Part shown: positions 1-64,000 of the stretch, in pieces
Layout of the letters: every line of letters begins with the position of its first letter
How positions within the stretch are numbered: the first letter of the stretch is position 1
Source of the DNA: Selaginella moellendorffii
Lineage: Eukaryota; Plantae; Lycopodiophyta
Length of the DNA: 64,000 nucleotides
Assembly: GCF_000143415.4 (NCBI RefSeq)
Contig: NW_003314441.1
Coordinates: 71,482 to 135,481, forward strand
Reading direction: 5' to 3'
Made by a program: the position numbers and the translations under genes
Notes under the pieces: generated by a model
Told to the model about the DNA's origin: nothing
The model's input: only the letters and a program-made list of their open reading frames with translations
Database searches by the model: none

Positions 1-561
1 ATTTCGGCTTGCGATCCTCAGCTCCTGCCAACACAGGACTGGGAAGCCAAGTTCTTGCTCACTTTCGCCAGCCTCAGGTCTAGGTTCGAAGCTCGCGAGC
101 CAAGCTCGTCTCACAGGCCCGTGCCGCACATGAAAGACGACTGTGGATGGAAGGCTCTGTGCTTTGGCAAGGGAGGTGGTGGTGTGGAGGATGGCGTCCC
201 CGTGGCCGAGGAGCTGGAGGAATTTGGTGCCGGGCCACTGCTTTTCTACCGGGGAGAGCTCCACACTCTGCTCGACTTGGATGAAGTGAGTCGAGCAGAT
301 CTGCTGCAAAAGCACATAAGGTGGTTTCAAGGCTTGGATCACCTCCCCCACGACAGGGCAGTGTGGCTCTTTGCCTTGACTGCAGCCGTGGGCAAGCCCA
401 TTGATGCAGAGACGAGCTTTGCCCTGAGGACGCTATTGAGAAGCTGCGCTGCAATCCGAGCTTCCAAAACGTTTAAAGACCAAGGCGAGCTCCAGATGCT
501 CAACATGATTATCACAGTTGCTGGTAAATACTTTGGACAGGATGACAGTCATTGCTTATAA
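1..561 (+). CDS. GEMIN2: Gemin2 / SMN-interacting protein 1, 3' part (5' end outside window)
   Basis: Frame 1 is open from base 1 (ISACDPQLLPTQDWEAKFLLTFASLR...). The C-terminus WLFALTAAVGKPIDAETSFALRTLLRSCA...LNMIITVAGKYFGQ matches the SIP1/Gemin2 signature. Stop at 559-561. Confidence 0.85.
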   Translation: MSACDPQLLPTQDWEAKFLLTFASLRSRFEAREPSSSHRPVPHMKDDCGWKALCFGKGGGGVEDGVPVAEELEEFGAGPLLFYRGELHTLLDLDEVSRADLLQKHIRWFQGLDHLPHDRAVWLFALTAAVGKPIDAETSFALRTLLRSCAAIRASKTFKDQGELQMLNMIITVAGKYFGQDDSHCL

Positions 562-603
562 GAAAAAGGAGGGAAAATTCTAGAAAAGCGCGTTCCTTCC
601 TAC

Positions 604-1773
604 TTAGATGGTATTTAGCTTCTTCTCCAGCAGCTCCTCCTCCACCTCGCAGTAGTCCATTGCCAGCTTGAGCCGTCTCTTCATGCTCGAGTACTCAGCA
701 ATTTGGTCCTCCAAGTTCCTCTTGCGGCTCTCCCGCGATCCTGCCTTGGTCAGCTCGCTTCCCAGCTTATGGCTTGCCATGACGGAGTGTAGCAGTGAAG
801 CCGCTATGGTGAGCACCGGATCCGAGCTCATGGCGGTTCCTCCATCGCCACCCTTGAGTGCCGCCTTGAGTTCGTCGCCAACTCTGTCTTCGCCACCCTT
901 CTTGGCCGGAGTCATCTCCACGTCTCCATTGCTGTCCTCGCCAGCATGGTCGGCCGGGAGATCTCGCCCCCACAGCTGCTTGAACACGGCCTGCAGTGCA
1001 TCCACGGCCTGGCTTCGCTTCCGCCCACCCGGCTTGCTGCTCTCGTACTTGTCAAACTTGGCCTTCATGCGCCGGTGCTTGTCGAATATCTGTTCCTTGG
1101 TGAAATCGGTGGACAGCTTCCCCTTGAGCGAGTGGCAAAGCTCCTCCCAGTAAGGGTCCGTCTTGGGCTTGTCGTGGAAGTCGGAGCCGGCCTTGAGATC
1201 GTCCAGCATTTGCTGTGCCAGAATGCTCTCGTCTTTGGCCACCCACAGGCCCTTCTTCGGCCCCGACTTGGGCTGCTGCGGTGCGTCCGTGCCAGCGCCA
1301 TCCTTATCTTGTTGCTGCTGCTGCTGCGCCTGTGATGCTGGGGCCGCTGGTGCTGGCACTGCTGGCGGCGGCGGCGGTGGTGGCGGCGGTGCTACTACTG
1401 TGTCAGTCTCTTCACTAGACCTGTCCACGCTTTGACGCTTCTTAGCCTTGCGAGCAGCCTTAGTCTCCTTCTCCTTGTTGTCCCTCTCCTTTTCCTTGAG
1501 GTTCTCCCTCTCCTTCCCTTTGTCCTCCTTCTTCACCACTTTGTTGGGCTTCTTGGGCGGGGGCGGGGGCGGCTCTGGCGCCTTGACAACCTCCGTGCTG
1601 CTGTCATCCGACTCCGACTCCGTCTCCGTCTCCGACTCTTCCTTGGCCGGGACCGCGACCTTCTGAGCTGCCACTGCCTTCTTCACTTCCTTGGGAGCCG
1701 GGGGAGGAAGAGGGGCGGTGTCGTCGGAGCTCTCGTCAGCTAGGATGCTCTCTCTCGTTTTCTTCTTCGCCAT
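604..1773 (-). CDS. GeBP/STOREKEEPER-like (DUF573) transcription factor, intronless, 389 aa
   Basis: ATG-initiated ORF with an acidic/Pro/Lys-rich N-terminus. The central domain LWVAKDESILAQQM...LKGKLSTDFTKEQIFDKHRRMKAKF...FKQLWG resembles DUF573. Coiled-coil-like C-terminus. Confidence 0.75.
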   Translation of the reverse strand: MAKKKTRESILADESSDDTAPLPPPAPKEVKKAVAAQKVAVPAKEESETETESESDDSSTEVVKAPEPPPPPPKKPNKVVKKEDKGKERENLKEKERDNKEKETKAARKAKKRQSVDRSSEETDTVVAPPPPPPPPPAVPAPAAPASQAQQQQQQDKDGAGTDAPQQPKSGPKKGLWVAKDESILAQQMLDDLKAGSDFHDKPKTDPYWEELCHSLKGKLSTDFTKEQIFDKHRRMKAKFDKYESSKPGGRKRSQAVDALQAVFKQLWGRDLPADHAGEDSNGDVEMTPAKKGGEDRVGDELKAALKGGDGGTAMSSDPVLTIAASLLHSVMASHKLGSELTKAGSRESRKRNLEDQIAEYSSMKRRLKLAMDYCEVEEELLEKKLNTI

Positions 1774-1866
1774 TCTGACAAGAGACCACGAGTAACAAGC
1801 TCACCTTGCTCCGCCGATAAAGGAACCCTAGCTATAAAACCTTGACAGAATATTTTCTGGAATTAA

Positions 1867-4857
1867 CTAGCTCGCTTTGATGCTGTTGGACAGCGTCACG
1901 TACGTGGAGGCCGGAGGCCAGCACGACTCGGACAGGAATCGCTGCCCAGCTTGCCTTCCTCGCTCCACATCACCGTGCAAGGTGCACGACGCAAGCAGGG
2001 CCGACCACGCGTCGCCGCTCACCTCCGCCGCCAACTCCTCCGCCTCCGCCAGGCGTCCGCTCCGACCCAGCAGATCCACAATGCAGCCTTTTTCGATGCT
2101 GCTGGGAGCCACTCCAAAGTCCCGCTCCATGTCCCGGAACGCCTGCCATGCGCCTTCCAAGTCTCCCGAGTGGCTACACGCGCTCAGCAAACTCACAAAC
2201 GTACAGTTTGCTGGATCCACTCCCTGCTGCTGCATCCTGTGGAACAAGCTCTTTACTGTCTCCGTGACTCCCTGCCGGGCACAGGCCGCCATGAACACGT
2301 TCCACGCCCCCGACGAGCTTCTGTGCCATGCAATCCTCTCAAAATGCCTGCTCGACTCCGCCAGCTTCCCACACCTGGCGTAGAGGCTCACCAGTCCGGT
2401 GGCCACGCCCGTGTCCGACTCGAGTCCCAGCTCCCGGACTAGCCTGTCAACCGCTCGGCCTTGCTCGAGTGCTGTGGACTCGGACAAGGAGTCGAGCACA
2501 ACAGCCAGGGTGACCCTGCTCGGCTTGCACCCTTCCACCAGCATGCCTCTCAAGAGCGTCATGACCACCTCATCATCACGTCTCGTCACGTCCTTGGAAC
2601 AGGCGGAAATGAGCGCGTTCCACACCACCACGTCTCTCTCGGTCGTCACCTCAAACACCCGCCTCGAGTCCTCCCACCTCCCGCACTCCCCATACATGTC
2701 GATCAAGCTGCTCGCCACCTCTGCGTCGTCTTCCAGCCCGAGCTCGCGGACGTGCTGGTGGATGATGCCGCCTTGGCACAAGTTGCCATGCTTTGCGAAA
2801 ATGCTGAGCGCCGTGATCAGCGTCACCTTGCTAGGAGTCACTCCTTCCAGTCGCATCCTCTGCAAGCATGCCACCGCCTTTTCACGGCAGTCCTCCTCGT
2901 CGCTTGTCTCGTCGTAGGCCGACAGCAGCGCCGTCCATGACACCACGTCTCGCTTCTCCATTCCCGAGAACACCACCTCCGCGTCGCGTGCACACCAACA
3001 CCTGGCGTACATGTGAATCAGGCTGTTGCTAACTTGAGTGCTGGATCCCAGCCCGCGTTCGCGAATCCACTCGTGAATCTTCTTGCCTTCCTGCGTGATC
3101 GCGACCTGACAACCACCGCTGCAGCAGCTCACTGCTGTTGCAGCCGCCATCAGAGTGATTCCGTTTGGCTTCTCTCCTTGGAGCTGCATTCTCCTCAGCA
3201 GATGCAATGCCTCCTCCCAGTAGCCGCTCTCCGCAAACGCTCCCAACATTGCGTTCCACGAGACCACGTCCCTTCCCAGTCCTTCGAAGGCTCTCTCGGC
3301 CTCCACTAGCATTCCGCACTTGCCATGCACGCTTATGAATGCGTTACGGACCAGAGTGTCCGTCGCCACTCCAGCCTCTACTGTGCAAGTGCCAAGAAGC
3401 TGCCCGAGCTGCATTTTCTTCTTTTCATCCAGCCCCGCGTACGACTCCAGTGCGGAGACGATGGTGAACCGGTCCGGCTGCTGGCCGTCGAGAAGCATCT
3501 GCAAAAACAGCAGCCACGCACCTCCAGAGTCGTCGTGGTTTGCATGAGCGGTGATCATAACGTTCCACAACACACTGTCCCTATGCACCATGGTGTCAAA
3601 CACGTCTCGCGCCCGCCCCAGCTCCCCAAACTCTGCGTACAACTTGACAAGGACGGTCTGGATGACCACGTCCACTGCGATGCCGGCGTCGGTCATGCAA
3701 TCCACCAGGCCCTGCAGCGTCACTGGCACGTCGCACGCCGTGAAGATCCTCGCAAAGCTAACTTCGTCTGGAGATGACGCACCATCGAGGAGCATATTTT
3801 GAAACAGCACCATCGCTTCCTCTTTGAAACCGAGCTCGACGTAAAGACCGATCATGGTGTTCCAGGAAGCACTCGTCTTTACGTATGCGGCGCAGTCGAA
3901 TATCCCCCTGGCCTTTTCGACACCACCCCCGCATTTCCCAAACATGTTGAGCAGCGCATTCACCACGGGAGCGTCCGTCCGGCACTCGTGCTCGGAGATA
4001 CAAGCGTGAATCCGGCTGGCGTCTGCTAGCAAGTCCGGGGTAGAGCAGGCCGTCATAACGTTGATTAAGGCGATCTTATCAGGCGTCACTCCCTCGAGGT
4101 GCATCGAGTAGAAAGTTGTCACTGCTTCCTTGTTCCTGCCATTGCTCACGTAGGCGGCCATCAAAACGCTCCATGGTGCAGAGCGCTCGTGGCACACTGT
4201 GCTCTCGAACACCAGCCGTGCATCTCGCAAGCTCCCACACTTGCCATACATGTTCATCAGTGTTGTTCCCACGAAACTGTCCAACTCGTAGCCGCTGTCC
4301 AAGATCAAAGTGTGTAGCAGCTTTCCCTGTGCAAGGTGGTGACGAGAGTTGAAAGCCTTAAGTAGATTGACGAAGGTGACGTTGTTTGGAGGCACTCCTT
4401 CGAGTTGCATTCTCTGGAATAGCATCATGGATTCTTGGAACATGGTATCTTGACCAGCATACACCGCAATGAGAGAGCTCCAGGATATGACATTCGGCTC
4501 CAGGATGCGGTCAAACGCCTCTTGGGATTCCCTCGGCTTTCCGCACTTGCCATACATGGTCACGAGGATGTTTCCAATGTAGCAATCCTGTTCCAAGTCA
4601 CTCCTCACCTGCTTGAGTTCTTGGTGGATGCGTTTTGCTTGGATGTAATCCGCTGCGTTGCCGCAAGCCAGCAGCAGTCGAGCATACTCCGCTGCCGATT
4701 TCTCCCCCACTGGGCATTTATCGTCCATCCCCTGTTTCGAAGCCTGTGATCTCTGCTCCGCGGCCATAGTGGCAAACCAAATTCTTGGAGGCCATTCTCT
4801 CTTTCCCCACGCTGCTTGAGCACGAGAAAGAGCTCTTCCCGAGGGAGACAAGCGCAT
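1867..4857 (-). CDS. PLS-class PPR protein ending in a short E domain (no DYW); probable organellar RNA-editing factor
   Basis: Intronless ~1000-aa ORF with many P-L-S triplets (VGTTLMNMYGKCGSL, DVVSWNAML, TFVSLLSACSHSG) and an E motif (AWSALLASCTLHGD...ASTYVTLSN). The first in-frame ATG at 4857 gives an Arg/Ser-rich, transit-peptide-like N-terminus. Alternative ATG at 4767. Confidence 0.93.
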   Translation of the reverse strand: MRLSPSGRALSRAQAAWGKREWPPRIWFATMAAEQRSQASKQGMDDKCPVGEKSAAEYARLLLACGNAADYIQAKRIHQELKQVRSDLEQDCYIGNILVTMYGKCGKPRESQEAFDRILEPNVISWSSLIAVYAGQDTMFQESMMLFQRMQLEGVPPNNVTFVNLLKAFNSRHHLAQGKLLHTLILDSGYELDSFVGTTLMNMYGKCGSLRDARLVFESTVCHERSAPWSVLMAAYVSNGRNKEAVTTFYSMHLEGVTPDKIALINVMTACSTPDLLADASRIHACISEHECRTDAPVVNALLNMFGKCGGGVEKARGIFDCAAYVKTSASWNTMIGLYVELGFKEEAMVLFQNMLLDGASSPDEVSFARIFTACDVPVTLQGLVDCMTDAGIAVDVVIQTVLVKLYAEFGELGRARDVFDTMVHRDSVLWNVMITAHANHDDSGGAWLLFLQMLLDGQQPDRFTIVSALESYAGLDEKKKMQLGQLLGTCTVEAGVATDTLVRNAFISVHGKCGMLVEAERAFEGLGRDVVSWNAMLGAFAESGYWEEALHLLRRMQLQGEKPNGITLMAAATAVSCCSGGCQVAITQEGKKIHEWIRERGLGSSTQVSNSLIHMYARCWCARDAEVVFSGMEKRDVVSWTALLSAYDETSDEEDCREKAVACLQRMRLEGVTPSKVTLITALSIFAKHGNLCQGGIIHQHVRELGLEDDAEVASSLIDMYGECGRWEDSRRVFEVTTERDVVVWNALISACSKDVTRRDDEVVMTLLRGMLVEGCKPSRVTLAVVLDSLSESTALEQGRAVDRLVRELGLESDTGVATGLVSLYARCGKLAESSRHFERIAWHRSSSGAWNVFMAACARQGVTETVKSLFHRMQQQGVDPANCTFVSLLSACSHSGDLEGAWQAFRDMERDFGVAPSSIEKGCIVDLLGRSGRLAEAEELAAEVSGDAWSALLASCTLHGDVERGRQAGQRFLSESCWPPASTYVTLSNSIKAS

Positions 4858-4880
4858 TGAAAAGGCAAGCTTTCCACCCT

Positions 4881-5099
4881 TTACAAATACCCCTGCAAGG
4901 CACACACGGGTTCATCCCGGTCATCTTGAAGAAACTTCAAGCCCGCCACCAGATAAGAAACAGTGCTGTGAGGATCAAGCACGAAAACGTGGTGCACAGC
5001 TCTTAGGCCCCGAACAAGGTCCCCTTGATCTCTGCAGCCACCCAGCAGACTAATCCATGCCGCCCGCGACACTCTCTCCCCACTGTGCTTGATCTTCAT
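4881..5099 (-). pseudogene. Isolated PPR E-domain remnant
   Basis: AAWISLLGGCRDQGDLVRGLRAVHHVFVLDPHSTVSYLV resembles the E1/E2 consensus. No PPR array lies upstream, and it is out of frame with the intact PPR gene. Confidence 0.6.
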
Positions 5100-6523
5100 T
5101 CCATCACCTTCTTCGACGTTTCCGACTTTTTTTCTCTGTGAGCTTGAGCAATAGCAGAGCTCTCAGCTTTAACACAGAACAAGAAATAAAGCAGGAAAGA
5201 AAGAGAGAGTTATCGTCGAGAGAGGATTGTGATCAGAGAGCTACAGTGGTGCTAGCACTCAATCACATTCTCATTGCCGAACAAGAGTGATCATCCAGGA
5301 TTGCCTAATAAAATGAAAGAACTTCGAGCCCTTCGCTGGAAAACAAAAACATTCCTGGCAAATAAACTCTTTGTGATTAAGACAAACCTTTTTCTCTATC
5401 GAAAAACAAAAGGAAGAGACGTGCATTTTTTGAGTCAGTCGTGAAATGCCCGAGCGGAAACGAGTGCCATTTCGTCCAAAGTGATCACGAACCATACAAA
5501 ATAATTCCCATTATCTCTGTGGCATTATAAAAAATCTGCCAAATGGATCGTGCTGTCTTCTTCGAGATCTTTCGTAATTTTTCTTTTTTTGCTTACCTCA
5601 ATTGATAGGGAAAAGTTTGTTTATATTGTTTCTTAAACAAGAACCAAGCTCCTCTCGTTTTGTACATATTTCCTGTGGTCAAGTTCACATTAAATCAATC
5701 GGGTGATACTCACCTGTGTTTTCTTTAATTTTCTTGATGCTCGATCTTCTGTGTCCCTTTTTCCTGATGAAAGCCAAGCTGAAAAGCCAAACGATTCAAT
5801 CAATCAATGAGTTTTGGCTGATTTGTATCCTTTGGAGAAAACTTTCATTGAGTTAGAAATTGTGGACCACGTCTTCACCCTGGAAATAAGAAAAGATAGA
5901 AAACAAGTTTTAATCTTCATGCAATCGATAAACAAAAGATTAATAAACCAGCAGCAAGAGCAGCAGCAATCATGAACACAACAGCTGTTGTGCAACAAGC
6001 ACTGAAATAAAAAAAAAGGAGAATAAAAGGGAAAAGAAAGAGAACTGCATTGGAAGGCAAAACATCAATTAAATAGAGCAGTCTGGAGTAGTGAGTTTAA
6101 GCTTTTCTTCTGCATGCTGCAAATTTGGGTGATAGCAGTATTTTTGTCAATAGTGATTTTGTCACTCTAGATTCCCTGCTTGTCATACGTTTTGAAACAA
6201 TTCACCAAAGGTATGGTCACATGGTGAGGAAGTCTTAAACATTAGTTGACTTAATGGATGGGCTTTCAGGCCTGGTGTTAGCAAGCACTACTATAAATGG
6301 AGAGGGACTTCATAGGGATAAAAAAAAATGATATTAGAGAATGGTGTCCCCTATATCTTGTGGTCATCCCATGACTATTTACGGATGGATGGCTCAATTG
6401 TGGAAATATGGTATTGTAATATGGGTGGTCTTATATTACTAATAAGATATTAAGAATGGACACAATTTTAGTGTTAAAGGCAAGTACATTAATAATACTT
6501 TTTAGGTGTCTAAAGTGGGACTG

Positions 6524-8333
6524 TGTAAGCAATTAACTCCTTATAGTGTCATATGCTAAAATATCCCGAAAATCATGACTAGAACAATAAAAAGTTTATC
6601 AAATGAGATTAAGTCCAAGATCAAGTCTAATACCAACTCCAAGACCAAGTTCGAGATCAAGTCCGAGATTCAAGATTGGGTCCAAGACCAAGTCTGAGAT
6701 TGAGTTCAAAACCAAGTTTGAGGTCAATTCCGAGATTGAATCTGAGACTAAATTTGAATATGAATACAGATTGTGGAGTGAACGCTCAAAATCATCATCC
6801 CCCACCCCCGCCCCCTGCAGGGAAGCCTTTGCAAGGGGTTCCAAACGTATAATAGGGATAATGAAGTTAAATACCTAATCTTGAAAGAACTCTCCAATAG
6901 TACTTTTAAACCAAATTGAAGTTGGGATTAGGGGTTAGTGGCCTTTGATGGGAGTGAGTATGGACTCAAGGGATGCTAAAGAGGCCTCCCAAAGAATTGC
7001 ACAAAAGCAACTCCCACTCTTAGATAAGAAATTGATTGCAATGCTCTTAACTCATATGGAGTGGTGCTCTATTTAAGTACTATACAACTTATTGGTCCTT
7101 GCTCCTTCCTAAGGGCTTGAGCATTCTTTTTGGGACAGAAGTGAGGGAGTCAAGATACCTATACCAGGCTATTAAGCCACAGTGTTTCCCTTTGTTGTTT
7201 CCAAGTAAAAGATGCACTCAAGGCTTGGGATTTAGAGGATCCTATTAATAAACTTTGTGTATTATGGGATGTTGAGAACTTCAAAACTTGGTATGCTTAA
7301 TTGCTTGTACTTATGAGGAGTGTAGCCAAATTTTAAGTTCAATCTAACATAAGGAGAGGGATGGAGAGAAAGTTTGAGAATATGTGGAGTAAAACCTTGT
7401 TGGTTATATAATAAATAGCTGGACCTAAGTATTGATCAAGCTAGAGTTGGTAAGATAGGTGGGATCCTTAGTAAAGGAATTTAATTAATGCCAAGGCAAA
7501 GATGTTCGAATAAATGAGGTAAGTTAGTAAACTGGTAAAGGAAAATTTATAACTTACAATTTGGTATAAAATTTTTTTCTATAGTTCTAGCAAAGGATAA
7601 GGTGGATTGCTATGAAATGGCTAAGGTAGATAGAACCTCCTCCAGAGATGGAGCCTTTGATTGAACAAAAAGTTGTGGATGAGGAATCCCTAGATGAAGA
7701 CGACTCAAGTGAGAAAACTTCAAAACAAGAATTTGGGGGTGAGGTTTAGTTGTCCAAGGCTTGATTGGATACTCTAAAAGGATAATTAGTACGTACTAAT
7801 GCTCTACTAAAGACCCTCATACGCAAGCTAAAGCGTGATGAGAAACAATTCGAGGAGTTGGGATTATAGTTAAGCAAAGATATTCAAGAGACAAGCTTAA
7901 TTCATAAATGATTGATCTGGCCACAGAACTTGATGAGATTCTAGTGCTGTGCAAACAAAATTTGTAAGATAGAGTGGAGAAATTTGCTAATAAGCATCAC
8001 AAATTTTGGGAATATAAGGTGGGTGATATTATTTTTATATGAGTGATCTTTTCATTAAATGAGCGGCGAAACACCTTAGTGCTATTGTGAAATGGGAAGA
8101 GTGATAAAATTTCTCATAGATATGTTAGTCCATATAAAGTGTTAGAGTGCATTGGTAAGGTGGCTTATCGGATGCAGCTATCAACTAGAGTAAAAATTCA
8201 TTTGGTATTTTATGTTAGCCAATTGAAAGATATACTATCTTGGAGTGAAAGGCCCAATGCTTCCTTGATATATATAGATATAGAAGATGGACCAAGAACT
8301 TTAGCAAAGTTCTCTAGAATAGGTGATCATTAG
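6524..8333 (+). mobile_element. Degenerate, internally deleted family C Ty3/gypsy element (LTR 6524-7558, PBS ~7562, gag start relic ~7617-7870, integrase tail)
   Basis: The LTR TGTAAG...TTACA is homologous to 53866-55011 and followed by TGGTAT. The downstream sequence matches gag 55071-55330, then jumps to the integrase C-terminus. Confidence 0.8.
8060..8333 (+). pseudogene. Ty3/gypsy integrase C-terminal (GPY/F) relic
   Basis: KISHRYVSPYKVLECIGKVAYRMQLSTRVKIHLVFYVSQLK resembles the KLxPRYxGPYxILERIGxVAYRLxLP...IHPVFHVSQLK consensus. Confidence 0.8.
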
Positions 8334-10119
8334 TACAACTTATTCTTAGGATAGAAGGGGGGAGAATTGTTAGATGCCAGCTTTGACTCCATGGTTAACA
8401 TGGGTTAAAGGGAAGCTCAAAGGCATGGAATTAGGGTAAGGGTTAACTTATCTTAGAGCTCATAATGGACCAATGGGGTAGTGGAGCTCGGGGGTGGTTG
8501 GGTGGTGAACCTTAAGAGGAGATTTAGCATAATCTAGAAAAACTAAATCTTTATCTTTTAGCACTGAGTTTTAACAGTGTTAGGTGTTATAAATTTGTAT
8601 TGCTAAGATGTGGCATTTATGTTACATTTTGTCAAATTGAGTTGGCACTAGATACTAGTGTAAAACTTTGTAGTAGTGATTGTGGTGTTTTTTGATTGAT
8701 GATCAAGTCATTGTGATTTTTATATCATATTCTAGTGATTGTGAGAAATGTGTTTATAAAGTTGTTTGGTCAAAAAATGATCAATCTTAAGTGATTGATA
8801 GTGAAACTAATTTACTTGCATGCAGTAGCATTGTAATAACTTTTGCTAAGTTCTCAATAATGATCCATTATGCTAAGCTTAATTTGGTACCTTAGTTCCT
8901 TGAGTTTGCCCATTGGAGTTTTGGAAAAGGTTATGGCTTATTAGTGAGTGTATAAGCACTTGGAATAAATTTTTGGATGGAGAAAGTGTGTAGCTAAGCA
9001 TTAATATTACTAACACTTGTGTTAGTGAAGGTGGCATTTTTATGATGAGTGATTAGGAATTTTCTTTAAAGCTTATTTTTCATGTTATTTTTCATATTAG
9101 TGTTTTGGCTTCACATTGAATCTTAAAGGTGATTGAAGAAGTGTATTAGTACAATATGGATATCTAAGATATGGTCTTTGTTAAATGGGGCTTTTATTCA
9201 CTAAACCCTATGTTGAGTTCGTTAAGACATGAAACTAGTAAAGAGCCACAACAAAAAGTTTTGTTATGCACAAAACCAACAAAGAGCAAAAAGGGTCTTC
9301 ATATGGTACCTTTAGAAAATTCGTCATAACCTTTTATCTCAAGTCTTAGTCTTTGCTTTGAGTAAAGTTAGCAAGAAGATAATAGGAGAAACTTTAGGTG
9401 CCAAGGGGTTAGTTTTGAGAGGGGAGTTGCTCATGAGCTTGATAGCTCATATTGCCGTAAATGTGGAATTCAAAACACCATTTCTTCATTAGTGTTCATA
9501 ATCATTTGTGAATACTTGCCTCTCTTGTAAGATATAGTCTTTGTGATCGAGTTTAGGGTGTTCATTTTGCATTTATGGATGTTTGGTGTTAAATGTCAAA
9601 TATATAAACATGTTATTAAATCTTTAAGCATATTGTTGGGTTATAACAATTTATGTTGAAATGAACCTATGGGATGTTTTAGGTAGGAGGAAGTTGGTTG
9701 AGTGTTGGAAGTTTGTATTTTTGGACGAAAAGTCATTCTTTCTCTAGGATGGAAAACTTTCCATAAATTTTTTGTAGGCTTTTTAATAGTTAATCTATTA
9801 ATCACTTTGCCCAAAAACCATTCTATTTTCATAAGCCATTGCAAACTGGTGAAAGGGTTGGAGTTCACTTCAATTGATTTAGACCTTAGTAGGTAATTTG
9901 TATGATGCAACTCAAAAGGGATGTTGAGTTTTTAGGGCTAAGGCAATTGAGTTGGATAGAGTTTAGAATTGATATAGAAAAGTGGCTATTGCACTTTTTT
10001 AGAAAAGTGATCTTTGTGACTTTCTTTTATAACATTATACTTGGTAGTAAGTTGAACCTTATATTGGGTTAGACTTTATGAGAGTAGTGAGCTTATTGAT
10101 CTTGATTTGGTCTTGATGG

Positions 10120-10515
10120 TGTAAGCTCTTAAATTTGGATTTCCCAGGAAGTCATCCAACCCAGTACTATTCAAACCCAAGGATGCTTTACCCCAAGTAT
10201 TTTAAGACCCTTAACCGATTCAAAAAGGGGGTGCACTTTTATTCATGGGCCCTTTCCCTCTATATTTGAACCCTATGGATCGTCTCTCAAGTTGTTCTCT
10301 TTGGTTGCTTACAATCCACCACGCTTCCCTACAAGTTCATGCCCTCATGAACGGAAGCTGAGAGCCACAGCTCTCCCAAGAGTCTCGCTCTCTTAACACC
10401 CTACCTCTCGGGTCGAGCCCAGTTGAAGCAAATTAGACTTGCTAGATGTCAATTAATATGTGGTGCAATTCCCCTAACCAACCAATAGAGTCAAACTTAA
10501 GACCCCTTTAATGCT
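10120..10515 (-). mobile_element. Cassandra-like TRIM, one LTR (10120-10313) plus internal domain
   Basis: Homologous to 12342-12740, including the 5S-like segment. Confidence 0.85.
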
Positions 10516-10972
10516 ACCATCTAAGTCTATACTCTCTCCCACCCAAGGCTCTTAAGCCCTAGTCTCAACCTCAAGTTAGTTTGGAAGCACCACTGAAGAG
10601 TTCCTTCAAAACTTATTCTTGGATCTCACTATCCCTACTATACTTTTGGAACCCCCTATGGCCCTCCCCCCCACAGGAGACACATGCTTTCACGGCTTTT
10701 ACCCCACGACTTGTATTAGTATTCGAACTCGGTCTCGGACTTGATCTCAGACTCGATCTTAGACTCAACCTCAGACTTGATCTCAGACTTGACCTTGGAC
10801 TCAGTCTTAGACTTGATCTCAGCGATCTCGGACTCGATCTCGGACCCAACCTCGGACTCTGTTTTGGACTCGATCTTGGACTCGGTCTTGGACTCAGTCT
10901 CGGACTCAGTCTTGGAATCATGCTTTTGGGGATCCTTTAACTTATAACACCTTAGGGAGTTGGTTCCTTACA
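10516..10972 (-). mobile_element. Family C LTR fragment
   Basis: Matches 59330-59899, including the GGACTC-type array, and ends ...GGTTCCTTACA. Confidence 0.8.
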
Positions 10973-11257
10973 TGGTGGGGTGTGGCATTTATGTTGCATT
11001 TTGTTGAATAGAGTCAGCATTTGATACTCATGTAAACTTTTGAAGTAATAAGATGGGCTTGCTTGTGGTGTTGCTCAATTGATAATCAAGTCATTATGAT
11101 TTCCATATCATATCTATATGATCGTGACTAATGTGTTTACAAAGTTTCTTGGTTAGACGATAATCAACCCCAAAGTGGTTAATAGTGAAGTTAGTCTACT
11201 TGCAAGTAGTAACATTAAAGTAGCTTTGATTGAATTCTTGATGGTGGTCCAATTATA

Positions 11258-11522
11258 TGTAAGGGAACAACTCAAGAGATGATTCATAGGGTTCAAATAT
11301 ATAGGGAAAGGGCCCATGAACATAAATACACCCCATTTTCCAATTGATTAAGGGTTTTGGGATACTTGGGGTTAAACGTCCTTAGGTTTGAATAGTACTG
11401 GGTTGGGTAACCTCTTAAAAAGTCCAAATTTAAGAATTTACATTTGGTATCAAAGAGGCCTTAGGTCCGACTCTATTGGTTGGTTTAGGGGAATCACACC
11501 ACATGTTGATTGACATCTGGCA
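11258..11522 (+). mobile_element. Cassandra-like TRIM: LTR (11258-11442), PBS TGGTATCA (11445) and partial internal domain
   Basis: Reverse-orientation homolog of 12536-12934. The 5S-like tract GTTAAACGTCCTTAGGTTTGAATAGTACTGGGTTGGGTAACCTC lies at ~11371-11415. Confidence 0.85.
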
Positions 11523-12341
11523 TATTAGAGAGGGAAATGAAGTTGCACAATATGTGCAATAAAAGGTGTCGGAGACACCAAGGAAATTGACTTCGAAAAG
11601 TCAAAATTAAAAGTTCCAAGGTGAATTAGTTATATTAATAGAAGTTGAGACTACTCAAGAATAAGTAATGGGATTGAGCTAGAGAAGGTGTCTCTAATGG
11701 GTTTAGCGAGAGCTAAACCAATAAAAGGGAGAGAACCACATGAGGTGGTCAAATGAGTTTATATGTTGGAGACACTATGCTCCTTAGAGGTTAGACAAGG
11801 CATGGCAAGCCTTCAGTGTCAAACTATTGACGAATATAGGCTAGGTGCCAAGGATGGAAAAGGTAATATATGTTGGTGTTACTTTATAAAATGGTTTATC
11901 GTTCGATGAGGACATCGAACTTTATCTATGGGTGGTGGAGTTGTCAGACACGAATCCCTAAGCCCCAAAGTGGAGCCGAAAGGGTGTCATGTGGTACTGG
12001 CCGAAGTGAAAGCCAAACGAGCATAATACGTTTGGACTAAAAGGCTTCAACTTAAAAGGTCGAGAGCAGGAGTGGAACTCCCAACGTAGTGCTCAAGGAA
12101 CGAGCATGAAGTGAGCAATAAAAGAGTCTCTAGAAAAGTGATACAAGAGGACCCGAGATGGACCCGAGATGGAGTCCGAGATGGACCCGAGATGGATCCG
12201 AGATGGACCCGAGATGGATCTGAGATGGACCCGAGATAGAGTCCAAGATGGACTGAGTCCGAGTCCGAGTTCGAGTCTGAGAGGGTGAAAGCCCAAAGCG
12301 TTCGTCTCCCAGACCCTGGGGGGTTTGGTGAGCTCCAAAAG

Positions 12342-12934
12342 TGTAAGCTCCTGAATTTGGACTTCCCAGGAGGTCACCTAGCCTAGTACTATTTAAACCC
12401 AAGGACACTTAACCCCAAATATCCCAAGACCCTTAACCAATTGGAAAAGGGGGTGCACTCTTATTCATGGGCCCTTTTCCTCTATATTTGAACCCTATGG
12501 ATCGTCTCTTGAGTCGTTCCCTTTGGTTGTTTACAATCCACTACACTTCCCTGCAAGTTCACGCCCTTATGAACAAAAGATGAGAGCCACAGCTCTCCCG
12601 AGAGTTCCACTCTCTTGACACCCTACCCCTCGGGTCGAGCCCAGTAGGAGCAAACTAAACCAGCCAGATATCAATCAACATGTGGTGTGATTCCCCTAGC
12701 TAACCAACAAAGTCGGACCCAAGACCCCTCTAATACCAAATGTAAGCTTCTGAATTTGGACTTCCCAGAAGGTCACCCAGCCCAGTACTATTTAAACCCA
12801 AGGATGCTTAACCCCAAATATCCCAAGACCTTTAACCAATTGGAAAAAGGGGTGCACTCTTATTCATGGGCCTTTTCCCTCTATATTTGAACCCTATGGA
12901 TTGTCTCTCGAGTTATTCCCTTTGGTTGCTTACA
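12342..12934 (-). mobile_element. Complete Cassandra-like TRIM (593 bp; LTRs 12342-12535 and 12741-12934; 205-bp non-coding internal domain)
   Basis: Two 194-bp direct repeats with TGTAAG...TTACA termini. On the minus strand the PBS TGGTATTAGAG abuts 12741 and the purine-rich AGGGAAGTGTAGTGGAT abuts 12535. Each LTR has a 5S rRNA-like segment. Confidence 0.92.
12359..12413 (-). ncRNA. 5S rRNA-derived segment (A-box to C-box region) inside the TRIM LTR; further copies at 12758-12812, 18512-18566 and in the other TRIM LTRs
   Basis: The minus strand reads GTTAAGTGTCCTTGGGTTTAAATAGTACTAGGCTAGGTGACCTCCTGGGAAGTCC, colinear with the 3' half of plant 5S rRNA. It is not a full 5S gene. Confidence 0.85.
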
Positions 12935-13975
12935 TTTGGTCAAGAAAGGCCAATTTGGCTTAAGAAGGCTGTACCTAAGTGTTGGGTGATGGGATAACCA
13001 CTGGGAAGTCCAAGGCTAGAGTAAATACAGAATAACAAGTAGGGTAGCTTGGTGAAAGTGTTCAAGAGCCGGCTCTAGTTCCCCCGGGAGATTAAATAGC
13101 TGATGCTCTCAGTCGAAGTGTGGGTGGCACTACCTACTTGGATACCTGGCATGGCTCAATGGAACCTCGCTCTAAGCTCATGGCTAGAGCAGCCAAAGGC
13201 AGAAGGTGGGGAGAGTACCCATGGGGCTCGCGTAGGGCCACGGTGTTCCGAAATGTTGTCCTAAAGTCTTAGACTATGGAAAGGAAGAGGAATGGTCCTC
13301 TAGTGTAGTGACCAATGATATGGTCATGTGGTGAGGAAGTCCCAGAGAATAGTGGGACTTAGTGGTCGGGCTTGTAGGCCTTGATCTAGTGGTAGTGATA
13401 GTGAACTTGGCCATGGATAGAAAGAGTCTTCGTGAGGACCGGAAAAGGGATATTGAGGAAGGCTATTCCCCATGCCTGCGGGCATCCTAAAGATGCTAAG
13501 AAGTGGATCCAAGATGATCACTCATGGATGGATGGCCCAGTCTTTGAGAGACAGGACTGTGATGTAGGTGGTGTTAGACTACTGGTGTGACCAAGGTAAA
13601 GGGGCATGGCCTTAGCGTAACAGGTTGATATGTCAGTGGTACCTTGGGGTGTCGGTCATGGGATTGGACACGTGGAGCACTTGGGCCAAGTGCAAAGGTT
13701 GAATGGCGGGGATGCCATTATCAGGGCTAGCATGCCCAAGTCTGGAATAGGACTTATGGAGGTTGTGAGTGAGACTTCTCCATGCAGTTGGAGGTGTGGT
13801 TAAGTGACTAAAGTAGAATGGAAAAATTAGTCGCTTATAGTTCTGCACCACTATCCTTTAGATATATAACATGTCACATGTGGCATATAACACGTGGCAT
13901 ATAGAGGGTTTAGGTTCCACTTCATGGTTATTTTATGATAAATCACCATAGGATAAAAGGTGAAAACCACATGTG

Positions 13976-14556
13976 CTTTCCTTTTATATTTGAACCCTTA
14001 TGGATCATCTCTTGAGTCGTTCCCTTTGGTTGCTTACAATCCACTATATTTTCTTGCAAGTTCATGCTCTTGTGAATGGAAGTTGAGAGCCATAACTCTC
14101 CCAAGAGCCCTACCCTCTTGGCACCCTACCCCTCGGGTCAAACCCAGCTGGAGCAAACTAGACCTGCCATATGTCAATCAACATATGGTGCAATTCCTCT
14201 AAACCAACTAACAAAGTCAGACTCAAGGCTTCTTTGATACCAAATGTAAGAGTAATAACTCTCCCGAGAGCCCCGCCCTCTTGGGACCCTACCCCTCGGG
14301 TCAAGCCCAGCTGAAGCAAATTGGACTTGCCAGATGTCAATCAACATGTGGTATGATTCCCCTAAACCAACTAGCAGAGTCAAACCTAAGGCCACTCTGA
14401 TACCAAATATAAGAGCTACAACTCTCCCCAGAGCCCCACCCTCTTGGCACCCTACCCCTCAGGTCAAGCCCAACCAAAGAAAACTGGATCTACCAAATGT
14501 CAAGCAACATATGGTGTGATTCTCCTAAACTAATCAGCAGAGTCGAACCTAAGGCC
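13976..14556 (-). mobile_element. Cassandra-like partial LTR plus a three-unit tandem array of the internal domain
   Basis: The LTR part ends at ~14038. Internal-domain copies are separated by GATACCAAAT(G/A)TAAG at ~14237 and ~14399. Confidence 0.8.
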
Positions 14557-16430
14557 CATCCTAGGAAGTTCTCCACTTGAGGGCACTATCATCCACCTTT
14601 CTATTTTGTGCCACCTTTGGCATTAAGTTCCAGCTATCATAAGTTGTGTTAGAGTTGTCTATGGCTTTATCATTTGGCTACTTTGCCGCTCCCTCCCTTG
14701 GAGCTTTCGCCTTTGCCAACTTGGAGCAATTGGGAATCCATCTTTGGAAGCACACTTTCTTTCTCATAATCCGTTAGCATCCAACACATTAGTGTCCCAT
14801 GCCTAGCTTTGCCATTTAGATTCCTTCGAAAGAACTCCATGGCCCACAGTTGGCCACTAGTTTTTTGCTTTTATCCATTGATTGTTGCACTGAGCAACAT
14901 AGGATCACTATTTCCATTTTCGATGTATCCTTTTGGTTCCATGACAAAGGTTCTACTTTGCTAAGTTTAGAGGGTGCTCACTTCTAGTAGGTCTTTTTAG
15001 CATTTTCTGTTACGGGCTCTATTCACGGCCCAATTTTGTGACCCTCCCATAGGTCTTTCCTAGAGACTACTTTCTTGGACTTGCTATACCATCTTATTGG
15101 CACAACTGATTTCCTTTTAGGTGTCCTTCCCACTTGGTCACCTTGACCAAGCCACACCATTATCAATAGTTCAAATTAACACTTTGAACTTAGATTTATA
15201 TTCCTTAACCCAAACAAAGACCTTGTCCTTGTTTAGCCACAAAATCACCTAGTGATCTCATCTTAACCCCTTATTAGGTTTACCAATAGGAACTAAGTTT
15301 TCCAAACCCTTTTAAATTGTTGACTATGACTATAGAGGCATCCCCCACACTTGGCAGTGCGCCCAAGACAACCCTTCCGACCAAAGGTCCATTGCAACTA
15401 AGAGTGGGTGTCCCCATCTCATTCACCACATCCTTGGTGCCCTTTGCACCAAAGTGTTCAAGTTAGATATGCCGAACTTTCACTCTAAGCAACCATGCAT
15501 CATGACTCCGGAGCATCCCTTGCTTGGCGGTGTGCCCAAGCCAATCTCCTCACTAAGAGTCCATGACCACTGAAATATAAGTGTCCTCATATTCCAAACC
15601 ATCGACTCAAACCCAAACACTAGAGGGTTGGGACTCGAACCTAACCTTCGTATATGCATTTATGGATGGCATCACCCAGGATGCCTGGCGTGACTCCCCA
15701 TGCCGGTGCGCCAATTTATATCCAAAGCACACTACGAATCATAGCTTAGGAACTTAGTCCCTCCAAATTGCCAAGTCTTCTCACTCGACAAGTCTATGAT
15801 CATGCATAGACTGCTCCATGCTTGGTCCCATAGCCCACCCCTTTTGAAGTTAGCACTTTCAATTAGGGGATTTGTTCCCCTAACTTGCCACTCTCACTTA
15901 GCAAGCCATTTGATCAATGTAACATGGTTTCATGTATAAGCGTGAAAGTCTTTGACTATCGACTTTTGTTCAAAGTTATCTTTTTGAACACTTGGGAACT
16001 ACTTTCCCAACCTTGATAGCATTGCCTTATGGCAAGCTTCAAGACCACACTTTTGCTGTGCAACTCTAATTTCGCACTTTCTATGAACCATTTACACTTG
16101 CCTTTCTAGGTACTACACTACCTGGAATTGTCTTTGGGAACCTTGAAGGAACTCTGTCCTTTAGCTTGCTAAGGCCTCTCCTTTCGCAAGCTTTCTAATT
16201 GCTATATGATCTAACATGGATAATTCCATATTTTAGACTCCCCATGGCACCACGGTTACTAGTAACAACATGCTTGAGCACCCACTTGATTCTCCACTCC
16301 CAACTAACATAACCACCATTGGTTATGCTCTTCAATTCCTATGGTTTAGTTCTATCCCCTTACTATTTGTTTTTGGCCTCACACATTTCCTTTAGTTATT
16401 TGCCTCCAAACTAGGAGGATAACTTTGCTT
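14557..16430 (-). mobile_element. Family B internal domain fragment
   Basis: Reverse-complement homolog of ~60900-62810. Confidence 0.85.
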
Positions 16431-16440
16431 TGTCATTTCG

Positions 16441-16780
16441 GTCAAGCTTTTGGGGATCCTTTAGCCTACGACATCTCGGGGAGTCGATTCCTTACATCTC
16501 CACCACCCATAGAAGAAGTTCGATGCCCACATCGAACGTCTCTTTTTATCCTACGACTTGTTGACCATGTCTCCGGGGGTATCCCCCCACTTAGCGGTGT
16601 GCCTAAGTTAGCCTCCCCGGCCAAGAGCCCATGACAATGGAATATAGGTGTCCCTATACCCCTCACCTCACCACGCCCTAGTATGGGGTTGGGACTTGAA
16701 CCCATCCTTGCTTTACTAGGGGGTTGGGACTCGAACCCAACCTCTGTAGAATATGTCTACAGATTTGACATCCCCACGGG
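16441..16780 (-). mobile_element. Family C 3' internal region, PPT and start of 3' LTR
   Basis: The LTR terminus ...TTCCTTACA at 16496 is followed by CTCCACCACCCAT (PPT complement). Matches 53680-53865. Confidence 0.8.
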
Positions 16781-17847
16781 TAGAAGATCGAGTCCAAGAC
16801 TGACTCTGAGACCGAGTTCGAGATAGAGTCCGGGATTGAGCCGAGGCCGAATCGGAGACCGAGATCGAGACCGAGTTCGAGACGGAGTCCGAGATCCAAA
16901 TCGGGTCCGAGACCGAGTCCAAGGTCGAGTCCAAAGTCTAGTCCGAGATCGGGTCCAAGATCCAGTCCGAGATCGAGTCCGAGACCGAATCCGAAGTCGG
17001 GTCCGAGATCGAGTCCGAGATCGAATCTGAGACTAAGTCCAAATACTAATACGGGTTAAGGGGTGAAAGCCCAAAGCGTGCGTCTCTCGGGGGGGGGGGG
17101 GGGGGGGGTGCTGCAGGGGGTTCCAAAAGTATAGTAAAGATAGTGAGGTCCAGGATCCAGTCTTAAAGGAACTCTCAAGTGGTGCTTCCAAACTGACTTG
17201 AGGTTGAGACTAGGGCCGAGGGGCCCTGGGTTGGGATTGACCTTGGCCTGGGTGGTGCCCGAGGGGCCACCCAGGGAAGTGTTCAAGAGCAGCTCCCACT
17301 CCTGAAAGGGAAACTGACTGCGGTGCTCTCGGCTCATGTGGAGTGGTTCCCCACTTGAGTACCTTGTGGCTCATTGGTCCTCGCCCTTCCTAGGGGCTTG
17401 AGCCTTCCCTTGGGGATGGAAGTGCGGGGGGGTAGAGGTACCCATACCAAGCCGTTAGGCCACGGTGTTTTGCCCCGATGTCCCGAAGCAAGTGTTGCAC
17501 CCAAGGCTTGGGATTTAAAGGGTCCCATGATTAAGTTTTGTTGTACCAAGGGGTGTTAGGAACCTGGAGGCTTGGTGTGCTTGGCTACTTGTGCCTGTGG
17601 GGAGTGTAGCCGAACCTTAAGTCTAGTCTAACCCGGGGAGGGGGATTGGGAGAGATTTGGGAATCTGTGGATGGAAGGCTAACGCTCCATTGCTTGTGCA
17701 GTGAGTAGCTGAAACCAAGTAGGACCAAGTAGGAGCTGGTACAATAGGCGAGAACCTTGGCGAGGGAACTTAGCACAAGCCAAGGTAGTGTTGGTCGGAT
17801 AGACGAGGTAAGCTGGCAAATTAAAAAGGAAAAATTTGTAGCTTACA
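16781..17847 (+). mobile_element. Family C LTR (5'-truncated)
   Basis: Colinear with 53960-55011 and ends GCTTACA. Confidence 0.88.
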
Positions 17848-17860
17848 CTCTAATACCAAA

Positions 17861-18043
17861 TGTAAGCTCTTGAGTTGGAGGTCACCCAGCCCAGTACTAT
17901 TCAAACCCAAGGATGCTTAACCCCAAATATCCCAAGACCCTTAACCAATTGGAAAAAGGGGTGCACTCTTGTTCATGGGCCCTTTCCTTCTATATTTGAA
18001 CCCCATGGACCGTCTCTCGAGTCGTTCTCTTTGGTTGCTTACA
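17861..18043 (-). mobile_element. Cassandra-like LTR flanked on both sides by PBS copies
   Basis: TGTAAG...TTACA termini. The flanks are CTCTAATACCAAA (17848-17860) and CTCTGATACCAAA (18044-18056). Confidence 0.85.
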
Positions 18044-18063
18044 CTCTGATACCAAATTGTAAG

Positions 18064-21000
18064 TTGTGTTAGAGTTGTCCACGGCCCTATCATTTGGCTA
18101 CTTTGCCACCCCTTCCCTTGGAGCTTTCACCTTGCTAACTTGGAGCATTTGGGAATCCATCCTTGGAAGCATACTTCCTTTCTCGCAATCCGTTAACATC
18201 CAACACATTAGTGTTCCATGCCTAACTTTGCCATTTGGATTCTTTCGAAAGACCATTCTCAAGATATCCTTTTCATTCCATGGCAAAGGCTCTACTTTGC
18301 TAAGTCTAAAGGATGTTCACCCCTAATAGGTCTCTTTAGCATTTTTTGCTATGGGCTCCGTCTACGACCCAACTTTGCAACCCTCTCATAGGTCTCTCCT
18401 AGAGAATACTTTCTTGGATTTACTATACCATCGTATTGACACAATTGATTTCCCTTTAGATGTCCTTCCCACTTGGTCACTTTGACTAAGCCACTGTAAG
18501 CTCCTGAATTTGGACTTCCCGGGAGGTCACCCAGCCCAATACTATTCAAACCCAAGGACGCTTAACCCCATATATCCCAAGACCCTTAACCAATTGGAAA
18601 AGAGGGTGCACTCTTATTCATGGGCCTTTTCCCTTTATATTTGAACCCTATGGACCGTCTCTCGAGTCGTTCCCTTTGGTTGCTTACAGCAATAGTTCAA
18701 ATTAACACTTTGAACTAAGAATTATATTCCTTAACCTAAACAAAGACCTTGTCCTTGTTTAGCCACAAGATCACCTAGTGATCTCATTTTGACCCCTTAG
18801 CAGGTCTACTAATAAGAACTAAGTCTTCCAGACCCTTTTAGATTGTTGGCTATGACCCCGGGGGCATCCCCCACACTTGGTGGTGCGCCCAAGTCAACCC
18901 TTCCGGCCAAAGGTCCATTGCAACTGAGAGTGGGCATCCCCATCTCATTCACCACGTCCTTGGTGCCACTTGCACCAAAGTGTTCAAGTTGGATATGCCG
19001 AACTTTCACACTAAGCAATCTAATTGTGCATCACAACTCTGGGGCATCTCCCGCTTGGCAGTGTGCCTAATCTAATCTCCTTACTGAGAGTCCATGACCA
19101 TCTAAAAATGAGTGTCCTTATATTCCACACCATCACCACACCCTAGTGAGTTGGGACTCAAACACAAGCACTAGAGGGTTGGAACTTAAACCCAACCTCT
19201 GTATATGCATCTACGGATGGCATCACCCAGGATGCCTGGCATGACTCCCCACGCCGGTGCACCAATTTATACCCAAAGTGCGCTACGAATCATAGCTTAG
19301 GAACTTAGTCCCTCTAAATTGCCAAGTCGTCTCACTCGATAAGTCTATGATCATTGCATGGACTCCTCCATGCTTGGCCCCATAGGCCACCCTTTTTGAA
19401 GTTAGTACCTTCAACTAGGGGATTTGTTCCCCTGACTTGCCACTCTCGCTTAGCAAGTCATCTGACCAATGTAACATGGTTTCATGCATAAGCGTGAAAG
19501 TCCTGAACTATCGACTTTCATTCAAAGCAATCCCTTTGAACACTCAGGAACTACTTCCCTAATCTTGATAGCCTTGTCTCATGGCCAGCTTCAAGACCAC
19601 GCTTCTGCTGCGCCACTCTAATTTCACGCGTTCTATAAACCATTTACACTTGGTTTTCTAGGTACTAAATTACCTAGAATTGTCTTTGAGAACATGGAAG
19701 AAACTCTGTCCGTTAACTTGCTAAGGCCTCTCCTTTTGCAAGCTTTCTAATTGCCATATGGTGTAACATGGTCAATTCCATGCCTTACACTCTCCATGGC
19801 ACCACGGTTGCTAGTAATAACATGCTCGAGTGCCCACTTGATTTTCCACTCCTAACTGACATAACCACCCTTGGTTATGTTCTTCGATTTCTATGGTTTG
19901 GTTCTATCCCCTTACTACTTACCTTTGGCCTCACACATTTCTTTCGGTTATTTGCCTCTAAACTAGGAGGATAGCTTTGCACTTTTTACCATGCCTTAGC
20001 AAATATTCTTAGAGATGAACCTACCTGATAGCCTAGGGAGTGGTTCCTCAATCTGGTATGCTCACCTTATAATCCCATACACCAGAATTAACATTACTAC
20101 ATATGGGCCTTCATGTACCCATCATTAACCTTGCCAAAATTCCATTTTTGGCTTTGTCCAATTTGGGTCGATGGACTTCTCCTGTCTCCACAACCTTAGA
20201 CGTTTGGATAGCACCTTCTATCCAGGGACTTAGTCCCTTGGGCCTTATTTATTGCCTTCGCGACATCAAACACCAACTCCTGGTGTTCTAGAGTGTTTGG
20301 GTGTCCCAATGATGGCCTCCTTGACAATGAGCATTCCCTTTACGACATTGACTTACTATATCGTAACATAAGCAATTCATTCTCTATAAGGGTATATTTA
20401 CCTTCCTTATCCCAATAAAAAGTCTTAGGTAGTTACCTTCTACCAGTTTCATTAATTATTTTGCACCTTTTGCTTAGTTGCCTCATAATTGTCAAGTCCT
20501 ACAACTCATTGCTAATGCTTCCACACCTCCATCATTGTTTGGGTCACCACACTCTACTACATGCTTTCCAGCTTAGGCTATGTCATTCCCATTTCCATTG
20601 GGATTCCCTTGGCAAGAGATTCTTATGAACCCACCAATATAACCTCAAGGTATCACACTTTGGCACATTTGGTGTCCCCACACCATCGGCTCCACGAGCC
20701 TACCTTTATGACACTTCCACTTGTGTCTAGGTCTTTTGCCAAGACCAACACAGTCATTTCTCATGCCAACTATCCATTATCACTTCACCACAATGTTCTC
20801 ACACAACTCTGCACCAAAGTTGCTTTCTTCTAGGAACACCTTTCCCATGACTTTAGTATGGCACATTTTGCCACCCATGAGATACCCACTGTTCTCACAC
20901 TTGGATCTTATGATCTTCCCCATCCTCCGTGGGGCACAACACACCTCAGTCCAAATGCTTCCATTAGTTCTTTAGGAGCATTCCTTGACTCCACTCAATT

Positions 21001-22681
21001 CATTCAACTTGTTGGACTTTTTCTAATCCCCCGACCTATAAGGTCTTACTTTTGAGGTGTGAGCTCATTAGAATACAACTTCTTATATTCATGTCCTACT
21101 CACCAGGACCACCATTACAAGTGTTATTCCAACACTTGACTATTTTTCATTCCTTGTGGGCTACCTTCACCTATTAGAACTATCTGTTCATATAATGAGA
21201 ACATCGATTCATCCTCTAATCACACCCCCAACTCTTGGGGTTGTTCTAGCATTTATTCAAGGTAGCCTCGGCTACTATTTCAAGGACTTATGACCTCATC
21301 TGTATTTAACCTCCCACGGTCATTAATTCTGGCATCAAATTCATGAGCACCAGCCTCAACTTCAAGAGGGTAATCTTGTGACTCCTTTATCGTTTTGGAG
21401 TTTCTATCTTCCCCGTGATCCCAAATATAGTTGTTTACCACAACTACATTAGCCAGTTTGCTGAGTTAAACACTCATCTGGATCACATCCTCAACTCAAT
21501 GAGGAAAACCTTACACTATTCCCAAGATCCTAAAGTCGTTCCATTATTGGCCCTTTTCTATCCACCACCTCACCTACAAGTTGACTCCTTATTTGCTCAC
21601 TTCATGCTCGTTCATTGAGCCCTCCATTAGGAGTTCCATTCCCGCTCTTGACTTTTCAAGTCGGAGCCTTTTAGTCCAAACGTGTTACGCTTGTTTGGCT
21701 TTTGCTTTGGCCACTACCACATGGCACCATTTTGGTTCCACTTTGGGACTTAAGGATTTGTGTCTCACACTCTCCCCACCTTCCACCTTTTGGTGCTCTA
21801 GCCATGGGCTTAGAGTGAAGTTCCATTGAGCCATGCCAGGTATCCAAGTAGGTAGTGCCACCCACACTTGGACTGGGAGCATTGGCCATTCGATCTCCCA
21901 GGGGAACTAGAGCTAGCTCTTGAACACTTCACCAAGTTACCCCACTTGTCGGTCCATATTCACTCTAGCCTTGGACTTCCCAGTGGTTATCCTATCACCC
22001 AACACTTAGGTACAGCCTTCCTAGGCCAAACTGGCCTTTCCTGGCCAAACTAGCTCAACTAGAGTCCTCTACTTTTGGAGCTCACCAAACCCCCCAAGGT
22101 CTAGGAGATGAACACTTTGGGCTTTCACCCTCTCAAACTCAAACTCGGACTTGGACTCGGACTCGGACTCAAACTTGGACTTGGGCTTAGGCTCGGTCTC
22201 GGTCTCAGTCCTGGTCTCGGTCTCGGTCTTGACTTCAGACTCTGTCTCGGGTCCTTCTCGGACTCCATCTCGGGTCCATCTCAAACTCCATCTCAGGTCC
22301 ATTTTGGACTCCATCTTGGACTCCATCTCGGGTCCATCTCGGGTCCATCTCGGACTCCATCTTGGACTCCATCTTGGGCTCCATCTCAGATTCCATCCTC
22401 GGGTCGATCTCGGGTCCATCTCGAACTCCATTTCGGGTCCATCTCGGACTCCATCTTGGGTCCATCTCAGGTCCTCTTGTGTCGCTTTTCTAGAGACTCT
22501 TTTATTGCTCACTTCATGCTCGTTCCTTGAGCACTCCGTTGGGAGTTCTACTCCTTCTGTCGACTTTTCAAGTTGGAGCCTTTTAGTCCAAACGTATTAC
22601 GCTCGTTTGGCTTTCGCTTTGGCCACTACCACATGGCACCCTTTCAGCTCCACTTTGGGGCTTAGGGATTTGTGTCTCACA
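18064..22681 (-). mobile_element. Family B internal domain (to ~21580) followed by rearranged family B LTR segments
   Basis: Reverse-complement homolog of 58140-62740, lacking the family C solo LTR. The LTR terminus TGTGTCTCACA occurs twice (21769 and 22681). Minisatellite at ~22135-22470. Confidence 0.85.
18495..18688 (-). mobile_element. Cassandra-like solo LTR (194 bp)
   Basis: TGTAAG...TTACA termini, with the best-preserved 5S-like segment at 18512-18566. It interrupts family B internal sequence (compare the empty site at ~15150-15170). Confidence 0.9.
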
Positions 22682-23273
22682 AGAACCCAAGTTTCAGGGC
22701 CTTGGGCCACTAAATGAAACAACGGAGCTAAACTCCTAAGCATAGAGCTAAGGAGCGAAAGAACCGGAGCACGAAGTGACTCTCGAGTGTTTAACCAAAA
22801 CAGTGAAGAGACAGTGGGGGGTTCTAAATGTATAGTAGGGATAGTGGGTAGGTCAGGCATGGTTGACCAACCAGAGGCATAATTTAGCTCCCGCTTGCAT
22901 GCTTGTTTTTGTTCTGTATCTAACTTAGGTCTAAGCCCAAGTTTTATACCATGCTAATTGGTGGAGTACCCATATCCTCGCATTAGACCACTAGTATGCT
23001 AAAATAGTGCCAAACTCCATTTGGCTTTGTTTTGCATGTTGGTTTTGGTATTGGGATGTTAGATGCTCTATAACTATTCTAAGTTGCTTTGTGCTCCTGT
23101 CCCTTAACTCCTTGGGTTGTATACTTGGGAGTTGTTCCATGTTTCTATTCTATCACTCCTTGACTTCATGCTTAAGAGTTTGGCTTTTTTCTTTTGTTCA
23201 GTGGCTCAAGGCTTTACTTCATAGTTATCCTATAGTAAATCACCATAGGATAAAGAGTGAAACCACATACACT
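22682..23273. mobile_element. Rearranged family D LTR pieces
   Basis: Homologous to 51362-51911 in both orientations. Confidence 0.65.
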
Positions 23274-24199
23274 ACAATATCTCATTTTACTCTAATATCA
23301 ATATCAACAATATCAATGGTTGAGCATATTTCAATGTCATCAACACTAAAATAAAACTAAAAGAAAGTAAGAGTGAATCACCACTCAACCGTCTATAGAA
23401 CTAAGCTAACCAAAGTTGAAAATACTTTATTTAGTATTTGAGACCAATCCTTCAATAATACTTAGTTATAAATAACATATCATCAAGGAATGATTCACCA
23501 CATCCAAGACTTAATGAAATCTAAATGCAACCAAATGATATTGACAGAAGTAAAATGGATATATAAACATGAAAAACTATGTAAAACCAACGACACAATC
23601 CTCCACAATACCATCTGGGAAAGCAAAGCTATCACTACTAAATCATTATTGAGAGAAGCAAATGTCAATTGTCCTTGATAAAGTTTACATGTAATTATTA
23701 GTCCCAAGGTAATCAAAAACCACTTTTCAACTTGCCTTCACAAAACCCAAATACTAAACTCATCATTGTTTTAGATAATTATCCAACAAGAAAGTAATAC
23801 CCCAAATACAAGATATAGGAATATAGATAAGAATGGACTAAATGACCAAATGGTTAGTTATATATGATCAACACTCAACCAAAACTAAAATAAAGACCAT
23901 AAGATGGATTTATATAGTACACAAACAAAGCTATAATATAGATACTAACACCTCAACTGTAAACAACTAAGTTGGGTATCACCATCCTTAGTGAAGGCAC
24001 AAATGTGAGACACAAATCCCTAAGCCCCAAAGTGGAGCCAAAAGAGTGCCATGTGGTAGTGGCCAAAGTGAAAGCCAAACAAGCGTAACACAATTGGACT
24101 AAAAGCTCCAACTTGAAAGATTGAGAGTGGGAGGGGAACTCCTAACGAAGTGCTCGAAGAACAAGCACAAAACGAGCAATAAGTGAGTCTTTAGAAAAG

Positions 24200-25060
24200 A
24201 GACCCAAGATGGAATTCGAGATGGACCTAAGATGGAGTCTAAGATGGAGTCCAAGATGGACCCGAGATGGAGTCTGAGATAGGGTCTGAGATGAAGTCTG
24301 AGATGGACCCGAGATGGAGTCCAAGATGGACCTGAGATGGAGTCCAAAATGGACCCGAGATGGAGTCCAAGATGGACTCGAGATGGAGTCCAAAATGGAG
24401 TCTGAGATGGACCCAAGATGGAGTTCAAGATGGACCCGAGATGGAGTCTGAGATAGAGTCCAAAATGGAGCCGAGATGGAGTCTGAGATGGAGTTCGAGA
24501 TGGACCCGAGATAGAGTCCAAGATGGCATCTGGGATGGAACCGAGATGGAGTCTGAGATGGACCTGAGATGGAGTCCCAGTTGGAGTCCGAGATGGACCC
24601 GAGATGGAGTTTGAGATGGAGTCTGAGATGGACCTGAGATGGAGTTTAAGATGGTGTTTGGGATGGAACCGAGATGGAGTCCAAGATGGAGTTTGAGATG
24701 GGCCTGAGATGGAGTTTGAGATGGAGTCCAAGATGGAGTTTGAGATGGACCCAAAATAGAGTTCGAGATGAAGTCCGAGATGGAGTCCGAGATGGAGTCC
24801 AAGATGGACCCGAGATGGAGTCCAAGATAGACCCCAGATGGAGTCCAAGATGGACCCGAGATGGAGTCCAAGATGGACCCGAGATGGAGTCCAAGATGGA
24901 CCCGAGATGGAGTCCAAGATGGACCCGAGATGGAGTCCAAGATGGAGTCCAAGACGGAGTCTGAGATGGACCCGAGATGGAGTCTAAGATGGAGTCCAAG
25001 ATGGAACCGAGACCAAGACCGAGTCCGAGTCTGAATTTGAGTTCGAGTTTGAGTTTGAGT
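24200..25060 (+). repeat. GAGATGGAGTCC / GAGATGGACCC minisatellite in family B LTR (~860 bp)
   Basis: Direct tandem 12- and 11-bp units. Confidence 0.95.
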
Positions 25061-26503
25061 CCAAATACTAATACAAGCTGTTGGGTGAAAGCCCAAAGCA
25101 ATCATCCCCCGGGGGGGGGGGGGGTTGGGTTGCTGCCGGGGGTTCCAAAAATATAGTAAGGAGAGTGTGGGGGTTGGACCCCAGTGGAGCTAGTTTGGCC
25201 AAAAAAGGCCAATTTAGCCTAGGAAGGCCATACCCAGCTGTTGGGTGATGGGATAACCATTAGGAAGTCCAAAGTTAGAGTGAATATGGACTGACAAGTG
25301 GGGTAGCTTGGTGAAGTGTTCAAGAGCTTACTCTAATTCCCTCGAGAGGTTGAATGGTCGATGCTCCTAGTCCAAGCATGGGTGGCACTACCTACTTGGA
25401 TACCTGGCATGGCTCAACAATACCTCACTCTAAGCCCATGGCTAGAGCACCCAAAGGTGGAAGGTGGGGAGAGTACCCATGAGGCTTGCATAGGGCCGCA
25501 ATGTTCCAAAATGTTATTCCAAAGTCCCAGATTATAGAAAGGAAGAGGAGTGGTCCTTTGATGTAGTGACCAAGGATACGATCATGTGATGAGGAAGTCC
25601 TAGAGGACAGTGGGACTTAGTGGTCGAGCCTATGGGCTTTGTCCTAGTGGCAGTGTTGATGAACATAGCCATGGATAGAAAAGGGACATGGTGAGGACTA
25701 CAAAAGGGGTATTGGGGAAGGCTATTCCCCATGTCTGCGGGCATCGTAAAGATGCTAAGGAGTGGATCTAGAATGATCACTTATGAACGGATGGCCTAGT
25801 CTTTGAGAGACGGGATTGCAATATAGGTGGTGTTGGACCACTTATATGACCAAGGTGAATGGGTATGGCTTTAGTGTAACGGGCTGATATGTTGGTAGTA
25901 CCTTGGGGTGTCTGTCATGGGATCGGACACGTGGACACGTTGCCCATAGAGAATAAAATCAAGTATCAATGTAACACTTGTAAAGATGGTCCTTGTAAAT
26001 AGGACATGAATACAAGAAGTTGTATTCCAGTGAGTTGTTACCTCAAAAGTAGGACCTTATGGGTCGTCAAATTAGCAAAGTCTAAAAAAGCTGAATGATT
26101 CAAGTAGAGTCAAGAAATGGTCCTAAGCGAGTGATAAGAGCATTTGGACTGAGGTGTGTTGTACCCCACAAAGGATAGGGATCCAAGAGGGATTATGATT
26201 ATAGTGTAAGATGGACATTTCATCATGCTCCCAATGAAGGCCCATGGACATTGCAATATTATGCACATGAAAGACTACCATAAAATACTTTTTGAGATGG
26301 TAAAGACAAAAATGGAGGATCATAAGATCTAAGCATGAGAACAATGGGTATCTCATCAATAGCAGAATGTGCCATGTTAAAGTTGTGGGAAAGGCATTCC
26401 CAGAAGAAAGAAACTTTGGTACAGAGTTATATGTGAACACTATAGTGCAGTGCTAACTGATAATGGCATGAGAAACAATTACTTTAATCTTGGCAAAGAC
26501 CCA

Positions 26504-28453
26504 TGTAAGCGACTAATTTTTCCATTCTACTTTAGTCACTTAATCACACCTCTGACCACTTGAAGGAGTCTCTTTCACAACCTCCATAAGTCCTATTTCG
26601 GACTTGGGCTTGCTAGCCCCGAGAATAACATCCTTGCCACTCAACCTTTGCACTTGGTCCAAGTGCTCCACGTGTCCGATCCCATGACCGACACCCCAAG
26701 GTACCATTGACATATCAGCCTGCTACGCTAAGGCCATGCCCCTTCACCTTGGTCACACCAGCGGTCTAACACCACCTGCATCACAGTCCCAGCTCTCAAG
26801 GACAGGGCTATCCGTCCATGAGTGATCATTCCAGATCCACTCCTTAGCATCCTTAGGATGCCCACAAACATGGGGAATAGCCTTCCCCAATGTCCCTTTT
26901 CCGGTCCCCACCAAGTCCCTTTCTGCTCATAGCTATGTTTGCCAACACTACCACTGGGTCGAGGCCCACAGGCCCGACCACCAAGTCCCATGGTCCTCTG
27001 GGACTTCCTCCGCACCCAATTGTATCCTTGGTCACTACACCAGAGGATTATTCCTCTTCCTTTCCACAGTCTGGGCCTTTGGGACAACATTTTGGAACAC
27101 CGTGGGCCTACACAAGCCCCGTGGGTACTCTCCCCACCTTCTGCCTTTAGGTGCTCTAGCCATGGGCTTAGAGCAAGGTTTCGTTGAGCCATGCCTGGTA
27201 TCCAAGTAGGTAGTGCCACCCACACTTGGACTGGGAGCATCGGCCAGTCGACCTCCCTGGGGAACTAGAGTCGGCTCTTGAACACTTCACCAAGCTACCC
27301 CGCTTGTTGGTCTGTATTCACTCTAGTCTTGGACTTCCTAGTGGTTAGTTCATCACCCAACATTGGGTCTGGCCTTCTTAGGCCAAACTGGCCTTTTCTG
27401 GCCAAACTGACTCCACTACAGTCCTCCCCCTTACTATACTTTTGGAGCTCACTAAACCCCCCAAGGTCTGGGAGACGAATGCTTTGGGCTTTCACCCTCT
27501 CAGACTCGAACTCGAACTCAGACTCGTACTCGGACTCGGACTCGGACTCGGACTTGGGCTTGGGCTAGGTCTCGGCCTTGGCCTTGGTCTCGGTCTCGGT
27601 CCCGGTCTCGGTCTCGGTCCCGGTCTCGGTCTCGGTCCCGGTCTCGGTCTCGGTCTCGGTCTCAGTCCCAGTCCCAATCTCGGTCTCGGTCTCAGTCTCA
27701 ACCTCGGACTCCATCTCAGGTCCTTCTCAGACTCCATCTCGGATTCCATCTCGGGTCCATCTCAGACTCCATCTCGGACTCCATCTCGGACTCCATCTGG
27801 GGTCCATCTCGGACTCCATCTCAGACTCCATCTCAGACTCCATCTCGGACTCTGTCTCGAACTCCATCTCGGACTCCATCTGGGGTCCATCTCAGACTCC
27901 ATCTCGGGTCCATCTCAGACTCCATCTCGGTCCATCTCAGACTCCATCTCGGACTCTGTCTCGGTCCATCTTGGACTCCATCTCGGACTCCATTTCAGAC
28001 TCCATCTCGGTCCATCTCGGACTCCATCTCGGACTCAACCTCGGACTCCATCTCGGACTCTGTCTCGGTCCATCTCGGACTCCATCTCGGACTCCATTTC
28101 GGACTCCATCTCGGACTCCACCTTAGACTCCATCTCGGACTCCACCTCGGACTCCATCTCAGACTCCACCTCGGACTCCATCTCGGACTCCGTCTCGGTC
28201 CATCTCGGACTCCATCTCGGACACTTCCATGTGTCATGTGTTGGTCCTTTTGGGTCCCTTTTTGGAGCCTCGCTTATTGCTCGTTTCGTGCTTGTTCCTC
28301 GAGCATTTTGTTGGGAGTTCCACTCCCGCTCTCGACTTTTCAAGTTGGAGCTTTTAGTCCAAACGTGTTACGCTCATTTGGCTTTCGCTTCAGCCATTAC
28401 CACATGGCACCCTTCCGGCTCCACTTTGGGGACTAGGGATTTTGTGTCTCACA
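26504..28453 (-). mobile_element. Family B solo LTR with 5-bp TSD ACCCA
   Basis: TGTAAG...CTCACA termini. ACCCA at 26499-26503 and 28454-28458. The empty site is visible at ~60130 and ~20730. Confidence 0.93.
27502..28221 (-). repeat. 6-bp and 12-bp tandem arrays in the family B solo LTR
   Basis: GGACTC/GGTCTC hexamers followed by GGACTCCATCTC units. Confidence 0.95.
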
Positions 28454-31400
28454 ACCCAGACACAATTGGGAAGTGTCATAAAGGTAGGCTCGTGGAGCTG
28501 ATGGTGTGAAGACACCGAATATGCCAAGGCATGATGCCTTGAGGTCAAGTTGGTGAGTTCACGAGAACCCCTTCCCAAAGGAATCCTAATGAAAATGGGA
28601 ATGGCATAGCCTAAGCTGGAAGGCATGCGGTTGGAGTATGGTGACCCAAATAATGATGGAGGTGTAGAAGCATTAGCAATAAACCATAATAAAAATCAAA
28701 CCCCAAAAACTCCTAAAAATTAGGGTTTAAATATTTTCTACACTATATTTTAAAAATTATAATTATAAATAAATTTTAAGATATTAGTTGTAGAACTTGA
28801 CAACTATAAGGAAACTAAGAAAAAGGGTGCAAAATAATTGATTAAACTAGTAGAAGGTAACTACATAAGACTTCTTGTTGGGATAAGGAAGTTAAACATA
28901 CCTTTATGAGGGATAAATTGCTTATATTGCAATATAGTAAATCAATGTCGTAAAAGGGAATGCTCATTGTCAAAGAAAGCCATCATTGGGACACCCAAAC
29001 ACTCTAAAACACTAGGAAATGGTGTTTGGTATCGTGAAGGCATTAAATAAGGCTCAAGGGATTAAGTCCCTAATGAATGATAAATAGGAGATGCTATCCA
29101 AATGTCTAAGGTTGCAGAGACAAGACAAGTTTGTCTACCCAAATTGGACAAAGCCAAAAGAAGAATTTTGGCAAGACTAGTGATAAGCATATAAAGGCCC
29201 ATAAGAAGCAACATTAATCCCAATATGTGGGATTATAAAGTAAGTATACCTGAATTGAGGAACCACTCCCTAGGTCATCAGGTAGGTTCATCCCTAATGA
29301 ATACTTGCTAAGGCATGGTAAAAAGTGCAAAACTATCCTCCTAATCTAGAGAAGAATAACTGAAGGAAACGTGTGAGGTCAAAAAACAAGTAGTAAAAGG
29401 ATAGAACCGAACCATAAGAATCAAAGGGTATAACCAAGAGTGGTTATATGAGTTAAGAGTGAAGAATCAAGTGGGTGCTCGAACGGGTTATTATTAGCAA
29501 CCCTAATGCCATGGAGAGTCTAAAATATGGAATTATCCATGTTAAACCATATGGCAATTAGGAAGCTTGCAAAAGGAGAGGCTTTAGCAAGCTAAGAGAT
29601 AGAGTTCCTTCAATGTTCCAAAAGACAATTCTAGGTAATTAGTACCTAGAAAGGCAAACGTAAATGATTTATAAAATGTGCGAAATCAAAATGGCACAGC
29701 AAAAGTGTAATCTTAAAGCTTGCTATGAGGCGAAGAAGTAAATCCCAAGTGTTCAAAGAGAGGGCTTTGAACGAAAGTCGATGGTCAAGGACTTTCACGC
29801 TTATGCATGAACCATGTTACAATGGCAAATGACTTGCTAGGTGAAATTGGCAAGTCAAGGGAACAAACACCCTAGTTGAAGGTGCTAACTTCAAAAGGGG
29901 TGATCCATGGGGAACAAGCATGGAGGAGTCTACGCATGATCACAAACTTGTCAAGTGAGAGGACTTGGTAATATGGAGGAACTAAGTTCCTAAGCTATGC
30001 TTTATAACACACTTTAAGTATAAGTTGGTGCACTAATGTGGGGAGTCACACTAAGCATCCTGGATGATGCCATCTATAAATGCATATATAGAGGTTGGGT
30101 TTGAGTTCCAACCCTCTAATGCTTGGGTTTGAGTCCCAAGTCACTAGGGTGTGGTGATAGTGTGGAATATGAGGACACTCATTTTTTGGTGGTCGTGGAC
30201 TCTTAGTAAGGAGATTAGCTTGGGCACACTACCAAGTGGGGGATGCCCCAGAGTTGTGATGCACGATTAGATTGCTTAGTGTGAAAGTTCGACATATCTA
30301 ACTTGAACACTTTGGTGCAAGTGGCACCAAGGACACCCACTCTCAGTTGCAATGGACCTTTGGCCGGAAGGGTTGACTTGGGTGCACCGCCAAGTGTGGG
30401 GGATGCCCCTGGGGTCATGGTCAACAACTTAAAGGTCCAAAAGACCTAGTACATATTGGCAAACCTGTTAAGGTGTCAAGGGTAGATCGCTAAGTGATCT
30501 TATAGCTAAGCAAGAACAATGTCCTTGTGAAGTTAAAAAATAAGGTTTTTAATTTAAAGTGTTGATTTGAATTATTGATGATGGTGTGGCTTGATTAAGG
30601 TGACCAAGTGGGAAGAACACCTAAGGGAAATGAGCTATGTCAATATGATGGTATAGAGAGTCTGAAGAAAATAGTCTCTAGGAGAGACCTATAAAAGGGT
30701 CACAAAGTTGAGCTATGGATAAAGCCCACAGTAGAAAATGCTAAAGAGACTTATTAGGGGTGAATACCCTCTAGATTTGGCAAAGCAAAGCCTTTGCTAT
30801 AAAACCAAAAGGATACCTTGAGGATGGAGGTAGTGATCCTATGTTGTTAAGGGCAATAATTAAAGGATAGGAGCAAAAATTAATGGCTAAGAAAAGAACC
30901 ATGGGAATCATGGGAAAGAATACAAATGGCAAAGTTAGGCAGGAACACCAATGTGTTAGATGCTAACGGATTATGAGAAAAGCCATATATTTCCAAGGAT
31001 GGATTCCTAATTGCTCAAATTTGGCAAAAGTGAAAGCTCCAAAGATGGGAGCAATAAGGTAGCCAAATGATAGAGCCATGAACAACCCTAGCACAAATTA
31101 TGATAATTAGAACTTAGTGCTAAAGGTGGTATGAAATAAGAAAGAAGATGATGGTGCCCTCAAGTAGAGAACTTCCAAGGATGGGGAAGTGGAGTTGCAC
31201 AATATGTGCAAAGCAAGGTGTCAAAGACACCTAGGAAATTGATTCTGAGAAGTCAAAATTAAAAGTTCCAAAGTGCAAAGGTTATATTAATGGAAATTGA
31301 GACTACTCAAGAATGAGTAGTGAGATTGAGATAGAGAAGGTGTCTCTAACAAGTTTCGTGAGAACTAAACCAATAAAATGAGAGAACCACCACAAATGGT

Positions 31401-32043
31401 CAAATAAGTCTCTAAGTTGGAAATATTATGCTCCTTAGAGGATGGACAAGGCATGGTGAGCCTTTGGTGTCAAACCATTGACAAATATTGGCTAGATGTT
31501 AGGGATGGAAAGAGTAATACATGTTAGTATTACTTTATAAAAATAGTTTATCATTCAATGAGGACATCGAACTTTGTTTATAGGTGGTGGAGTTGTGAGA
31601 CACAAATCCCTAAGCCCCAAAGGGGAGCCGAAAGGGTGCCATGTGGTAGTGGCTGAAGCAAAAGCCAAACAAGCGTAATACATTTGAACTAAAAACTCTG
31701 ACTTGAAAGGTCGAAAGTGGGAGTAAAACTCCAAACGAAGTGCTCAAAGAACAAACACGAAACGAACAATAAGTGAGTCTCTAGGAAAGGGACCCAAGAT
31801 GGACTCGACATCGAGTCCAAGATGGAGTCCGAGATGGAGTTCGAGATTGAATTGAGACCAAGACCAAAACCGAGTCCGAGTCTTAGACTGAGACAATCCA
31901 AGTTCAAGTCCAAGTCCAAATACTAATATAGGCTGTTGGGTGAAAGCCCAAAGTGATCGTCCCCTAGAGGGGGTTCCAAAAACATAGTAGGGAAAGTGTG
32001 GGGGTTTAGAATGGAAAAATTAGTTGTTTATAGCAAAACCATC

Positions 32044-32227
32044 TTTAAGCAACCAAAAAGAATGACTTGAGAGATGATCCATAGAGTTCAAATATAAAGG
32101 GAAAGGGCCTATGAATAAAAGTGCACCCCCTTTTCCAATTAGTTAAAGGTCTTGGGATACTTGGGGTTAAGTGTCATTGGGTTTGAATAGTATTACTTCC
32201 CAGGAAGTTTAAATTTAAGAGCTTACA
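32044..32227 (+). mobile_element. Degenerate Cassandra-like LTR
   Basis: Reverse homolog of 18495-18688 with a short deletion in the 5S-like segment. Confidence 0.8.
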
Positions 32228-32231
32228 TTTG

Positions 32232-32812
32232 GCCACTCAAGGAAGTGCTCAAAAGCAACTCCCACTCTTGGAAGGGAAACCGACTGTAGTGCTCTCGACT
32301 TATGTGAATTGGTGCCCCACTTGAGTACCTTGCAACTCATTGGTCCTCGCATTTTGTAGGGGCTTAGGCCTTCCCTTCAGGATGGAAGTGGGGGAGTAAG
32401 GGTATGCATACCGGGTTGTTAAACCACGATGTTTCTCCCTATTGTCCTGAAGCAAGTGTTGCACCCAAAAACTTTGGATTTAGAAGGTCCTATGATCAAG
32501 TCTTGTTATAAAAAGAGGTGTTAAGAATTTGGAGGCTTAGTATGTTTGGCTGGTTGTGCCTATGGGGAGTGTAACTGAATACTAAATCTAGTCCAACCCA
32601 AGAAGGGGGATTGGGAAAGAATTTGATAATCCGTGATGGATGGCTAATACTCCATTGCTCGTGCAATAAGTTGCTGAAACCAAGTAAGACTAAATAGGAG
32701 TTAGTACAATAAGCAAAAATCTTGGCGAGTGAACTTAACTAAGGCCAAAACCGTAGTGGTCAGATAGACGAGGTAAGCTAGCAAATCGAAAAGGAAAAAT
32801 TTATGGCTTACA
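32232..32812 (+). mobile_element. Family C LTR 3' half
   Basis: Colinear with 54430-55011 and ends GGCTTACA. Confidence 0.8.
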
Positions 32813-33549
32813 CATTGATATAGATTTATAATACCAAATGTTACCAACATTGTTCACAAACAAGCTCATGCCACTTTCTTTTTGACCAAACTCAAAACTA
32901 ATCCAACACCAAACTACTCAAGGAGCAATAGCAAGGTTTCCCAAAAAGAATTGAGCATTATAACCCAAGTCTTTTAATAAAAAGCCTAGATAAAATGGTT
33001 TAGCACTTCACTGCTATCCATCCCACAACTCACCACTTGTAAGACCATCATTTTTAATATGCATCAAAGTAAGGACTCTTGATTGCATGACGTGTGTATG
33101 AGCAATGAGTTAACACCTCGTTGCAAATCATCTCCAAGAAGAGAAAATGATTTATGTGTTTGATCCTTCATTCCTTAGGACTATCTTTTTAGTTTCATCT
33201 TTGACTAAATCTTAAATTTTCATTCACATTGCTTTTAGTTTAATCCAAAAAAAGTTTATGAGAGAGCACGGCAATAACTACTTGAACCAATAACTAATCC
33301 CTACAGTTTTGATTGATTCACTTATAATCATGCCTAGGAAGGATCCACTAATGCTATGCTAAACAGCTACAAACTGGCCTATTTGCTACTCATAACAAAC
33401 CCAGAGGAGGTTTACTTTCACCCACGGTACATAGAATAATTCATAGTATCACTGATAGACTAACATTAATCTTGCCAACACAAAGTGTAACCTTGAGTTG
33501 CTAATGTACCTCACTCATGAGCCCAAGCACAAACTCATACTATTAGTCT

Positions 33550-34560
33550 CTAAGACAAGTTTAAAACTTATTAAATATGGAATGTCCCTAGATTGCAAAT
33601 TTGGACACGAGACAAACACTATTGTGTTCAAAATAATCTCTACATTCTATAGATATGCTAAATAAGCAAATTTAGACACTTTCCATAAATAGTATTTGGG
33701 ATTAGAATAAAACGAATACAAAGGGCAACTTGGAAAAATTCTAGAGCATCTAACATCCCAATGACAAAACCAGTATGAAAAACAAAGCCAAATGAAGTTT
33801 AGCATTATTTCAACATACCAGTGGCTTAATGCAAAGATATGAGTACCCCACCAACTAGTATGGCATGGAACTTAAGCTTAAACTCAAGCCGTACGCAGAA
33901 TAAGGATAACCATGCAAACAGAAGCTAAACTATACCTTAGGTTAGTCAGCTATACTTAACTTACCCATTATCCCTACTATACATTTAGAACCCCCCTCTT
34001 GAGGAACACATGCTTTGGGCTTTCACCCTTAGCCACCCTTAGTACCAAGAGTTAGTCTTTAAATTTATTAAATATAGAATGTCCTTAGATTATGAATTTG
34101 GATATGGGACAAATATTATTATGTTCATGATAGTCTCTACATTTTATAGATATGCCAAATGAGCAAATCTAAACACTTTCCATAAATAGTATTTGGGATT
34201 GAAATAAGACTAACACAAAAGGCATGATAACAAAAGTATTTGGTAGACACGGTAAATTATCATCAAACAATATTGAGGGACTAATTTTAATACACAAGGA
34301 TTCTTGTCAAGCTAGTGCAAAACAAAGCAAAAGATAACTAAAAGCCAAGCCAAGTATGCTCAGCTAAAAACACATAAAAGTTTCTACCTTATGTTCATTT
34401 GGCTAAGTATATATCCTAAACTCAGTTTACTAACACTTGGACAAAAGGGACTGATAAAGAGTCTAGCAATACTGACCTTTTATCGTCGTAACAGTAAAGA
34501 AAGAGTATCCAAAAGAACTAACTAACAGATAATTTTTAATACCTGAAGTCATATTTGCAA
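33550..34560 (-). mobile_element. Degenerate LTR-like repeats (homologs of 51945-52435 and of family D)
   Basis: 33560-33720 and 34060-34560 match 51945-52430. 33740-34000 matches 51650-51905. Confidence 0.6.
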
Positions 34561-35955
34561 TAGATATTAAGTTTCATTAGTCTTAATGAAAATAATATTG
34601 ATGATTTAGCTGTAATTTTGTGTTATTAGCATTCTTGTATTTGCTAGATAGCAACTATATTGGCATTCAAACAAGTTGAGTAACAAATTGAGTTAGTTGT
34701 GTTCTAGACAAGATTATTTAGTAAGGGTTGAGCTTTAGCTTTTCCTTGAAAAGTGATTTAATCATGGACTATGCTAATTTTATAAGAAGAAAAGTTAATG
34801 ATTAATATTGAAGTTGTTAATTTTTTATTAAACTTATTGATCATTAATGATTCTTTTTGTGCTTGTTATAAAGTGAGTTATGTCTTGCCATAGAAAATGG
34901 ATTTATGAAGGATCGTTTGGTGATCATATATTGAATATAACTTTGTTGTGCTTAGCTTTTGGATTAATGCATATATAACTTTTGCATTATGAAGTTTAGC
35001 TTATAAATATATTAAGGAGGATATTGTGAGTTGTACCAAGTTTCATGATTATTGTGTCATTTATTAGAAGTTGTTAGAAAAGGTATTTTGGCTCATTAGC
35101 TTCAATGTTAAAGTGAGTATTTCATCTGGCAATCATTATTGATAGTTAATTGTCATTTAGAATAATTAATAATCCTTGTCAAAATTATTATTGATGTAGA
35201 ATGATTTGTTGTTCTTCGGGATAATAAATTCTTTCTTTAACAATAATTATTTTTATTTTTTTTAAAGATGATTGATAATCTTTTATGATGGTTAGTTGTT
35301 CTCTTTGATAACTTTTAGTTTTTTGCATTGATGGGAAAATAAAACTTTCAAAAGGATCATAAAGAACTTCAATATAACAATTTAGCTTTCTTTCAAAGTC
35401 CATCATCACCACAGCCATTTGGGTCACCGACACTGTGGTGTGCCAAGACTGTTCCAAGCTAGTAGGACTTGCATTTCCTTGTGCCCCACCATTCCTTTTC
35501 TGGTCACGTCAGAGGGCAAGGTGCGCGCCCTCACTCAACTCATGCAATGCTGTGCATGTAAGATGGGCATGTAAACTTCTGCACACAAGCCATTGTTGTG
35601 AGCCCTCTGGCATCTGACTTCTAGCGTTAACTCATATCTACAACTTCCGCTTGTCACCTTTGAAATCCTGACCTCGGACAACTGAGTGTCCCAGGATGTG
35701 ATCAACTAGAGAGTGCAGCGATCCTCAATGTCGGTCGCCACCAAGAGCAGCCGCCTATAGCAGTATGACCGCATTGCCCTCTGACTTGAGCAATCTACGC
35801 CACAAGCTGTTAATCCTCACCTCCAGCACTAGAAAACTTATTTATGTATTTGTTTTGGGCTCGCTCCAGGCCATCAGAGCGTAAAGCAAAGCAAAATGGT
35901 AGTGCCATGATGGTTCTATCAGGCAGTTGCGAGAATTTGAAACCAGGATTATGTT

Positions 35956-36492
35956 TTCTAGAAAAGAGTCTGAGCAAAAGGAAGAACTTAAGTGTGGTAG
36001 AATGTTGCAATCCCATGTAGCTTCTTCACTTCTTTCGATTAAAATCAAATTTAATCCGGCAAACTATCTTTGGAATGGAGGCAGCTACCAGTAGTCGGTC
36101 CTTTGCATTTGATGACTTGTATCCTGATTACTGAAGAGAGAGAGCCCGTGGCGTGGACTCTTCTCAAGCTCCCGGGCTCGGAGCAATCGCGCCTGGCTCA
36201 CCGGGCTCAGCGCCGCGCTCCACAGCCCCGCGTCATCGATGCATCGCTGCCACTCGCGCTGCTTCTCCGGCCACTCGCAATTCGTCTCCACCAGGCTCTT
36301 GGTGATCTCTCTGCCGAAGAAGAGCCTCTCGGCGGTGATCGCTGTGGATCATCGCCCGGCAGCGCCACGTCCAGCGAATCGAAGACCGAGGATTCTAGAA
36401 AAGAGTCTGAGCAAAAGGAAGAACTTAAGTGTGGTAGAATGCTTCTTCACTTCCTTCGATTAAAATCAAATTTAATCGGGCAAACTATCTTT
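35956..36492 (+). repeat. ~100-bp direct repeat (35956-36071 and 36393-36492) enclosing captured gene fragments
   Basis: TTCTAGAAAAGAGTCTGAGC...CAAACTATCTTT occurs twice. The first copy has a 16-bp insertion. Confidence 0.9.
36181..36390 (-). pseudogene. GRAS-family transcription factor fragment (PFYRE/SAW region), frameshifted
   Basis: Minus strand: SSVFDSLDVALPGDDPQR / ITAERLFFGREITKSLVETNCEWPEKQREWQRCIDDAGL...SQARLL. Confidence 0.75.
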
Positions 36493-36582
36493 GTTCGATC
36501 GAATCTCTGACGAAAAGAAGGGTTCGCACAAAGAACAAGTACAAAGTAAAGATATGGTAAATATATTTTAGGGCTTGGATCT

Positions 36583-38902
36583 ATGAAGTGGGTGCGATCG
36601 GCCGAGGGCGACTTCAAGGGCGCGGCGCCATCGCCTCGCAGGTACTTGAATTGCTGCGTTTTCTTAGACGATGCAAGTGAATCATTCGCCTACAGCGGTC
36701 ACACCACGACTCGCATCCGCAAGACTCACGTCGTCGTCTTTGGAGGGCTCGTGGACAAGAAGTTTTTGCAGGATTTGACTGTTCTAGACACTGGTATAGC
36801 CGCATTTTCTGTGAATTCTTTCCACTTCTGGGCTCGATGATTTTTACTTGCATGTAGAGAACAATGTGTGGTTTCAGCCCGAGTGCTCTGGAAGTGGCAG
36901 CGATGGAGTGGCGGGGCCTTGCCCTCGAGCCTTTCACGTTGCCATTGCCATGGACTGTAACTTGTTTGTCTTTGGAGGTCGATGTGGTCGCAAGAGGTAC
37001 ATACTGATCTTTTCTTCGTGGTTTAAGCTCGTGATTTTGTTTGTAGACTTGGAGATTTTTGGGTGCTAGACACTGGTGAGTCTGTCTAATTCGGATGCCG
37101 ATTGTAAAAGCTTGTCGCAGATACATGGCAGTGGTCCGAGCTCACTGGTTTTGGCGAACTTCCCTGCGCTCGGGACTTTGCTGCCGGGGCGTCTGTGGGG
37201 AATGGAAAGATTGTCATGTGAGTGTGTTCACGGGAATCTCTTTTGCTACGTTTACCACTCATCTTCTTGAGCAGATATGGCGGATGGGATGGCTCGAAAT
37301 GGCTCTCAGATGTTTTTGTGCTCGACACCAGTAAGTTCCAACTTCACAAACATCTAGACTGATCATCATTCTCATTTCAGTGTCTCTGGAATGGAGGCAG
37401 CTACCAGTAGTCGGTCCTTCACCTCCTCCTAGATGTGGTCACACGGCTACGATGGTCGAGAAACGGCTGCTCGTTTTCGGTGGAAGAGGTACGTACGACG
37501 CACAGGAGGTGCGATTCGAGGACCAGACATGCTTACCATGTTTCCTGCAGGTGGTGGAGGCCCTGTTCTTGGTGACCTCTGGGCCCTGAAAGGGCTGTTT
37601 GACGAAGGTGACTAGAGCTAGTTTTGCGTTTGATGACTTGTATCCTGATTACTAATGGGACTAGGGAAGAGAGAGAGCCCGCGGCGTGGACTCTTCTCAA
37701 GCTTCCGGGCTCGGCTCCAGCTCCTCGCTGTGGACACACGACGACAAGTGGAGGCCCGCAGGTGAGTGACACTATTCTCCATTTTGTTTTCTTTTTCTAA
37801 GCATTCTATAAGTTGCTTGTCTGTGTTGTAGTTATTGGTTTTTGGAGGTCATGGGACAGCTGGGTGGCTAACCCGTTATGATATCTACCATAACGATTGT
37901 ATCGTTCTTGACCGAGGTAGCTTGTTTTCTTGTGCACAAGTCGTCCGTGCCTTTATGCCATTGTGTGTGTAGCCTCTGTTCAATGGAAGCGTCTCTCCGT
38001 GACCAATGAACCGCCTCCGGCTCGGGCATACCACTCGTTAACGCAGATCGGCTCCCGCTTCCTCCTCTTCGGTGGCTTTGACGGGAAATCGACGTTTGGA
38101 GATACTTGGTGGCTTGTGCTTGAAGGTCAATTGTCACTGTCGATTATGTGTGGACGCCTCGTGACACAGTGGTCTTGCAGATGATCCCATTTCCAACCGT
38201 GTCTCGTCGCCCTTGGTTGCTACTTTGCCAGATGTAGGCAGTGACAATAACGTATGTGTTGGCAACCATGTAGTCGGTTGATTATCTTCCACTTGTTTTT
38301 GCAGGCTAGAGACGAGGAACAACTGGTATCGCCATTCAACATACTGAGAAGTCGCATAGGCCTTCCTCCTGCAAAACCAGCCGTGCATGAATCCATCAAG
38401 ACTGAAGGTGCTTTGAATGACTTGGCCCAAGCCATAGATCCTCATGGCCGAAGCACGCTAGAGGTAAGAAAACACATGCTTCTTGTCGCTGCTCACAGTG
38501 TCGAATATTTTTCAGTCCTTGCGCGAGCACTGGAGAAACTGTGACGCCCGTTCGATTCGTTTCAAAGAGCTGGATATCCTCTTGAGAGATTACCAATGGT
38601 TGATTGCCACCGAGGAAAAGTATGCCGCCAAAACTCCTCTCGCTTTTTTCTATCGTCCGGGCTTTAAACTTTATCTTTCTTTATGAAACACAGGGAAGGG
38701 AAAAGATCGGGAGGTGTAGAAAAAATCAAGGTGCACCGCTTTTATCATCTCCAAACATCAAACCAGGTATCGACGCCTGTGATTTTTGCAAAATTCTTGA
38801 ATCCTTGAACTCACCTTAGAATGGATAAATTTCCAGGTGAGAATTGACGACATTGGCCCGCTCTTGATGGAGTACAAGCAGCTCCTTGACACCCGTGTTT
38901 GA
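36583..38902 (+). CDS. GPA3: Kelch-repeat protein, GLUTELIN PRECURSOR ACCUMULATION 3-like (multi-exon, very short introns)
   Basis: Spliced product MKWVRS...PRSGHT...[13 protein letters not shown]...[20 protein letters not shown]...[18 protein letters not shown]...[22 protein letters not shown]...RAYHSLT...[17 protein letters not shown] introns, the first at 36642-36695. The last exon, 38837-38902, ends in TGA. Confidence 0.88.
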
Positions 38903-39428
38903 AGGTGTAAGGAAAAGAAAAAATAAAACTCTTTTTTATATATCGAGCTACTTAACACACGCTTTTTTCTTTGTAGTTGGACTTTTCCTTGAGAAATTGG
39001 TAGACGAAGCTTTGTTCTCGGCGAGAAAATCTGATCAAAGGGAATATGGTGTTTTAGGGAATCGAGCTCCCGACGTATTTACCACCCGGGAAAAAAGACG
39101 GGTTTTCATATGAGTGGTGGTCCCTTGCGCTTGTCCGGAAAAATGTTGCAACTCGCCAAGTCCCCTCCAATTGGTAAAAGAGTTCTTTAAAGACATACGA
39201 AATTGGGCCATATGGCGCTCGTCTCATCGACTGGGTGGAAGAGTACGGTAGGGGACTGTGGATGAAGATAGATGGGAAGGGGTGGAGGGGAATGTGGCGC
39301 TTTCTAGATACTCAAGCCGATTCGCTCGATTGCTAGCAGAGGGTGGGATTCCGTGGGCGCTATGGAGTAAGCTGGCCATCTCCAAGGATCTGGTGTGTAG
39401 CGCCGTGTTCCAGGCGAGGTTCTGTGCT

Positions 39429-39540
39429 AGGGGTGAGATTTGAGTGTTGATTCGCGATGTCCAGGAGTTCTGTGGTGTAGGTCTGCCAGGGGTGAGATTT
39501 GAGTGTTGATTCGCGATGTCCAGGAGTTGTGTGGTGTAGG
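39429..39540 (+). repeat. 59-bp tandem duplication just upstream of the F-box ATG
   Basis: AGGGGTGAGATTTGAGTGTTGATTCGCGATGTCCAGGAGTT(C/G)TGTGGTGTAGG at 39429 and 39488. Confidence 0.9.
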
Positions 39541-39583
39541 AAGCCGAGATTTGGAGGCATAGGGGTTTTTTGACCGGGGAGAG

Positions 39584-42027
39584 ATGGTTGAATCCACCAG
39601 GAGGCGGGTGCCTGACGATTCCAGGGGCCTGCTGTGCTGCATCGACGACGTCCTGGAGAAGATCTTTGGCTACATCAAGAAGCCCGTGGAGAGAAATGCT
39701 ATCTCGGCTGTGTGCAAGCGGTTTCACGAGCTGGAAGCTCGGACGAGGCATCATGTCCTGGTCTACAACATGTACGCTGTCAACCCCATGAAGCTGTTCG
39801 AGCGATTTCCCAGCGTGAGATCGATTACCATCAAAGGGAATCCTCGGCTCGTGGATTTCGACATACTCCCCAGGGATTGGGCCGGCCACGCAGGACCTTG
39901 GATTGCAGCTATCAAAGCTCATCCCCAGCTTAACCGCTTCCGGATCAAGAGGATGACGATCACCGACTCTCAGATCGAGGAGCTCTGTGCTGCCTGTGGT
40001 CCCAACCTCAAGATCATGCAGTTTGACAAGTGCTCCGGCTTTAGCACCCAGGGTCTCCAAGCACTCGCCAAGTTTTGCAAGTAAGTTGTCGCTTTTGGTT
40101 TCCTACTCTTCCTCTCTTCCTTTGTGTTTCTTAGAGCTCATTCCAAGTTCTGATTTTTTTTCTTTCTTTTTCTAGGAATCTTACCCACTTGGGACTTGCA
40201 CAGTCGATGATTGATAGCACTAGTGATACCAAATGGCTCAAGGACCTGGTAAACTCGTGTCCCGCTCTCGAATACCTGGACTTGTCACTTATAGAGATGG
40301 GCGACGTGGATGAAGCGGTGCTGGTGAAGTTGGCCGAGCGTTGCAAGCTGCTTAAGCTGTGGGAGTCCGAGACTCAAAACTCCGAGCGGTTTTTGCCTGT
40401 GCTGCAAAAGTGCTCTTCCAACTTAAGTGACCTTGGGATCGAGCGGATCAACAGCAACTCCGAGACGTCGTTACTGGCGAAGTGTACTGCACTGGAGGGG
40501 CTGTCCGGCATCTTCGATCTAGTGGACGATGGAATGCACGCTTTTATGTCGGTCAGTTCTCGTTTGACGAGGCTCGACCTTTCTTACTCCAACCTTACCG
40601 AGGTGGAGATAGCGGAGGTGCTTCGAGCCTGTCCTAACCTGCAGTATCTTCGGGTAAGTGTTTCAACTTTCCAGGTCCAGGTCTCATTGATCACCTCCAT
40701 GTTCCTTTCATGTTTCCAGGTGTTAGACTTGGCTGGAGACCACGGGTTGCAAGCGCTGGGGAACTCTTGCAAAGACTTACACAGGCTTGTCGTTGAGAGT
40801 CCTTCTGCAATTGACGGTGGGGTGGTGACACACGCCGGCCTTATGGCTGTTGCACAAGGCTGTAGAAACCTGCAGAAGCTCATTTTCTATCCATCTTTCA
40901 TCACCAACGAAGCGTTTTATGCGCTCGCTTACAACTGCCCGAACTTGATGGACGTGCGAATATGTCTCATCCAGTCAAGTAGCACTGGCGAGAACGTAAG
41001 TTACTAGTGTGTTTGGAAGCTCTTACATTGATATTTCTCGCAGATGCCATGGGAGTGCCTGGACGAAGGGGTGACCGCACTCGTCCGGGAATGCAGATCG
41101 CTCTACCGATTGACGCTCTGCTTCGACGTCCAGGCGGATGTTGAGTTCCTCACCGACGCGGGCGTGGCTGCAATTGGCGAATATGGAAAGAAGATCAGGG
41201 TGCTGACCCTTGTCCACTGTGGCAGCAGCGACATGGGATTGGTACCAGTTCTTCGCGGCTGCAACAAACTTCAGAGGCTTGAAATCCGGAAGTGCCGTTT
41301 CGGTGATGAAAGTGAGTGGTAACTATGTGGGGACGCGAAACTAACACTGGTTTCTTACGCAGGCATGCAAGAAATCGCTTTGAACAGCGAGCTGCATCTC
41401 AAGCACTTGTTCGTCCAAGGGTGTGAAGTGACGATAGATGGGCTCAGCAGCCTGGCTTACCGGGCCAAGCACACAAACTCGAGGTTCTACGTGGAAGTGA
41501 TTGGCTGTAAAGACGGGCGGTGCCTGGAGGAGCACAGGTACTCGTGCACGGACGAGTCTTGCGAGAACCACCACGCCTTCTCGCTCAGCTGCTCCCACTG
41601 GCAGATCCTGGCATACCATTCACTCACAGAGCCCCGCGACGACACTCCATGGTTTATCCACCGCTTCGACTCGATTCTCTCCGAGGCTTCTTCGCTGCCT
41701 TTCACAAGAGCTGAACCAGGAGGCGCTCTTCAGCTCATGCCAGAGAGCAGTAGCGGTGGGATTGATCTTGATCTGAGCACCGGCGGGATCGATCTAAACG
41801 AAGACTCGTCGGAGCCGCTCCAGCTGATGCCGGAGAGCAGTGGCAGTGGCGGCGGTGGTGGCAGTGGTGGGATTGATTTGAACGAGCCAGCGGAGGAGAG
41901 TTGCTCGTCATTCCCAGGATTTGAGAGGAAGGAAGTCTTCCACTTTCCCGACATTCTGGAGCGCGTAGCGGCAGAGCCAACGTTGCACTTGGGAGCTCCA
42001 TTGGTGCTCCAGGCCTCCTTACTGTGA
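39584..42027 (+). CDS. TIR1/AFB/COI1-family F-box LRR protein, divergent, ~727 aa; exons 39584-40080, 40176-40653, 40720-40995, 41044-41311, 41363-42027
   Basis: F-box IDDVLEKIFGY...RNAISAVCKRF, followed by RFPSVRSITIKGNPRLVDFDILPRDWAG, CSGFSTQGL, CPNLQYLRVLD, VTHAGLMAVAQGC, GCNKLQRLEIRKCRFGD and ILAYHSLTEPRDDTP. All four introns are GT-AG and preserve frame. Confidence 0.92.
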
Positions 42028-42111
42028 TTTTCTCTCGCGAGACCATGTATTTCTATTTGTGTTTGAAAGAAAGGAAGTTCCTAGCTTATCAAGAGCCCTA
42101 GCTAGTTCGCT

Positions 42112-44164
42112 ATGGAGCTCTATTATGCGTCCTGCGCGGCGGGGATCGAGAGAGTGCTCGTCTCGGAGGTAATCTTTTTCCTCTTTCATCGATCCATTCA
42201 TCCCAAATCGCGACCACTCCAGGTTGAAAGGCTACCAGGGACGAGAATCGAAGAGGCTACAGTGAGCTTTTATGGAGGCATTCTTTTCCAAACTGAATCG
42301 TCGCCAGAGGTCGAAGAGAATTCTTTCTCGTGATTGGCTGACATTGTTGAGTGAATGGTAGGATGTTTTCAAGCTTAGAGCGGCAGACAATGTGTACGCT
42401 TATCTCGGACACTTCAAGGTGTGTGTGTGATTTCGTAAGTTTCAATAGAGAAAAAGAAGAGGTATAATTGACATGAACTTGTTTGAAAGGATGTTCCTGT
42501 GGACAAGGATGGCGCTCTTTCTTACTTGAAAAGCTTGGCTTCCAAGGTAATGTAACTCAAATCACTCAGAGCTCACTGCGTTTTGCAGATTTCATGGGAG
42601 CCGGCTTTGCTGCTCTTTCGAAAGTGGCAGGCGATGCAAGACAGGGTGCTACAATCACCGCTTACGTTTCGAGTAACCTGTGAACGGAAGTGCCTCAAGA
42701 TGAAGAAACACCCATTCTCGTCGGTGGATGTTGCAGGTATGTTCGTTTTCATCAAAATGACAAGAAACGCAGTGCGGCTTTCACTTAATCGCAGCTGCGC
42801 TGGGAGAAAGTGTTTATAATCTCCATAACTGGCCGGCGGACATGAGGTGCTATAACGGTTTGTGTGGATGCCTGGTTTTGCCTCGTCTTCAAGTACATTG
42901 TTTGCAGTGGAAGTGTTTGCATGGCTGAGAGATTCCGAGCTTCTTGTAGCGATTGGACTTCTCTACGGGTAAGAGATAAACGTTTTTGTTGTTTTATTCT
43001 ACCTGGTTCGTCTTCTTCTTTCGCTCTATAGTAAACCAACCGAGCAAGTTGTCGATGGCAGGAAAGCTCCTAGGCCCAGTCGTTCAGATTCTCAGGTCAG
43101 CAATCACGTTTTTTCCTAGCATCTAGTGTCCAATTCTGATTTGGTGATCTCGTTTAGCTCTACTCAAAAAGGCTCTACAGAAAGGCGCTGGTTCCAACGT
43201 CCTTGAGGCCTAGGTGTGTGTGGCGAGCTTTTGCCGAGATTTATACTGCTTGAGCCGCAATTGTGACAGTTTTTACCGCAGTGTGGCGTATGCTCTTGTG
43301 CAACTTGGACACATCAAATGCGGAGACGTCGTTCTGGACCCCATGTACGTGAATTATATATTGTGATTGTTTTCTATTCTACGGTGGTGTGCTCCCTAGG
43401 TGTGGATGTGGAACCATACCTCTAGAAGCGGCGGACTGCTTTCGTGGACAACTTTTGTGCTTGGGTGGGGACATTTCTCCGTGCGCTGTGGCTGCAGCTG
43501 GAGAAAATGCTCGAGGTATTCTTGAGCTCAACTGGTTTGTTGCTTTTCTTCTTATTACAGGAAGTGACGCATGCGATATACTTCAGTGGAATGCTACCTT
43601 CATGCCTGTGCGATCCGGATGTGTGGACTGGGTCATCTGTGACATGCCCTTTGGTGTTCGCTGTGGTAAGAGGTCTCACACTTCACGCATGGCTGTGTTT
43701 GATTCTGTGTTTTGTATTAGGAAGTACACAGGCTCGCGATTGGCTTTGTCCAAAAGTTACTCTGGAGGTAATTTACTTTGTATTTTCTTTCTCCTTGTTT
43801 GATGTGTGGAAAAACTTTGTTTTGCTTTAGATTGCACGCGTATTAAGACAAGAGACTGGTGAGTCGGCATAATTTATTTACGCCTTTCAGATCGGGAGTT
43901 CCCTGTGCCGCAGGTGTTGCTGTTCTTATGTCGCAAGGCAAAGCAATGAAGCAGGAAATGGAGAACACAACATACTTGAAGCTTTTGCAGCAATACGAGG
44001 CTGACATGGAGGTGAGCTTCTACTTGTAGCAACGAATTTATCACATGTTGTGAATGCAGGGAATTCTGGTGGAAATATACATAGCACAACGAACATCACA
44101 ACCGATCCAATCTCTAGTAAGACTGCATTTTGTTTTAGAGAATTATCTATATCTTGTAGTTTGA
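42112..44164 (+). CDS. THUMP-domain / UPF0020 RNA guanine-N2 methyltransferase (THUMPD2/3-Trm14-like), multi-exon
   Basis: Exons give MELYYASCAAGIERVL, TFRVTCER...FSSVDVA, TSLRPSVAYAL, VVLDPMCGCGTIPLEAA (SAM-binding) and VDWVICDMPFG. The 3' end is approximate. Confidence 0.82.
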
Positions 44165-44256
44165 CAGGAAAAAGTTAGTCAAAAGGCACCGTGCAAATTG
44201 AAAGAAATAAAACTACTTTGCTCATGGCCCTTTAGGTTTGAAGGTGGGTTTTATAT

Positions 44257-44936
44257 TTATAAACTTTCATTTGATTAATAAGATCAATAAATAAAACTAA
44301 TACTACTATTAAGCAAATTAAATATTGCTTCATGCAACACACAAAAAATTATTATTTTAATAGAGGAAATTACATAAGAGAAAGCTAAAGACTCAACTGA
44401 AAATCTTGCTATTGGTGCACTCTACACAGTGAAATTGCATGGCAGAGTGTCTGCAAAAGGAAAACATTCATTCATTTATTCATCTGTTTTTTACATGGAC
44501 CAATGGATTATGGTATGCAGTATGGAGAAGTTGTTGTTGTTTGCTATGAGAAGGGTGGATTATTATGCAGCTTGGAGAATTGTTGCTGCCATTTGCTGGT
44601 AGATGTCCACTGTAGTGTTGAGGGATATTGGCTTTTGCTTCATAGAAAAATTTCCTACAAAGTTTATAGGCACTATTGTTTTCACAACCTCCAACTTGAG
44701 CTGACAGCCTTTAGGCACCTAATAACATTATTAGTGAGTGAAAGCTTTAAAACATCTAAACTATGGACTAGCATAGTATTGTGAAGCACTTCAACAATAT
44801 CTCCATTAAATCTAACCTGACACAACACACTTTGCTTATTGATTAATCCTACATGTTGCATGTAGCAATGCTTGATTTGCTTAATAGTAGTGTGATCTCT
44901 ACTTATTAATCCAATTGATCAAATAAAAGTTTATAA
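44257..44936. mobile_element. Non-coding TIR element (MITE/foldback-like, ~680 bp)
   Basis: Imperfect ~85-bp inverted repeats at 44257-44340 and 44853-44936, e.g. TATAAACTTTCATTTGAT / ATCAAATAAAAGTTTATA and ACTACTATTAAGCAAAT / ATTTGCTTAATAGTAGT. Confidence 0.65.
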
Positions 44937-45899
44937 TTACAAGCATGTTTGTAATTTATAAACACAAGATTAATCTTATTACATTAGATGGTAGAATAAA
45001 ATAGAAATATAAAATATACTAGAAAGTGTTTAAGAAATTTTATAAATTATAAATACAAAATTAATCTAAATGAATAAAAACTATTAGATGGTAAAATATC
45101 CTAGAATGTCCAAGCATATTCTAGATATATCCACTACCATCCTAATCCCCTTACAAATTTGCTTAAGTAAACTAAAAAGGAGAAAATATCACTTTTTAAG
45201 GAAAACCACTTAAAAAGAATGCTTCAATCCCTTGTTCTGTCTTGGTTATCCAATAAGTCCAGATATAGATGAAAGCAAGATTTAACTATCTCAAATAACA
45301 ATTTATAAAACTTTTTTTGTTGTCTCACAAAAAAAAGTGATAGTATTTTAGTACACTGAAAAATTTGTTAACTAAATTTAGTTATCAGTTAGAATTTTTT
45401 TATTGATGTGCATATTTGTTCATATTCCATTTAAAATGATAAATTAATAATTTAGATTAAAATTGTGAATTATATGTTTCAAAAGTATAACATTTTTTTT
45501 TCACATTATGAAAGCCATAAAATTTATTAACAATTAATTTATTATTTCTTACTTTAATAAAAATCTATTAATAGTTAAATGCATTTTTAAATATAATGAG
45601 TGTCTCTAAACCAATTCCAGCCCAACTGATTACATTGTTGAAGACTCATCTTGTAGCGATGGCAGAGTGGAAGGCGATTGTATGGCTTGCTTCAGATACT
45701 CTGTAGCATAATAAAATATACTGGCAAGGTCGCAGGTTCGATTTCAGCAGCCAGAGAACCCTTTTTCATAAACGGGACAAAGGTCTTCTGGAGCCAGCAG
45801 TTTGGTGTTTTCTCGCCATCAATTCAAATATGTAGAAACAGAGGAGCTCTCGAGAAGAATTATCTTTCTCGTGTGTGATGTGTGCAGTTCGTCGGCTTG

Positions 45900-47470
45900 C
45901 TTGGACAATTATAATGGTCTAAATAATCCTCAGAATTTGTGCACTGCTCCCACATTTCGTTCTTATTGTATTCTACTCGATTGTTTTCTATATTTTCTTT
46001 GTTCTCGTGGAAGGTCTTTTCCTCATTGTTTTAGGAGTTTTTTTCTTCTCTTCTAGCTTTGCTTGCGGCTCCAAAATGCTTCCGCTTCACCGACTACGTC
46101 AGCACTGGGAAGGGACAAACGTGGAGTAGTGGTTATCGAACCAGCGAAGCAATTCCATTCGTTTCGTATGAGGTTGCGGATCACATTGCACTTCACAAGA
46201 TTCCGTCATTCTCTGCGGCCAGCACGCTTTCATTGTCTCGTGGAGACATGTGTGGTCTGTGGTTATTTGAATTTTTGTGCGTAACATAGCAAAACTTTTC
46301 TTCAGGACCTCGAGTGTCCACTGTTGGCTGGCGTGATCCCGTCCAAATTCATACTGGATCAATGAAGGATTTATTGCTCAACACAAGGTAAATCACTATC
46401 TCCAATGTCATGTTTATTTATTTGACTTCTGCAATAGCTATCGCGTTGGTCATAAGTTATCAGATAACTCGGTCGTGATGAGTCCGATTAAATATTTTAA
46501 ATCTCCTCCAATTCCTGGCGAAGACTGGTTGTCATCTTTGGAGATCTGGCAAAGGCGGCTATATATTCTCTCTCTTTCTCTCTCTCTTCTAACGGATCAC
46601 ACAGAGCGAAAGAGATGGATCAATGATGTACGATGATTTCAGTTTGGCTCACTGAACACAGCCGACACGATCACAAAAGAAATAGACGACATTGACATTA
46701 TTTTCCACATTGGAGACTTATATTATGCAACGGGGTATATTTCTCAATGGGATCAGTTCACGGAACAGATTGAAGGAATGACTTCACGTGTCCCTTATAT
46801 GACGGCCAGGTATACTATACACAGGAAAAAAGGATAAAATTTTGAAGTGCATATCATTAACGGGATTGGCCTACTCGGTTTATAACACAATGGACTCCGG
46901 AAGTGATGGGTGCTTTCATCAACTGTCCTGTCAAGAACAGCGTAAAGTTCCGTAGGGAACGAATAGTCATAGGAAAAGTTCTAGTAGGTCTAAGAAGCAT
47001 TTTCTTTTGCAGGTATTCGACGGATTACGGGCTTTTCCACTTCTGCATTGCCGACTCGGAGCACGACTGGCACGAAAAAAGCGGGCAGTACAAGTGGATC
47101 GAGGAATACCTCCCTAGCGCGGACAGGGAAAAGCAGCCATGGTTGATATTCATCGCTCACCGCGTCCTTGGCTACTCTACGTGGTACTTAGCAAGAATGC
47201 AACTGCGGAGCCATTTAGGAGGGAAAGCCTGCAGTTTGTGGCAAAAGTACAAGGTGGACATCGCCTTTTGCCACGTCCACAACTACGAGCGATCCTGTCC
47301 GGTTTATGGGAAACTCAATGAGACGATTCACGTAGTCACGGGGCTTCGCTCACGCCATTCCTGTCGCCAATGCCGGCTTGGAGCGTGAAGCGTGACTATG
47401 ACTACGGTTACTCGAAGATGACGTGCTGCTACGATAGGGAATTCAAAGACGTGCTCGGCTGCGGCGCTGC
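45900..47470 (+). pseudogene. Purple acid phosphatase / nucleotide pyrophosphatase-phosphodiesterase (PAP1/24/27-type) pseudogene
   Basis: Recognisable blocks: RGDMCG, VGWRDP, IFHIGDLYYATGYISQWDQFTEQIE, YSTDYGLFHFCIADSEHDW, QPWLIFIAHRVLGYS, WQKYKVDIAF-HVHNYERSCP. Several frameshifts and deletions. Boundaries are approximate. Confidence 0.85.
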
Positions 47471-50059
47471 AAACGTGTTTTATCCCTAAGTTTTAATAGA
47501 TACTTCGTCCTTTTTATGTTTGACGAATTTCTTCTACTATATCAAAGAGTGATCAATTGCATTGTGGTGTGATCCAGTGAGGGAGAGAAACAGAGAGGAG
47601 ATTATAACAAGTGCAAATGAACCCAAAACAAAAACAAGTGAAGACTAAGTTCTACACGCACGAACTACCAAATAACATAAAGAAGTTGAATGAATCAAAG
47701 TGAGCTATAAGCTATGGACAAAGTTTTTTCGCGCTGCTGGCACGTCTAGTGAATTTGCTTTGCTCACATTTGGAAGAAAAGCCCCCGCTCCAGTTCCTAT
47801 GTTTTCATTAGAAGAGCGGGGGCTTTTCTCACTGTTGAGGCACGGATGGATCTGCTTCCGATCCATGCATCCTGGAGGCGACTCGCCTTTTGAAGTAAAA
47901 AAGAAGGAAAGCATCGCCACTCATCATCATACTTCCACAAGGCACGGCAGTGTGTATTCCTCCAAAGACGGGAGTCCTCTGGCCTTCCTTTCAGGAAGGC
48001 CGCGCAAATATTGTTGAGCGCGCAAAGAGCTTGAACGAGGTGGGATCCTTTTCAGCAAAGACCGTGCTGCACCAGCTCGCAGTGCAGATTTCATGCTCTA
48101 GCATCGTCCCGCACTGCGGCATTCCTAAGTGGGATGAAGGCTCTAGAGGAGAGAAGGCTTCCTCCTTGTGGATTTCATGGGGAAACCACACACAAAAAAG
48201 AAATCAAACAGAAGAAGAAAGCCATTGCACCTCGTTTTTTATCTCTTGCGAGCCGAGAGGAAAAGCTTTTCTCGCTTTGTCCAGCTTTCCAAACGAATTG
48301 ACGAGCCGCTCAGCTCGCACCTTGGTGTTCTCCTCTTATTGTGCAAGAACAAACATTGTGGATCCAAAGCAGCAGGAGCAAGCGAAAATTTCCATTTCAT
48401 GGGCTTGAGGACGATTTGCCACAGCCGCCACCATGCTGGTCATAAGGACTCTGCGTGGCTGTTTTGATCAAGCGTTGGGTGGTAAAGAGCCTGCCCCCAC
48501 AATGGAAAGGTGAAAAGTGAAAGAAAAGAAGAAAAGAACTCCAAGATGGATAGTCTCTATCTGCCTCCACAATTCAAACACAACTAGCTGTTATATCCAA
48601 GTTTCTCGCACTAGAGCTGTAGTCGTGAACGCAGCAAGCAAAGCAATAACAAGAAAATCACCTAAGCATTCCACATACGAGCCGCCCGCACCGACCCGTG
48701 CCCGCGATGGAGGGGATGATAAAGCCCATGCAAATCGAGTGAAGAGAGAAGATTTTCCTGACGAGTAGAGACCCAGTAGACGTGTCTAGCTGGACTCGAG
48801 CACCACTGGATCGCGCGTGCGAGGAGGGAGAAATTGAAAGGTGGATGGGCGATCTAAATACCAAAAGCCATTTCAGATTTATGGAGTTTAATCTTTTATA
48901 TATTTCTTAAGAAGAATGTTGAGGTCAGAACATCAAGATGGAATTACCTATCCCTACGTAAGAACTATCTCTTAATATCTGTCTTAGCCACTACTTGGAC
49001 GAATGCATCAATCCCTTGCTTTGTCTTGGTTGTGCAGATCAGTACACTTTGAATTATAGAAAGCTAATTAGAAAATTAACAACTTTTGTTATGTGTACTA
49101 ATTTATGAAATTAAATGTTCTCCTTTTTCTTTCAATCACAATTTTTATTTATTTATCTATAAACTTAAAGAGTTAAACATCATTTTTAGCTAAAAGTAAA
49201 CAACATTTTCATTCTAGAAGTTTGTTTCTAATCTGTAAGTACATAAATGAACATTAAGTTACTATCACCATGTGCAGGTATGTGTATTCTCCCTTTAGTG
49301 ACTATTATATTGTAACAATTATAAAATTTATATAGAATTATTACTCATTATATATTGAAAATGTTATAAATTGACATCTTATCAATTTTTTGTCAACAAC
49401 AATTCTTATACTAAAAGATTCATATTATTATTTATTTCTCAACTTAAATAATTAGACATTATATTTAACAAAAAGTAAACAACATTTTTATCTTATCAAT
49501 TCTGTATATATGCTACCCATACATAGGTGACCAAAATTATTATATATAAATCTGATGAATAGTAAGGAGTGTTAAATAAAATTTCAAATACATTTTAAAA
49601 AACTGAAAAATTCTTTAATGAATCTAGAAAATAAATATAATAATAAGATATTTAGAATTATAATAAGATATTTATTAAATATATTAAAACTTAGATTTAT
49701 AAGGTTCAAGTGTATGGCTACAATGTTATAGACTAATATTAGTATAATGGGATTTTGGTAGCTGTCGAATTAGTTTCAATCCAAACTACTCACTCTTGTA
49801 TGTAAACTAGGGTTTTTAGGCTAATTGAGATGCACATTTTTGTATTCCCTTTCCTTATTTTATGCACTCACATTGGTGGAGATGAGGGGTAGTTTTGATT
49901 GTCCCTAAGGAGTGCTTGGATTTAGGAGGTTGGTTTAAATCTAGCTTTTACATCATTTAGATCTCCTTTTCCTTCTAGCTTTTTTTAATTTCTTTTTCTT
50001 TTACTTTTTTTTTTCATTCATCTTTATAGCAGAGTAGTAGCCTCCTCCTCCTTTGACTC

Positions 50060-51350
50060 TGGAGCAGCAGTTGATGCAATTGCTTGATACTATGCGGTTG
50101 CAGTTGAACAATTAGACTCAATTAATAGTAGCATTTATAGCACGTGGTACAACTCTTCCTGCTATTACTGCTAGTTGGAGTTCTTCCCTAAGAATCCTAA
50201 GGATGATGTGTACTATTGGTTTAATCACTTGACAGTGATTGCCACATATCATTCTTGGGATGATACTTGACGTTTGCATGAGTTTCCTACGTGTCTCCAA
50301 AGGATGACACTATAGTGGTACAATAGTTTAAGCACAGCCACTCGTGAGAATTAGAGTATTCTCCTAACTGTCTTCAAATGCACATTTGGACATACTGACG
50401 ATTATGATGATGCCTTCTAACAATTGCATCATCTTCATCAAGAGCCATCTAAGTCGCCGATGCAACTTGGTGTTCATTTTTTAAGCCTCTTACTTCACGC
50501 AAAGTTAAATATGTTGAAATGGATCAAGTTGGGAATGTTGTAGCTAGCACTTTGTCAAGATCCAGTTAGACTTCTGCATGCACTTGCTCCAACCATTTTT
50601 GACAATGCCTTTTGCTTAGCACAATGTTATGAGATATTGTCTCTTCCAGTTCTTGGTGCACATCCTTTAGCTCCACTTCCTATGGGAGATGGTCCTATTG
50701 CAATGGAGGTTAATGCTATTACTACTTGAGTTCAAGGACAAAGACAAAGATATGGCCGTGGTTGTGATATTGTTGCTGGGTATGTGATGAAGTTAGTCAC
50801 ACTTATTGGCATTATTAGTATTTTCTAGAGTGGTGACCTTCATTTCCTAGGTATCAACAACATCCTTTTGGTGTTGTTGTAGTGGAAGGTTTGGGAAATA
50901 AGATGCATTTGGGAAATGAGGAGTTGTATGAGTAATAAAGGGACTTTATGTGAATAAGTTAGTGATCCTTCCATTTTTCTTTCAAGAGTATCATCAAGAG
51001 GTTTAATCGGCACTAATTTATGTAGTGTTTACTTTCCAATCTCGTTTTTATAAGAAGAGTTCTTCTATTTTTCTCTCTATATTGGTTAATATAGGCTCGA
51101 GTTTATTTTCTATTGCTTGGCCTATTACCACAAGTTGCCGTCTACATTTACATTGTATGGTAGAGCTAATTTTCATTCTTTATGGCAATAGTTATACACA
51201 TGCATATGCACAGAATGAAGTAGACCTAATTGTGTGTGTGGGTGATCTTGAGTTTGAGTTGTATTCATTGCGGGTGGTGCCAAGTCAAGATTTCGATCTC
51301 ATCCTTGGTATAGATTGATTGCAACGCAATCATGCCAAATGTGACTTGAG
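50060..51350 (+). pseudogene. Decayed Ty3/gypsy gag-protease relic
   Basis: GDGPIAMEVNAI (PMEVD-like), a CWVCDEVSH zinc-knuckle relic, and LVNIGSS plus FDLILGID*L protease motifs, with many stops. Confidence 0.7.
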
Positions 51351-51361
51351 GCTTTTCCCTT

Positions 51362-51911
51362 TGTATAGCGTATGTGGTTTTCACCCTTTATCCTATAGTG
51401 ATTTACCATAGAATAACCACAAAGCAAAACTTAAACCCTCCATGTGCCATGTGTTACATGCCAAGTACCACATGCCACGTGTCCCTAAAGACAATGGAGT
51501 GGAACCTGAGTTTTAGGGCCTTAAGGCACTAAACGAAAGAATGGAGCCAAACTTCTGTATGGAGTCAAGAAGCGAAGGTACTGGAGCACAGAGTGACTCT
51601 TGAGTGTATAGCCCAAAGAGTGAAAGAGCAAGAGCATAGAGCAATTTGGAATAGTCCTAGAGCATTCAACATTTCAATGCTAGGACCAACACACAAAACA
51701 GAGCCAAATGGAGTCTAGCACTATTTTAGCATACCAGTGGTCTAACATGAGGATATGGGTACTTCACAAGCTAGTATGGTGTGGAACTTGGGTTTGGACT
51801 CGAACACAGAACAAGGACAGGCACGAAATCAAGAACTATATTATACCTTTGGTTGGTTAGCCATGCCTAACCTACCCACTATCCCTACTATAATATTGGG
51901 AACCCCTCACA
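51362..51911 (-). mobile_element. Family D LTR (~550 bp) preceded on the minus strand by a poly-G PPT (51912-51929)
   Basis: TG...CA termini. Homologs at 13850-13975, 22682-23273 and 33740-34000. Confidence 0.7.
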
Positions 51912-52665
51912 GCCCCCCCCCCCCCCCCCGCTAGTTTTTGGGATAAACTTGAAACTTACTAAATATGGAATGGCACTAGATTACAAATTTGGACAAAGGA
52001 CAAACACTTTTGTGTTTAGGATAATCTTTACATTATGTAAATATGTCAAATTAGTAAATCTAAACACTTACCATAAATAGTAATTAGAACTGAATGATAC
52101 TAATACAAGGTGTTTGGTAGATACCATAAGCTATCATCTAGCAATATTGAGGGACTAGTCTCAATATGAGAGGGTTCTTGTCAAGCAAGTGTTAGATAGA
52201 ACCAAAAAAAACTAAGAGCCAAACCGAGTATGGTCAGCAAAAAATATATAGTAGTTTCTACCTTATGTCCATCTAGCTAAGTATAGATGCTAAGCTTAAT
52301 TTACTAACACTTGAATAAGAGGGACTGATAAAGGGTTTAGCAATACTGACCTCCTACCATTATAGCAGTAAAAAAAGAGTATCCCAAAGGACTAACTGAC
52401 AGGTAACTTTCGATACCCATAATCACATTTGTGACATTTCCCCCCCTTAGGGAAGATTAACATCTTTGTCAATACACACTCTAGTCTAAAACACTGCCAA
52501 GGAAACAATTCCATAAAAAGTTCATGGTATCTACACTTTGTGGGAAATGCACCAACTTAAATGCGTTAAGAGGCAATCTCTTTCTCCAACACAAATATGC
52601 TACCAGTTTAAACACCTTCTAGCTGTCGCCAACAAAGAAATGACCAACAAAGTTAGCCACCTTTG

Positions 52666-53865
52666 TGTAAGCTACAAATTTTTCCTTTCCAATTTGTCAG
52701 CTTAGCTCCTACTTGGTCCTACTTGGTTTTAACTACTCATTGCACAAGTAATAGAGTGTTAGCCATCCATCCACAGATTCCCAAATCTCTCCCAATTCCC
52801 CTCCCTGGGTTAGACTGGACTTAAGGTTTGGCTACATTCCCTGTAGGCACAAACAACCAAGCACACCAAACCTCCAGGTTTCTAATATCCCTTGGTACAA
52901 CAAGACTTGATCATGGGACCCTCTAAATCCCAAACCTTGGGTGCAACACTTGCTTCGGGACACCGAGGCGAAACACCATGGCCTAATGGCCCGGTATGGG
53001 TACCTCTACCCCCCCACTTCCATCCCAAAGGGAAGGCCCAAGCCCCTAGGAAGGGCAAGGACTAATGAGCCACAAGGTACTCAAGTGGGGCACCACTCCA
53101 CATGAGTTGGGAGCACCGTAGTCGGTTTCCCTTTCGGGAGTGGGAGCTGCTCTTGAGCACTTCCTTGGGTGGCCCCTCCGGCACCACTCAAGCCCATGCT
53201 CACTCCCACCCAAGGCCCCTCGGCCCCAGTATCAACCTCAAGTCAGTTTGGAAGCACCACTGGAGAGTTCCTTCAAGACTAGTTCCTGGACCTCACTATC
53301 CCTACTATACTTTTGGAACCCCTTATATCCCCCCCCCCCCCGGGGAGACGCATGCTTTGGGCTTTCACCCCTTGACTTGTATTAATACTCGGACTCGGTT
53401 TCGGACTCGATCTCGGACTTGATCTCGGACCCGACTTTGGACTCGGTCTCGGACTCGATTTCAAACCCGATCTCGGACTCGACTTCAAACGTGACCTCGG
53501 ACTCGGTCTCGGACCCGATTCGGATCTCGAACTTTGTCTTGAACTTGGTCTCGAACTCGGTCTCCGATTTGGCCTTGGACTCGATCCCAGACTCTATCTC
53601 GAACTCGGTCTCAGAGTCAGTCTTGGACTCGATCTTTGACTTGGTCCCATCTAATGAACTCTTTGTTATTTTGGTCATGCTTTCGGGGATCCTTTAGCCT
53701 ACAACACCTCGGGGAGTTGGTTCCTTACAACTCCACCACCCATAGAAGAAGTTCAATGCCCACATCGAACGTCTCTTTGTCATCCTACGACTTGTTGACC
53801 ATGTCTCCGGGGGCATCCCCCCACTTAGCGGTTGCCTAAGTTAGCCTCCCCGGCCAAGAGACCAT
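52666..53865 (-). mobile_element. Family C 3' LTR (52666-53729) with PPT and short 3' internal region
   Basis: TGTAAG...TTACA followed by ACTCCACCACCCAT. Confidence 0.88.
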
Positions 53866-56092
53866 TGTAAGGAACCGACTCCCCGAGATGTTGTAGGCTA
53901 AAGGATCCCCGAAAGCATGACTAAAATGAAAAAGACTTCATCGGATGGGACCAAGTCAAAGATCGAGTCCAACATCGACTCTGAGACCGAGTTCGAGATA
54001 GAGTCTGGGATCGAGCCCGAGGCCGAATCGGAGACCAAGTTTGAGACCGAGTTCGAGACCAAGTTTGAGACAGAGTCCGAGATCCAAATCGGGTCCAAGA
54101 CCGAGTCCGAAGTCAAGTTCGAGATCGGGTCCGAGATCGAGTCCGAGACCGAGTCCGAAGTTGGGTCCGAGATCGAGTCCGAGATAGAGTCTGAGACCAA
54201 GTCCGAATACTAATACGGGTCAAGGGGTGAAAGCCCAAAGCGTGTGTCTCCCAAGGGGGGGAGGGGGGGGGGGGCTGCAGGGGGTTCCAAAAGTATAGTA
54301 GGGATGGTGAGGTCCAGGAACCAATCTTGAAGGAACTCTCCAGTGGTGCTTCCAAACTGACTTGAGGTTGAGACTGGGGTCGAGGGGCCTTGGGTGGGAG
54401 TGAGTATGGGCTTGAGTGGTGCCGGAGGGGCCACCCAAGGAAGTGCTCAAGAGCAGCTCCCACTCCCAAAAGGGAAACCAATTGCGGTGCTTCCGGCTCA
54501 TATGGAGTGGTGCCCCACTCGAGTACCTTGTGGCTCATTGGTCCTCGCCCTTCCTAGGGGCTTGAGCCTTCCTTTTGGGATGGAAGTGGGGGGGGGTAGA
54601 GGTACCCATACCGGGCCGTTAGGCCACGGTGTTTCACCCTGATGTCCCGAAGCAAGTGTTGCACCCAAGGCTTGGGATTTAGAGGGTCACATGATCAAGT
54701 CTTGTTGTACCAAGGGGTATTAGGAACCTGGAGGCTTAGTGTGCTTGGCTACTTGTGCCTACAGGGAGTGTAGCCGAAACTTAAGTCCAGTCTAACCCAG
54801 GGAGGGGGATTCGAAGAGATTTGGGAATCCGTGGATGGATGGCTAATGCTCCGTTGCTTGTGCAGTGAGTAACTGAAACCAAGTAGGATGAAGTAGGAGC
54901 TGGTACAATAGGTGGGAACCTTGGTGAGGGAACTTAGCACATGCCAAGGCAATGTTGGTCGGGTAGACGAGGTAAGCTGGCAAATTGGAAAGGAAAAATT
55001 TGTGGCTTACAATTTGGTATCGGAGCCTTTTCCTCAGTTTTAGCAAAGGATAGAGGCGGATTGCTGGGAGATGGCAAAGGCGGGACGTAAGCGAACCCAT
55101 GCGGAGACAGAACCCCCGCTAGAGCTGGAGCCTCCGGTCGAACAAGAGGCTATGGATGAGGATTCCTTGCATGAGGAGGACTTTAGTGAGAAAACTACCA
55201 AACAGAAGTTTGGTGGCGAGGTTCGGTCGTCCAAGGCTCAATTAGACATTCTAGAAGGATAATTGGCGCAGACCAATGCTTTGCTGGAGACTCTCGTATG
55301 CAAGCTAAAGCGTGACGAGAAGCAGAAGAAAAAGCAAAAGACTACAGATGCTGGTAGCACAGAAGGTGCGGACCCTTCGGCAGGGACTGAGGCAAAACCA
55401 GACAAGGTTGAACAAACCGAAGTGGAATCAGTCCCTTAGGCAGTTCCCAAGTACAAACCAAATCCTCCACCGGTCTATAAGGGAGTGAATGACTATAAGG
55501 TGGTGGAGGATTGGTTTTACGATATGGAGGACTACTTCCGAGCGTTGCGGTTACCGAGCTCAGAGAAGGTCCCATGTGCAAAACCATACTTGGCAAATAA
55601 TGCCAAGTCTTGGTGGAGAATGATAGAGGCCAACGAAGGACCAGTGGCCACTTGGGAAATGATGAAGGTGAGGATCCGCGTGACTTATGTTCCTCCGAAT
55701 GCTACTCTGCATTTAAGGGACGAGCTGAGTAGGCTGAAGCAGACCAGAACCATTCAAGAATATGTGATTGGGTTTATGGCAAAGAGGATACTTGTCATGG
55801 ACATGGGGGATATGGATGCGTTCCATGCCTTCATATCAAGTTTGCAAACTTGGGCTCGCGGTGAGGTGATGCGTTGGAACCCAACCAACTACAAGGAAGC
55901 GTTGGATGCGGCCATCAAGGTGCATTTCAACTATAACCTGTGAAAGGGGAACACGACGGGGTCAGGGTCCATATTTAGCAAAGGGGCCAAACCAAGGGGA
56001 ACGTATAGCAGAGGGAAATTCAAGAAGAGTTTCTCTAAGAATGAGTCCTCGGGGTTCCGGAAAGGCAAATCCGGTGGCCAGTGAGTGAGTAC
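53866..56092 (+). mobile_element. Family C Ty3/gypsy element 5' part: LTR 53866-55011, PBS 55015-55026, gag; interrupted by family B at 56093
   Basis: 1146-bp TG...CA LTR followed by TGGTATCGGAGC (tRNA-iMet-type PBS). Confidence 0.92.
55071..56092 (+). pseudogene. Retrotransposon gag with in-frame stops (55260, 55437, 55941)
   Basis: One frame reads PPVYKG...VEDWFYDMEDYF...YLANNAKSWW...TWEMMK...LRDELSRLKQTRTIQEYVIGF, a retrotransposon gag domain. Confidence 0.88.
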
Positions 56093-56323
56093 TGTGAGAC
56101 ACAAAATCCCTAGGCCCCAAAGTGGAGCTGGAAGGGCGCCACATGGTAGTGGCCGAAGCGAGAGCCAAACGAGCGTAACACGTTTGGACCAAAAGCTCCG
56201 ACTTGAAAAGTCAAGAGCGGGAGTGGAACTCCCAACGAAGTGCTCGAGGAACGAGCACGAAGCGAGCAAAAGGCGAGGCTCCAAAAAGGGACCCAAAAGG
56301 ACCAACACATGACACGTGGGAGT

Positions 56324-56980
56324 GTCCGAGATGGACTCGAGATGGAGTCCGAAGTGGAGTCCGAGGTGGACCCGAGATGGACCCGAGTTGGAGTCCGAAG
56401 TGGAGTCCGAGATGGAGTCCGAGATGGAGTCCGAGATGGAGTCCGAGTTGGAGTCCGAGGTGGACCCGAGATGGACCCGAGTTGGAGTCCGAAGTGGAGT
56501 CCGAGATGGACCCGAGATGGAGTCCGAGATGGAGTCCGAGATGGAGTCCGAGGTGGACCCGAGATGGACCCGAGATGGAGTCCGAGATGGAGTCCGAGAT
56601 GGAGTCCGAGATGGAGTCCGAGATGGAGTCCAAGATGGAGTCCGAGATGGACCCGAGATGGAGTCCGAGATGGAGTCCGAGGTGGACCCGAGATAGACCC
56701 GAAATGGAGTCCGAGATGGACCCGAGATGGAGTCCGAGATGGACCCGAGATGGACCCGAGATGGAGTCCGAGATGGAGTCCGAGATGGAGTCCGAGATGG
56801 AGTCCGAAGTCGAGACCGAGACCGGAACCGAGACCGGGACCGAGACCGAGACCGAGACCGAGATCGGGACCGAGACCGAGACCGAGGCCGAGGCCAAGAC
56901 CGAGCCCGAGCCCGAGTCCGAGTCCGAATCCGAATCCGAGTCCGAGTCCGAGTCCGAGTCCGAGTCCGAGTCCGAGTCCG
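56324..56980 (+). repeat. 12/11-bp then 6-bp tandem arrays in the family B 5' LTR
   Basis: (GAGATGGAGTCC)n and (GAGATGGACCC)n, then (GAGACC)n and (GAGTCC)n. Confidence 0.97.
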
Positions 56981-58753
56981 GAGCCTGAGAGGGTGAAAGC
57001 CCAAAGCGTTCGTCTCCCAGACCCTGGGGGGTTTGGTGAGCTCCAAAAGTATAGTAGGGGGAGGACTGCAGTGGAGCCAGTTTGGCCAGGAAAGGCCAGT
57101 TTGGCCCAGGAAGGCCAGACCCAGTGTTGGGTGATGAACTGACCACTGGGAAGTCCAAGACTAGAGTGAATACGGACCGACAAGCGGGGTAGCTTGGTGA
57201 AGTGTTCAAGAGCCGGCTCTAGTTCCCCCGGGAGATCGACTGGCCGATGCTCCCAGTCCAAGTGTGGGTGGCACTACCTACTTGGATACCAGGCGTGGCT
57301 CAACGGAACCTCGCTCTAAGCCCATGGCTAGAGCACCTAAAGGCGATAGGTGGGGAGAGTACCTAGGTGGCTCGCGTAAGGCCACGGTGTTCCGAAATGT
57401 CGTCCCAAAGGCCCAGACTGTGGAAAGGAAGAGGAGCAGTCCTCTGGGGTAGTGACCAAGGACACAGTCGTGTGGTGAGGAAGTCCCAGAGGACCGTGGG
57501 ACTTAGTGGTCGGGCCTGTGGGCCTCGATCCAGTGGCAGTGTTGGCAAACACGGCCAGGGGCAGAAAGGGACTTGGTAGGAACTGACAAAGGGACTTTGG
57601 GGAAGGCAATTCCCCAGGTCTGTGGGCATCCTAAGGATGCTAAGGAGTGGATCTAGGATGACCCCTCATAGACAGATGGCCCAGTCTTGGAGAGACGGGA
57701 TGGTGATGCAAGTGGTATTGGACCATTTGCGCAGCAAAGGTGAATGGGCATGGCCTTAGCGTAACGGGCCGAGATGTCAGTGGTACCTTTGGGTGTCGGT
57801 CATGGGATCGGACACGTGGAGCACTTGGACCAAGTGCAAAGGTTGAGTGGCATGGATGCCATTCTCGGGGCTAGCAAGCCCCAAGTCCTGAATGGGACTT
57901 ATGGAGGTTGTGAATGAGACTCCTCCAAGTGGTCAAAGGTGTGGTTAAGTGACTAAAGTAGAATGGAAAAATTTAGTCACTTACAATTTGGTATCGGAGC
58001 TGTTCCTTAGTCCGACTTTTATTGGTGCTCAAGTATATCACCACTAGTGTTGGCATCGGAAGGTCCGAGGAGTGGGCCTATCCTTGAGGAGTAGCAAGTC
58101 GGGAAGACATGGCTCTCCATTACAGTTCATGTGCGAACTTGTAGACGAGGTGGTGGATAGAAAAGGGCCAATAATGGAATGACTTTGGGATCTTGGGAAC
58201 AGTAGATAGCTTTTCTCAAAGAGTTGAGGATGTGATCCAGATGAGCGTTTGACTTAGCAAACTGGCTAATGTAGTTGTGGTAAATAACTATAGTTGGGAT
58301 CACTGGAAAGATAGAGACTCCAAAACAATAAAGGAGTCACAAGATTTTCCTCATATAGTTGAGGTTGGTGCTCATGAATGTGAGACCAGAAGTAATGACC
58401 GTGGGAGGTCAAATACGGAAGAGGACTCAAGTCCTTGAAAAGGTAGCCGGGGCTACCTCTAATAAATGCTGGAACAACCCCAGGAGTTGGGGGTGTATTA
58501 AGTGGATGAGTTGGTGTTCTCATCACATGGACAAGTAGTCCTAAGGGGCAAAGGTTGCCCCCAGAGAACAAAATCAAGTGTCGGAGTAACACTTGTGAAA
58601 ATAGTCCTTTTGAGTAGGACAGGAATGCAAGAAGTGTATTCCAGTGAGCTAGTGCCTCACAAGTAGCACCTTATGGGTCGGTGGATTAACCAAGTCCAAA
58701 GTTGCTAGACGACTCAAGTAGAGTCAAGGGATGGTCCTAAAAGGACTGATGGA

Positions 58754-59899
58754 TGTAAGCCACAAATTTTTCCTTTCCACTTTGCCAGCTTACCTCGCCT
58801 ATCCGTCCAACACTGCCTTGGCTTTTGCTAAGTTCCCTCGCCAAGGTTCTCGCCTATGGTACCAGCTCCTACTTGGTTTCAGCTACTCACTGCACGAGCA
58901 ACGGAGTGTTAGCCATCCTTCCATGGATTCCCAAATCACTCCCAATCCCCCTCCCCGGGTTAGACTGGACTTAAGGTTCGGCTACACTCCCCGCAAGCAC
59001 AAGCAGCCAAGCACACCAAGCTTCCAGGTTCTTAACATCCCCTGGTACCACAAGACTTGATCATGGGACCCTCTAAATCCCAAGTCTTGAGTGCAACACT
59101 TGCTTCGGGACGCCGGGGCGAAACACCGTGGCCTAGCGGCCCGGTATGGGTACCTCTCGCCCCCCACTTCCATCCCGAAGGAAGGCCCAAGCCCCTAGGA
59201 AGGGCGAGGACCAATGAGCCGCATGGTACTCAAGTGGGGCACCACTCCACATGAGCCGGGAGCACCGCAATCGGTTTCCCTTTCGGGAGTGGGAGCTGCT
59301 CTTGAGCACTTTCTTGGATGGCCCCTCCGGCACCAGCCAAGTCCATGCTCACTCCCACCCAAGGCCCCTCGGTCCCAGTCCCAACCTCAAGTCGGTTTGG
59401 AAGCCCAACTGGAGAGTCCCTTCAAAACTGGTTCCTGGACCTCACTATCCCTACTATACTTTTGGAACCCCCTGCAGCCCCCCCCCCTGGGAGACGCACG
59501 CTTTGGGCTTTCACCCCTTGACCCGTATTAGTATTTGGACTTAGTCTCTGGCTCGATCTCGGACCCGATTTCGGATCCGACTTCGGATTCGGGTTCGGAC
59601 TCGATCACGGACTCGATCTCGGACCCGATCTCGGACCCGACCTCGGACTCGACCTCGGACTCGGTCTCGGACCCGATTTCGGATCCGGACTCCGTCTCGA
59701 ACTCGGTCTCGAACTCGGACTCGAACTCGGTCCCCGAGTCGGTCTCGGATTCGATTCCGGACTCTACCTCGAACTCGGTCCTAGAGTCGGTCTTGGACTC
59801 GATCCTCGACTTGGTCCCATCCGATGAACTCTTTGTCACTTCGGTCAAGCTTTTGGGGATCCTTTAGCCTACGACATCTCGAGGAGTCGGTTCCTTACA
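58754..59899 (-). mobile_element. Family C solo LTR (1146 bp) with 5-bp TSD ATGGA
   Basis: ATGGA at 58749-58753 and 59900-59904. The empty site with a single copy is at ~20955-20970. Confidence 0.95.
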
Positions 59900-62104
59900 A
59901 TGGAAGCATTTGGACTGAGGTGTGTTTTACCCCACGAAGGATGGGGGGGGATCATAGGATCCAAGGATGAGAACAGAGGGTATCTCATCGATGGCAAAAT
60001 GTGCCGTGCTAAAAGTCGTGGGAAAGGTGTTCCCAAATAGAAAACAACTTTGACACAAAGTTGTGTGTGACCTCTATGGTGCCGTGCTAACAAATGGTTG
60101 GTATGAGAAAGAGCGGTATTGGTCTTGGCAAAGACTTAGACACAAAGAAAAAGTGTCATAGAGGTAGGCTCGTGGAGCCGATGGTGTGGAGACACCAAAT
60201 GTGCCAAGGTGTGATACCTTGAGGCTATGTTGTTGGGTTCATGAGGACCCCTTGCCAAAGGAGTCCCAATGGAAATGGGAATGGCAAGGCCTAAGCTGGA
60301 AGGCATGCGGTTGGAGTGTGGTGACCCAGATAATGATGGAGGTGTGGAAGCACCAAGCAATGAGTTGTAAGACTTGACAGCTATGGGGCAACTAAGCAAG
60401 AGGTGCAAGATAATTGGTTAAGCGGGTAGAAGGTAACTACCCAAGACTTCTTAATGGTATAAAGAAGTTAGATATACCCTTACAGGGATAAATTGCTTAT
60501 GTTGCGATATAGTAAGTCAATGTCATGAAAGGAAATACTCATTGTCAAGGAAGCCGTCATTGGGACACCCGAACACTCTAGAACACCAAGAGGTGGTGTT
60601 TGATGTCGCGAGGGCAATGGATAAAGCCCAAGGGACTAAGTCCCTAGCGAATGATGGATAGAAGGTGCTATCCAAATGTTCAAGGTTGCGGAGACAGGAG
60701 AGGACTGTCTACCCAAGTTGGACAAAGCCAAAAATGGAATTTTGGCAAGGCTAGTGATGGGCATGTAAAGGCCCATAAGCAACAATGTAACCCCAGTGTG
60801 TGGGATTATAAGCTGAGCATACCCGGATTGAGGAACCACTCCCTGGGCTATTGGGTAGGTTCATCCCTAAGAATACTTGCTAAGGCATGATAGAAAGTGC
60901 AAAGCTATCCTCCTGGTCTGGAGGAGAATGACCGAAGGAAAGGTGTGAAGCCAAAGGCAAGTAGTGTTGGGATGGAACTGAACCATAGAAATCAAAGGGC
61001 ATAACCAAGGTTGGTTATGCCAGCTGGGAGTGGAAAATCAAGTGGGGGCTCAAGGGTGTTGCCGCTAGCAACCGTGATGCCATGGAGAGTCTAAAATATG
61101 GAATTGTCCATGTTAGACTATATGGCATTTGGAAGGCTTGCAAAAAGGGAGGCCTTAGCAAGCTGAGGGATAGAGTTCCTTCAAGGTTCCCAAAGACGAT
61201 TCTAGGTAGCGTAGTACCTAGAAAGGCCAAGTGTAAATGGTTCATGGAACGCGCGAAATCAGAGTGGCGCAGCAGAAGCGTGGTCTTGAAGCTTGCCATG
61301 AGGCAAGGTTATCAAGGTTAGGGAAGTAGTTCCCGAGTGTTCAAAGAGAGGGCTTTGAACGAAAGTCGATGGTCAAGGACTTTCACGCTTATGCAGGAAC
61401 CATGTTACAATGGTCGGAGAACTTGCCAAGTGAGATTGGCACGTCGGGGGAACAAAGACCCTAGTTGAAGGTGATAACTTCAAAAAGGGTGGGCCATGGG
61501 GCCGAGCATGGAGGAGTCCATGCATGATCACAGACATGTCAAGTGAGAGGACTTGGCAGTGTGGAGGAACTAGGTTCCTAAGCTGTGATCAGTAGCGCGC
61601 TTTAAAAATAGGTTGGTGCACCGGCGTGGGGAGTCACGCCAGGCATCTAGTGTGATGCCGTCCGTAGATGCATATACGGAGGTTGGGTTCGAGTCCCGAC
61701 CCTCTAGTGCTTGGGTTCGAGTCCCAAATCACTAGGGCGTGGTGATGGTTTGGAATATGAGGACACTCATATTTCGGTGGTCATGGACTCTCAGTGGGGA
61801 GACTGGTTTGGGCACACCGCCAAGCGAGGGATGCCTCGGAGTCGTGATGCACGGTTAGATTGCTTAGTGTGAAAGCTCAGCATATCTAACTTGAACACTT
61901 TGGTGCAAGTGGCACCAAGGTCGTGGTGAGTGAGATGGGGACACCTAATCTCAGTTGCTATGAACCCTTGGCCGTAAGGGCTAGCTTGGGTGCACCGCCA
62001 AGTGTGGGGGATGCCCCCGGGGTTATAGTCAACAACTTGGAGGTCTGGAAGACCAAGTACCTCTTGGCAACTCTGTTAAGGTGCCAAGGTGAGATCACTA
62101 GGTG

Positions 62105-62204
62105 NNNNNNNNNNNNNNNNNNNNNNNNNNNNNNNNNNNNNNNNNNNNNNNNNNNNNNNNNNNNNNNNNNNNNNNNNNNNNNNNNNNNNNNNNNNNNNNN
62201 NNNN
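62105..62204. other. Assembly gap (100 N)
   Basis: Run of N. The homologous copy at ~30497-30566 suggests ~70 bp is missing if nothing is inserted. Confidence 0.99.
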
Positions 62205-63496
62205 TTGAACTGTTTAAGGTGGTGTGGCTTGGTCGTGATAACCAAGTGGGAAGAGCACCTAAGGGAAATAAACTATGTCCGTGCGATGGCATAGTGAGTC
62301 CGAGGAAAGTAGTCTCTATAAAAGACCCATGGGAGGGTCACGAAGTTGGGCCGTGGATAGAGCCCATAGCAGAAGATGCTAAAGAGACGTACTAGGGGTG
62401 AACATCCTCCGGACTTGGCAAAGAAGAGTCTTTGCTATGGAACAGAAACAATACCTCAAGGAGGGAGGTAGAGATTCGATGTTGCTTGGTGCAACAATCA
62501 ACGGATAGGAGCAAAAGATGAGTGGCCAAGATAGGGCCGTGGAATCCATTGGAAGGAATCCAAGTGACAAAGTTAGGCGAGGAACACTAATGTGTTGGAC
62601 GCTAACGAGTTGCAGGAAAGGAAGTGTGTTTCCAAGGAGGGATTCCGAAATGCTCCGATTTGGCAAAAGTGGAAGCTCCAAGGGAGGGAGCGGTAAGGTA
62701 GCCAAATGATAGGGCCATGAACAGCCCTAGCACAAAGCATGATAACTGGAACTTTGGCACGAAATAGAAGAGAGGATGATGGTGCCCTCGAGTAGAGAAC
62801 TTCCTAGGATGGGAAGTGGAGTTGCACAAAAGGTGCAAGGCAAGGTGTCGGAGACACCTAGGAAATCGACTCCAAGAAGTCAAAATTCAAAGTTCCAAAG
62901 TGCAAAGGTTATATCGATGGAAATTGAAACTACTCGAGAAGGAGTAGTGGGATTGACTTAGAGAAGGGTCTCTAAGAGGTTTAGCGAGAACTAAACCAAT
63001 AAAACGAGAGAACCACTATATGTGGTCCAATCAGTCTCTAAGTTGGAAAGACTACCCTCCTTAGAGGATATGCAAAAGGCATGGTGAGCCTTCAATGTCC
63101 AACCATTGATGAATATGGAGAAGGCATGGTGAGCCTTCAATGTCACACCATTGACAAATATTGGCTACGCGCCAAGGATTGAAATGGTAACACATGCGGG
63201 TGTTACTTTATAAAATGGTTCACCGTTCGATGAGGACATCGAACTTCGTCTATGGGTGGTGGAGTTGTGAGACACAAAATCCCTAGGCCCCAAAGTGGAG
63301 CTGGAAGGGCGCCACATGGTAGTGGCCGAAGCGAGAGCCAAACGAGCGTAACACGTTTGGACCAAAAGCTCCGACTTGAAAAGTCAAGAGCGGGAGTGGA
63401 ACTCCCAACGAAGTGCTCGAGGAACGAGCACGAAGCGAGCAAAAGGCGAGGCTCCAAAAAGGGACCCAAAAGGACCAACACATGACACGTGGGAGT

Positions 63497-64000
63497 GTCC
63501 GAGATGGACTCGAGATGGAGTCCGAAGTGGAGTCCGAGGTGGACCCGAGATGGACCCGAGTTGGAGTCCGAAGTGGAGTCCGAGATGGAGTCCGAGATGG
63601 AGTCCGAGATGGAGTCCGAGTTGGAGTCCGAGGTGGACCCGAGATGGACCCGAGTTGGAGTCCGAAGTGGAGTCCGAGATGGACCCGAGATGGAGTCCGA
63701 GATGGAGTCCGAGATGGAGTCCGAGGTGGACCCGAGATGGACCCGAGATGGAGTCCGAGATGGAGTCCGAGATGGAGTCCGAGATGGAGTCTGAGATGGA
63801 GTCCAAGATGGAGTCCGAGATGGACCCGAGATGGAGTCCGAGATGGAGTCCGAGGTGGACCCGAGATAGACCCGAAATGGAGTCCGAGATGGACCCGAGA
63901 TGGAGTCCGAGATGGACCCGAGATGGACCCGAGATGGAGTCCGAGATGGAGTCCGAGATGGAGTCCGAGATGGAGTCCGAAGTCGAGACCGAGACCGAAC
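63497..64000 (+). repeat. Minisatellite in the family B 3' LTR
   Basis: Same unit order as 56324-56825. Confidence 0.97.

What the first reader, a model, noticed from the sequence alone, without database searches (positions are those of the whole stretch)
41668..42027. TIR1/COI1-family receptor homolog with a C-terminal tail of repeated EAR-like motifs
Seen: after the usual end of the family fold (...ILAYHSLTEPRDDTPWFIHRF) the ORF continues ~119 aa. The tail is built from an internal duplication (LQLMPESS twice) and carries GGIDLDLS, GGIDLNE and GGIDLNEP, ending PTLHLG...LVLQASLL. Known: DLNxxP and LxLxL are EAR motifs that recruit TOPLESS. In auxin and jasmonate signalling they sit on the substrates or adaptors (Aux/IAA, NINJA, some JAZ), not on the F-box receptor. 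Inference: this could be a rewired module in which the F-box binds the co-repressor itself, acting as a repressor, a decoy or a TPL-targeting ligase. The motifs are near-matches (DLNEP rather than strict DLNxxP).
Basis: partly seen in the sequence, partly recalled or inferred. Interest (0 to 1): 0.85.

Follow-up and report, generated by a model that had tools for sequence, protein, structure and literature searches.

The report
Orphan F-box receptor with EAR-like tail
The spikemoss gene XFB, an orphan cousin of the auxin and jasmonate receptors, really does carry a transcribed 119-residue disordered tail whose repeated short motifs look preserved by selection and resemble co-repressor docking (EAR) motifs, but binding to the co-repressor is untested.

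Summary
The gene is Selaginella moellendorffii XFB (SmXFB1). My five-exon, 727-aa model is identical to UniProt D8TEP2 / SELMODRAFT_449292.

XFB is a published orphan sister clade of TIR1/AFB and COI1. It occurs in mosses and some lycophytes, and its function is unknown.

Transcript contigs from four studies confirm all four introns. They show exon 5 running unspliced across the tail.

The tail (aa 609-727) is acidic and predicted disordered. It holds 2 x LQLMPESS and 3 x GGIDL(D/N).

All 8 nucleotide differences between the LQLMPESS pair and the GGIDLNE pair are synonymous, while the linker between them has diverged. This points to selection on the peptides.

DLNEP matches the accepted EAR variant DLNxP. 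IDLDL is close to LDLDL.

Evidence against:
- The two moss XFB tails I could read lack these motifs.
- No other lycophyte ortholog could be retrieved.
- The one DLNxP effector tested in a published co-IP is not listed among the TOPLESS binders.
- The allele on the other scaffold stops 5 residues early, so LVLQASLL is dispensable.

TOPLESS binding therefore remains a motif-level inference, at about 0.4.

The scan flagged the same feature earlier on another piece of this genome (s1-346921), probably the allelic scaffold.

The parts
39584..40080 (+). Exon 1 of SmXFB1 (ATG at 39584). It holds the F-box (aa 20-57) and the Transp_inhibit domain (aa 76-118).
   Evidence: Pfam finds F-box_5 at E=3e-13 and Transp_inhibit at E=3e-13. 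The intron 40081-40175 is confirmed by contigs of 4 runs.
40176..40653 (+). Exon 2, leucine-rich repeats.
   Evidence: Model. The GT..AG joint 40652/40719 (cut +1) is seen in 4 runs.
40720..40995 (+). Exon 3, leucine-rich repeats. It includes R405, the counterpart of TIR1 R403.
   Evidence: for the model, for the joint 40995/41044, and for the alignment to TIR1.
41044..41311 (+). Exon 4, leucine-rich repeats.
   Evidence: for the model and for the joint 41311/41363.
41363..42027 (+). Exon 5: the last repeats, the C-terminal cap and the 119-aa tail, with the stop at 42025-42027.
   Evidence: Contigs run unspliced from 41363 to 42047 (X2), 42009 (X6), 41966 (X8) and 42166 (X1). There is no joint inside. 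The translation is 100% identical to P0010 residues 508-727.
41668..42024 (+). C-terminal tail, aa 609-727. It is acidic (net charge -16), rich in S/L/G/E/P, and predicted disordered.
   Evidence: for composition. In the AF2 model residues 615-722 are below pLDDT 50 apart from residue 663. There is no Pfam hit. Exhaustive phmmer found no homolog outside its own cluster.
41728..41751 (+). LQLMPESS, copy 1.
41818..41841 (+). LQLMPESS, copy 2. It differs from copy 1 at 3 nucleotides, all synonymous.
41755..41775 (+). GGIDLDL (aa 638-644). IDLDL is an LxLxL-like motif with Ile at the first position.
   Evidence: LDLDL is listed as an EAR motif of wheat Q.
41782..41802 (+). GGIDLNE (aa 647-653), a DLN core followed by DSSEP. 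The allele has S instead of G647.
41866..41889 (+). GGIDLNEP (aa 675-682). DLNEP is an exact DLNxP pattern. It differs from copy 2 at 5 nucleotides over the GGIDLNE codons, all synonymous.
   Evidence: The DLNxP pattern is accepted.
42010..42012 (+). Codon Q723. In the other allele (XP_002976462.2, 722 aa) C42010T makes it a stop, removing QASLL.

Best explanation
The gene is SmXFB1, the Selaginella moellendorffii member of the orphan XFB clade of F-box/LRR receptor-like proteins. This clade is the published sister of the TIR1/AFB auxin receptors and the COI1 jasmonate receptors.

Its last exon encodes, in one piece, a 119-residue acidic and intrinsically disordered C-terminal tail. The tail arose partly by an old internal duplication. 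It carries short linear motifs kept by selection: two LQLMPESS and three GGIDL(D/N).

The most likely role of the IDL(D/N) motifs is EAR-type docking to the TOPLESS/TPR co-repressor. One motif is an exact DLNxP, one a DLN core, and one an LDLDL-like IDLDL. Three copies on a flexible tail would bind the TPL tetramer multivalently. That would hold the SCF-XFB ligase on co-repressor complexes next to whatever TPL-bound repressor it degrades, or would let the F-box protein itself act as a repressor.

Shown: the gene model, the continuous transcript, the family, the predicted disorder, the repeats, the synonymous-only divergence and the pattern match.

Inferred: translation of the tail, SCF assembly, TPL binding and its consequence.
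For: Gene model and identity:
- Transcript contigs of four studies confirm the introns and an unspliced exon 5.
- The model is identical to the annotated 727-aa XFB protein.

Family:
- Pfam finds F-box_5 and Transp_inhibit.
- TIR1 matches at E=2e-92 and COI1 at 5e-79.
- The XFB clade is named and described as of unknown function. The published alignment labels this sequence SmXFB1.

Selection on the motifs:
- LQLMPESS copy 1 versus copy 2 has 3 differences, all synonymous.
- GGIDLNE copy 2 versus copy 3 has 5 differences, all synonymous.
- Together S=9.2 and N=35.8 sites, with pS of 0.67-1.07. Allelic pS is 0.023-0.029.
- The duplication is therefore old and the peptide cores were held constant, while the linker diverged with indels.

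Other support:
- In the AF2 model residues 615-722 are below pLDDT 50 apart from residue 663.
- DLNx(x)P and DLNxP are accepted EAR patterns.
- Listed EAR motifs include DLNEPP (SlERF.F12), DLNELP (Jsi1) and LDLDL (wheat Q).
- Mutating the Jsi1 DLNxxP motif abolished TPL binding.
- EAR motifs are mostly C-terminal (table).
Against: - The match is to 5-residue patterns, and only one of the three copies fits a published pattern exactly. There is no strict LxLxL in the tail.
- In the one co-IP experiment I found on a DLNxP-type motif (M. oryzae MGG_08414), that protein is not listed among the TPL binders.
- The two moss XFB proteins available have shorter tails (28 and 66 residues beyond the cap) with no DLN. 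The motifs are therefore not a clade-wide feature.
- No other lycophyte ortholog could be retrieved, so cross-species conservation is untested.
- The repeat test carries ascertainment bias, because the cores were picked for being identical in protein.
- No ribosome or peptide evidence shows that the tail is translated.
Confidence: 0.4

Rival explanations
1. The motifs are selected docking sites for a partner other than TOPLESS. Candidates are SUMO, an unknown adaptor or kinase, or the protein's own LRR pocket as an autoinhibitory pseudo-substrate. The SUMO idea rests on GIDLNEDSSE resembling a SUMO-interaction motif of the psi-psi-D-L-T type followed by acidic and serine residues.
For: The synonymous-only divergence shows selection on the peptides but not on any particular partner. 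LQLMPESS is conserved as strongly as GGIDLNE, yet it matches no EAR pattern. The tail is acidic and Ser-rich, as are the flanks of SUMO-interaction motifs (my own knowledge of the SIM consensus, not tested here).
Against: G-I-D-L-N has only two hydrophobic positions, whereas the SIM core usually has three or four. DLNEP fits a published EAR pattern exactly. The AF2 model gives no confident contact of the tail with the LRR domain.
Confidence: 0.3
2. The tail is a lineage-specific, low-complexity extension with no specific function. The EAR resemblance is then a chance match multiplied by an internal duplication.
For: - No homolog of the tail was found in 1.84 billion representative proteins.
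- The two moss relatives available have unrelated, shorter tails.
- A (GGN)n microsatellite-like stretch lies inside the tail.
- A natural allele truncates the last five residues and changes G647 next to motif 2.
- The allelic pN/pS of the tail (0.32, from four changes) is higher than that of the fold (0.15).
- The region is poor in stop codons in one antisense frame too.
Against: There are 8 synonymous and 0 non-synonymous differences over 15 motif codons, at near-saturated synonymous divergence. That is hard to obtain without selection on the peptide. Gene conversion would have erased the synonymous differences as well.
Confidence: 0.2
3. The tail is not part of the protein. It would then be removed by a minor splice form, or the annotated frame would not be translated to 42027.
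For: Contigs cannot show rare isoforms, and no translation data were available (caveats).
Against: Contigs from four studies cross 41363 to at least 41966 without a joint, and one reaches 42047. RefSeq and UniProt models include the tail. The in-frame synonymous-only pattern implies translation in this frame.
Confidence: 0.05

Closest known systems
XFB clade of F-box/LRR proteins (SmXFB1, PpXFB1/2 and moss relatives; Prigge et al. 2010, 2020)
   Same: This is the clade member itself. It is identical to UniProt D8TEP2 'XFB' and is labelled SmXFB1 in the published alignment. Its best relatives are moss XFBs at 39-41% identity.
   Different: Nothing differs at the gene level. The feature not described in the papers I could read is the tail with EAR-like repeats. 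The two moss members available have shorter tails without these motifs.
TIR1/AFB auxin receptors (PDB 2P1M)
   Same: F-box, Transp_inhibit domain and LRR solenoid, aligned over residues 17-546 at E=2e-92. The counterparts of TIR1 R403, R436 and F82 are kept (R405, R439, F92; read).
   Different: It is a separate clade. The pocket and InsP6 positions are changed: H78R, F79L, R401D, S438T, S462T, R484Q, R509H (read). There is a Cys/His-rich insertion before the cap and a 119-aa tail. By my own knowledge of its sequence, TIR1 ends about 18 residues after the cap.
COI1 jasmonate receptor (PDB 3OGK)
   Same: The same architecture, E=5e-79. It shares Arg at the TIR1-H78 position and Asp at the TIR1-R401 position (read).
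   Different: It is a separate clade, with a lower score than TIR1. COI1 has no comparable tail.
EAR motifs (LxLxL, DLNx(x)P) of Aux/IAA, NINJA, class II ERFs, SMXL/D53
   Same: DLNEP fits DLNxP. IDLDL resembles LDLDL. The motifs sit in a C-terminal, disordered context and occur in several copies.
   Different: Here the motifs sit on the F-box receptor-like subunit, not on a transcription factor, a degradation substrate or an adaptor. In the papers I searched I found no F-box protein described with EAR motifs. Function is untested.

Membership tests
TIR1/AFB/COI1/XFB superfamily of F-box-LRR proteins | N-terminal F-box of the TIR1 type | tested here: met
   PF18511 F-box_5, E=3.2e-13, aa 20-57, above the curated cut-off.
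TIR1/AFB/COI1/XFB superfamily of F-box-LRR proteins | Transp_inhibit domain followed by an LRR solenoid alignable with TIR1 and COI1 over nearly the full length | tested here: met
   PF18791, E=3e-13. TIR1 residues 7-535 align at E=2.3e-92 and COI1 residues 5-533 at E=5e-79. The AF2 model shows alternating strand/helix repeats.
XFB clade | Placement in the XFB clade of the published TIR1/AFB/XFB/COI1 phylogeny | tested here: met
   The sequence is the row 'Selaginella_moellendorffii_104859_SmXFB1' of the published alignment. It is grouped there with PpXFB1/2 and other moss sequences. The UniProt gene name is XFB.
XFB clade | Closer to moss XFB proteins than to TIR1/AFB or COI1 | tested here: met
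   Identity is 39-41% to P0005 and P0006, where P0006 is Ceratodon R40isotig09604 of the XFB rows. Identity is 34-35% to the non-XFB relative P0007. Bit scores are 430/408 against 295.
TIR1/AFB auxin receptors | Auxin and InsP6 pocket residues (TIR1 H78, F79, F82, R401, R403, R436, S438, S462, R484, R509) | tested here: not met
   Read from the alignment. F82, R403 and R436 are kept. The changes are H78R, F79L, R401D, S438T, S462T, R484Q and R509H. The list of residues is my recollection of Tan et al. 2007.
EAR repression motif | Sequence pattern LxLxL or DLNx(x)P | tested here: met
   DLNEP at aa 678-682 fits DLNxP (pattern). The other two copies (IDLDL, IDLNEDSSEP) fit no strict pattern. The only strict LxLxL (LDLSL, aa 200) lies inside the LRR fold and is shared with the moss relatives.
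EAR repression motif | Motif-dependent binding to TOPLESS/TPR | not testable with these tools
   No interaction data exist. One published DLNxP effector is not listed among the TPL binders, while DLNxxP ones bind.
EAR repression motif | Transferable transcriptional repression | not testable with these tools
   This needs a GAL4-DBD fusion reporter assay.
EAR repression motif | Conservation of the motif among orthologs | tested here: inconclusive
   The motif is absent from the two moss XFB tails available. No lycophyte ortholog was retrievable. Paralogous copies within the tail are conserved with synonymous-only changes.

The most novel reading that the evidence does not exclude
SmXFB1 is a receptor-type F-box protein that docks directly and multivalently on the TOPLESS co-repressor through its own EAR motifs. 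In that reading the adaptor function carried by Aux/IAA, JAZ/NINJA or SMXL in the known hormone pathways has moved onto the ligase subunit. This would give the orphan XFB clade its first mechanistic handle.
Probability: 0.3. Interest if true: 0.75.

Novelty: new variant of a known kind. Interest (0 to 1): 0.5.

Why it matters
XFB is the third land-plant branch of the TIR1/COI1 receptor family, and it has no known ligand, substrate or function.

TIR1 and COI1 both act by destroying repressors that recruit TOPLESS through EAR motifs. If EAR-type motifs on the XFB protein itself are functional, two things follow. XFB would be linked to the same co-repressor hub. It would also be a different wiring of a hormone-type module, with the receptor tethered to the co-repressor.

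This gives a cheap and direct experiment on an orphan receptor. If the motifs do not bind TPL, the tail still marks selected short linear motifs that can be used as bait to find XFB partners.

Tried and rejected
Searches for relatives of the tail:
- Exhaustive phmmer of the last exon against 1.84 billion representatives found only the gene's own cluster. The three weak hits (P0002-P0004) are repeat-rich proteins with no relation to this family. Two of them carry GGIDxD repeats, a chance similarity.
- Word-indexed searches with the whole protein, with an XFB profile and with the last exon alone found only two moss XFBs and one non-XFB relative. They found no lycophyte ortholog or fragment. This database evidently holds few plant proteins, so the blank says little.
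- The ESM Atlas search of the tail gave nothing usable, with all TM scores below 0.35.
- BLAST of the tail against the rest of the window found no other copy, so there is no sign of a transposon origin.

Attempts to read the S. acanthonota XFB tail:
- The supplementary alignment of the eLife 2020 paper is stored with truncated lines, and the tail motifs are not in any held file.
- The Mutte 2018 supplements hold no matching sequence.
- Prigge et al. 2010 is not held.

Other points:
- I rejected gene conversion as the cause of the repeat identity, because the synonymous sites differ.
- I rejected a purely compositional open frame as sufficient, because of the codon-position pattern of the differences.
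Full report
**1. Observation**

After ...ILAYHSLTEPRDDTPWFIHRF the frame stays open for 119 more codons (41668-42024) and ends at a TGA.

The motifs are present at these positions:
- LQLMPESS at 41728-41751 and 41818-41841.
- GGIDLDL at 41755-41775.
- GGIDLNE at 41782-41802.
- GGIDLNEP at 41866-41889.

At the DNA level the duplication shows as a 32-nt repeat at 90-nt spacing with 84% identity. A three-copy 15-nt family covers the GGID codons. A short (GGN)n-like tandem array lies between them.

**2. Gene model and transcription**

I built a five-exon model with canonical GT..AG introns of 95, 66, 48 and 51 nt. The exons are 39584-40080, 40176-40653, 40720-40995, 41044-41311 and 41363-42027. 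The product is 727 aa.

Twenty sequencing runs from seven studies hold the stretch. Seventeen of them hold half or more of its sampled words, up to 0.77, which is about the exonic fraction.

I laid the contigs of four runs from four studies on 39000-43000.
- All four introns are skipped exactly as modelled.
- Exon 5 is continuous from 41363 to 42047 (X2), 42009 (X6), 41966 (X8) and 42166 (X1).
- There is no joint inside the tail.
- Two contigs end one base before heterozygous positions (41967 and 42010). I read these as assembly breaks caused by both alleles being present in the RNA.

These are contigs, so rare isoforms cannot be excluded. The run type (RNA) is a guess by the tool. Spliced contigs in four studies are nevertheless only expected from RNA.

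**3. Identity**

Exhaustive phmmer of the last exon found one real hit, P0001. It is 722 aa and 98% identical.

Cluster look-up shows the following:
- P0001 is XP_002976462.2 of Selaginella moellendorffii.
- A 727-aa member, P0010, is EFJ04886.1 / XP_024523373.1 / UniProt D8TEP2. UniProt gives it the gene name XFB (SELMODRAFT_449292).

My model is identical to P0010 over its full length. The window's exon 5 is 100% identical to P0010 residues 508-727. The protein, tail included, is therefore already in public annotation.

**4. Family**

Exon 1 carries Pfam F-box_5 and Transp_inhibit, both above threshold. The protein aligns with TIR1 (2P1M) at E=2.3e-92 and with COI1 (3OGK) at E=5e-79, over about 530 residues in each case.

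Prigge et al. 2020 describe three land-plant families that are sister to algal F-box/LRR proteins. [quoted passage not shown]

Their supplementary alignment has a row named Selaginella_moellendorffii_104859_SmXFB1. Its visible part matches this gene, apart from one residue (D183) missing from that row. Next to it are S. acanthonota ZYCD2003560, PpXFB1/2, and Ceratodon, Pohlia, Sphagnum and Takakia sequences.

My closest retrievable relatives are two moss proteins at 39-41% identity. One of them, P0006, is identical in the visible part to the Ceratodon R40isotig09604 row. RefSeq's automatic name 'AUXIN SIGNALING F-BOX 2' is therefore misleading.

Reading the TIR1 alignment gives these correspondences:
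- The Arg that anchors the hormone carboxylate in TIR1 (R403) is kept, as R405.
- R436 and F82 are also kept.
- H78, F79, R401, S438, S462, R484 and R509 are replaced.

The residue list is from my recollection of Tan et al. 2007. This fits an orphan receptor with a different ligand or cofactor.

**5. The tail as protein**

The tail has 119 residues and a net charge of -16. Its commonest residues are S 18, L 17, G 16, E 13 and P 10.

- An AF2 model built on a 4-sequence alignment gives the LRR domain moderate to high confidence. Residues 615-722 are below pLDDT 50 apart from residue 663, with only a short low-confidence helix at 701-710. The alignment is shallow, so this is weak but consistent evidence for disorder.
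- There is no Pfam match.
- The Atlas gave no match.
- There is no other copy in the window.

The first residues after the cap (DSILSE) align with a PLYSE motif in the moss proteins, with S613 and E614 invariant. Everything after that is unalignable. The moss tails are 28 and 66 residues long beyond the cap and contain no DLN.

**6. Evidence for selection**

I compared the repeat copies codon by codon.

| Pair | Nucleotide differences | Synonymous | pS |
|---|---|---|---|
| LQLMPESS 1 vs 2 | 3 | 3 | 0.67 |
| GGIDLNE 2 vs 3 | 5 | 5 | about 1 |

Together this is 8 synonymous and 0 non-synonymous differences, over 9.2 synonymous and 35.8 non-synonymous sites.

By contrast, the segment between the cores has diverged with indels (SGGIDLDLST versus GSGGGGGS).

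The allelic synonymous divergence of the same gene is only 0.023-0.029. The duplication is therefore much older than the haplotype split. The peptide cores were held constant while silent sites ran towards saturation.

Gene conversion cannot explain this, because it would also homogenise silent sites.

The cores were chosen because they are identical in protein, so the simple binomial figure (3e-6) overstates the significance. Even so, 15 unchanged codons at that silent divergence are not expected without constraint. The same pattern is also the best available evidence that this frame is translated.

**7. Allelic variation**

The other allele (scaffold GL377595.1, locus L001) differs from the window at 22 coding positions. 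Four of them lie in the tail:
- G647S, the first Gly of the second GGIDLNE copy.
- Two synonymous changes.
- C42010T, which makes Q723 a stop.

pN/pS is 0.15 for residues 1-608 and 0.32 for the tail. The tail figure rests on only four changes.

**8. Are the motifs EAR motifs?**

A systematic review defines the EAR consensus as LxLxL or DLNx(x)P, and tabulates DLNxP motifs separately. A rice survey likewise recognises DLNxP. DLNEP at aa 678-682 is thus an exact match rather than a near-match.

The review's table lists EAR motifs with Glu after DLN: DLNEPP in tomato SlERF.F12 and DLNELP in the Ustilago effector Jsi1. It also lists LDLDL in wheat Q.

For Jsi1, mutating the DLNxxP motif abolished binding to TPL. 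That binding maps to the second WD40 domain.

On the other side:
- The same study tested one DLNxP-type effector (MGG_08414) and does not list it among the proteins that co-precipitated with TPL.
- The second copy here (DLNEDSSEP) fits no strict pattern.
- IDLDL has Ile where the pattern demands Leu.
- The only strict LxLxL in the protein (LDLSL, aa 200) is a structural LRR strand shared with the moss relatives. This shows how easily such patterns arise.
- LQLMPESS is conserved as strongly as GGIDLNE and has no EAR reading.

**9. Mechanism**

My preferred reading, at about 0.4, is as follows. The tail is a flexible, multivalent docking arm for TPL/TPR. It would keep the SCF-XFB ligase on co-repressor complexes, next to a TPL-bound repressor that it targets. 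Alternatively it would make the F-box protein itself repressive.

The reasoning by analogy is that both characterised sister families degrade TPL-recruiting repressors. This is established knowledge of the Aux/IAA and JAZ/NINJA pathways, not something tested here.

The rivals are:
- Selected motifs for another partner, including a SUMO-interaction-like reading of IDLNEDSSE, or autoinhibition (0.3).
- A neutral lineage-specific extension (0.2).
- A tail that is not translated (0.05).

**10. Novelty**

The gene, its 727-aa product and its clade are known. I found no paper in the searchable library that mentions EAR-like motifs in XFB, or an F-box receptor carrying EAR motifs. That library lacks most subscription journals, including Prigge et al. 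2010.

The scan itself flagged the same feature earlier on another piece of this genome (s1-346921), most likely the allelic scaffold.

I rate it a new variant of a known kind, of moderate interest. It is a concrete and cheap hypothesis for an orphan receptor clade.

Noticed in passing
window 41506-41601 (aa 555-586): There is a Cys/His-rich insertion (GCKDGRCLEEHRYSCTDESCENHHAFSLSCSH) just before the C-terminal cap. It is absent from the two moss XFBs and from the TIR1-like relative, and the AF2 model has low confidence there. Three of the six amino-acid replacements between the alleles cluster in it: N575D, H576Q and A578R. It might be a metal-binding loop or simply a fast-evolving insertion.
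   Followed up: partly
window 39800-41400 (pocket positions of the LRR domain): Compared with TIR1, the carboxylate-anchoring Arg (R403, here R405), R436 and F82 are kept. H78, F79, R401, S438, S462, R484 and R509 are replaced. Two of the replacements match COI1. All of this is read. It suggests a ligand-binding orphan receptor with a different ligand or cofactor.
   Followed up: partly
window 42112-43000 (+): The next gene starts only 85 nt after the XFB stop. It is a many-exon gene with introns of 42-71 nt, and its product carries Pfam UPF0020 (PF01170). One transcript contig (X1) runs from XFB exon 5 into its exons. Either the XFB 3' UTR overlaps the neighbour's 5' end, or the assembler merged two transcripts.
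   Followed up: no
window 39425-39540: There is a tandem duplication of a 57-nt unit (96% identical, 59-nt spacing) just upstream of the start codon. All four transcript contigs begin at 39499, inside the second copy. The other haplotype carries 21 extra bases at 39425.
   Followed up: partly
window 40848, 41967, 42010: Transcript contigs of different runs break exactly at heterozygous SNP positions, and different runs carry different alleles (tables 3 and 8). This suggests that both alleles, the 727-aa and the 722-aa form, are expressed.
   Followed up: partly
L001:1-2314 (upstream neighbour on the allelic scaffold): The gene upstream of XFB encodes a Kelch / beta-propeller protein, with FBX42-like Pfam hits.
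   Followed up: no
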